Made by a program: the position numbers and the translations under genes. The notes under the pieces were generated by a model. It worked only from the letters and a program-made list of their open reading frames with translations, had not been told where the DNA came from and did no database searches. 64,000 nucleotides of DNA from Rhynchobatus australiae (lineage: Eukaryota), in NCBI GenBank assembly GCA_034780895.1, contig JAUZTB010000072.1, positions 13,627,458 through 13,691,457 on the forward strand, given 5' to 3'. Below, piece by piece: positions 1 to 64,000 of the stretch; the first letter of the stretch is position 1; each line of letters starts with the position of its first letter.

Positions 1-3000
1 GCTGGCAGAAATGATGAAGGAGAATGAACAGATGTGTGTGGGGAATGGGGTTCCTGTTTAATGGAAACTGGCAGAGACAGAGCACGTTCTGTTGGGGTGC
101 CACGACCAGAACTGATGTGGTTAGTGTCTGACTGCATCTTACTTGGCATAGCAGCATGATGAGTGCCAATTCCCGGGCTCAATGTTGACTGTTGAGTTAC
201 TTTGACAGGTTCAATTTTGGGAACGACTGGTTCTCCACCTTTTTTGTTAGCAGTTATAATGTTTGGCAGAAGATTGTATACAATCTTCACTGCTGCTGGT
301 TGAGAAAGGATGGCAGATTCAGATTTCTCAAGGATCTGATGCTCCTGTTTAACACTTGAAATCACAGGTGGTGTATTATATGTCTGAGCGCCACCATGCC
401 CCGCAAGTATGCTTGAGGAATGAGTGCCAATCACATTGCTATAGCCTGTTGGAGTTTGTGACCCTTTTGTCACAGGTTGTGATTGTGAAACTGGCTCCTG
501 TTTGGCTTGTGACTTGGACACAGATTGCTGAAACTCTATGTCCACTGCACTAGCAGGTGGAATCTGGCTGATTGGAGCACTTATTCGTTGAGGACCTTCT
601 GTCTTCTGGCCTGAGTAGCTCAGTACCACAACTCCTTCAGATGTATTTACTCTCAGTCCTGGACTTGATCCCTGATTTAATGGGATATTATCCACTGGTC
701 TAGTCTCATCTGCAATGAATGCCATTGTTCCAAGTTTGTATCTGCTGTTTTCAGTCAAGTTTGGTCTATATTTCTGTTTTGTCAGAGACATATTTGGGAG
801 GCTGGGTGACTGAGATGGAGGGTTAGCAGGGCCTCGGTTGTTCATTGAAACTTTTGCCATTTCCTCTTGGTCTAAACTTGGTGGCATTCTGCTTATCACA
901 GAAGTAACTTTAGGTGAGATCAAAGAACCAACATGCTTTTCTTTCTCATTAAAGGCTGGCACCTCTGCCAATTGTTGCCCTGCATTACTGCTTGGCGGAA
1001 TTGCAGGCTTCTCATCCAAGACCAGTTTGTTGATTTCAGCTGAAGGAAAAGCTTCTTCTGTCCGAACCGAAGTCAATGGTTCATTTATAGCTGTAGTAAC
1101 AAATGTTGTAGGGACTCCTGTGGCTGATACATACTTTGGCTCCATGAGAATTTTACGCAATGTACTGGAGTTTGTGTCAAGATCTGAAGCTTTGGTATCT
1201 GGAGGAGGTGCAGCAGGGGGAGGTGTGGAACAAGAACGGGATGCTTCATGTCTTGACATCCAATCTGACACAGCCCCAGAACTAACATGTGTAGTTCCTA
1301 AAACAGGTGCTGGAGTTACTGAAATCTTTGCATTAGTAGTAGCTGGGAGTGCATTAATAGCCACTCTTGACATGCTTTGCTTAGGTTGAGCCTCAGGTGT
1401 ATGGTCATTGAGTTGTTTTAATTTAAAATATGGAGGACTTTTGTTATCTTCATTACATGAAGAATGCTGTGGATCCTGAGGTGAAATAGCTTCAGTTACT
1501 GACTCCTTATTTGGTACAGTAACTTTCATTTCATCNNNNNNNNNNNNNNNNNNNNNNNNNNNNNNNNNNATATCATTCTTGGGAACACCAAGTGGTTCCA
1601 CCACTACTCTTTTTGTAGATTTTTCTAAAATGGCTTCTGTTGTAACAGTGCTTTGCTTTATGTCAGTAGGAACAGGGACTGGCTCAGGTTCAGAGTTGTT
1701 GCCATCTGCTAGTTCTTTCCTGCCAGTGCTTCCTCGCCTATTACGCCTTGATGTTCTAGGTTTTGAACGCCCTCTGCGACTTGGAGTTCGCGGGACTTCA
1801 ACAGGTTCTGGTTTCGGAAGGTTCTCAGTTTTCTGGGAGATATTTTCAGACTGCTGGAGGCACACGTCAGCATCTTTTGCTTCAGCCAAACTAGTCAATA
1901 AAGCAGATCTAGAAACTGAACTGACTGAAACTGCTGACTGACTGTCCACCACTGAAGTTTTAGAAGCCAAACTGTCTGAAGACATAGCTGGGGAAACAAC
2001 ACTGACTATTCCAATGGGAGTTTCAGAAACTGCATTCTCAGCTGAGGTTGGAGCTTTGGAAATCACGCTCTCCACTGAGGCAGGAGCTTTAGATATTACA
2101 CTCTCCACAGAAACAGGAACTTTAGATATCACACTCTCCACTGCAACAGTGCTTCTAGATAACGCACTCTCCTCTGAGACAGGAACTTTAGAAATCATGG
2201 TATCTAATGAAGCTGAAGCTTTAGAAATTACGCTGTCTGCTGAGGTGGAATCTACTGCTGCAGTAGCTTCAGTCACAACACTATTTGTTGAGGTAGGAGC
2301 TTTAGAAATTATGCTATCTGTTGAAGAGGGAACTTCAGAAACCGTTCTTTCTACTGAGGAGGAAACTTCTGGAGTCATAGTCTCTGTTGATGCAGGAAAT
2401 TTAGAAATTAAATGGCCTGAGGGTGGGGCTTTCGAAATACTACGATCTGAAGATGGGATCTTTGATACCAAACGATTTGAAGGTGATGCTTTTGCCAACA
2501 ACCGGCCCGAGGCACCAACATCATTATTAGACTCCAGTATATTTACAATTGCCTGATCAGTTTCAGGCTGTAATGCATCTGGGGGTGTAGGGAGTACNNN
2601 NNNNNNNNNNNNNNNNNNNNNNNNNNNNNNNNNNNNNNNNNNNNNNNNNNNNNNNNNNNNNNNNNNNNNNNNNNNNNNNNNNNNNNNNNNNNNNNNNTCT
2701 GATCTTCAGAGATGCCTGCCACAGTTTGTTCAGCAGAATATCTTGGAGCAGATGCAAAGCTGTCAGGTTCTGCTGATTCATCTGCAATAATGGAGTCAAT
2801 AGCAGCTGCAAGCTCGGTTTCACTTGCCTGATGTGCAGGTTTTTCTACTTCATCCTCTGGTCTAACATCTGGTTCATTTGTAGTCTCTTTGTAAGGATGT
2901 ACGGTTGGGATTTCTGTTAATTTCGCAATATTCTCCACTGCTCTTTCAAGTTCTATCTGCTTAGCACGTTGTACAGCTTCCGGCGAACACTCAAGTTTTG

Positions 3001-6000
3001 GGGTTTCTTTTTCTGGTGATTTTGGTGGTTCTGAAAATGGATGACTTGTTTCTTCTTTAATTAGCTTGGGCGACTGATTGTCATTTTTCAGGGAGTCTTT
3101 CTTCAGTGTTACAGTCATCTCTGCATCACTTTTAACAACTTTTAATTCTTCAGTACTAAGTCTGATTTCCAAATTCCGTAGACACATTTTGTCTTCATTG
3201 GCTTTTGAATTCCTTCCTCTTCCACACTTTGACTTTGAGCCTTTCTCCAAAGCTTTTTTATCTACAATTTCACCAGGATTTTTATCTGAAGGACATTTCT
3301 CTAATGCAACATCATTTTTGTCTGTTTTTTGGTCAATTACCATCTCACTTTCCTCTAGTGGGGTTTTGATGATATTCTCATTTGAACTTTGCTCAGCTAA
3401 GGGCTCTGCAACATCATCTCTATGGTCAACACAGATCTCAGGGGTCCTTGATTCTGTTTTAATGCCTTTCTTTCCTATGTGGCTGCTAAAAGCAGCTGAA
3501 GCAGGTAAAGAATGTGCCGCTTTCTGGGATCTTGGTGATTTCCATCCTTCAACAGGCTTTGTGCTTTCAATGCTGTCTTTAGTTTCTGTTTCTTCAACTT
3601 CTTGTTTCACCTGGTCAGCTTTAAAGCAGGGGATCTCTTCCCCTGGTCGACGGCGGGATTTTGGAGGTCTACCCCGTCGAGGTGGCGTTTGTACATTTGC
3701 TGTTTCCTGAACTTCTTTATCACCTCTTTTCCTGGTTGATCGTGATGTATCAGCTGAGTCTTTTAATAGATTTGGGCCATCATCAATTGTTGCATAAACT
3801 GATCGCACATTTCTGCGTCTTGTTCTACCTAAAGGCAAACTTGGCTCCACAGTTTCAGACTCTGGGGCAGAACTTGGAGACTTTGCTGTGTTTTTTGAGA
3901 CTCTTTCTATCTCCAGTTTCTGCTCCTGAACCTTCTGAGTGTCAACACGGGGTGATGATGATCTCTTCAGCTTTTCGCGGTCTATCCTCTCACTTTTTCT
4001 TGTGACAGGTTTTTCTGGGATGGCTGCAGTGACTGCCTGAAGTGGAGCCTTTGTTCTTTTAGTTTGAGAAGACCTTTTCTCTTTTACACCTACAGAAGGC
4101 TCAGTATCTACTTCATTATCCGAAATCTGTGGTTGTACCTCCAGGTGTTCTTCTTGCTGGTTGACATCCAACTGGACAGTGGTAGAAAGATTTTTATCTC
4201 CTTTATGGTCTTCTGGTGTCACTTCTTTTTTGTTAGCTTTGGAGGAATCCGCACTGAGTTCCAGCACTTCGGTTTCTGGATTTGTGCAGTTTTCTTGTAT
4301 GTCAGCTCCCCCTGGAGTTGGTGGTTTAGTATTCAAGTAAGAGGGGTGTTCTCCAGCTGATATTTCCTCCTCAGTAGTCACAAGATCTGGAGTAACATTT
4401 GCATCTAATTGCTTGTTTACAATGGGTTCTACTTCACAAGGGCTCACACTAACAACAACAGGTTTTGGGGCATCAGCTGCAGAAGCAAATTCTGTACGAT
4501 TCTCTGCTGAGCCAGAAATTACATTTTCTACCACGGATGCTTCATTCAATACTTTATTCTGAACTGTATCTTGCTGTTCAATTGATGGTGGTGGTGGTAT
4601 AAGAGTCCTAAAGAGTGGCATAGTATTCTTTACCTCTAATTCAGGAACAGATTCGGGCGTTTTAGGCTGAACTTCTTTCTCAATTTCTCGTCGTTCAAGT
4701 TCCTTTGGTTTCTGATCCTTTTCCTTTTCTTTTTGTTGCATACGTGTCAATTCAACAAACCGACTGTGAAACAAGACTACTGGTTCTTGCATCAGTTCTA
4801 AGGTGTTATTAGAGCCATCTACAGATCCCTGCCTTCCAAATAATTTACCAGAAATTACATCCAAATCATCTTCTTTTCTTTCAAGGTGCTGTAGGCGTTT
4901 TGAATCCTGCTCAAAAATTGAGCTATGCAGGAAACGGGATGCAAATAGTTCCTGCCTCTCTTGCTCATCTTCCTTATGGTCTTCTTTCTTTTCATCCATT
5001 TTACCATCAGAATCTGTTCTAATTTTTTTCTTTTTCATGTACCAAGAGGGGATTGGCCTTGGTGCTGATTCCACCTTTTCCTTATCCTTATCTTTCCTAA
5101 AGTTGGCAAACCTAGAATCTCGATCCAGAAATGACCAATTTTCTTCTCGAGATGAAGACAGAGACTTTGCCCTTTCAAGTAAAGCCTTAGTGTCAGGGGT
5201 AATCGTCTTGTCAAGAGCAAAGGAGTAGAATTTATTTCTTTCTAGAGAACTTGATAGCTTTAAGTCTGTTATCCTATCCTCCCTATTTCGGAAAAACAAA
5301 GGTAATCTAGAACTTTCGAAAGACGTTGAAGCTTTTGGTGAATGAGATTTATGTTCATTATCCTCATCGGAATCACTCGGTACCTCACCTGGTTCTAGCT
5401 CACGTACAGAACGCTTGCGAATTCCATCTCGTTTTATAATGCTACTAGGAAAGCTAACATCAGATCTACTTGCATCTAGTTTCAAACGTGTTTCCCAACG
5501 AGGTGTTTCTTCCTCAGAGCTCTGAGATGTTATTTTCATTCTAGACAAGTCCAATATTTGTTCTCGTTTATTTGATTCATAAGCATTGCATTTTAAAGTT
5601 TCTTCTCTAACAGGAACTTGAATGGTGGAGTCTAATTTGGGAGAAACTTTAGATTCTTTTGGTAGTAACATCTGATGTGGAGAGTCAGAGTTATCATCCT
5701 CATCTTGATAAGAGAGAATATGTCGAAATCCAGGAGAAAGAACAGTTTTTTCAGAATCTTCACTTTGCTGACGAGAACTCCTGTAATTTCTCTCTCGTTT
5801 CATGCTAATTTCAAAATCAAATTGATCGGTTTTTCTCCGTTTAACTGGAGGAGAATCATCTGTGACATCCTGAGGTGGCTTCCCCACTTCATGGACCAAA
5901 CTTCTTCTCTCAAACTCGTCTGCATTCTCTTTTCTAGGACTGTTGAATTTTTCTGATTTTGCCATCTCCATTTCCTGTTGCTGCTTAAGCCTGCGGTTCT

Positions 6001-7766
6001 GCTCCATTTGTTTCCTATAACTCTGAGTGTAATCAATATCAATCCCAAGTTTCTCTTCTGCATCAGCGGTCTGCAATTTCTCATGGCTGGACTTGTGATC
6101 ATTTGTGTCTTCAGTGCCACTATATTTTCTCTTCCGTTCGTCTCTTTTAATTTCCCCTTCTGCAGACATCTCATCAAGGTGTGGAGGCAGTTGCTGAAGA
6201 GTTCCCTTGGTCAGAGGTTTCAGTGTGTTCACTTTCTTCAATCCAATTTCTTGAATATCCACCAATTCTTCAGATGGTTCACTTAATCTAGACTGTATAT
6301 CCATGCTGGTCCGCAAGCCAATCACTGCAGAAACAGTGGCAGACTCCTGCCCTTCTCTAGGGCTGAATGCTGGAACCAATTTTTCTTGCTTAATTTTTCT
6401 GTGCTCTCGTTTGAGTGATTCTTTCCGCACTGGTCGTCGGTCCAAATCTCCTTCTTTACCCACTTCTCTCCAGGGAGCCAACTCAGGTTGTTTTTTCAGT
6501 CCTAGACGCAGTTCCTCTTCCTCTTGACTGCTTCGTTTAACCTCTAACTTCTGCCTGTCTGTTCTTAAAGTTGGATCCGCAAAACGCCTCTTCCTAGCCT
6601 CCAGTTTGTCAATATCCATTGCATTTGGTGCATCAGTACACGGTTCAGGTTTGAGGTTCTTTTTATGCTTAATTTTCACTTCCTTATCCACAATTTCTAT
6701 TTGGCTGGCAAGCAGTTTCTCTTTTAACATTTTTGGCCTAGTAGGGTCCGATTTTGACAGCTCTGTTTTTGTCTGATCAATTCGTGTTAACTGTACTTTA
6801 CTTTGTTCCGTAGGAGGAGATTTGACAGCATCGTTCTCTAGCTTTCCTCTCGATTTCTCTAAAACTAAGGGTTCAATCACTTTTGTCTCTCTTTCCTTTA
6901 CACGAGTTAACACCACACATGGAATTAAATCCAAACGATTTTTTGAAGCCCCTTCTTTCTCTGTTTTTTCTTTCCCTTGTTTTATTTTACCCTTTTGTCC
7001 ATCAGGATTTAGATCCCTATCTATTTCCTGGTCTGTTTCAGAAGATGGGGAACTTGGAGTTGGTGGTTTCACCTTACGTAGTTTGAGCTTCTCAGTTTTC
7101 TCCTTCTTATCTGGTTTCTCCACTTCAGATTTTTCAATCTTTTTCACCCTTTCTAATTTGTCAACTTTCTCTTTCCTTTGGGTCCGTTTATCGACTCTTT
7201 CAGGTTCAAACTGCCGATCTTTCTCTTTTTCATTTTTATCATAACGATCTGGTCGGATTTTGTCAGGCTTGTCAACTTTATCATATCGAGGAGGTGAGAG
7301 TGAGCTGCAACTACCACTACGATCCGAGGATCGACTATATATTCTGCGTTCAGAGTCCATGCTGTCACTCTGATGCCTTTCTGACTGTGTTGGTGATGCA
7401 CTGCAACTCTGAGCTCTTCTTGAATGTGTTGGGCTTTGGCTTCGTTCGCAAGTTCGCCTTTCATGATCTCGTTCTCTATCAGATTCATAACGTTCTCTCT
7501 CTCTTTCCCTTTCTCGCTGTCTGTAACTGTACTCCCTTATGTCCTGTTCATAGGGATCTCTGTAGTCTCTATACTCCCGTGGATCTTCATAATATCGAGG
7601 ATCATAATAATCACCCTGGTAGGGATCCCATTCAGCATAAAAATCTCTACTTCGTGCACGATAGTCTCTACGAGGATCTTCAGGGAATACAGCAGCGGGA
7701 CCCCTAACTGCATCAAAGTATGCTCGATCTGTAGGATATTCATGATATGATCCTCTCCGATCCTCC
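1..7766 (-). CDS. SPEN: SPEN giant exon 11 (runs off window start)
   Basis: Acceptor ttaacag|GGAGGAT at 7766. The ORF carries SPEN blocks SLERNKFYSFALDKTITPDTKALLERAK, ELFASRFLHSSIFEQDSKRLQHLERK, AHQASETELAAAIDSII and, after the 100-N gap in another frame, GLRVNTSEGVVVLSYSGQKTEGPQRISAPISQIPPA. The frame is preserved across the 34-N gap and is still open at position 1. Confidence 0.95.
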
Positions 7767-10700
7767 CTGTTAATTAAAGAAATGTACATCAGTTCAAATG
7801 TCCATTTTTTAAAACAAATCAATGGCAGTATAAAATGAATTTTCCATATGTAAGTAGGCTGACACCAAAATTAAATGCTCCAGATTTGAACCTTGTTTCA
7901 TTAGCTACACTCAAATGGAGGACTGCAGGCAATTTTTTTTCCATAGGCTACTGTTGACAGATATACTCAGTGATGGCCCAGCATGAAGATTTATGCTATT
8001 GAAGTTTTCTACTTCAACCCCTTTAAATCTGTTTCGTTTTGCCAGTTCTTATCAGTGCACGTGGCTGCCTGGAAAGTCTACCTTCTTGTACACAATAGGT
8101 TTGATCCTGTCCTCTGATGCTGACTTTGTGCAGTTTGCATGTTCTCTCTGTGGGCATGTAGGATTTCCCCCAGGTGCTCTGGTTTTCTCCCACCTCCCAA
8201 AAATGTGCTGGTAGGTTAACTGGCTAGTCTAAATTGTCCTTTCTACAGATGGGTGGCAGGGAAATCAGGGAAGAATTAATGGGCATATGAGAAAGAACAG
8301 GTTACAGGGAAACGGGACTGATGCAATTACTCTGAGAGGCAGCATTAACTCTGTGGGTCAAATGGCCTTCTTCCGTGTCATATGGAAAAGAAATAAAATG
8401 AAAGGGCAGTATTTCAATGTAGTGAAAGCCATTCCTGAAACAGGATAGCCCAGATTGGCTTGCTCTGAAAACACTACCATAGTGTGGGGAAAAGGTGAGG
8501 ATTTTTTCTCATTCAACCACTGTAGCACAGGGAGCAAAAAAAACCTCTTAAATTGGGGAAAAGTGAAGTGGTTCATTGGTGAAGTTCCAAGACTGCATAT
8601 GACATAAAAGATAGAAAGGTTTCCCAAAAAACAATAAAAACAGTGCACTTCCTACACAACTGTTTCCGTAACCCCTGGAGAACTAAAATTCAACCAAGGA
8701 AATCATCAAATGCTCCACAGAAAATACACTTATATATGGAGTTGCAATATTTGCTGACTAGTAAAACACCTAGAATTGATGAATCAACAAATCACGGAGT
8801 CACATAGCATTGAAACAAGCCCTTCAGCCCACTGAGTCCTATACGAATCTTATTTAATTCTCCCCATGCTGCTGTCAACTCCCTGAAAATAGTACCACTT
8901 ACTTATGTACCTGGGCAATTTACAGTGACCAATTAACTTACATATCTGCACATCTTTGGGATGTGGATGGAAGCGGGGGAAACCCATGCTTTCATTGGGG
9001 CACGTGCAAGCTAAACACAACTGTACCTGAGGTCAGGATTGAACTCAAATTGCTGGAGCTGTGAGGCAATGGTTCTGTTCGACTTGCTGTGCTACTGCAC
9101 TAATCTTATTTTGGAAGTATGTTACTATTTATTGATTTAATGCTTGTAATCGCTAAATAATTTATTTTTTGCTGTTGTAGGTTAAGAGTTAAGTCCCAAC
9201 ACTTTCTTTAAGTTTCTGCCCTGACAATAGAAGACTCTCAAATGGATGAGAATTTTCAGGAAGTCACTGAAGTGATTGTTTAAAACTCGTTGTCTTCTTT
9301 TTACAATGTGCATTTTAGTTATTGATNNNNNNNNNNNNNNNNNNNNNNNNNNNNNNNNNNNNNNNNNNNNNNNNNNNNNNNNNNNNNNNNNNNNNNNNNN
9401 NNNNNNNNNNNNNNNNNNNNNNNNNNNNNNNNNNNNNNNNNNNNNNNNNNNNNNNNNNNNNNNNNNNNNNNNNNNNNNNNNNNNNNNNNNNNNNNNNNNN
9501 CAGCCTTTGAATTATGATGGATATAGGAAAAACATAATCTAATTGCCAAAACAAAGCTTCCTACAGAGTACTGCATTATACCAAGAATGCTTTTGAGCAG
9601 TATCCAAAACGTTACTGGTGTGCATGGGTCCATTAGAGACACACATCAAAAATATTACACAGAGGTTCTAGATTTTAAAGTTGTTAGATGAAAATAGTAC
9701 ATATTATGAATAAACAATCTCCAGATTGAATATTCCTGTCATGACTGTTCACGTCTGATTGTCAAAGTTAATCGAAAATCCTAAGCTGATCAGTGTAATA
9801 AACCAAAAGACTTTCACACTATAGTTTTCATCACTTCAAAAGTCCTAACGAACTTTTAAAAAGAGATTCACTTGCCTTCTCTCAGCAAAGATTTCATAGA
9901 GATCTCTAATGTCTTGCCCAGAGACTTCCATTGAACGATAAAATGCCAACTGACTTTCACGATTTGCAAAATCCACCTATATGGAAGAAATCTCACTGTT
10001 AGGCATTAGAAGCTGAGACAATAGCTACTATATAAAAAATACAGAAATAGCTGAATATTCAACTGCAAAGTTGAACTGGCAGCAAATAGTATAGTTTTAC
10101 ATGCTTCTGGTTCTTGCAAGCATTAAACTGTTTCTCCAATTTGCTTGTCAACCACAATACTACTTTAAACTGCAGAATGCCAATAGAGTGCGCTTTTCAA
10201 TGTTGTAAAATACCATTTTTAACTTTCTGGGTTTTTTTTTCAGATTTAAACCAAATAATCCCCTTCAAAGTTGCTATTATTTCATGCTCTGGTTTTGTAT
10301 ATAAAACATTAGCACCTCATGCAATTCCACAGAACTGAGGAAGGCTTGGATGGTTTGTGTGTGTGAAAGTGAGAGAAGACAGGGAACATAGCTATAAACA
10401 TCTACCTGTGCTGAAAGACAGAGAGAAAGAGAGGAAATTATAAGAATGAAGAGAACGTGCACTGTTAGAATCCCCATGAACTCTCTTATACTAACCTTTA
10501 TTCTATTTCCTCCAATCTTCCTGCCCTTGGTCTCCTGCACCGCTGTCTGTGCGCATTCAATTTCATCGTACAACACCAGAGCCATTCCTTTCTGACGATC
10601 CAACACAATCTGTCCCAGGAGGTAAAGAAAGAAGTCAGCTAGTTCCCTGAACAGGAATGGCATGTAACTGATATATGGCAGAATCTCTCTAGAGTTCGTG

Positions 10701-13700
10701 TATTATGAGAAGGGCCAAGTTAGAATTGATGTTTGATATAATTTTCCTGTAAGAGAGCCATATGTAGAGTGGGCTAACAGAGCTCATATCAATAAAGATT
10801 ATTGTGAAGGATGTTTTATGTAGCTTATTCGTGAGCAAGGAACCTGTAATAAAATGTTATTAGAGAAGCTGTGTATCAGAAAATGATATAGTGAATGACA
10901 AATTAAAGGAAGAGTTGAAGGTACAGAGAATGCTATATTGAAGAGGTAATGCATCATCTTACTACTTTTACATCATTTTATACCCAGAAGAAATTGGCTG
11001 AAATGATAATTATAATTTTCAAATAAGATTTGAACATACCATCTCTTTGATTCAATATCCTCTTAATAAAATAAATGTGAACCATCAGACTATTGTTGCT
11101 CCAAAAACCAGTTCCAAAATTTAAGATGTGGAAAATCAAGACCACGTCCTCCAACATCACCCAGCACAGATTGTAACACCATGGCGCTCTGCTATTGTTC
11201 AGCCATTACTATTGTTCAGCTTCACATACCCCAATTCAAACAATGCAATGGTTCAATGTTGAGCAGTTCCCTGGTGCAAACATTCACATTTCTAATAAGA
11301 TCTGGATTACTTTTCAGTGCTAAAATATTAAATTGTTCTAAATGGACATACGGTCAATCAGCATCTGAAAGAGAAAAGTCAGTTCAATGGTTCAGGTGAA
11401 ATCTTCATTAGAAAGGAGATCTGACAAAGGACTTCCACCCAAAACATTGAAATATTTAATTTCCAATCTTTTTCATTTCAGATTCATTGTTTGCAAGCTG
11501 ATTATTTGAACATAGTGAAAAATAAGGAGAAGAAAATTATAACATAGGCCATTTTGACATTGATATTACAGGGACGGACATTAATCCTTTTAAGTATTTT
11601 ATTATTTAAACTGGCCAAAGAAGCAAATATAATCTTATTATGGAACTAAATAGTTTAAAAAAGATTACACTTAAATGCGCTGATGAAAATGCATCTTTTC
11701 ACAATATTTTACGGTACAATATAAAATTGAAAACTGCTTAGCTCAGTATGCTCATGCTATGCACTGAATATTATTTGCTCATATCAGAACATGAAATGTA
11801 TAGAAGGAATATTTTGAAGGGGAAAAATAAAATTCAACAATTGGAAAAAAATTCTTTTTGCTGCCAGTTGTTAATAATTTGTTATATGTAAATGAGCACT
11901 GCAACAAGGCACTTACTTTGAGCACAGGCCCATAACGACAGAAATGTCTGGACAAGTATTGTTCAGTAATATTTGAAGATAGACCATCGAGCCATACACA
12001 ATTAGTTGGCATACTCTTTCCAAATCCCAGCTGAGGAGAATAAGAAATAGAGAAAAAAAGTATTTTAATTGTAACAAAACTCAACAGCCCGAATTCAATA
12101 AGACTAAGCTATATTGTAGATTTTCATTTTTGCTAACATTTAACTGGCTCATGGCCAAAATTCACAACCACTATTTACCAATTACTTAGACTACACTATA
12201 TGAAGATCTTCACTGGAGATAATCGTTATAGAAACACGGTGCAAATCTGTACATGAGTTATATTGTTCTGTGAACATCTTATTCATCTCACTTTCTTTCA
12301 CACATAATTGAATCAATCATTAGTTAGTAGCTGAAAAATGGATTCAGCCATTCAATTTCCTTATAGAACTGGCCTTTTGGGAAATACTCAAGCATGTTGG
12401 GATGGCATTCTAAATTTCCCTCACTCCGTTTGGGAATCTGCTATTCCTTTCCATTACAGAAACAGTACTGGCACTATTTTCTGTAACTCCAGGATATAAT
12501 GTTCTGGAGTATTTACTCACTGTTTAAAATGCTCTGAAAAGCACACAAATATCTAATTTTTGCATTTGTACAGAAAACCTACGGTCTGATAGGATAAATA
12601 GCTAATTAATAAAGTACAGTACAAATAGTGGTGGAGGGGAGATGGTCATTCAAATTGTAGTACATAATCAATTCTACCATGAAGTAAGTTTCGCTCTCTT
12701 TGGTCTATGCCTGCTGTATTCACTTGAAATAACTGAATTGCAGCAGAACATTCTTAAGTGAATGTTTTATTCAGCATCTATATTGGCATAATTATAGTCA
12801 ACAAAGTCACATTCATTCCATGTGATGATTAGATATTCTTACAAATATTCTGGCACTAACTAGATATTTGATACATTCTTACAAATTGCCCAGTTAAAGC
12901 CTTGCAAAATGAAAATTGATAAGCTTTGCTTTCAATTCCAATTACAAAATGCAAAAAAAATGGCATTGTACCATATTGTGGGACATAGTTACTATGTTCT
13001 TGATTCCCTATATGGTGAGCTCCTGATCTTAACTGAACCAAGTCAAGAAAAAAAAAGCAATTTTCCAAATGGAAGTGAGAGAAATCTAAGGATAAATTGA
13101 TTGGGGTAATATTTTGAATCAGATGCTTCAACCAGAGGTCTGAAGTTCATCGGCAAATTTACTTCATTAAGGTTGGCACATCTATTGCTGTGTGACATAT
13201 GGGAGAAGAATAGGGCGCAAGGAAGGGGAAAGTAGAACAAATCTGTCTTCCAGCCTAGCCCTATGGATTCTTAATCAGAAAGTGCCAGGCTTCCCCGTAG
13301 CTCAGTTCCATTTTGCTTCTCTCAACTCCATCTGAGAGAGTAACAGTAATGTTTCCTTTCACATACTGTTCAATCACAGCTCAGACAGGTTGACGAAAGG
13401 TAACACTAATTACATCCACAGACACATCTGCAGGTTGGACACTCTAGCTAATATGCTAGGGAGAACAATGTAAAACTTGGAGGAAGGAAAGAGAAAAGTA
13501 ACTCAAGAAAACAGTGGGGAATATTACAAAAGTAAAGTTACAACAAAAAACAGTATACAAGAAATTGTTCAACAGAAAATTCTTACTAATATTTCACTGT
13601 GAATTCCTGATAAGTGAATATTCCTGATAAGCAAATGACTGTATTTCTCCTTCCTGACCTTGAGCCGATTATTTCCTAAGTACTCTCCGTCCATTTTCTT

Positions 13701-16700
13701 GATGGCTTTGCAGACACTTGCAATGTCACAGTACTGTAGGAAGGCGTATTGAGGAACCCCATTTACCTTCTTGATGTCAATATCCTGTCATTTTAAATAA
13801 AAAAAGACAATAGCATGGACTTTGAACTCTGGGCCTTTGCCTCATTTCAAAACCTATTCTTGGCAATTTTAATGTTTTGATATTAATTATTTGTTCTTTG
13901 CATTTCTTATTAAAAGTAAGTTGTGCTGCAAAAAATTTCATTATTAAATAGTTGTTTTTATGTGCAACAGTAGTGCATAATATCAACCCAATATCATTTG
14001 CATTGGCCTCTTGACCAGAAATGGGCAATTAGAACATTACTCAAGGAAACATTGTAATATACTTGAATTATAAGAGGAAGAGCGTGAGAGCGTGTCCACA
14101 AGTATTGAGACACCTGCTTGGATAACACATTGGGTTCCCCACCCCCCTCCTATGCTTGAACTCAAAGACTTGGTACCAGTTAGGACTCAAACTCAACCTT
14201 TTTGACCTATAAACTATTTATAGTTCAATTTGGAAACCAGATTACTTCACATTAGTGGTGCAATTGAGCTTGCAAATCTGATCCCAAGTTTTAATAATAC
14301 ATACTAACCAAGTATTGTATAGAATCCAATATATTCTGGAAAATAAACGATGAAATGTGAGTCATTCCAGGCTCTTTAAAAAGTTTTGCCTATATCCTAC
14401 ATCCCACCAGGTCATATTCATGCAAAATCCTGCCCCTATGTGCACCTCCATTGGTTCTGGAAGCCCTTATACTTCCAATTTAAAATTCTCAGTCATGTTT
14501 AAAGCTATTCACAATCTCAGCTGGCTTTTTTCTACTCTTGCAGTTTCATTTAATAAATCAGGCAGGTTGATCAGTACTTTACGTTGCCTTGAAATACTGC
14601 AGGCCTTTCCAAATCAGATATTTGGAGTTTGCAGAAAGCTGACACAGTTTCAACCTTTCAGCATCATGTACATTGACTTAGAATCAATTTGACCCAGCTT
14701 ACCAGTTTTGCCCAGCTCCCAGGAGGACTTATAATGTGGCAATTAGATTATCAAAATTAAGACAAGTGCAAAACAAACAACAAATATGGTTTATTCTCCA
14801 AAATAAAAATGAGATTAAATACAAATCACTGAAGTTATTCAATGTTCTGTAACAAATATCTCCCCTGCAAAAATTATGGAAAATAATCAAGGTGATGAAT
14901 AATTAGAACGTAAATAATTTTATTTAGCCTGACACGCTTCCAAGTCAAGAGTTCATAGAAAATCCTGTCATCTTGATATTGACCAACCCAACAGGGTACA
15001 TACCACAATCTCCCCAAAGCGTTCAAAGATGTTTCGAAGATCTCCATAGGTTGTGGTTTTCTCCAAGTTTCCAATAAATAATGTTCTTGTGGCCTTGGGA
15101 TGAAACTCATCTATTCGGTCATCCAGTGGTCGAAATTCATTCTCACTTTCCGTTTCTGCAAGGGGACCCAAACAAAAAAAAATTCGAAAATATATTATGT
15201 CACCAACATCAAAACATTATTCATGCGAACTCTTCACACTTGTAGTGTAACTATGCAGAACACATTATGTTCATGTGGCCCTGCAGCTACCTCCTATTCT
15301 TCAATCCTCAAGTGCTTTAACTAAGGCATAACTGGCTAAAGAGCTCGCTGTGTCATCTACTTATCAAATAGACTGATTTCACCCTACCATTGGTAGCCCT
15401 TTCTTCTTCACCTGTGGTCCATTTTCCTGCTGTGGATATATTTGGAGACTTCTTTATATACTGTAATGAAATTGTGCTGTAGCAAAAACTCAGTGCTGTT
15501 CCCTGTATTTATTTCCAGTACAAGCAAGGAAACTCTATCAAAAGCACAGTTATGACAGAATCCATAGTTAAGTGAAAATGCTTTCAGAACTACAGATTCT
15601 ACAGTTTAGTTGAACCATTGCCCCTACACTTCTACCCACACTGCCCAATCAATAATTTTCATTTAAAGATAGGACTGAAACCAGCAGCCCAAATGGGGAA
15701 CTGTGCACACATATCCACCTGGTGGTGCACTGTGTTACAGCATTTCTCAATGAAACAAATAATACTCTAACGGGACTTGGTAGAGTTGATGTTTCCATAT
15801 CAACATGCTTAGAACCAGGGTTCAATCTTAAAATAAGGAGTTGGACAGAAATGTCTTCACCCAGAGGGTATGAAGTCGTTGGAATTCTCTACTCAAGCAG
15901 GGTGTGGGGGCTCAGTCAGTAAGATAGAGACTGCTAGATTTTTGTATATTAATAGAATTGAGGGACACAGAATTATGGTGGAAAGTAGGTTTCAGGCAAA
16001 AGGTGATCTGTGATCTTACTGAATAGCAGAATTGAGGATGGACTGAAAGGGCAACTTTTTTTGTGTCCAAGAATGGCCCCTTAGCAGGGCACAGGCTGGG
16101 ATTGTAACAATCAGTGAATTTAATTGACTAAAACTAATTTAAGCTCATGCACCTCTCATCTCTTCAGCAAGGTAACAGGCAACGTACTACAGTTCCTATG
16201 TGATTTAACTAATTTAAAACACAATTGTTCCTTGCTTCCATCAAGTCTTTGACACAACCATGCTCTCTCAAAACTCAGTGCTGCTCAGTAAACACCTACC
16301 TGGGCCAGTCCAAGCAGTGACTTCAATCTGCATGCCAAAAAATAACTTCCCCTTGGACGCATTCATAGCCTTCTCCTGATCTTCTTGTTGTCGAAAGAAA
16401 ACAAGGCCATAGCGCTCCTCAGAAGCACCATGGATCTGCACAGATGTTACCTTCCCATACTTCTTAAATTCATGGAATAGACCATCTTTAAGGCTTGTGT
16501 CTAAATGCAAAAATAAACATTTTCAATACAATGTTGTTCACATGATGCAAAATATCATTTTTCTTTAGTTCAATTAGTAATCAACAGAATCTCCAATTTT
16601 ACAGGTGCTTACATCTAGTATGCTCTTCTGATTTGAAATGGTAGACACGCCTGGCTTTCAGAGATTCTCAGATGAGAGCTACCAAAATGATCTGAAAGTA

Positions 16701-19700
16701 TGGAGAGCACTGGCCATGCTGCAGGCAGCAGACAAACATTACAACCCCTGCAAAATGAAATGGAGGGGAAGTTGGACTAAGAGAGGATTTGACCTGCTAC
16801 TTGTATCCAATAATTATAATGGCAAAGCTTTGCTCAATTTTAAGCCAGATCTTTGCCCTTCTTTTCAATAATATTTCTAACTTAAGTAGAAAACAACATT
16901 TGGAGAGACAACATTTGGAGAAATGCAAAGAGCTAAATTGAAATGAGGATTCAAAAAGAAGTCCTCAATTTTATATTAGTAATTTATATAAAAGTAATTA
17001 TGGCACAAAATGGCATCCCTAAAGTAAGCAAGTATGACAGGTTCTATTAAATTCTCCTGTTGAATAGAAACAGACATCAGATTTATTACGGGTTTGGATT
17101 CTAACTTCAATATGTGGCTGTGACATCAATATTTATAATTTCAATGTATTCAAGAAATGTAGTAATAATAAAAAAGGAATTCCCAATTTAAGCATTTCAA
17201 AAGATTAAAACTTCTCTTTAAAGAGAAGTAACATTAAGAAACCAATTAACTTTGGGTTGTGAAATTAAAACACAGTATTCAACTATGTGATAAACATTTC
17301 AAGTTCGGAGTTATAAGCTTTTAGCACTGATCATTATATAATCTCAAATCCAAGTAACTTCTGAGTTTGTTTCTTCCATATATGCTTTCTGTTTTGAAAA
17401 TACCTTTGTCAGTCTCTCACTGAAGTGAATGGACTGAGGAAGAAAATAAACAAGTGCATTTTTTCTAACAAGCCTCTTGATTATACAAAAATCTAGCAAT
17501 CTCTATCTTGAATGTATTTACTGAGCCCACACAATCCGCTTGAGTAGAGAATTCCAATGACTTCACTTTTTCTAAAAGGCATGCACCTAATTTTTTTTCC
17601 CTATCACTCTTCCACTAATTGTTTTTCCTCTACATCTGAAGAGATTCATTCTTTGCTGGGGTACAACTGTATGATAGCTTCTAGTCTATGTACAAGTTGC
17701 TATTTTTCATGTGTATCTACTACATTAAATACTGGCAGATTATTCAATAATTGCCCACTCCCATCTCATGTTCATGGATGTAATTCTGGCAGAAACAATG
17801 ATCAAGAGCAGGAAATGCCCACTTTTCTGTCCATAATCTAGATATTTTTAGGACCAAATATAAACCTACAATTACCATCATGGCTGAATTCATCCTATTA
17901 AGCAAAGGATTCCAAAGACTTTTGGGGGCTCCATTTTAAAATACTCAAACGTTTCTAAATACCTCCCATAGCTTCGCCACATTTTGTTTTGCATTCTCTT
18001 CTAGCCCACAAACACTCTGAAAACTTTGCACTCTTCCAATTCTGGCCTTGATAATGTGCCAATGTTTAGAACTGACATACATTTGACTGCTAAAGGTCAA
18101 ACTCTGCANNNNNNNNNNNNNNNNNNNNNNNNNNNNNNNNNNNNNNNNNNNNNNNNNNNNNNNNNNNNNNNNNNNNNNNNNNNNNNNNNNNNNNNNNNNN
18201 NNNNNNNNNNNNNNNNNNNNNNNNNNNNNNNNNNNNNNNNNNNNNNNNNNNNNNNNNNNNNNNNNNNNNNNNNNNNNNNNNNNNNNNNNNNNNNNNNNNN
18301 NNNNNNNNNNNNNNNNNNNNNNNNNNNNNNNNNNNNNNNNNNNNNNNNNNNNNNNNNNNNNNNNNNNNNNNNNNNNNNNNNNNNNNNNNNNNNNNNNNNN
18401 NNNNNNNNNNNNNNNNNNNNNNNNNNNNNNNNNNNNNNNNNNNNNNNNNNNNNNNNNNNNNNNNNNNNNNNNNNNNNNNNNNNNNNNNNNNNNNNNNNNN
18501 NNNNNNNNNNNNNNNNNNNNNNNNNNNNNNNNNNNNNNNNNNNNNNNNNNNNNNNNNNNNNNNNNNNNNNNNNNNNNNNNNNNNNNNNNNNNNNNNNNNN
18601 NNNNNNNNNNNNNNNNNNNNNNNNNNNNNNNNNNNNNNNNNNNNNNNNNNNNNNNNNNNNNNNNNNNNNNNNNNNNNNNNNNNNNNNNNNNNNNNNNNNN
18701 NNNNNNNNNNNNNNNNNNNNNNNNNNNNNNNNNNNNNNNNNNNNNNNNNNNNNNNNNNNNNNNNNNNNNNNNNNNNNNNNNNNNNNNNNNNNNNNNNNNN
18801 NNNNNNNNNNNNNNNNNNNNNNNNNNNNNNNNNNNNNNNNNNNNNNNNNNNNNNNNNNNNNNNNNNNNNNNNNNNNNNNNNNNNNNNNNNNNNNNNNNNN
18901 NNNNNNNNNNNNNNNNNNNNNNNNNNNNNNNNNNNNNNNNNNNNNNNNNNNNNNNNNNNNNNNNNNNNNNNNNNNNNNNNNNNNNNNNNNNNNNNNNNNN
19001 NNNNNNNNNNNNNNNNNNNNNNNNNNNNNNNNNNNNNNNNNNNNNNNNNNNNNTTATTTATTGGTAACTTAGTGATTTTTATGTCTTGCACTGTATTGCT
19101 GCCACAAAACAACAAATTTCACAACATACAGTATGTCAGTGATAATAAACCTGATTCTGCCAAATAGAAGAAACTTTTCAAATGATGTTTACTCACCAGT
19201 AGAACGGACTGGCAAATTTTGGACCTTGATTCCATAGCTCTTGCGTGGTTCATCCTTTTCCACAGGTGTTGGGAGTTGAACTGGTGGTGCAGGGACTGCA
19301 GCAGACTGAACGGATCTTGCTGGAGACTCGTCACTGGAACTGCTGCTTGAATCACTACTGTGAAAAGTAAAGCTACTGGTTAGATTTGACCAACTGTGTT
19401 CCACATTACAGAAAATATGAGTACATTCCCATTATAGCTGCAGACTAAACAACATCCAATTTATTTATATCTATCCTACAATCCCAATCCTGTTGCTATG
19501 GAGAGCTCATGCTTCTCCAAAGATACAAAGCAGTAAATAAAAATTAACTTTGCGGCTCTTATAGTCAAGGTTAGAGTGGCAGCAACAATGATCTTTAAGT
19601 AGGTGATGCACTCACTCAGATAAAAATGTTTTGTTCAGGTTAGTATAAATGCACATCAAATGTCTTACTTTTTTTTAAGTGTAATAATTTTTTTGAAATA

Positions 19701-22700
19701 CAGTATTATGATAAATCAATAAACTATTCTTTTATAAAGGCTTGCTCCATTTCACATGTTATTCAATCAGGAGAATGTCTTTCTACATGTAGTAATTCAG
19801 TGTATTATCATGTCTCTTTACAAATACCAAAATGTGTTTAAGGAATACAAATAACATACTGCAGCACAATTTATGAATTCCCATCAGACTAACCATATGT
19901 GCATGCTACTCATATTTTGGTATCAATGAGATTTCTACAACTGCATCATTTTATAAGCATTCAAATTAACAGTTTATTGCATTATAGCAACCAAATTTAA
20001 ACTTTTCTCCTTTTATCTATACTCCGCATGGATTAGAAAGTGTTAACCCATTTATTAAAAAAAAACTTTAGAATCTAAGCACAGTTTAACAATTGGTAAC
20101 GGGGAAGAAATTTTCAAAAAGCTGATAAACATAAGCAATAGGTATAAACTGATAGACTCTATGCACACAGTTTGAAGAAACAAGGTAAACACAATTAAGT
20201 TCCAAATAATATTGGAAGGCCAGTGAAACCTCTGTCCCAAGTACTGTACAAGCGAAACTGATTTCCGACAAAAAGTTGTGGTTTTGTCAATCAGTTCCTT
20301 CAAAAAGGAGAACTGGTTGGTATAAGAAAGGAGATTATAGAAAGTATGATTAAAATCACTATTTGCATGCTAACCAACTAAAACACCATGCAATACACGG
20401 AGCCAAGTGATCAGATTAAACCTCTGCAGTACTATGATACCTTGTCATGAGTAGTGGTAGACAACTAAAGAGCTAACAGGAAGAGGCAGCACCAAGATCA
20501 GCCCCATTTTCAACAATGGGGGGGGTCCAACATATGAGTTCTGAATAAAAGGCTGAAGCATATATAATCATGTTCAGCCCGAAGTGCCAATCTATTTTGG
20601 TTCCTCCTNNNNNNNNNNNNNNNNNNNNNNNNNNNNNNNNNNNNNNNNNNNNNNNNNNNNNNNNNNNNNNNNNNNNNNNNNNNNNNNNNNNNNNNNNNNN
20701 NNNNNNNNTGAAGCATATATAATCATGTTCAGCCCGAAGTTCCAATCTATTTTGGTTCCTCCTAAGATTGCCACCATCACAGAAGCTGGTCTCATGGTAA
20801 TTCTTATTCACTCCACTTGATATAAAGAAACAGCTGTGAGCATCAAATTGAGCAAAGGGTATGGGACCAGAAAATCTCAGCTATAGTACTGAAGACCTGC
20901 GCTCCAGATCTACCTGTGTTCTAGCCAAGCTAATCCAGTACAGTTACATAACTGGCATCCATGCAACAATGTAGAAAATTGCTCAGATATGCACAAATTA
21001 CAGAACAAACCCAAGAAGACCAACCAATGTTCAATCAATCTATCTACTCTCGATGATCAAGAATTGATGGAAGCCATCACCAACAGTGCCATCAAGTGAC
21101 AGTTAGTCACCAGTGGAATCATCTGGCTCCAGATCTCATAACAATCATGTTTTAAACATGGTATAGAGCTGAATGCCAGAAGTGAATGAGAGTTCTGCTC
21201 TTATCATCAATGCAGCACTTGACATTGTGTGGCATCAATGTGCTCTGGTTAAACTGAAATCAATGATCATCAAGGGGACAACACTCCAATGGTTTGAGTC
21301 ATAACTTGTATGGTTGTGGTTGTCTGAGGTCAATCATACCAGCTCCAGGGCATCACTGCAGGAGTTCCTCAGGGCAGTGTTCTAGACCTAAGCAACTGCA
21401 CCTGCTTCATCAATGACTATGGTTCCAATCATAAGGTCAGAAGTGGTGATGTCTGCTGATGATTGTGCAGTACTCAATTCCGTTTGCAACTTCTCTGCGA
21501 ATGAAGCAGCCCATGCCTGTAGGCAGCAAGGCCCAGACAACATTTAGGCATTGGCTAATAGTGGCAAATAACATCTGTGAGACAGCAGAGTCAGGCAATG
21601 ATCACCTCCAACAAAAGAACACCTGACTATCTATCCTCGACTTTCAATGACATTACCATTGTCAAGTCTCCCAACTTCAATATACTGGAGGGTCACCACT
21701 GACTAACCACACTCAATTAGACTAGCCACACAAGTATTGTGGCTACATGAGCACATCAGAAATTCAGTTCCTTTTGATATTGAAGTCCTGCACCCCAGAC
21801 AGGATACTTTCTATGGTGCACCTATTGTTGAGGGTTAAGAGGGACATGCTGAGTTTCTTTAGCCTCTTGAGGAAGTAGAGGCATTGATGTGCTTTCTTGA
21901 CCATGGCGTTTACTTGGTTGGAACAGGACAGGCTACTGGTGATATTCACTCCCAAGAACTTGAGCTCTCAACCTCAGCACAGTTGATGTAAACAGGAGCA
22001 TGTGCACCACCCCCCACCCCCCCTTCCTGAAGCCAATGACTAGTTCTTTTGTTTTGCTGACACTGATGGAAAGGTTGTTGTCATGACACCATGCTACTTG
22101 GCTCTCTATATCCTTCCTGTACTCCGACTCATCATTATTTGAGATTTGGCCCATTACAGTGGTGTCATCTGCAAACTTGTAACTCTAACTCCAAGCATAA
22201 TCTGGCACGCAGTTGTTAGTGTATAGGGAGTAAAGTAGGGGGCTGAAGACACAGCCTCCTGGGGAACCAGTGTTGAGGTGAAGGTGTTGCTACCTACACT
22301 TATTGATTGTGGTTTGTTGGCCTGGAAGTCAAATATCCAGTAGCAAAGGGAGGTGTTGAGTCCGTTGCCTTGGAGTTGGGAGATGAGTTTGCTTGTAATT
22401 ATGGTTCTTAAGGCGGAATTGCAGTCAATAAATAGTAGTCTGACATAGGTGTCTTTACTATCCAGATGCTCCAGAGATGAGTGTAGGGCCAGGGAGATGG
22501 CATCTGCTGTGGACCTGTTTTGGTGGTAGTCGTAGTGCAGTGGGTCGAAGCTGACTTCTCGAAACACTTCAGACCCACCTGGCGGTAATCATTAAGGCAC
22601 ATTACCTAATTTTTCTTTGGTATTGGAACAATAGTGGTCTTTTTTAAAGCTGGCAGGTACCTCTGATTGAAGTAGGGAGAGGTTAAAAATGTCTGCAAAT

Positions 22701-25700
22701 ACCCCTGCCAGCTAATCTGCACATGATCTAAGTACATGGCTGGGGACTCCATCCAGGCCAGATACTTTCTATCAGTTTACTCTCCAGAAGACTGATCTGA
22801 TGTCTGCAACTGTGACTGTGGGTACAGGTGTACTGGAGGTTGTCAGGGCAGGTGGTGACATTCCATTCCTCCTCTGTTCAAAACAAGCATAGAATGATGC
22901 ATGGGAACACCACATCTGCAGGTTCTCCTCCAAGTCACGCAACATCCTGACTTAGAAATATATTGCTAGTTCTACATTGTTGCCAGTTCTAAATACCAGA
23001 ACTCCCTGCCCAACTGCACTATGCGAGTATCTATACTAAATGGACTGCAGCAGTTCACCTCTACAGTTTCAAGGGCAATTAGAATAGGAAAAGCCTAGTT
23101 CCTGAAAAAAAGTGTATTGCACGGTACTAAACTTGCACAAGCAGAGAGGAGGATGGAAGAGGCTTTATGGAAGACGGATGAATGATGGTGTGAAACTGGG
23201 ACAAATAATCTGGTTATTTACTTAAATAACTTGCAAATTCAAGGATTCCACATCATTCACTCAGGTTATTCTTGTGGGTTGGAGACCATAATAAAGTTTA
23301 TATAGATTAGGAAAGCAGCAATTTCATAGGGACTACAGAATATTTCTTATTTGATAACAAAAAAATTCTGCTGATGTTGAAAATTTGAAATGGATCAGAA
23401 AATCCTGGACATACTGCAGGTCAAGCAGCATCTGTGGAGATAGAAACAGAGTTAATGTTTCAGATCAATTACTTCTCATCAGAATTGCTGCCTGATCTGC
23501 TGAATATTTCCAAAATTTTATTTATTTCTATACATTTAATTTTTTTTAAGTCATTCTATATCTTAACTATTTGCTTGATTGTTTTAAAATCACAGATGTG
23601 AATCAGACATATAGAGAAGATAATCAGCCTAGAAAAACTACAAGGTCCCACAGTGTAGAATGCTAAGCATGAAGAATAATTTGTGTAGTGCTATTAACAA
23701 GTCAAATTAATTGCTAACACCAAATAAAAGGAAGATAACACATTATCTAACATCATTCTGAAAATGTATAAGTATTGAATAATGTTTCGAAAATTAATTA
23801 CCGACGAATGTTCACATAAGAAGCTTTAAGGATCAACTACTGAAGCTTGTGATGTTACTGAAGAAGAGGACATACTACTTCCAAAGTAGTTTTCAAGTGA
23901 ATAAAGTTTCTTAATGTATCAGAAAGCTAGAAATTGAAATTAAAAGCCAACTGCATTTTTGTCTGGAGGATATGCAAAAATCAGAAGAGATGTTCCTGTA
24001 AATATGTATCTGCCTATGTTTATTCCAGGATGATGGACTGTTTCAAAATTTCAACATTTCGATCTAAAATATGCTCATTCAGTGGAAGTAAAATTAATTT
24101 AAATCATTTCAGAATTTTGTAGACTGGATGTGCTTGACTAACGCTGATCAGATTAAATGTATTCCAAATGAACAGTTTTCTCATTGGTTCAAAATAATAT
24201 GCAAGGTTATTTACTATGAATTTATATTGATTTGTTACTAACTCATGCATACAAGTAAAAAGAATTAAAACCAACATGCTGAAGTAGCATGATTACACCA
24301 TACAATTCAACTCTGCACCTCAATGAGTGGTATCCAAGATACTCATCAATTTCCAGCAGTGCTGTCATATTACACTCAAAGCAGCTGCAAGGTCAGATCA
24401 CGTAGGCTGCTGACACCTAAACCAGCTGGAAGATTATTTCACGGCAGAGCTATAAAAGTCAACAAGCAACCAACTTTTTGCATTGTATAGTGGCATGTAA
24501 CCAGAAATTACTGAAAATTTTTTACAATGCAGTTCTACAAAAGGCTCAGAGATAGGAATTATTCTACATGCTTCTGGTTCTAAGAATGTTTACTACAATA
24601 TTCATTTCATTTAGAAATTCTCAAATCACATTTATTATTTTTTCTCGATTATGACTAACCTATGTTTACTTGCTAATTGTTAAAATATCTACATAAAATT
24701 TCAGTAACAGCTGATCAGAATCTTAGATATTTAACAGCCACTATATATATACTTCAGAAAAAAATAACCATTTTGTCCACCCAAAATACTTTTCCATCCA
24801 CATCTGCTGCTGGTATAAATCTAACTTTTTTTAAACTTACTCTCCCAAGCAGTATTCCTCAATGTTATGAAATATATGATACAACTCACTTAACAATAAT
24901 GATTTAATATAACTGCCTCATAAGCAAAAACACAGCTAAAATATCCATAGAAAGATTCTGCACTCCATAAGCTCTTAAACTGAAATAGGTTACTTTTCTG
25001 TTTATACATTAGTATTGTTTCAAAACAAAGTTGATTTCATTAATAAGTCATGGAAAGAGAACAAAACATTTTCTTCATTTTTCATTGACAAAACTGTATA
25101 TCTGTTTATATGATGAAACAAAGGGCAACAATGCACTTCAAGGCATATCTACAATTGTTCTCCAACTAAGTTCTGGCAAGGTAAAGGCATCCTTTCTCTT
25201 TAAACAAATACAAACTTTACCAATAACCATTATAACATAAACACAATCTGCTTTTCAATCCAAAACACACAACAGTAAACACATAGAAGTGATGCCTTCT
25301 ATATATCTTAAACAGTGTTAAAAGCAAATTGCCATTGTGAAGGATGCCTGCATGTTCAACTCTGCTGATTCAGGATTTTGGCATATCATATTTGCAGTCT
25401 GGGATCAAGCTGCCCTTTTGAAAAATGACCATTTAGAGTAACTCAGCAGCTGAATCAGAATTGATTTGGTTCCTGAATCAGCACTAAATAGAACAACACT
25501 AAACACACCAAATTCAGATAAACAAAAATTCATCCAAAATATTGAACATTTGTTTATTTCAAATAATCAAGTAACACAATCGTGATGCAAGCAGAAATGG
25601 CAATATTATGTGTGCATTAGAATAGCCACAGAAATGTCAACATTTCATTATCAATTCTTCCCAAAGAAACTTCCATTAAAACTGAGACTCCAGTTTTCCT

Positions 25701-28700
25701 ACAAAATATATATAAATGGGGCAATTAAACATCCAGTCCATATATCAACAGGAGAATTAAAACTAGATAATTAATTCAAAATCAGTTTTGACTGAAACTA
25801 GATACATTTATGAACAAATTCATTAATTAAATTCTACTAGAAACAAGCTGCCAGCAATATTCCAACATCATGACAGTTTCAGATTTCCTTTTTACAGAAG
25901 CAGTATTGTAAAGTCAATTTCTTCAGTTCACCCACTGATATAATGGATTTTTGAACAGATTGATACGAAACTAGTTAATCTTACGGCAGAAATAGGTTAA
26001 ATCTACAAGGATCAATTTTGATTCAGTTACATTTACAACCTGCCTATCAACAAGAGCTTGCATTTTCTACCAAAGATACAGAAAGGGTACCATACTGCAT
26101 TCTCACATGTTTCGCAGCATGTAAAATGGTATCTTCTGATGAGCTTTATTAAAATATTACATATTTTCAGTTTTAGGTGGAGTTATCTTTGAATGAACGA
26201 AAGTTATTAATGAGTAATTAATATGCAGGAAGAACCAGTGGCTGTCATTGGAAAAATCAATTAAACCCTTTATTGCAGCAAACACAAATTCTCAAGGAAT
26301 CTGTGAGGTATCTGTTCCAACTCAGCATAAAGTATTCATTTTAAAAATGCAAGTTGTTTTCAGAGTTGGTTTCAAATAAGAGAATTCCATAACCTAACAA
26401 AATCAGGCACAATATTTCCATCCTCTTATTTTTATAAACTGGAACATTCTTGATATTCATATACATTATCATTCAGGAATTCTAGGCAACAGAGTTAATG
26501 ATACAGTAGATAAAAAAATAAAACTGCAGATGCTGAAACACTGAAAAACCTCAGCAGGTCAGTTAATGGTACAGTTCAAGTGCAGCCAAATGATGGTATT
26601 TTGTACAAAATTTATTATTCCACAACTCAGTTGACAGCACTCTCATTTCTGAGTCATTCAAGAGATTTAAGCATTAGATTTAATCTAATCTGATGTTCTA
26701 GTACTTAAATACTACTTTGACAAACGTACCATCTTGTGGATGAGATGCTCTCTCTAGTCCATATGACAGATCCTATAGCACTATTTTGAGGAAGGGTATG
26801 AAAATTATCTCCAGTCCTCTAACCAATATGTATCCTTCTATCAACACTACCAAAATATATTTGATCATCATCCTTTTTTATACATAAGAGCTTGCTTTTC
26901 ACGAATTGATTGCTTTTACAAATCACTGCAATTCAGAAATACTTTTATTAAGAACTTGGGCATCCTGAGATCATGAAAGGTGCTTTACAAATGCAAGTTT
27001 TTTCTTTTTCTTCAGTAGTTTGTTTTAAATAGATTAAAAATAAATTGAATGAATGGTTGGAGAGTATAGGGATACAGGAACAGAACTTGAATATGCATCA
27101 TTCATATAGACTGTATGGATCTTGAATCATTGATATAGATGAGCTGAAACCAAACACTGATCCTTACGCCACCTTGCTAGTTACACTCTGCGTCCCCTAT
27201 TTTCCATATTTCGTCATTCTGAACTCTCAATTGCTCCTCCAGCTCCCAGTTTGGTGTGTCAGAATCAATTTAGAGGTAAAGCAATGATGTTATAGCAGGT
27301 TTAGACATCAAGGTCTTTATTTGCATTCGTTGGCCTCTTCCCAACTACAATTTAAACTGGAGGGACTGAAGCACAAACTCCAGAGATGGAAGAGGTTCAT
27401 TGTCTACAGACCTGAAAATACCACTAAGTGATGCATAATTAGTGCAGCTGAGGTATTACAAAAAGAGTGCTTAGGAACTCTACCGTGAAATTAAACACAG
27501 CCACTCAACACTGAAAAAGAATCTAAATATCGTTACAATGCTTTTCTTCTGCTCAAAAAATAAGACAGGTATCAAATTTCATTCTTTATTATTTGATACC
27601 TTTTTTTCAAAAGTCCAATGCCAACAATATGGCCAGCCAAAGATATTTGAAATGCTATAANNNNNNNNNNNNNNNNNNNNNNNNNNNNNNNNNNNNNNNN
27701 NNNNNNNNNNNNNNNNNNNNNNNNNNNNNNACTGTTGAGTCAAGCAGTGAAACCTTCCATACTGATCCAGGACAACCACAAGGATAATTCAAAAGCTGAT
27801 TTACTCCCTAAAATAAGGAAATTTGATGTGTTCCCCCAACTCTAAGATGTTAACAGAACACCTTTTAGCAAAATTGGCCTATATTATGAGTTGCGCTTAT
27901 TTTCTGCATGGCAGTATTTAGTCCGTGACATTCTGTAATGGTCACCAGAAAAATATTTGCTCTAATGTATATTTAATGGAAGAATTTTAGTATTTTCATA
28001 AAATTGCCAGTTTATGTTTGTGTGCATTAAGTTCCCTGATCCAGAAGATTAAGGTACATGGGATCAATGGTGACTTGGTAGACTGGATTCAAAAATGGCT
28101 TGGCCACAGAAGGCAAGAAGAGAGTAGTGGTGCAGGGGTGTTATTCTGACTGAAGGTCTGCAAGGTTTAGTGCTGGGACCTCTGTTGTTTACATAAATGG
28201 TTTGGACAAAAATGTCGGTTGGTTGATTATTAAGTCTGCAGACTACACAAAAATTGGTGGAGTTGTGGATAATGAGGAAGGTTGTCAAAGGATACTGCAG
28301 GATACAAGTCAATTGCAAATAAGGGTGGAGAAATGGAACATGGAGTTTTATCCAAACAAGTGAGGTGTTGCATTTTGGCAACTTAAATGTAAGAAGAAAG
28401 TATACAGTAAATGGTAGGACCCTTACAAGCACTGATGTACAGAGGGATGTTGGGGTGCAGTACCAGAGCTCCCTGAAAGTGGCAACACAAGTAGATAAGG
28501 TGGGAGAAAAAGCATATGGCATACTTGTCTTCACTGATCTGGAGATTGAGTATGAAAGTTGGCAAGTCATGTTGCAGCTGTACAAAACTTTAATTAGGCC
28601 ACATTTGGACTATCATATGCAGTTCTCTTAGCTGCATTGCAGTAAACATGTAGAGGCTTTGGCGAGAGTGCAGAAGAGGTTCAACATGATGTTGCCTGGA

Positions 28701-31700
28701 TTAGAGGGTATTAGCTGTAAGGAGAGGTTATACAAACTTGGATCGTTTTCTCTGGAGCGTCAATGGCTTAGGGGGTGACCCGATCAAAGTATATCAAATT
28801 ATGAGAGGCGTAGACAGGGTAAGGTAGTCAGGATACTTTGTCCTGGATGGAAATATCAAATATTAGAGGGCATAGAGGTGAGAGGGGAAGTTTAAAGAAG
28901 ACACACAGACTGTAGATGCTGGAATCTGGAAAGTTCAAAGGAGATAGAGGTAATTTTTTTTATATACAGAGTGGCAGGTGCCATAACAACATTTAAGAGG
29001 CATTCAGACAGGCACATGAACAGACAGGGAATGCAGGGATACATGCAGGCAGATGGAATTAGTTTAAATTGGCATCATGATCGGCACAGATATCGTGGGC
29101 CAAAGGACTTGTTCTTATGCTGTACTATGATCAATGTAACATAAAACTTTTACAATCTTACCATTACTGACTTTCTACTCCCAGGACTATCTGAAGCTAT
29201 AATGTAGTCAATACAGTGATCCAGCCCAGTGAAATAAATAACTTTCATTACATGACTTCTTAAATTAGAAAGGTATCCATACTTCACACAAGCTTAATGA
29301 AAAACTTAGATTAAATAGAACAATAAGAACATTGATTCACACCTCAAGCAAGAACTTATTTGATCTACACCTTTTTTTAAAAAGATTTTTTTTACAGTTT
29401 CATGTGCAGTTCTACAACAGGAGCTTTTCATAAAAAAAAAGCCCCTGCAATTAATTTTCAAGAAGAGTTCACATGCTTAATGGACTCAAAATTCCACAAA
29501 TCCAGAAAGTGTGTGCTGGCCAAGGTAACCCAGCAAACATCAACTAAAGATCAAACAGACCAATGAACAGCAAGAAGGTCATTCAGCTTTACAGAGAAGG
29601 GGATAGGTGTAGAAAATAATGGAAATATCTATGACAGGGTGGAAAGCAAGAAAAACTAAATATCAAAGTAGTGCCCTCGGCTGAGAGAGGGTGATGAAGG
29701 TTTGTTAATCATAGCTGATTTATATAGAGGAGTAGTAAATAGAGGGAGCTAAATGAGAACTGGGAGAGGGAGAAATAAAACCACGTTGGAACTGTGAGAT
29801 AGAGAACAATGCAGATACTAGAAATTGGAAACAAAACAGAATGCTGGAAATAGTAACAGGTTAGGCAGCATCTGCAGAGAGCGAAAACTGAGTTAATGTT
29901 ATGGGTTGTTGGCTTTTCTGCAGAACTGCCTGGTTCTGACACAAATGGTGCCAAAAGCTCCACTGCCCCACCATGCCATTATGTCATTCATTGTACATCA
30001 TGCAAGTTACTGCCCAAATTATATTTGAGTTGAAGTATGTAGGAAAAACTGTTAACAACCATGCACATCTAGCATGATCTGGAACACTATTCAATCTTCA
30101 ATCCATGATCTGATGCAACTTGCAGGATCCATTTTACCTGAATGATATTCCTGTTTGGTTTGTCAAAGGTATCTCTAGTACAAACATAAATAATAGTTCA
30201 GAGATCAAAGTAAAGCAGAATTATGCCATGCATCAAGTCCTGCTCCAGGAATTTGTCAAATACACACACATCAAATGTTAGTAAGTACCTAAAAATGTGA
30301 CACCAAGAACACTGGAAGTGCAAGCTGTTGAAAAGATGCATTAAAGGAAAAGTCAGATAAATACACAAGCAAAAATGGAAAAAGATATGGAGCAACTGGG
30401 CCAATTGCCTTTTCCTGGAATTTTATGCATCTGATATCCTCCTCAGTAAACGATACTTATTTCTGGCACTGTTTATTTGAGAAAATTCTCTGCATTTATA
30501 ATATCTATTTTCAACAGAAAAAAAACTGTGAAATATACAAGGTAAATAAACCTCCTCTATGTCAAGAACAGTTTTATACATCCAAATGTAGATGTTCCTG
30601 AATAGAAGTTTAAATATAACATTGCTCAACCATCACCAAAAGCTGACATTGGAGCTAGATGGCACACAGAGGTACGAGACCAGTGCAAATTATACTTACC
30701 TAGGATACTATGTTCCAGTACTAAAATAAAAATGATTTATAATTATAACAGCAACAAAATGTCTCATGGCAATTTACAGGAGCATTATCAATTAAAAACT
30801 GGGTCTGAGCCACAAAAGATATTACAGCAGAGTCCAAGAGATTTTAAGAAGGTAAAAAGGGTGAAGAGAGATGATTAGGGACAGAAATCCAGACATTAGG
30901 AGAGACATAATCAACCTTCCAGCTCTGTTATCAGTAACAGAATGATTAATATCAGAGAAATGCTAGATGCTAATAAAGAAGGAATGCTGAAATCTCAAAC
31001 AGTTGTACAGTTGAAGAAGACTGGAAGGACTGAGGCCACAGAGAAACATAAAAACAAGGACAAGAATTATAAAGTTGAGGCATTATCAAACTGGAGCCAG
31101 GATTAGTCAACAACAACAGAAAGGTGATAGGCAAATGGCATGTGATGCAAGTTAAAGCAGAGGCAGCAAAGAAATTTTGGGTGAGTCTATTTATATAGTG
31201 TAGATGGTGGGAAGATGGTCATGGAGTGAAATGGAATACAGTAAACTTTTGTTTATCTGGTACTTATGCTTCTGCTGTCCTCATGAAACAGGCAAAATCA
31301 TAGTTTGATTCTAGCTTGGTGGAAGTGGGCAGTCTTGGTAATGTTATATATGTGTGGCCATATGTTCATCTTGAGATAAAATACCATACCAATGTTATAT
31401 ATAGACCAGATCAGCTTCAGAGAGTTGCCACAGGGAGCAATGAAATTGGTGGTCAGAGACTGGGAGCTTTGACAAGATAGTAACAACTAATACCCTATCT
31501 TCCTCACTTCAATGGGAGCTTCACAAGCCCCTCTCTCACTGCTCCACCTGTGATCTCCTCTGCCCTCCGGCTCTTTGATCATGTGCTCACCTTTTCTCCA
31601 CAGATGCTACCTGGCCTGCTGAGTTCCTCCAGCATCAAAGTGTTTTTCTTCTATATTCCAGCATCCGCAGTCCTTTATTTCTCTAATACCCCATCTAATT

Positions 31701-34700
31701 TTTTTTCTTAAAATAAAAGTGGAACTTATTTATAAATGTTGAATATCACTAGTTAGTTCCCAAAGTTGCTTCAAAAATATTCCCCCCCCCACCCCCCGCA
31801 ATTTTCAACCTTAATGTTTTTATTCCACAAGAGTTGAGTCTTGTTGAGGCACAATTACAAAGCTGGTAAGCTGCTTACATGGCAATCAAAGTAAACTTAG
31901 CAAAGTTTATCCATTCCATGTCACGGTGCTATGTGTAGCTTATACAGCTACTTAAAACATAATAATTGTCTAATACAGGAAAAAATGTAATTATTGCATT
32001 GTTTCTTAACACAAATTAAGTATACACATTGAATGGTTAATATTCTGAACATGATGATTGCTTTATACCTTCCAAAATGTATAGAAAAGCAAATATATTG
32101 ACTTCTGCTTTATGTGTAATTAAATACTTTAATTATTGCTGTATGAAATGTAAATTTGGAAACCTCTAATCTCAAAGCGTACAGGCTACTTAATGATCTG
32201 AAACAAAACAAAGTGGATTTTTAATAACTGGGTTGTTTGAGGGAAGGTGGTGGGAGGTGAGAGTTGGAGAAATCTCCAACACAGCTTTGCTGTATTATAT
32301 GGTGTTGGCCAAATATTTAACCAGGTGATTCAAGGGGTCTAACTTGCATTACAGCTGAAGTGAATTCTTTGAATTCCTTACTAAGTAACTAGAGAATTTA
32401 GTATTTAATCTCGTAACAGAGCAGACACACCACGGAGGGTCTTTTAAACAAGGACAAGTATTTTAAAATTGAGGCATAGTCAGAGCAGGAATCAATGCAG
32501 GTCACCAGGTACAAGCCTAATGGATACACAGCCTTAAGAACAAAATTTAAGCATAGAAAGACAAAGCTAACCTAACAAACATCTGTCAAAGATCAAACTG
32601 ACCAGTGGATAGTAAAAAAAATGACTGTTTTGTAGAGCCTAATCCTATGCAATAAAAAAATTACTTAATACATTTCACAACATCAACAGCAAGGGGACAG
32701 TTTAGAAGTAACCACGGCATGGATAGGGTTTAAGAAGCAGATGAACCAAGGCTAGGGCAGAATCTCCACACTATGTCAAGCACAAATAGAAAATGTGAAA
32801 TTAGTTCAGATTTTGATGATTTCCTTGAATTGGAATGGCGACCAGAAAGTTGAATTTATGCAGAGAACCCAAGACTCTTATGCAAGCTGTTAGAACTTTT
32901 TGCTTATCCAATACCAGGTCAGGAAAACCATGAGACAGTCAGATTGGAGTGTGAGAGATGCTGCTATATCTTACATGTACATGTAAAAACCTTGTGTTTG
33001 TCTGAGCCATCACTGGTAGATGAGAAACAGAAGGAGACCAATGATAGACTATGGGGTCAGCTGAGGGGGGAAGAGATCATCTGGCTATAATACTGTAAAT
33101 AAAAAGGGAACTAAGGAGAGAGAACACAGGAGTGGTGTTGGATGGAGTGGTCAACTGCGTCAAAGGCAGGAAATGACTCAAAAAGCACAAGGAGAAATGT
33201 TTGCCCAAATATCATTTGTGACTTTGGTATCTCTTTCAATACCGTGACAAATTCAAAGGATTCAAACAGAATTGGAGGAAAGATGGTATGGATCTGGGGA
33301 GCAACAATACATGCAAGGGCTTTCATTTGGAACATATACTACAGCATGCAAGCACAGCAAATCATCTATTCAAATTCATATTCTTCATTTCAAACTGCTA
33401 TCCCTAGATCCTCTCTTCATAATCTGTATGCAAAGACCTTGTACACATGTAAGTATCCAAAATCTTATCCTCCACCTTCACATGTGTGTCTACCTTCCAG
33501 TTCTTCCTACATTGAGTATTCAAATATTCACGTCTTGAATTAAAGGAGAAAATAAGTGCCTAATTTTTGTGCAAATTTGCCCACCATCAGCAATTAAATA
33601 AATGAACCTACCAGTAGGCACCTACCATTGTTCTTTTTTTTCCCCAAAAGTGCCATTTAATGTCCCAGCTGAAAGACAGCAAGATTGTACTTTCTACACA
33701 TATTCAATGAATATTTTTTCTTTTTAACGTGTAAAATAGAAACTTAAATCATACTGTGGTAGAAAGGAAGTGTGTGTGTGAAACATCTCTTTACTGTAAC
33801 TAGTTAGAACATCAAGAACATGTAGTATTCAGGTGAATCAAGGTTTGAGGGTGGAATGTAATTGGAACAGCACATCCAGACGTAATAAAATCCTTATCTA
33901 AATTCACATATTCTGACTCATGTTTACATTTTTTTTAAACTTTATGTTGGGTCAGATCATCTGCTGAGATCCACCCAGACCCTCCACAGATGTGCTTTAT
34001 CTGCAGCACAGACTGTAGCACAGCCTCTCTCTCAATGGACTACAAGCCCAAAAGACTTGTGCTGCACCAACAGACTGACGCAATATCAACTTTTGCAGAT
34101 TTTCCAGCTCTTAGGCTGAGAAATCTGTCCACTGAACCTATGCCAGGTTAGCCTTGGCACAAGTACAGTGTGTCCATTGAAATGAATGGGAGAAATTAGC
34201 TTCAGAAAGAAAGGTAAATTGAACTTTTTATTGATTTAATTTACATTAAATGTTTTTAATTGTTTTAAGTGCATGTCTGTGTTTTATTAAAGTCTTCCTA
34301 TTTTAAACTTTTATATAATTCTAATATTTTTAATTATGTTTACTTGGCAATCAGAATCATTAGATCAACAAAGCGACCGCTTGCAATGGGAGAGTCTTTG
34401 CATTGAACCAAGATCCTACAGCAGTGAGCTATGCTCCAAATCACAAGGGAAGAAACAGCTTGATCCAGGGGAAAGGCACCATAGATTGTGAAGCTGTGCA
34501 AGATCAACCCCATTACTCTTTGTGCTAAAAAACAGAATAGGCTGTGAAAATTTATCAGGCCAGGTAGAATCTATGGAGAAAGGGAGTTAACACATGAGAT
34601 CGATATTGTTTCTATTATGTGCTGTACGAATGGAAATTCAGATCAAAGGTCACTGACTTGAAATATTAACTCTATTTCTCTTTACAGTTGCTGACTGGCC

Positions 34701-37700
34701 TACTGGTCACTCCAGCATTATTTTGCTTTAGTATCCAGTGTTTTGCTTATGTACACTGTACAGCATTGACATTGACTGGAAATTAGCAACTTATTTGATT
34801 TACAAATTAAGTTATTGAAAGTGCATTGTTCTGCACCTTAAGCTACAGCTTGTTCAGGCAGTTTTCATAATTTATATCGTCGGAAAATTAAACCATCTTT
34901 AAACTGCAAGATTTTCAATATCTTGGCAGCCGAATTATATGATGCTATACATACAGAGTTAATGATTGTGCCATTTTCTTTATCCATCCCTGATGCCTTC
35001 ATGTTGCTGTTTCCATCCATCTGTCTTTTTTGCCTCCCAATAACTTTTTTTTATTCTTTATCTTTTAAACTAGCACTGAGTCACCAAATATAGCAGGTTG
35101 TGTTGGTGGTTTGTGGGTAAAAGGCTCTTCTCCAAGTGCCACCCCAAATAATTGTGCTTGNNNNNNTGCCATAATTTCACTATGCCTTCTATCCTATTGT
35201 TCACTGCCCATTTGTATCATGTCCCTCAGAAATAACCTGCTCAATCTCACTACCCAACTCTTCTCTCTGTATTGCTCACTCACATCAAACTACCGCATAC
35301 CTGATGTTCTCAGCAATCTGTGGCACAGCCAAGAAATCCCTCACTATTCACTTTTATTCTTCTTAGTTTATTCTACATTCAAAATACATATTATTTCAAA
35401 AAAACTGTCAGAGGAGAATGAAAAGATAATTTACCCCTCTCCTTTTGTATCTTTCTCTCTATCTCTCCCATCCTGCCCCCCCGATTGAATTTAAAATCTC
35501 TGTCATGGGTGTAAACCAATGTATGGTCTTTACTAAGTCAACAAAATACAGGCAAAGCAATTAGTTGATTGAAGTAAAATTATATAAAGCAAAATACACA
35601 CATTCTGTTCTTCATTCCCCTTTATTTTTCACCTTTTTCCAACTCTGACCAATTACTTTCATCTTTTAACAATGCTCTTTTCAAAATGAATGCTTTGGAA
35701 TTTTACATCAGTAGTGCTTCTGGAATTTATCCATTAGCTATTCTTCAAATAATTTTAGAGAATTTATGCAAAAAAATGGTAGAAACTAAAACAAAATCCA
35801 TCTGTACAGCTGACACAGTATCAATGTGCCCTGGGAATCCTCCAGACACACTGCACATCCAAGATGATGCAATTCTAATTCAGCTCACAGCACCATGGCT
35901 CAGGGGCAAGTTATCAGCTCCAAATCTGAGAGACTGTCCTTTAAGTAATATCTTTATTCAAAGTATAAATTTAATATTATGATAAAAGTTTTAATATATT
36001 AGCTACTTTCTTATTAGATATCAAAAATTTCATTTTCTGGTGGGACAATAATAATAGCTNNNNNNNNNNTAGAAAAGAATCATTGGGGGATCTTAACAGC
36101 CAGACTCTTGGTGATGTTGCCAAAATGATAAGGTTTATACAGACTCTTTCCATAATATGTATGGACATGGAAATTCATTTGAAAATATTATAAAAACTGT
36201 AAATACAGGAATTCAAGTGACACATACAAATAGTGCCACCAGTTACAAGCATATAAACCTATATATAGATGTTAAATAAATTTGACAAAAATGGCACGCT
36301 TTATTAGACACTTTAGTTTGCTTTAATGTGAAGTGATTTCATGCAGTCATTAAGCCTTTTTCTTTTTTCAATGAAAGGCAGAAAGAGAAAAATAATAAAT
36401 AGGGGATTAATATAAGACCATAAAACATAGGAGCAGAATTAGGCCATTCGGCCCATTGAGGTGCTCCACCATCATGGCTGATTTATTTTTCCCTCTCAAC
36501 CCCATTCTTCTGCCTTCTCCCCATAACCTTTGATGCCCTTACTGATGAAGAACCTATCAACCTCTGCTTTACATATACCCAATGACTTGGACTCCACAGC
36601 TGTCCGTGGCAATGAATTCCACAGATTCACCACCCTCTAGCTAAAGAAATTCCTCCTCATTTCTGCTCTGAAGGGACATCCTTCTATTCTGAGGCTGTGC
36701 CCTCTGGTCCTAGACACTCCCACTACTGGATACATCCTCTCCACATCCACTCTACCCAGGTTTTTCAATATTCTGGGCAAGTACAGGCCCAGAGCCAAAT
36801 GAGTCTCGTGCATTAATCCTTTCATCCTTGGGATCATTCTCATAAACCTCCTCTGGACCGTCTCCAATGCCAGCACATCCTTCTTTAGATTTGGGTCCAA
36901 ACCTGCTCACAATACACCAAATGTGGTCTGACCAACGCCTTATAAAACCTCAGCATTACATCTTTGCTTTTGTATTCTAGTCCTCTTGAAATGAATGCTG
37001 ACACTGCATTTGCCTTCCGTACTAACGACCCAACCTGCAAGTTAACCTTTAGGGAATCTGCACGAGTCCCTTTGCATCTTGATATAAATATATATGATTT
37101 TGCAGCAACCATTTTTCTGGGGTGATATTTTGTTCCTATACTAGTGAACATAGCTTTGAAAGAAAACATCAAATTTTCACTTTATCACAATTTAGATTGC
37201 TCTTCCCTTTTATTGGGGGGAGAAAGGTCAAACCTGAGACTCCAAAAGTTCATTGTTAAGTTGGAGTTCTGGAATTGGAGGGTGGGGGAAAAGTGAATTT
37301 GCTTGTTACATGAGAAAATTCAAAAAAACTAGAAAAACCAAAACAGACAAAGAAAAGGGAAAAGAAAGTGAAAGGTAAATTTTGCAACTTAGGAAAATAA
37401 AAGTGAAAATGAATGAATCAACCTCATTAGACTAATGAGTTCATTCACCAACTTTGATCAATGAACTTTAGAATTGTGCTTCCAACCAAGTGGAATCTAG
37501 GTTAATTTGGTGTTAGGGAACATTTGGTAGGTTAGCACAGCTCCTCTGCAAGTTATAACTATAAACATAAATAATTTCTGCAATGTATATTTCACAGGGC
37601 CAAGATAATTCCAATGGTTGGAGCGAGCAAGAATAGATAGGATCTCTGACAGTATTGTGATGTTTACTGCAGATACAAGCAGTTCATCTGTCATGGCAAG

Positions 37701-40700
37701 TCAATTTTATTTGTAAAAGCACAATAGTGGGTCAAAAATAACATACATGAAGTACTCCTAAAGACCAAATTCCTTCAGAAATGTGTGACCTAAAGAACAG
37801 AAGCTGGATGAACAGGAGACCCAGAAAGTCACTAATAGTCATTCTTCTACACTGTCAAGACTATATATTGCCCAAGCACCCAAGAACCCACCTTGACAGT
37901 CAAAAATGTTGGCGAGCACAAGAAAGATAGAAGGTTTCTGTTGGAAGGAGTACTTTGAGGAACTCCTCAACTGCAACCCTTTCCTTGACTCAACTATCCT
38001 CTACACAAGTGACCTGAACTCCAAATCACCACAAATTATGCAATCCAGGCCCATTGCCACACCAGGCCAAATTCAATACAAGGCCATAAATCAATGAAAA
38101 AAAGTTCTGAAACCTGGTGAAGAGGAACTTCAGGGATAAAAAGAGATTTTCATTGTCAGAGGACTTCACAGCTGCCGATATTGTGACCATCTGCGAGATG
38201 AGAGGAAATCTGATTCTGGTAACTACATCTCCCTATCATCTACAGTAGGAAAATCATCACATGGCTCCTCCTTCCAGTGACTGTAGGGTTGCCTCCTGAA
38301 TTGTAGTGTGGATTCTGTCTATTGAGAGGCATGATAGACATGATCTTTGTTGCGAGGCAACTGCAAGAAAAATGCAGAGTAGTGTAAAACAATGTACATG
38401 GTCTTTTTTGACCTCTCAAAATCCTTCAACTCCATGAACTGAGGGACCACAATATATTCTCCTCAGATTTGACTCCCTGCAGAAATTTGTCAGCTACACA
38501 ATGGCAAACCACTGTCTGAAACAATGTGCTCATGACAGCCCCAAACTTAGTACAGACTGATGTCAAGCAGAGCCATATCACTACCCCAACACTTTTCACA
38601 ATCTTCCTCACTGCATTACTGAACCTTACATGCAACAAGCTTCCTGTTGGAGAGGATCTAATCCATAGGAGAAATGGAAACAGTTTTACCTACATCGCCT
38701 TGACTTCAGGTCACTCCAACCTCAGTCAGAGCAGGACTATACATACACACACTCACAAAGGTGCAATTGTAGACCAAGCTCCAAATCATTGTTGATTTCT
38801 TCACTGAAGCACATAACAAACCCTAAATTAAGGTGGAATAAGTACACCATCTTCCAAACAATCCACAAAACAAAGATTCTCTTCCAACCCCCATCAATTG
38901 CCCCCGACTATAAAGCTCCATGACAAGACCCTGCAAAACATGAACCATTTCCCAAATCTTGCAAACCATCTGTCAAAGGCAAGCAATGATGAAGTTTACC
39001 ATTGCCTTCAATATGCCATTGCAGCCTTTGGCTATTAAGAAAAAGTGTGATTGAAGTTCAGTATCTTAAATCATGGCACAAAGCTCCCCACCCTCCTGTA
39101 TAGTTCTGAGACACAATCTAGGTACAGCAAGCACCTCAAAGCACTGGAGAGGTACTCCATGCTGTCTTGCAAAATTTTCCTTATCAACTGCAGGTTAAGT
39201 GAATCATGCCAACATCCGCAGTTTCATGACACTAATTACAATCAGTTGACTCCGAAGGGTAGGCCACATCATTTGCATGCCTGATGCCAGGCTCCTCCTG
39301 AAACTAGCAGCCTTTTCCAAACTCCACCTTGGCAAGATTACCAAATGGACAGAGAAAATAATTCAATAATGTTCTCAATTTCCTTGAGAAAATGTAACAA
39401 CCCCCAACAACTAGAAAGGCTCCCTGGACCTAAACATCCCAGATAGAGAAGGAGCATTTTGGGTAGCAGCAAGATTCCTGAATTCCTAATTGGGAGATGG
39501 CAAATATCCGGCAAAAATGATTGATGCAGAGCACCACCTCCCATTTTAAGAACCTCGTCTGTTCAACTTGTGGCAGAGACTGCAGATCCAATATTGTTTG
39601 CATAGCTACCTCAGAACCCACAAAACTGAAGTGGAAGCTGGGTGACTTACTAGAAGAATGCACAAGACAACAAAAAGCTATTCATTATAATAGCACAACA
39701 GTAATAACACTCACTATTTTCCCCAAAAAGTTATCTGTGAGGGGGCCAATAAGGGAAATTGAGTAATAAAAATAAAATCTAATTTGTGGAATAAAACAGG
39801 AATGTATTCATGGAAATGCACGCATATATTTTGCATCATTTGATTTTTCACTAAAAGCTGTATAAATTATTGTGCATAACACATCAATTTTTACTTAACA
39901 ATACTAAAGAAAATTCAAAAGAAATTCACAGATTCAGAATAACCTGCAAAGTTTTCCTAAATTATAACATGCACAGCTGTTAGAAATCTCTCAAAGACAG
40001 TTAATCTCTAAAGTCATTCCCAGAGAGCACAGCCACTCTCCTCCGCGTCTGCTCCACTTCACTGGGGCGGCAGCAACATCTGCAAGTTAACTGACAGGCT
40101 CTTCACAGTCAATGCTGAGAATGTAAACCCTCTTCCCCCAGGCTAACCGCAGACTCCTGCCAGTCACATGTGTCCTCCCCTCTATCCTTTCCCCCGCACC
40201 ACAAGGACTCTAAAGGAGGAAATGAAGCTCATATTACCAATGTGACATGGCCAGCAGCCAAGCCAAACTGGATATTTCCAGTTCAAACTAGCTGAGAAGC
40301 CAAATAAGCAGTTTTGCTATATTCAGATACAAGCTTTTCAACTCATGCCACATGGAATATTTTGCCAAAATAAGCCATCTTTAGATGTTATTCAGTTATA
40401 CAACATTATAAATCTGTTCTTCAATTAGTAGTATTCCACTTTCACTCATAGACACTTCAAAATAAAATAAAATCAACACTCTCAAGTTGACTTTGCCAGA
40501 GCACAGCTCTTCATACTGAGATAAAGACTAATTGCTTCACAAAAATCAATTGCTTCCCTTTGTCTGTAGGTCACTAAGTCAACCCTCAATGACAAACGTT
40601 TGATAAATCTTTTCGTTTTTTAAAAAAAGACTATTGGTTCAATCACAGCATATCAATGCATGTATAGAAGAAATAAAACTATGCTCAAGCTATTTTGTTC

Positions 40701-43700
40701 CTTTGCAACAAACAGCCTCATTTTTTCTACACAATTCAAGTGATGCTATCATTTGACAATGATCTACCTGAGCTTTTATGTTTACTATTTAAATGAGTCT
40801 CCAGGCACTTAGACATAGTCCCTCTCAAAGCAATACGGGTTCTTGATTATGTACTACACATTTAGTGTCATAATAAAACCTATATAGATTCAAATATATT
40901 CCACCAAATTGGACAAAGCTCTCAAAATACACTGGCTGAGTTGAACGGTTAAATCAGAGCAGAAAAAAAATTAATTTTCCAGCCATCTGAGCTGATAACC
41001 CCCATAGCCAAGAGCCTGAGCTAACTAATCTGTACCCTGCAACATCAGTGGTTCTCAAAAATAATTTTCAATCAAGTCTTCATTGAAGCTGTTTTCTAAT
41101 TATAAAATATTCTTGAAATAAAAGGGATAAGAACATAACAAATGGAAATAAGAGTAGAAAATTCAGCCCTTTTGCTAGCTCTGCCATTCAATAAGATATT
41201 GGCTGGTTCCCTTAACTCTCGATTTCCTTAGTATCTAAAAATCTCAGTTTCATTCATAAGCACCCACAACAGCAGAGTTTTGTTTGTAATGTGCCTTTTA
41301 AACAGTTTGTATAAAAACAAATAAGGAATGTGCATCACCATTGCTTTTATAAACAAAGTGGTGCAGCGGAGGCTGAGGGAAGGGGAGATCTGATAGAAGT
41401 TTATAAAATTATGAGAGCCGTGGATGAAGTAGACAGCCAATATCTTTTTCCCAAGGTCAAAATGTCTGATATTAAAGGGCATGCATTTAAGGCGAGAGGG
41501 GGAAAGTTCAAAGAAATATGTGGGGCACATGAATATCCAGAGAATGGAGGGATATGGACCATGTGCATGCAGCAGAGATTAGTATAATTAAGCATCATTA
41601 GCTTAATTAATTCAGCACAACATTGTGGGCCGAAGGGCCTGTTCCTGTGCTGTACAGTACTGTTCTATGTTCTAAATCAAAATTACAAAGCCAGTTGCTT
41701 TGCAATCCAGACAACAAATTTACTTAGCTGATATGCTAAATGGCCGCATATCAGTTTCATTATAGTATAAGTTTACAAACCAACTGATATTTGCGCATTT
41801 AATTAAGGAAATGTCAACAAAGGAGGAGAGAAGAACTAAATGAAAAGACTTGATCAGCAAAAGTTCCCTGAAAGTGGCGTCATAGGTGGACAGGGTGGAG
41901 AAGGTGGCCTTTGGCACACTGGCCTTCATCAATCAGGGCACTGAGCATAGGAGTTGGGATGTTATGTTGCAGTTGTACTAGATATTGGTGAGGTCGCACT
42001 AGGAGTACCGTGCACAGTTTTGGTTACCCTGTTATAGAAAAGATGTAAGTAAGCTGGAAACAGTGCAGGAAGACTTACAAAAATGTTGCCAGGACTAGAG
42101 GGCCTGAGTTATAGGGAGAGGCTAGGTAGGCTAGGACTTTATTCATTGGAGTGTAGGAGACGGAGGTGTACAGGTGTATAAAATCATAAGTGGCATAGAT
42201 AGGGTGGATGCACACAGACTTTTACCCCAGGAAAAGTGAATCAAAAACTATAGGGCACAAGTTTAAGGTGTGAGGGGAAAGATTTACAAGTGACCCGAGG
42301 TGCAAATTCTTCATGCAGATGGTGGTGTGCATATGCGACAAGCTACCAGAGGAAGTAGTTGAGGCAGGTACAATAACAACATGTAAAAGACACTTGGACA
42401 CGTACACGGATAGGAAAGGTTTAGACAGATATGGACCAAACGCAGGCAAATGGGACCAGCTTGGATGGGCATTTTGGTCACCACGAATGCGTTGGGCTGC
42501 AGGGCCTGTTCCCATGCTGTATTGCTCTATGATTCTAAAATGCATGGTCAGTTGTTAAGGTTTTAATTCTGCTAACAAAAGCGCTAAATATCTATTACAA
42601 TTTTACTTCCTGGTGGCAAATCTGTACATTGTTTTGTTTTCATCCTCATACTAGTCTGTTCTGCAAATGCAAGCTTCATTCCTTGTTAAAAGGTACTGAA
42701 GGAGTACTGCATTTGGTTCAAATGCCTTCTGACAGATGAGATATTAAACTGAGGCCCCACCTACCTGTTGAGGTAGGTGCAACAATTCAAAATAAAGAAT
42801 TCTTTAGGTGTTCTCCCCAATATATCCTTCAATCAACACCACCAAAACAAGTAAACTTGTCTTCTGTTACTGGTGTTGGGGGTTCCTGTTGTGTCCAAAC
42901 TGGCTGCCATATGAGCCTAAAAGAATAAGATAGGGACAGCCAAACTTTAGAATGAAATTTTTAGGAAATCTGTTTCACATGGCAATATAAGAACAGGAGT
43001 ATGCAATTAAGTACCAAAGCCTGTTCTATCATTCACTGAGATACAGCAGACGTGATTTAATTCCATTCACCCTGCTCATTCTAATCTAAATGAAACTTAA
43101 GATCCCCAGCCTTGCACTTGCCTTTCTCTTTACACAAGGCCACTTATTATTTTACAATGATTTCCTTGTTAACACTACATTAAATGAGCTAAATTCCCAA
43201 TGTAAAAATGTAGCTAACAGAGACACATTTTACGAGGCAGTTTCTCACAGGAATACTAACAATGGAAAGACCACAGTAAATAAAACACAATTTATATTTA
43301 AACAGCATTTACAATTGTCTTATGATTCAGATTCTGAAGAATAACATCCAGGAGTATGTTGCCTTTGCTATGAAACCATTTTCCATTACTTAATGCGAGA
43401 CTAAGAATGCAAATTATAAAACCAATTTACAAGTCCAGTCACCTAACAAATAAATATACACAAGGTAAAGTCTTGCCAAACCATCTTGGTCTTCCAACCT
43501 TTCTTAAAGTCAAAATATGCTTTCCCTACCAGCTACAAAGAAACCTGTCCTGTGACTTTAATGCCTAGTAAATTCAGGCATTTCTGAGCATTAGATGTTG
43601 GTCCAATTTGTGTTCATCTGCTATACAAAGTGATATTTCAGCTTTAATGCACACTTCAAAAAAAAAAATTCAGACTTTAACTACAGCCTGATTTCTACAA

Positions 43701-46700
43701 CCGCCAAAGAAAAACAACTGGTAGAATCACTTTTGCAAACATTTGGTCTATATACAGAAGGATAACAGTTGAAAAAAGTCACCATAATAAAACTAAACAC
43801 AATAATATTGCTTTAATAATAGCAGTGCTCCTTCAGTTATTATATTATGAAGTATACCTAAGAAAGTAGATTCAAATTGAGTACTGAAGTTATTCCCTGC
43901 TGAAGGCAAATTCTTAGAATCCACATCCAGAGATAAAAATCAGTGAGTGTTTAGGAATGCAGAAGTTCATCAAGATTAGGCAGAGTGGATTTGTAAAAGT
44001 CATGTTACTTTTAACAAAAAAATCATTTTTGAAGAAGTTCTCGGCTAGATAAATAACTCATGGATTTTTAGCAGGCATCTGATAAGATTTCTTACAAGGG
44101 ATCCATTACAAAAACTCTGGTGAATGGTATAAAAAAAAGCAATTCACCAAAAACTTCCATAGACAGAGAGCAAAAGGTTTTTGGATATTAGAAGTATCAN
44201 NNAGAATTGTAGATGGCTTGAAACACAATGCCAAAAGTTGCAAGTGACAAACAACAACTGTAGCTCAGGGAGAAAAGATAAATTACTGAAAGACAAGTGA
44301 CAAATACCAATTAATGTGAAGTAACATATTTTGGGCAAGAACTAGTAATGGAAATGCACACACAGCAGAAATTGAATGAATTTCCAAGTTCAAATACTCA
44401 TTCCATGGAAAGTAGATAAAGCCAAATAATTGGCCACTATTCTTTTAAAAATGTAGACAGATAACATGAGTTTCACATTAATGATAAATTTGGAAAAAAG
44501 CAATGAATAGGCCATAATTAAAAATCACTAAATCTTTAGGCAACCCATTACAGGGGATACCAAAGCCACTGAAATGAAAGAAAATTACTGCAGATGTTGT
44601 AGATCTAAAAAAAAAACAGAAAATGCTGGAAATACAGTAAATTAACTGTTTCCCTTTTCATATATGCTGCCTGAACTGCTAAGTATTTCTGCCACTTTCT
44701 GTTGATATTGAAGCCATTGAAAATATACAGTATATATTCAACAGAATAATGCGAAGTTATGGAAAATAATAGTTATGAGTAGAGGAAATTTAAAATACTG
44801 GAACAACTTCCATTGAAACAAAGAATACAATAATAATTTAATAGCAGAATTTTGATATTATTTTTGCAGGATGGGAAGTCACTGACAAAAGCTCAATGTT
44901 AGTGACACTAATTTGTTTCCAATTCTAATGAGTGGTTTATAATATTCATTTGATAGAGAAATTACAATAATATGGCACAGTTCCTTGAAGAGCAAGAACA
45001 TACAGATAAATGTAATAAACATTTGAAGCTACTTTAATTCAGGACATGATCTTATGGACGTACTACAATGATAAATTTGAAGAGAGAGATCCAACAAATT
45101 TAAAATCTTTATGTAACAGATGCAAGTGATTTCTGTTATCCATTTCTCCATAAACTCTTTTAATCCGAATTTAAACAGAAGAACAGCTGGGAATCTTTCA
45201 TTACTGCTATTCACCACAGACATCACTCAACAATGACTCAGAATGTATCCAAAAGGCAAAAATTTCAGAATACATATACAACAAAAACAGCAGAAATAAA
45301 TTAATACGGCAAATATTGGCATTTGAAGTATGGTTAGTAAGTTTGCAGTTGGCATCAAAATCTGTGAAATGTACTTTGTAATTGCCATACAATTGCAATG
45401 ATCATTGATCTAACACAGTGGCTTAGGTGTTGGTAGGACAAACACAGTATAAACATATTAGAGAGACCAATACTGAAATTGATTGAAAAGGAGTCTTTAG
45501 TTATGATGTCATAAAGAGTGTGAGTAACTTTAAATGACCTTTCCTTCCTGTCAATTTCCCATGATTGTGAGTTTTACTAAAGTTTCAGTGTCACAAATTA
45601 GTAATTGTACTGTTGTCTATTTCTGCTCCTCCCATGTACCCAACTCTCAACACCACAATTTCAGATTCAATGAGGGATTGTTCTCTTAAATGTTATCAGC
45701 CCCAATTTTTACTTGTTTTCTCAGGTCCAAGCAATTTCCAGTTTTGTAATTTAAAGCATATATCACACAACAAGTTTGCTTGTTACATCTCCATTTCTAT
45801 TTAAAATTTGGCAGTTATCCAAGTAAGCAACTTTAACTGGTATCTGCTTGTACCTCAACTACAATACCTAGAGCATTCTCTCTTATATTGAATGTTATTT
45901 TGACCCAAAAAAACCATAAGTAATGAGTTACAGTGTTACATCTTAATACTGCAATAAATAATGTAGTCTGAGCACATTCTAATTATAATGCCAAGCTATA
46001 ACAGTAACAGACTATCTCACAGTACAAAATTAACAAAATTTTTCCCTCACTACATATGGATGAGAATACTTGATGAACAATAAGAAAGTAAGTAGTAAGC
46101 AGGCTAAATCAATTAAGCATGCTTAAGATTTCTAAAATGGTTTTCATATTTGCCTATGTATAATTCATTTTAAATGAACTCAAATATTTTGATGTTAAAC
46201 CCATGATGCTGTTAATTCATATAAAATAGGCCTTTACCAATAGGATTCCATTTTTACCACTATGCCACAAAACAAAGACTCTAGAATCAACCAATATCCC
46301 AGCAGTATTGAAGGCTTAGACACTAATCTAGACGTAGCTCTAACTGGACAAATTGATCCAGGCACCTACCTGACAATACAGAAAATTTCCCAGGTAATGG
46401 GAAATAGGGTTGCCCCGTCCTCAAAAGACACAACAAACCCAATTTGAATAAGCACAGCCACAGCATTCTACTCTCACTCAAACAGGTGGAAAAATGTCTT
46501 TGACAATGGTTATTTACCAATAACCTGCTCACTCATGTTCAGTTTGAATTCCACCATGACCATTTGGCTCCAAACTTCATTATAGTGTTGGGCTACATAT
46601 GCACAAGAGGTGAATTCTAGAGACAAGGTAGTAATGACTGCCCTTAATGCCAAAGCAATTTTTGGCTAAATGTGATGTTGAGAAGCCATAGTAAAATAAA

Positions 46701-49700
46701 AACTATGAGAATCAAGGAGGAAAGCAACCACTAGCTGAAGTCGATATTAATGTACATAGCTAATATTTAAGTCAAACCTAAGGAAACTTGTTTTGTTTAA
46801 TGGCTGTATGATCTCCGTGCCAGGAGAAGTATTTCAGAGCAGTTTCCTTAGGCTCAACCATCTTTAACAGCTTCATCGATGACCTTTTCTCTACCATGAG
46901 GTTAGAAATGAAAATGTTTTCAGATAATTGCAAAATATTCAATATTCACAGCTTATCTGATACTGAAGCACTCTGTCTGCATATAACCAGTCCTGGACAT
47001 CATTCAGGCAAAGACTGATGTGGCAAGTCACCAGGCACATCAGGCATTGACCATCATGAAAAGCAAAACTGGGTCTAAAAACCATATTTACTTATTTAAC
47101 TTTGATATTTACTTAATCTCCTGCTGTTAATATCCACGGGGTTTGGAGGGAGGGAAAGCGCCAGTGAAGCTGAACTGGATAAGACACTCGTACACAATGG
47201 CTACAAGAGCAGATTAGCAGGGCATCCCCTATAACTAGCAACTCATCTTCTGGCTTCAAAATGCCTATCCATTATATAAAAGGTACATCTAGAATGGAAT
47301 ACTCGCCATATGTCAGGATGCATGCAACACTCAAAAAAACTTGATACAACCCAAGTCAGTAGGAATGCCTTCATGAAAATGAATTATAAAAATTGATTTT
47401 CTATACTTGTTGAACTTCCCTCAACTTGTTCTAACAACTCTGAATTAACTCCTTTCCAGGTATAACCACACACTGCTTGGTTTTTAATACTTCTACAAAG
47501 TGAGCCATTCTTTAGATACTTTTAACAATGAATGACAGACCATTTATATTATCATGAAGAGTATCACAGCCATCCAAATGTCTGCGCTATTATTTGCATA
47601 CACTTGCCACAGAGGCAATGGGAAATTAATATATTATGACAACAAAAACCAGCTAATTAAACCAAAAATCAAACGTGTTCTAGCTTTGGATAGTTTATTG
47701 ATGCATCATGTTAACTAACTTGGAGTGGAGGAGCCAGAGAATGCATTGTGCTGAACTAATTTTTAAAAATATGCATTTTACTGAATCAAAACCAGTAAAC
47801 CATTCCAATTCCTAAATATTTTAACTGTTCACACTTTAAAGTGGAGATCAAATCCATGTCATTAAAGAGCTCAAATCTATTTACTACTTATTGCTGTACT
47901 GGATATCAGATTTGCAAAACATTTCCATTCAATCTGCAAATGAGACCCTGAGCTTCCAGCTGCATGCCACATTAATTACCTAATCCAGTTTGACCTCTGT
48001 CTTTAGCCCCTTACATTGTTTTAGCAAAGCTTAATGCAAACTCAAGGAATAACCCCTCATCTTCTGACAGGTACATTAAAGCATTCTGGATGAAACAATG
48101 TCTTCAGCAATTTCATATAGCCCACAATTCCAGCCTTTATAGCTTCACAATCCTAGCACTCTTAATTGTTTTTTCACCCTTCTCTTTACTGCTGGTAATT
48201 TCACATATATAATCATCATCTCCTATTAATACCTCCTGTTACATTCTGCTATTCATTACACTGGTACCTCAGTTAGACCTCAGATTGCATTCCTGGGAAC
48301 AAGAATGCTAATGGAATCAGCAATATAAAAGGTGTCATTACAGCATCATATAGAGATGCAATATGTCCTGTGCTGCTATACAGTAAACCTGGCATGAACT
48401 CCTGCCCTTCTTGTTGCTATGCACTGTTGTGCTGGAGTCCTCACACAAAATAAGTCACATCACTGATTTATGTGGAAGCTGCCTGTGATGGCTGGTGTTG
48501 GGCAGACCAGGGTGAGCAATGTGGTCACTCAGCACTGAGACGTGGGGCTTAGAGTTGCATTCTGGCTGGCACCTACAACCATTGCTTAGTAATTGACAGC
48601 ACCTGTTCCATGTGCTGGCTCTCTCATCACCTTCGAACCTGTTGGAAACTGCTACATCCCCTCACTGGGCTAGGGAGATCTGTGCAGGCAAACAAAAGAA
48701 GGCAGCTTCCATTACATGCTACAGGTGGCAATGAAGGAAACCGTATAATATGCGTAGTCTGTGAACACATGGACCAAGTGCTGCCAGTCCCCAGCAATGA
48801 CTTGTATTCATTGTGCCAGTCAAGGTGCAGCCGTGAACCGAACATCTCCGCACTTGGCAGCTGCACCATTCATCAAGCCCACCCAAAATCAGACTTCCCT
48901 GGCAGCCTCTCCGCAATGAGGATTTCATTGCTGGATATGTACCAAGGGAGGGCAGAGATTCACACCAGATTCCCAGCACAGCAAAGTGCAATCTGAGCAA
49001 ATGCATATTTTTTTTAAAAAAGGTACCTGTGAGTGTTCATACTGGAGGACCAAGACCACCACAATGAATTAGTGCTTTAAAAGCTCTCAGTGGGATACTA
49101 ATGTAATGCCTTTGTTACTCACTTTCACTTGGTTTCATTGCCAATCATTTAATCGCTCTGCATCCACCCTGTCACAGATATTCCCTTATGTTCTTCCTTC
49201 TACACTCAACATTTTTGCAACTTAAAATACTTTTTACCATTAATTTTTCCTAGCTTTAATGATAGGTTATTGACCTAATACTGTGTTTCTCTCTCCATGG
49301 TCGCTGCCTAACCTACTGAACATTTTGTGTTCTATTTTTGTACTGGTGAACATCCATGATTTATTTAACTGGCAGCACAACTGCTCCTAGATTAGTTAAT
49401 TTGAAAACAGAAACAGTATTCCCATTACATCTATATAAGCAATGGTGGAAACAAAATAAAGCCCACAACCAAACTCTAGAAATTCTTCAGTCTGAGTATC
49501 ATAGAGTCATATAGCCTACCAAGTCCACACCTAACATCAAGTACCCATTTACACTAAACCCATTTTATTCACCCCACATTCCTATCAACCTCCCCCCGAT
49601 TGTACCATTCACCTACATGCTGGGTCAATTTACAGTAGCCAATTAACCCAAGAACCCACATGCCTTTTGGGATATGGAGGAAACCGGAACACCCACAAGA

Positions 49701-52700
49701 AATCCACGTGGTCACTGGGAGAAAGTGAAAACTCCACACAGACAGCAGCAGAGATCAGAATTAAAACTGGGTCAATGGAACTGTGAAACAGTAGCTCTAC
49801 TAGCTTTACCACCATGCTGTTTTGCGAGCACCTTCACAACGTGCCAAAATCCAACTGAATAACTTCCAAACAACAAATTCTACTTCACCTTAATGCTTGA
49901 AAATAAACTCCACATACTGACAATACTGATTCAACTTGAAAATGCACAAGCATTAGAAATGGGTTTGCTTTTAGATATTAATACGGTACTCAAAAAAATT
50001 GAGACTACTATTCATCTAGGTTCATATAAACCATCCATCAAAGGAAAGGTTGGGAAAATTGGAATTCCCATTGAGTTTTGCCTTTTGAAACTGAAAACAG
50101 TGGATGTTCCAAAAAGACCAACAGTATACCACAGTTTAAGGATACACAGCATAGCTCAGGAGCTTGGCTCCATTTATTTAAAGGGGAACTTTAAAGGGAG
50201 ACAAAACTTCGTTGATGTATTTTATGACACAAAAATCTTCTCTTTGGACAATTTCTTTGTAACCCAATAAAAAGCCACTCTAGATCATGCCCGTTTTTAT
50301 TTCATTAAACAATTAAATGTTGAGAGCTATTAGCAAAAGAAAGGGGAATAACTTGATATAAGGGGATGGGATGTGCTTGAAAGCTATTGCAAATTATTTT
50401 GTCACCATAGCAAAAGCATGGTGTCAGATTTTTATGCAATACACGATTAATGTAGTATTTCTACCTCATATTTTCAAGGTTTACTTAAATCAACAAAGTT
50501 ACTATTTAATTAATTCAGAAATGTAGCCACACGATGGCCCGGTGGTCATCATTCGGGCTAATCTATTCAATTCAACCAGGGTAATGGATCTCAAGATTTT
50601 CTCCACAGCTTAATATATAACTTAAACACATCCCAAAGAGAAGGTAGGAAAATTGATGGAAAGTTATTTCTAGTCTATTCACTCAACTTTTCACAGCTGA
50701 TTATACAATAGCAGAAACATCTTGTGAGCAAGCCATTCCCTAATCCCTAACAAAGGCACATGTCATTAAGTGAACAGGAACAGCATTTTTCTTGGCAAGA
50801 ATACAAGCTAATATCAAGCAACTTAAAGAACTTTGTCCCTCTTATATTATCAGAGATGTTTACATTGACTCTGCAACTTTACAAATAAATGACTGAACTG
50901 TACATTTCTGGTAAGCAGTTCCTCAATTAAACCCACAACTCATACACCTTAAAGAACTTTCTTAAAGTTCAGCTTTGCAGATGCTTTGGTCAGCACCAGC
51001 GTCTCCTCAAGGTTATAAATGGGGTTGTTAACCATTTCTGTTCCCACAAATGCTGCCTGACCTACCAAGTATTTCTAGTAATGTGTTCCAGGATCTGCAG
51101 CATTTTGCTTTTTGACTAATAACTCTTCCTTTGGCTCAGCATTCATAAATGCCATTATATTTTTCTCTCCAATAAGCATTATTTAAAAACATGCCTTAAA
51201 TCATGTTTTAACAAACTCTGACAGACGATTATTATTTTTTAATGTAGTGTCATTTAAATTTGCAAAAATCATTTATTTAAATGACTCTTTACACTGCACA
51301 CTAAAATCAAAATACTCCCAATTGTGTGCAATGTCATAGCATTTTGGTGTGCCTGTACTCCTTATTTGGTTAATCTGATAGGCTATCTTAAAATTACAAG
51401 TAAAAAGAACACAGTGTGGCTTTAGTTACTGTAAACATAAATTAATTATGCTAACAATTCAATGCTATTTTTTTCTGCTGTGTATCTCCAGTTTTGCATT
51501 TTGAGGATTAGCCAGGGTAAGAGCAATTCGCTGCAACATTTCCATTGCTCATCTACACATGAATCAAGAGCAATAAGGTACACAGGGCTATCCCTAAATG
51601 GAATACATCCAGAGTACTTAATAGTAAATTCACACATTGTTTATTTAACAATAAAAATAAGTTGAGCCACAAATTTAACTGATATCATAAACAATTTAAC
51701 AGTGTTGTTTCATTGGCAATAGGTATTGGCTCTGATATTATTTCATTATTCCAAATTCCAATCCTTAGTTAATAAAGGATTTATTGGATATTTTCAGTGC
51801 AAAAATTCAGTGACTGAGACAATCTAACAACCTAAAACAACATAATTTATGCAAGACTAGCATTTCACAGTTGGGGTGACTGAGAGGGGTGGTAGCAGGG
51901 CTTTAAGCTGATGTGGTGGTGGCTGATGTTAAAGATTTTGAATCCTGAACCTCTGGTGAACTTGTTTAGGAAAGGAGTTGATTAAACAGTTATCCAATAA
52001 ATGTGACACAGCACAACCAAATATAACTCTAGGACTGGTGGCAGCTGTCAATGTCCTTTCCTACAAAATCCATATGTTATGCATCACAGTTTATTCTCAG
52101 AGCTCTAATTATCTGTTAGAAACATGCAAAAGTGTGATATTTACACAATAAAGGAACATGATTTAGTTTCATATTTAAAAAGAATCAGGGCCATTAACTT
52201 TCATCTATCTTGTATCTATATAAAGGAACAACAGACTGATTTCAACACAACCACAAAATTCCCATTCATTCAGATCAAAGTGCATTTGCATACAACATAT
52301 CAATGTATTTACTGACCTACATAAAGCATCAAAACACATATTTATTATCATAAGGGTGTATTTCCTAAAAGCACTTGAAAAGCAGTGATAGATAGTAAAG
52401 ATAGGTCTGAAACACCAGTTTTTCACTAAACATATGGTCTACCTCACAACCAAAGGCTATTGGGACATTTATTCAGAAGCAATCCATTTGCCCAGGTTGA
52501 CATATTTCACTCATAGTNNNNNNNNNNNNNNNNNNNNNNNNNNNNNNNNNNNNNNNNNNNNNNNNNNNNNNNNNNNNNNNNNNNNNNNNNNNNNNNNNNN
52601 NNNNNNNNNNNNNNNNNACTCATAGTTGCTGTCCTTTCCTACATTTAGATGGGTGCACACTTATGAAGATGCTATATCCCACAAATGTTCCATGCATACA

Positions 52701-55700
52701 AAAAGAAATTCAGGAAGTAATAGAAGGTGCACAATTTAATATTTATAAAAATCCATTAGGAAAGAAAGTGTCAGAGGATTGCAGACAGATAATGCTCTGC
52801 TATACTCATATGGGAAAACGGAATCAGAAACTCAAAAGTAGTGAGCTTAATGAAGATAATGACTTAGATTTTGTGGTTATTATGGCATCACAACTACCAG
52901 TATACATTTAACAATTCTTTACAACCAACAGGAACTTTAAAATTTTCACATATGTACAATTTAATGTAAAAATCCCAAAGTTGCTGCCAGTAATCCAGTG
53001 CTTTCATATTTGCAGTTTTCAGCCTGCTCCAGCACAATGAAGAACAATTGCTTGAAATAATATAAATTTAGGTTTTTTGCAAACTAGCCTATACTCAGTC
53101 ACATGAGATCATAGTGAATTATGACTAAACAATAATTACAGCAAACATGTGCATTGTAATTTCCTTATATGATAACCATCTCAAAATATGGGATTTTAAA
53201 ATGTTTCTGAAGTTTGTAACATTTCAACTTTAATTGTATTGAATGTGACAATCTTTTGTTTAGCACTTCACTAACATTAACTAAAGGCTACTTCCCAGTA
53301 TTCTGACTCCAAGTTTCTTAAATGAGATTGGCTGTTCAGTCAACCCAATGATATCAAAGCTGCTGGACACAGGGAATTTACTTGGAACTTTTATTTGACA
53401 GCAGCAGGCATTAGAAAAGGAGGAATTCACACCATAGAAGTCAGTAGGTATTTTTTGAGTCACTTTATTCTCATTGGTGGGAACCACCATCAGTTCTTTG
53501 CTGACCTTAAGTTCTGGGTCAATGGAAATCTTACTCAATGATGTGGCAGAAAAACCATCTAAAGAACAATTTAGCACCAATTTCAAAAGGATAGGTCATG
53601 CTTGACTATTCTTGGTAGAAGTAATAGACAACAGATAAAGGTCCTAAAGTAGGTATAATATATATAATAAAATATTCTGAAAGTCTGAAGCATATTAGAA
53701 TAATAACTAAGGTAACACACCTAGGGTTAAGGGTCAAGGAGAAGAATTCATAATAAGCTGGCAATACAACAGAAAACTTACGAGTTAAAAATGTTTTATT
53801 CAGATTAGTGGGAAGTGGAAAAACGGTGTGCCACAGCAAATGGCATTGGAGTCACCACTGTTAACCACTTCCATAAACAATTTAGACTTGGAAATCAGAA
53901 ATACTCTAATAATTGCAATACACATCAATCCTGTTTGCTACAAAGTAAACTTGTAGAACTGAAGTGTAAATGGCAAATGAATTTCAAAATAGGCAAGTAA
54001 GATTTGTGCAATATGGCATGAGGAATATGAAAGCTGCATACTTCTTGCAATCAAACCATTGCAAGAAACAGAAATTAAAAAGTACCACAGTTATATTAAA
54101 CTTGCGTAGAACCTTGGATAGGTCTCATATGAAGTACTGTGCATAGTTCTGAATTATCAGAGGCATTGCAGAAGTGCAACAAAAATGTACATGGATAATA
54201 CTGAACAAGATGGAACTCTTCTTGTAAAAACATTTCAGAAGTCTTGAAAAATATGAAGGGATTTAGTAGAGCAGATGTAAACTATATATTGCTGCTTAAG
54301 AGATATCTAAAATTAAGAAACATAACTAAACAGCTAGTAATAAAACCATGGAGTAATAAAAGTGAATAGAAAGGAAGCTATACAGCCAAGGATGAGAAAG
54401 AAATGAAGGGTATGCTGAAAAGACTAGGCAAAGTAGGACTGGGGTTGGCTTATGTATAACGCACAAATCAGCACTGACCATTTTGAAAAATATTTACAAA
54501 CATATTGGAAAAATTACATTGAGGTGCAACTTGTTCTACTAATCTTGATTCCCCATTACCCTACTGTCACTGCACCCAACCCATAGTTTTAACTTATTCC
54601 TTTAAAAACATTGGAGCTGTGATCTAAAAGCTATGTAAATTGAACTATGCAGTACCAAAAATGCAAATTACAAACCTTTATTATGTTTATGGTATGAGGA
54701 GGAACTTTCTAAGTGGGCTTATTAACTAACAATTCCTCTATGGCAATGCTTCAAGCCGAGAGAGCCCATGCACCACATTTTGCCACGTCAGGCAGCAGAA
54801 TGCAGCAAGTAAAACAATATTAAAAATAATTTAAACAATAATCTAGTTAAAATGAAAAGTGGAAAATGTAAACCTTTCACTATATACACGTAGGATTTGG
54901 TGCATCCATGATGCTATATAGTTATTAGGGATTAGGCACAATGCTTCAAGCTTCTTCCAAATGTTACATACACAATGTCATAAAACATAACAAAAGTACA
55001 GAACTGATTATAATGGAATAATATATTTGAAGTTATAATTTCTCACTGAAATTTTTATTAAAAACTGACATAACATCTTGATTTTTCTGCTCCCAGTAGT
55101 TCTCATAAAACAGGTGATTGTAAAATATGTGAATCACCAATTTGTGCTATGTATGCATGGAGGACCAAGTAGAGGAAAAATAGACTTCATTGCTTCTGTA
55201 CATGTATAAGAATTTAATATTGCTATCCTGCCACTAATTTTAAATTCAGATAAAGTCTGAAAGAGAAAGGCTTCTGATATTATAAACATAGGATGTGCAA
55301 CAGCAGAAATTAGTACAATGAAAAACTGAAATACATATTTTTCTAATTAGAAAGTATCTGAATAGACTAACCAGATACAACTATCTTGATGCAACGATCA
55401 ACCTATGCAGAGTCACTGTGGCGAGAATCCACATTCAAATGTGTAAGCACAGTTACCAAACTGTCACATGGGGTAAAAGATCATACTCAAACTTACAGAA
55501 TTATCTTATCTCAAATTGCTACTGCCATCAGCATCATCAATTTAACCACGTGTTCTACACAAAATGATATTTCCAGGTTTAACCTTTTGTAAAGGTAACT
55601 ACGCTACTTAATTGAAATGGCATGTAAGTTATACATCCTTACCACTGCACATTCATTGAAATCCTAGTGACAACAGCAAGTTACTTTGTATCATGGTGGC

Positions 55701-58700
55701 ACAGCATAAGCTTTGTCAAAGGTGAGTTTGTGCTAAAATTACATTCCTTTCTTTTATATAACTTCTTGACAACTCTCCATAATAAAACATGTGGTACTAT
55801 AAATAAAATTAACTAGCTTAGTTTTTAAAATATTGGATTACCAACTTGTACACTTCACCTTTCCTGATGAATAGTAAAAACGACCAAATGATCCCCTTTA
55901 TTCTGACGTCAAATGGGATACGTTGATGGAAACTTTGTGGTATGCTCCTCTCCACCTACCTGTCACTGCTGGTACTACTGCTGCTGCTGACTGAATCACT
56001 GCTTGATGACCTACTCCGGGACCCACTGCCACTGGGAGATCGTCGTGACCGTCCTTGGCTAGGTCGTTGTGGGGACTGGTTTCCTGACCGTGAGGAATGT
56101 GGGGATCGACTTCTGCTGTGCTGATAATTCTTTTCTTGCCGCCTCCCTCTTACTTCCCGAGTAATATCTTCCCTGTAGAGATCTCGGTGTACTACACTTG
56201 AAATTGCAAACTGTTCCCTCCCTCTTTGTTCATAACGTGGATCATGAGCTTCAAATCGAGTAGGACTTCGACTTCTTGACCCATAATAAACTCCATGTTG
56301 TATAGTTCGATCCCGAGGATCTCTATAGTAATCCTGTTCATAATGTCTGGGACGATCAAACCCTGCTGTTGTACGATCGTGGTGTCCATAGGCACTATGA
56401 TCATAAGTACGCTCCCTGTTATCAGAAGCCCTGTTTTGTTTGGAAAAGGGGATGGAAAGAGGAAGGAAAAAAATGACAATCAGTCAAGCATTATCCATAG
56501 AGCAGGAAGATCCCCTTTTTGCCCCCCTCTAAACACTGGCAAAATAAGCATTTGACTTTTAAATAGCAAATATAAGGAAACAATAAAGAAATTGGCAAAA
56601 GCATTATGTTCAGTAGTTATTATTAAGAAACTGAATGCTTTCTTTCAATGCTTATCCTTCACAGTAAACTTATTTCCTAATGCAGTTGATATTATACTAA
56701 TTATTAAGCTTACATTTCTTAATTCTCATGTATTAAAGTTAGGAGAAGATTAATGCAAAACCTGATTTACCAAAGTTTAATTAATTTGCTGCATAATTTA
56801 CCTCAGTAAAAATAACAATACTCAGAAATATATTTATTTTAAATTCTGGAATTTCCATAATTCTACTCATAATCTTCATAATTATTTTATATTCAGATCA
56901 TTTTTAATCACTTCCCATTCTAAATTTCTTCCATGCAAGATATTATAACAGTATTATTTTTCCATTGACATTCTAGATTCAGAAAACAGAAAACACTGAG
57001 TAGCAAAGCCACTAAGCTATGCATAGAGTCAAGTTGACTTAATCAGCGAGGTATAGAACTGAGCTTACAATGTACTGTGGAATCATTTTTACACTGACCT
57101 TTCAGCAATGAAAAGAAGCAAGCTGATTCCAAATTACTGCCATCAGCTGACACACAAAAAAAATACAAATTCCTAATCCATGAAAGACAAAGACAGGCAA
57201 AGAAGCTAACAGAGATGCAAGACAGTGAGATTCTATTGGCTAAGTGCTGATTGAATTTTTTAGCAGTGCTAATGACTACTGGAGTTAGTGGAAAGAAAGG
57301 GTTGACTGGGTTAGGAGAGGGGCTAAGATACGCATGGCAGGGCATACCAACCTTTTTAGACTGCAGTAAACACGACCTAAATCCCAATTAAATCTAGGGA
57401 GAGAAAAGTGTACAAACATTCCCAATTTGGTCCCCTCTTAAAGGGGTAATCCAACTTCGGATAGTGCTAGTGCCGCATTGATTTGGGGATTGTATCAAGA
57501 AAACTGAACGCCCAAGAAAGATAAACTTCCATTGCCAGTGTTACGTATATTCGCCTCAAAGATAGCTCCCAAAGTTTTAACAGTAACTCCCAAACCCCAA
57601 GACCTTTCTGAGATGCGGAGTGCGTTCAGATGGATGTATGACGGTAAATAGATGTATCCCAATTCCAGTCGACATTAAGCAACTATACCCGTTACTCCCA
57701 GAGCACAGTGCTTTCTTCTAGTAGTAGGTATATAATATCCATTTTCTAGCAGTCAGTTGCCATGTCTTAAAATATTTTCACATTTGATCTGAAAGTTAAA
57801 ATGTAATGTATCCACTAACAGATTTCCCTTGTTTGATAGTCCACTGGTACAATAAGTAGAATCAAGAAGAGTATGAAACACAAACCAGGTAATCCAAACT
57901 GCCATACAACTACTTTAAGATGAATATAATCCCACGTTGAAGAGATAATGCCCTCCATTCCATTATGCAGGAAAATGAAATTCCAAAATGTTTGAAAGCT
58001 TCTACAATTTAATCGTTGGACCAGAAATATCCATAAGATCCAATTGGGGTGAATCAAAATAAACAGTACAGATATGTAGACCCTTGTATATGATACGTTC
58101 TCAATTCTTCAGTTTTCCTTCAAATGAATTCATGTTGAAAATCATGAGCTGTAATATCCTTCAAGGAAAGCAGTAGATCAAAGAGTACTATATCTTCATT
58201 GAAATAATTTCATATCCAAAGAACGTGCATCAACACCTTACACTTAAGCCAAAGCCAATATGATACTGCAGAAAGTCTTCAATGCACTTCAATATTGCCT
58301 CAAACAGTAGGTCTAGTAATTCCATAGTATTCCTCAGGTTGGTTGTACCAGGATGCAATTTCATAGCCACTCAATCGAAGGGATACATCCAGAGGGAACG
58401 GCTTGCAATCCATGGAGAAAAGGGAAGCTTATTACGAGGGTTAACTCCATAGTAACTGATAAAAACCTTCCATCAAACTAACCAAACTTATCCCAGGAGT
58501 AGTCATCCAGCCAGCTGCAGAATAGATCCACTGCGAAGAGGCCAGAGCTGCTACTGGTTTCAATTCTCTTCCATATCCAACAACGACACGAATGTATAGA
58601 TTTCCTCATTAAATCCATCTGGGGAACCTAAACATGAGTTGCTGCTTCTCACACTATTTATCAAAACCCTGCCTAGAGAAACCTTGGAACTTACCCATCA

Positions 58701-59015
58701 AGTCTCCGTTCATAACGTCCTTCCCGTCCATGTAGTGATGGTGGTGGTCCATATGTTGGCCCCCCACCACCTCCCCTGAACCCTGAAACCTCTCTAGTAC
58801 GAGTTCCTATAGGAACGGTATCATCTAATCCCCGAGCAGCACTTGGAATAGTGCCAGGCTCATTGTAATCCGTTCGAAGATCTCGGTCTCCCATTTTGTT
58901 GACAGAATTGTGCGCTTTCTGTGCACTTTTGATGTCCACAAAATCCACAAAGGCTGCCACTCCTCCTTCTGAGCCCCTTTTGGGAAGAATTTTGACACTT
59001 TCCACACGGCCATAT
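1..59015 (-). CDS. SPEN: SPEN / SHARP / MINT gene, partial (coding exons 2-11; exon 1 and the 3' SPOC-encoding end lie outside the window)
   Basis: Ten exons with consistent splice phases join into one ORF: RRM1 part, RS/Ser-rich region, RRM2-4, then a long charged low-complexity exon with SPEN-specific blocks. Exon sizes 321/471/161/201/152/126/114/114/101 nt closely match the human structure as I recall it. Confidence 0.97.
552..659 (-). other. RBPJ-interaction motif of SPEN within exon 11
   Basis: Hand translation GLRVNTSEGVVVLSYSGQKTEGPQRISAPISQIPPA is near-identical to the recalled mammalian SHARP RBPJ-binding segment. Confidence 0.8.
2017..2514 (-). repeat. Degenerate coding tandem repeat, ~15 units of 33 nt (some 30 nt), consensus peptide ~SKAPxSVESVI
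   Basis: Plus-strand units start at 2017, 2050, 2083, 2116, 2149, 2182, 2215, then 2296, 2329, 2362, 2395, 2425, 2455, 2485 (e.g. ggagctttagatattacactctccacagaaaca). Confidence 0.9.
2598..2697. other. Assembly gap (100 N, placeholder length) inside exon 11
   Basis: N run. Other gaps: 1536-1569, 9327-9500, 18109-19053, 20609-20708, 27661-27730, 52518-52617 and three tiny ones. Confidence 0.99.
8090..8385 (+). mobile_element. HE1-like V-SINE remnant
   Basis: V-domain-like gtttgcatgttctc...ggtgctctggttttctcccacctcccaaaaatgtg followed by a CR1-type tail (gggtcaaatggccttcttccgtg). Confidence 0.7.
8795..9100 (-). mobile_element. HE1-like V-SINE remnant
   Basis: Reverse copy of the same family (catctttgggatgtgg...gaaacccatgc...gaggtcaggattgaac...ctggagctgtgaggc). 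Confidence 0.7.
9876..9976 (-). CDS. SPEN: SPEN exon 10 (end of RRM4), 101 nt, GC donor
   Basis: atag|GTGGATTTTGCAAAT (VDFANRESQLAFYRSMEVSGQDIRDLYEIFAERR). Ends AG|gcaagt; phase 2 matches exon 11. Confidence 0.93.
10496..10609 (-). CDS. SPEN: SPEN exon 9 (RRM4), 114 nt
   Basis: acag|ATTGTG...ATAAAG|gttag; IVLDRQKGMALVLYDEIECAQTAVQETKGRKIGGNRIK. Confidence 0.95.
11917..12030 (-). CDS. SPEN: SPEN exon 8 (RRM3 end / RRM4 start), 114 nt
   Basis: ctcag|CTGGGA...CTCAAA|gtaagt; LGFGKSMPTNCVWLDGLSSNITEQYLSRHFCRYGPVLK. Confidence 0.95.
13659..13784 (-). CDS. SPEN: SPEN exon 7 (RRM3), 126 nt
   Basis: tgacag|GATATTGAC...CTCAAG|gtcagg; DIDIKKVNGVPQYAFLQYCDIASVCKAIKKMDGEYLGNNRLK (not in the ORF track; translated by hand). 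Confidence 0.95.
15004..15155 (-). CDS. SPEN: SPEN exon 6 (RRM3), 152 nt
   Basis: ttgcag|AAACGG...ATTGTG|gtatgt; ETESENEFRPLDDRIDEFHPKATRTLFIGNLEKTTTYGDLRNIFERFGEIV. Confidence 0.95.
15750..16065 (+). mobile_element. CR1/HER1-like LINE 3' fragment, degenerate
   Basis: Similar to the 3' ends of the CR1 copies at ~28800 and ~42200 (gttggaattctctac...gatagagactgctagatttttg). Confidence 0.55.
16300..16500 (-). CDS. SPEN: SPEN exon 5 (RRM2), 201 nt
   Basis: tttag|ACACAAGC...GGCCCAG|gtaggt; TSLKDGLFHEFKKYGKVTSVQIHGASEERYGLVFFRQQEDQEKAMNASKGKLFFGMQIEVTAWTGP. Confidence 0.95.
19054..19160 (+). mobile_element. Rex1/Babar-like LINE 3' tail emerging from the 945-N gap
   Basis: gcactgtattgctgccacaaaacaacaaatttcac...gataataaacctgattctg, a typical (GATTCT)n-ended tail. 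Confidence 0.55.
19197..19357 (-). CDS. SPEN: SPEN exon 4, 161 nt (NAGNAG acceptor)
   Basis: ttttcacag|TAGTGATTCA...ACTG|gtgagt; SDSSSSSSDESPARSVQSAAVPAPPVQLPTPVEKDEPRKSYGIKVQNLPVRST. Confidence 0.93.
20880..23095 (+). mobile_element. Degenerate CR1-clade LINE RT fragment, split by a Rex-Babar insertion (host parts ~20880-21760 and ~22895-23095)
   Basis: gcaggagttcctcagggcagtgttctagacc (GVPQGSVL) and tctgctgatgattgtgcag (ADDC). The 3' end resumes at catgggaacaccac...ctccaagtcac. Confidence 0.75.
21764..22890 (-). mobile_element. Rex1/Babar-clade LINE reverse transcriptase pseudogene
   Basis: Broken ORFs [70 protein letters not shown]. Confidence 0.85.
23360..23525. mobile_element. Penelope-derived short palindromic element
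   Basis: gcaggtcaagcagcatctgtggaga...gctgcctgatctgctgaatatttcc; dispersed family with further copies near 34530, 44590, 62570 and 63770. Confidence 0.6.
26630..27010 (+). mobile_element. Deu-domain SINE (SacSINE1/AmnSINE1-like)
   Basis: ggatgagatg...agatcctatagcactattttgaggaag...ccaatatgtatccttctatcaacac... with an L2-type tail catcctgagatcatgaaaggtgctttacaaatgcaag. Confidence 0.65.
28040..29130 (+). mobile_element. CR1 (HER1-like) LINE, 5'-truncated
   Basis: ADYTKIGG (ADDTK motif), LHFG...DVQRDVGVQ...LQLYKTLIRPHLDY, 3' tail gggccaaaggacttgttcttatgctgtac. Confidence 0.88.
29560..29940 (-). mobile_element. Penelope-like element remnant (pLTR region)
   Basis: tgcagatactagaaattggaaacaaaacagaatgctggaaatag...aggcagcatctgcagagagc. 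Confidence 0.55.
30740..31240 (-). mobile_element. L2-like LINE 3' remnant
   Basis: Purine-rich degenerate sequence (gagagatgattagggacagaaatccag...gttgaggcatt...ggagccagg); related segments at ~32440-33330. Confidence 0.45.
36412..37075 (-). mobile_element. CR1 (HER1-like) LINE 3' part
   Basis: KANAVSAFISRGLEYKSKDVMLRFYKALVRPHL; KKDVLALETVQRRFMRMIP; TRGHSLRIEGCPFRAEMRRNFFS. Confidence 0.9.
37850..39650 (+). mobile_element. RTE-clade LINE pseudogene
   Basis: RGMIDMIFVARQLQEKCR, VKQSHITTPTLFTIFL, LPTLLYSSET and C-terminal CSTCGRDCRSNI resemble RTE/BovB-type ORFs; many stops and frameshifts. Confidence 0.82.
41365..41672 (+). mobile_element. CR1 LINE 3' end
   Basis: RGDLIEVYKIMR...KGHAFKARGGKFK; tail gggccgaagggcctgttcctgtgctgtac...ttctatgttcta. 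Confidence 0.85.
41862..42537 (+). mobile_element. CR1 LINE 3' part
   Basis: tccctgaaagtggcgtcataggtggacagggtgg...; LPEEVVEAGTITTCKRHLD; tail gggcctgtttcccatgctgtattgctctatgattcta-like. Confidence 0.88.
42690..42915 (+). mobile_element. Deu-domain SINE remnant
   Basis: gatgagatattaaactgaggcccc...ccaatatatccttcaatcaacaccaccaaaac...tgtccaaactggctgcc. Confidence 0.65.
46480..47350 (+). mobile_element. Degenerate CR1-clade LINE RT fragment (same family as 20880-21760)
   Basis: ccaataacctgctcactcatgttcagtttg..., cttcatcgatgacctt..., ttttcagataattgc (F-x-D-x-C). Confidence 0.65.
47880..49340 (+). mobile_element. Penelope-like element 3' part (GIY-YIG C-terminus plus pLTR), split by an insertion at 48259-49031
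   Basis: RFAKHFHSICK-DPELPAACH...KLKE-PLIF...; pLTR-like end ttattgaccta...tttctctctccatggtcgctgcctaacctactga. Confidence 0.65.
48259..49031. mobile_element. Putative non-autonomous DNA transposon (TcMar/Tigger-like ends)
   Basis: Left end TA|cactggtacct...ctcagattgca; the right end read in reverse complement gives cacaggtacct...ctcagattgca. The interior is GC-richer than the flanks. Confidence 0.5.
49500..49818 (-). mobile_element. HE1-like V-SINE
   Basis: caatttacagtagccaattaacc...ggaggaaaccggaacacccac...aaactccacacagacagca. Confidence 0.78.
54040..54480 (+). mobile_element. Highly degenerate CR1 3' fragment
   Basis: accttggataggtctcatatgaagtactgtgcatagttctg (LxRxHxxYCxxF). Confidence 0.5.
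55960..56430 (-). CDS. SPEN: SPEN exon 3 (RS/Ser-rich), 471 nt
   Basis: aacag|GGCTTCTGATAACAGG (ASDNRERTYDHSAYGHHDR...HSRSRSPHSSRSGNQSPQRPSQGRSRRSPSGSGSRSRSSSSDS...). Ends GACAG|gtaggt; phase 2-2. Confidence 0.94.
58695..59015 (-). CDS. SPEN: SPEN exon 2 (RRM1 C-terminal part), 321 nt
   Basis: ctttcag|ATATGGCCGT...GATGG|gtaagt; YGRVESVKILPKRGSEGGVAAFVDFVDIKSAQKAHNSVNKMGDRDLRTDYNEPG...ERRLDG. Confidence 0.96.
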
Positions 59016-59166
59016 CTGAAAGAAAGAGAGAAAAAAATAAATAAGCAAAATACAAACTAGCCAGGACATGTTACAATAAACATTTTATATAATATTGCAA
59101 TATTCAAACAGTATTATTTTCAACTTTTGCTTTTAGTAACTAGAAAGAAATTTAAATTCAACACTA

Positions 59167-59512
59167 GTGGCACAGTAGCACAGCAATTAATGCTGCCACC
59201 TTACAGCTCCAGAGATCCGTTAATTGATCCTGATTTTGGGTGTTGTTTATATGGAGTTTGCATATGGTCCCTCAGTGTCATTCCCCTCCCTCCCCCCAAC
59301 TCCCCCATCTAGCCCAGCCTGCACCCCCAGAAGTTTTCCGTTTCCTCCCACATAGTAAAGATGTGATGGTTGGCGGGTTAATTGGCTATTCAGGAGAATA
59401 AGAGAGGGGAGATGATGGGGATGCCAAAGGAAAAAATGGAATTAATGCAGGGCTCGATGGCTGGCGTGAATGCAGTGAGCTGCAGGGCATGTTCCTGTGC
59501 TGTATGACTCTA
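59167..59512 (+). mobile_element. HE1-like V-SINE, near full length
   Basis: tRNA-like head gtggcacagtagcacagc...cagctccagagatcc, V domain, CR1-type tail gggcatgttcctgtgctgtatgactcta. Confidence 0.78.
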
Positions 59513-61499
59513 CAACTAACTTCATTTTCATGTTTTTAATATAAACTATACTATTCAGCTGCCATCAACTGTCTCTTTCAGAAAATATAGCCAACATTAT
59601 GAAGAAAGTATATGTGATATGACAGGACCAGGAATGGAGGTCTGGGGAAGAATTGGTTCTAAGTTACTCTTAATTTCCATTCTTGCATATATTCTATATC
59701 TGATCACCAGATTTCTGATCGTGGTACTGATGAATAGGTAATATTGTTAATTTGAGGACACGCATATTTTCCGATTAAAACCATTATAAGATCCTAATTT
59801 ACACTGTGTAAAGTAAACCTTGCAAGTTAAATTAACTGTTTGGATTCCTTTATACCTGATGCAGAAACTTGAAGCACACTAACAGCGGTCAGGTGTCATT
59901 TCCAACATTCACTGATGTGTATCATTGAATTCATTGGTAGATTAGCATTCTTTCCCGGTTCCTTTTCCCACTTTCAGAAGCTGAGTCCCCAGTTCCTCCA
60001 ACCTCCTATTAGTCTTACTCCATCAGTAATCTTATAGTCCCAAATAATTTTCATATTTCCATTCCTCAGTGAATTATCCACTAATGCTTTAGGATTTGCA
60101 TTCAACATAATGGTCATTAATTGCACTAATTAAATTCCAAAGGGACTAATGGATCTTGCTATACTCTTTACTTAACCTAAATGGAGAAACATCAATGTGC
60201 TTGAATCTGCTGAGAAACATATATTCAAGTATTCCAACAATGTCATTCGCAAAATAAGATTTTCAATTTCCAGGTTAAAATTATACCATACCAAAAACAA
60301 AAATATTCATTAATGTCAAGCCAACTAAAATGCAATATACAATGCTCAACTGTTAATGCATTCTTGCAACAAACTAAGTTCTGTTCTGACATAGACATGA
60401 ATAAACATGAATACTACGAAAAAAAGCAGAGTTCACAGCTTTCATTCCACTCACCCAATCCCTATTTTTTTCTTATTTAATCCCTCATGTTCTATAGTAT
60501 ATTATTGATACTTAGCTTGTACCTTAGGAAATGGATTATGGTCAACATTTTACTTTGCTAAAAAAATATGCAAAAATGAAGGTAACAATTTTATCATCAA
60601 TGAATGTGCTAACAGTAAAAAACAAAAAGTAATAAAACAGAATATACAACCTACTTTTTTTAAAGCTTTTTTTTTAATAAATGTAAAAGCTAATTGCCAT
60701 CAGTTCTCTAATTACCTCTCCCCTACAACATCCCAATCTTGGCCCTGAATTCATGTTTTGTAAGAGAATCTGCAGGATTATGGTGAGTGTGGGGAAGTGG
60801 ACTACTCTTGCTCAGAGCCAGACTTGACATGAGGGGCCAAATGACCTCCTCCTATCACGAGTCTGCCATAAATACTTTGTCAGTTATTCTTTGATTGCAC
60901 TCTGGTGTTTCATCAAAATAATCATTTTTCTTGCTTATTCTCTGAGCTTAGTCTCATTTTCAATAGTCACACATATGGTTCTCTTACAGCCTGGTGATAT
61001 AAAATTGCTAAATGTGCTACAGGTTGTGGGATAACTACAAAGTTTATTTTGGAATGCCTGTACTGGCTCCCTGGCAACTCCTAATCACTAAACTAAAAGC
61101 AGTTGCATGCATTTCCAGGAGGTGTCATTATACAGTGATCAGAGAAAAAAATTGCTCTTCAAACCCAGATGACAGGTTCATCGTGGCACCCCAAATGCTT
61201 TTCACATACCCTGGTCAAGACCTGCAATACTCAGTAAACAAAAAGATACTGGCAGTCCAGTGGGGGACGGGGTTAATACTGTGGATAAACGTGGGAGCTG
61301 TGTTTTATATTAGGGACAATTTTGCATTTTTATTGAATTATTTTGTTTCACTAAATTTTTCACAAGACATAATTATGGAATATTTTAAGCTATGTTGCAT
61401 GGTTACAACTCGTGATTGTCCTGCCAAATAAGGATAACGTGGAAAATTCACAAATTTTAATTAATCTGATCAATGTTTTTCCATCAGGTATTACGAAAA

Positions 61500-61860
61500 C
61501 CGCAGGCAGTAAAATGCCATCTTTTCACAAACATTTCGGTGACTGCTGTTATCAGACCTTTTTTTCATTTTAACCCACATTCAAATACGTGCTGTTTACA
61601 GGCTTGTGTGTACTTTGAGAAACCAAGGCCGTTTAAACAAACAACTGGACTTTGAGCAAATCCCGAGAGCAGCTATTTATGTGCTTTCCCTCAGTGACGA
61701 GCTAAACTGGCCGCATGACACACCTTGTGGCTGCTTTCCAAGCTCTCCCGATTGCTGCAATCTCGCAGCCGACCAGCGGTGCAATGCTGTAAAATGGCGG
61801 GACATATCACAGGCATCAAACGGACACATATAATGGCGGGAGACGAGGGGGGGAAAATGC
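61500..61860. promoter_or_regulatory. CpG-richer intron-1 segment with YY1 motifs
   Basis: AAAATGGCGG at 61791-61800, ATAATGGCGG at 61830-61839, GCCATCTT at ~61516; CpGs visibly more frequent than in the other introns. Confidence 0.45.
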
Positions 61861-62564
61861 TCAGAATTAGGTCATAGTAAATCAATAGCGCTAACGAAAA
61901 ATGATCGGTTATTTAGATACCGTTGGACGTAATTTCCCCTAAAGCAATCTTTTTCATTTCAAGGACATCATTCCTTGTAAGATTTTCATTGGGCGCAGTC
62001 ATCAAATAATCTACCTTTCAGAAATTGGGTGGATCTTTCAAGAATATCACATGATCTGCTTGTATTGCAGTAAGATTTCAATGCAGTACGTTCTAATTTG
62101 TATTTGCCTCCTTACGTAAATATAAAAAGAAATGTTTCCCCATTTCTGTAAGTAGAGAGGTGTTTCGATTTACTGCTTCAGTCACTTGTACAGAGATCTC
62201 CATGAAAGCGATTGTATTTGTTTTTAAATAATTCGTGATGCGATTAGAGTGACGTTTATCAGTGGAATAAATTGCCTTGTTGCTTCTGGGCAAGTCTCTT
62301 GGGAGAAGTGAATGCCACACCGACATTTTTACACAATGCATGTTATGCGAAGTTAGAAACTGCTCTGCTATTGCAGAAATCCTGCAGTTCAGACTGTTCT
62401 CGATTTCCACAAACGTTACTTCTAAAACTAAGCGCAATAATGAGTCTATTTTCGCAACAGCAACATTTGAAAGGAAACAATGTCCTACTCGAAGTGCGAT
62501 AAAATTATTTTTATGCTAACTCAAAGTTAACATAAACTATCCGCACAGCCCATCCAAACTGAAT

Positions 62565-62805
62565 ACTCATGTGGCGGGAACATTCAGCAGTAGAGCTAAC
62601 GTTGCAGATGGAAAATTCTTCATCAGAACTGGGGGAAAAGGAAACAAGGACGAACTTGTTTTCTTTCCCAGTTTTGACGAAGGGTCTTCAAACCAAAACG
62701 TTAATTTGTTTCGCTTTCACAGATGTTGCCGGATCTAAAAAGAGTGTTTTCAGCATTTTATGATTTTTCCCAGATTTCTAACATCTGCAGTTTTGTTTTA
62801 ATTTT
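62565..62805. mobile_element. Penelope-derived palindromic element
   Basis: Head-to-head halves ...ttcttcatcagaactggg / cccagttttgacgaaggg...aaaacgttaatttgtttc...cacagatgttgcc. Confidence 0.6.
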
Positions 62806-63769
62806 TCACTTCCCTGGAGAAGGAGGATAATATCCAAAGGAAACCCGAAGAAGCCTCTCTACTGGTAGCAACTCGATCCTTTAATATGGACATGGGTGAA
62901 GTTATGTGCCGAGGACTACACTACTTCGAAACTATCACTTAGGAAAAAAATGCAGAATCGAAATTTAAGATTGACGAGAAATACCGCCCTGGATTTTGCT
63001 GGATTACTCATCATTTAATTTTTGAGACAGGTCCTCACTGGGTAATCTGCCGACCTGACTCGGGTTCCACAATCCCATAGATTTCACTAGGGTTAGTAGG
63101 ATTGCGGGGAGGGGAAAGAAATGTCTGTTCATTTATGTTTAATGGTAGTTCGTCTAATATCTAACATTTACATTTAATTCTACTTCATTTTACTCGTTTT
63201 GAGTCGTAATACTGAACATTGAGAAACAATTTAAAACAGACGACATTGACAGTCGGCTTTGGCGTTTTGTGAACGGTACTTCTGATCCACCCACTGACCA
63301 CAGCTCGACCTTGGTTCTACCTGATCAAACCAGATCAGCTTTTATTCAAATAAGATAAATTCAGACGAGTGGCGATAGCGAGTAGCAGGGCCGTAGCAGT
63401 AACATCAAGGCCATTTCATGGCATTAGACCCTGCGAAGAAGCACTCCCTAATAGTACTGCTAGTTTAAAATTTGTTGGAGGGTTTACACCATATATAAAA
63501 ATGGCTCCAGCTACCCTGACGGTAATGTTCCAGAGTGGTCATTAATATCAAATGTAACGCTTAATTTCGAAAGCTCCAATGTATTAAAATAAACATCCAG
63601 AAATACATTTAGTGGTGGGAAAGATAATGGAACTTTTATTCAAAGATCCAACAGAAAAACGTGTAGAAAATATAATAAAGAATAGTCAACATCTTGCCAT
63701 GCAATATAGCTCTAAGCTAAATAGGAGAGACATACAAAAAGATATCCCAAAAAAGAATGGCCAAGCCTG

Positions 63770-63950
63770 CTGAACTTGTAACAAAATAGAAAATGCCAGA
63801 AATGTTCATCAGGCCAGGAGGCATCTATGGAGAGAGAAAACAAAGACAACCTTTCAGATCAATGACTCTTTATCTTTCTCCATTGATGCTGCCTCACATG
63901 CCAAGTGTTCACAGTGCTTTCTGTTTGAGATTTCCAGCATATGCAGTAGA
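63770..63950. mobile_element. Penelope-derived palindromic element
   Basis: aaaatgccagaaatgttcatcaggccaggaggcatctatggagagagaa...tctccattgatgctgcc...tttccagcatatgcagt. Confidence 0.6.
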
Positions 63951-64000
63951 TTTGATATACATGGGCTTTTGAAATGTCTTTGATAAGACACGACTAAGGT

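Follow-up and report, generated by a model that had tools for sequence, protein, structure and literature searches.

A probable unproductive 5' splice site extension of SPEN exon 2 in a ray, with a distal donor region common to bird and mammal

Does the 1.3-kb stretch that directly follows exon 2 of SPEN in the ray Rhynchobatus australiae limit the output of the gene, and if so, by which splicing event? The window analyzed here is a 64,000-nt stretch of contig JAUZTB010000072.1 (assembly GCA_034780895.1). It holds most of the SPEN gene on the minus strand, and the long exon of the gene is 98% identical to SPEN of Pristis pectinata and 82 to 93% identical to SPEN of other cartilaginous fish. 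An earlier note, made from the letters of the sequence, had proposed an old dosage-control module in the 5' part of intron 2, organized around a cassette poison exon. We conclude that the module is real, but that it is best read as a 1343-nt lengthening of exon 2 and not as a cassette entered at 58514 or 57788. In our judgment, the segment is probably an unproductive alternative-5'-splice-site extension of exon 2 that limits SPEN output. The features on which this reading is built are collected in Table 1.

TABLE 1 Features of SPEN exons 2 and 3 and of the intervening sequence in the R. australiae window
Feature	Position	Strand	Description
SPEN exon 2	58695..59015	(-)	321 nt, encoding most of RRM1; the proximal donor at its 3' end is the productive one
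Premature-stop TAA within the proximal donor	58691..58693	(-)	Read in frame if splicing passes over the proximal donor; the distal junction lies 1339 nt downstream
Probable exon 2 extension (alternative 5' splice site segment)	57352..58694	(-)	1343 nt; CpG-retaining, UGGA/UGGAU-rich, DRACH-poor
Block conserved with crane and rabbit	57368..57458	(-)	Nucleotide level; two 1-nt frame-shifting indels
Acceptor-like pyrimidine tract, TAG-ended	57394..57416	(-)	Candidate; 42 nt upstream of the distal donor, within the conserved block
Distal donor AAG/GTTGGT	57346..57354	(-)	Two RefSeq isoform models splice the orthologous position to exon 3
SPEN exon 3, RS-rich	55961..56430	(-)	Acceptor common to both donors; 3' end approximate

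Exon 2 has the same length in ray, mouse, and human, and intron 2 of the ray gene spans 2264 nt, with exon 3 beginning at 56430. When the sequence was checked, every site named in the earlier note was found in its place, including the donor after 57352. If the proximal donor is skipped, its GTAAGT stays in the message and is read GGG TAA, the immediate stop that the note had described. Translation would end right after codon 135, so full-length SPEN could not be made and the product would encode at most RRM1. A stop codon that lies more than 50 to 55 nt upstream of a splice junction exposes an mRNA to nonsense-mediated decay (NMD), and the predicted stop in the ray precedes its downstream junction by 1339 nt. 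Entry through the two acceptors that the note had singled out also leads to early termination, as described: from 58514, an exon of 1163 nt that stops at 58480-58478, and from 57788, one of 437 nt in which 7 codons precede the stop. The note had also claimed more generally that every long product carries a premature stop; a stop is encountered from 65 of the 67 AG sites, and two run without one. The read-through frame alone contains 27 stops, and stops in a noncoding stretch of 1.3 kb are expected by chance and are not evidence in themselves.

The composition of the extension sets it apart from its surroundings. It retains 21 CpG dinucleotides (o/e 0.42), as against an o/e of 0.08 in the rest of intron 2, and exceeds 25 of 26 intronic control windows of the same size, which bears out the CpG retention reported earlier. 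Ten of the 21 CpGs cluster in 57451-57700. The pentamer TGGAT occurs 13 times. Dinucleotide shuffling (1000 replicates) gave 3.3 ± 1.7 copies, and the 26 control windows contain no more than 5 each; none of the shuffles or windows reached 13, and the 921 nt after the distal donor contain 2 copies alone. This motif was chosen after inspecting the sequence, and its enrichment has a P value of 0.0012 after correction over all 5-mers. UGGAU-containing RNAs are bound by RRM1+2 of SRSF1 (PMC7813835), and the density of UGGA(U) suggests SR-protein enhancers that may define a long exon. The m6A consensus DRACH, by comparison, is depleted (15 versus 26.7 in shuffled sequence, with at least 15 in all 26 control windows). 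An enrichment of m6A motifs in the ray extension is therefore ruled out, and its sequence gives no support there for control by m6A.

Other searches of the extension gave little. In line with the earlier statement that it has no recognizable transposable element, self-matches within the window were none better than an E value of 0.07, a weak test because only 7 of the 26 control windows had one. Pfam families matched none of its 11 open reading frames. One of these, a frame of 46 codons from ATG to stop in the early part of the extension (58478-58618), has its 3' end in common with the 58514 acceptor product and is probably due to chance. Rfam gave no match at the gathering score, and one 16-bit match (cut-off, 50) fell outside the extension. 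Local folding had a z score below -2 in 1 of 21 150-nt windows. With repeats and hairpins both unconvincing, the extension does not have the marks of a structured RNA.

The proposed distal donor is a plausible splice site. Its predicted pairing with U1 (-8.4 kcal/mol, by a crude duplex score, not MaxEnt) is joint best when set against 118 other GT sites of intron 2, and that of the proximal donor is -10.3 kcal/mol. The neighboring GT at 57348 was rejected, given its weak pairing (-4.2 kcal/mol) and a register that is wrong for the junction seen in crane and rabbit. A donor-like AAG/GTCAGT at 57099, 253 nt downstream of 57352, has an equal pairing score and is a candidate only.

Evidence that the homologous donor is used came from protein models of other vertebrates. 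A search found 655 long SPEN-like proteins. Of the 120 that were listed, one had no species name and was set aside, which left 119 for examination. Among those examined, one crane isoform, X8 (P0044), starts with a segment derived from intron 2 and joined to exon 3. When this segment was used as a query, both candidates returned carried it: crane X8 itself and rabbit isoform X2 (P0121), which stands for a cluster of 12 sequences. Of the 46 residues that immediately precede exon 3, 44 are identical in the two; farther upstream they diverge. Within the window, the crane and rabbit segments match best at 57470-57351 (E value of about 3e-6). Both matches end at the junction predicted by donor 57352 and enter exon 3 in the same register, and the homologous donor is thus the one used in the two RefSeq models. 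Ray, bird, and mammal lineages are separated by roughly 420 to 450 million years.

The conservation appears to be noncoding. We aligned degenerate back-translations of the crane and rabbit segments to the ray DNA with a method that tolerates frameshifts. The ray fits at 84 of 91 positions (57458-57368) with two 1-nt indels, and the alignment scores of 68 to 69 compare with control maxima of 22 to 30 (25 windows each). Because of the two frameshifting indels, the same bases fall in different frames in ray and tetrapods, which argues that RNA near the distal donor, and not a peptide, is what has been conserved over this block. The intron-derived N termini of the crane and rabbit models thus probably reflect a noncoding constraint that the ray frameshifts expose. 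Conservation with the ray was seen only for the last ~110 of the 1343 nt; the next 120 to 170 nt upstream of 57458 aligned no better than controls (9 of 100 and 44 of 100 of which scored as high). A 36-nt match between ray and rabbit at 57614-57579 (32 of 36 positions) was discarded, as 9 of 100 controls reached it. None of the 22 listed chondrichthyan proteins begins in intron 2, and a 50-residue ray frame at ~57437-57288 had no match among proteins of 89 to 2000 residues, a range that does not include full-length SPEN. Gene predictors often give stop-containing transcripts a downstream ATG. Six RefSeq or GenBank SPEN models (P0034, P0036, P0084, P0091, P0096, and P0103) begin far downstream, with a methionine near RRM2, and they may be predictor readings of stop-containing transcripts such as the exon 2 extension.

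In mouse, the corresponding event has been reported directly. Wei et al. (2021; PMC8327914) describe a METTL3-dependent alternative 5' splice site in Spen intron 2 and, beside RBM15 CLIP tracks, show m6A in the intron close to the 5' splice site. Their LeafCutter cluster consists of two introns only, with the acceptor chr4:141517318 in common and donors at 141522072 and 141520859, and the exon blocks confirm that this is intron 2 and that mouse exon 2 has 321 nt. The gene, the intron, the length of exon 2, and the shared exon 3 acceptor are therefore the same as in the ray, with the distal donor 1213 nt downstream in mouse and 1343 nt in ray. In nascent junction reads, the distal donor had a share of 0.337 in controls, and 3 h of METTL3 degradation lowered it to 0.167 (P = 0.002), a change that is not significant after correction (adjusted P = 0.156). 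Six contiguous high-confidence m6A peaks (141520883-141522277) begin within exon 2 and stop 24 nt short of the distal donor, which places m6A between the suppressed and the promoted donor in mouse. The accompanying rise in total Spen RNA was nonsignificant (log2FC of 0.38 and 0.47; adjusted P of about 1). The authors class the event as an alternative 5' splice site; their SAS class may cover alternative first exons as well. They describe segments of this type as poisonous and do not commit themselves on what becomes of the RNA. For Spen, the available part of the report gives no stop-codon geometry, NMD test, or cross-species analysis.

With 34% of cluster reads in mouse and the models in crane and rabbit, the splicing event is one that is actually used in those species, and it is predicted for the ray. 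We regard the m6A-marked alternative 5' splice site of mouse as very probably the orthologue of the ray event. Position strongly argues that the distal donors of mouse, ray, crane, and rabbit correspond to a single site, and, again judged by position, the whole 1343-nt ray stretch would be orthologous to the 1213-nt mouse extension. The mouse extension is tiled by m6A peaks (PMC8327914); that of the ray is DRACH-poor. Other genes of the m6A pathway in the same study resemble Spen in making unproductive METTL3-dependent splice choices. The effect on those genes was stronger (for Ythdc1, a fall from 20-30% to near 0), and protein rose, whereas the Spen share halved with an adjusted P of 0.156. 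The earlier proposal that the 5' portion of intron 2 holds an ancient module for unproductive splicing, with its end at donor 57352, is supported by the homologues of the donor region in the crane and rabbit models and by the mouse distal donor, but not in its cassette geometry. The reported binding of SPEN to its own exon 2 (PMC7282817) also speaks for the proposal. The regulator reported in mouse, METTL3/m6A, had been overlooked.

The cassette poison exon would run from acceptor 58514 or 57788 to donor 57352 and be degraded by NMD. Both AGs are present, both lead to early stops, and 57788 has a branch-point-like TTAAC at -11. Yet the two acceptors are unremarkable, with 12 and 13 pyrimidines in 20 nt, respectively, and a competing AG at -18 weakens 58514 further. 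The mouse cluster, from one cell type, holds no junction between exon 2 and an internal acceptor, and m6A coverage in mouse runs unbroken between exon 2 and the distal donor (PMC8327914). The products of the two acceptors were found in none of the 120 listed named SPEN proteins, a weak result because stop-containing products would rarely enter a full-length set. We therefore consider a cassette of this kind very unlikely. The choice of acceptors had also passed over the strongest acceptor-like site of the stretch, at 57393, which has 17 pyrimidines in 20 nt, lies within the conserved block, and has its next AG more than 43 nt away. Together with donor 57352, it would form a 42-nt in-frame exon without a stop, either by itself or as a third, minor product; SPEN would then gain 14 residues after RRM1, ahead of the RS-rich region. 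Ray, crane, and rabbit all keep 14 codons between this acceptor and the donor, even with an indel inside the interval. However, the insert is present in none of the 109 listed proteins with an exon 2 end, the conserved nucleotides fall in different frames in ray and tetrapods, and the junction is absent from the mouse embryonic stem (ES) cell cluster (PMC8327914). Such an exon thus seems highly improbable.

It is also conceivable that an internal promoter in intron 2 provides an alternative first exon and yields SPEN without RRM1, which is the literal reading of the crane and rabbit models, as both start in intron 2. However, the start codons differ, lying 76 codons from exon 3 in crane, 93 in rabbit, and 23 in ray; the upstream frame is broken between ray and tetrapods, and the habit of gene predictors to choose a downstream ATG for stop-containing transcripts would generate models of this type. 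An in-frame ATG at ~57419 in the ray, the CpG cluster at 57451-57700, and the breadth of the SAS class (PMC8327914) speak for a first exon; the m6A signal that runs on from exon 2 in mouse (PMC8327914) speaks against it, and on balance we rate it just as improbable as the 42-nt exon. The last alternative is that the stretch serves mainly as a landing pad on nascent RNA, where bound SR proteins and SPEN would dampen transcription in cis, with the distal splice and m6A being by-products of a long exon-like stretch. SPEN CLIP signal across Spen exon 2 and an increase in Spen mRNA upon loss of the protein have been reported (Carter et al. 2020; PMC7282817), and self-binding was reported again in bioRxiv 2023.06.05.543769. 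The bound exon directly adjoins the extension, and Carter et al. read self-binding as cis repression of RNA output, in a main text where the word "intron" is absent (PMC7282817). SRSF1 is reported to recruit SPEN, both proteins are linked to the m6A machinery, and autosomal genes are repressed by SPEN at SR-bound RNA (bioRxiv 2025.05.21.655143). SPEN is also absent from the supplements of three papers on NMD and unproductive splicing (PMC11188260, PMC10123112, and PMC7347940), a finding that likewise counts against the NMD step of the extension reading. Against a landing pad, the best-conserved block identified adjoins the distal donor, and one-third of nascent mouse junction reads use that donor (PMC8327914). 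As the main explanation we give it very little credence, although it is compatible with an alternative-5'-splice-site switch and does not exclude it.

For the alternative-5'-splice-site extension, the mechanism might proceed as follows. In the sequence, exon 2 has two donors, at 58695 and 57352, and a single exon 3 acceptor serves both. If the ray resembles mouse, a sizeable share of nascent transcripts would skip the proximal donor in favor of the distal one and carry a 1664-nt exon 2. Retention of the proximal donor would place the stop after codon 135, and the resulting RNA would be degraded, either by NMD, as the 50-to-55-nt rule predicts, or in the nucleus. METTL3 and m6A on the extension favor the distal donor in mouse, with modest statistics, and might do so in the ray. 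Proteins such as SRSF1 may bind the UGGA(U) cluster and render the segment exon-like, and SPEN itself may feed back at the extension. One could extend this to a SPEN sensor common to jawed vertebrates, in which UGGAU loads SRSF1-type proteins that bring SPEN, and SPEN brings the m6A writer to its own nascent RNA and so promotes the distal donor. Such a closed loop would be older than Xist, and the same SR-SPEN-m6A assembly would later have been adopted by Xist Repeat A. We hold this sensor to be doubtful; were it true, the extension would be a splice-switching target, so far unlisted, by which SPEN could be increased in haploinsufficiency.

The splicing event is already known in mouse, as a secondary finding of work on m6A (PMC8327914), and in the literature searched that paper and its preprint were the only publications found on this Spen intron. 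What is new is that the distal donor region is common to ray, bird, and mammal, together with the apparently noncoding nature of its conservation, the geometry of the stop, and the UGGAU signature. None of these four points was found stated in the literature searched, the coverage of which takes in few subscription journals. Likewise, neither NMD of an exon-2-extended SPEN isoform nor an effect of SPEN binding on the splice choice was found in the literature consulted; Spen is a UPF1 target by way of its long 3' untranslated region (PMC4858158), which is not that isoform. A 2025 survey (PMC12096787) lists SPEN as intolerant of loss of function and as having no nonproductive splicing (TANGO) event or target.

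The ray event can be compared with the ultraconserved poison exons of SR and hnRNP genes, which reportedly act through alternative splicing coupled to NMD (Lareau 2007, as cited in PMC8327914). Like them, it combines noncoding conservation beside an alternative splice site, a gene for an RRM protein, and a stop far upstream of a junction. Unlike them, it is an exon extension and not a cassette, and its ray-tetrapod block contains mismatches and indels. Loss of SPEN function is not tolerated and causes the dominant Radio-Tartaglia syndrome. If about one-third of nascent SPEN transcripts in human cells are wasted in the way seen in mouse ES cells, then blocking the distal donor would be a direct test of SPEN dosage, and in human cells such a block would perhaps raise it.

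Several minor observations concern the same gene. An ATTAAA at 58008-58013, inside the extension, could permit intronic polyadenylation, and in mouse the transcript model ENSMUST00000152081.1 ends 269 nt past the start of intron 2. Intron 1, as far as the window shows it (59016-64000), is CpG-rich overall (o/e 0.51), and the top control window for CpG (o/e 0.84) probably lies within it. Runs of N that mark assembly gaps occur at ~18090-19060 (~1 kb) and, within exon 11, at ~1530-1570 and 2600-2700; those inside this long exon break its reading frame. Intron 3 contains degenerate frames at 22154-22588 and 28064-28631 that resemble remnants of LINE reverse transcriptase. Finally, among the 109 listed proteins with an exon 2 end, 88 run into exon 3 and 21 skip this RS-rich exon in frame, in sharks (5) as well as mammals (16). 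Skipping of exon 3 is thus a second old splice choice that adjoins the module, and it removes part of the region that has been linked to the sensing of SR proteins.
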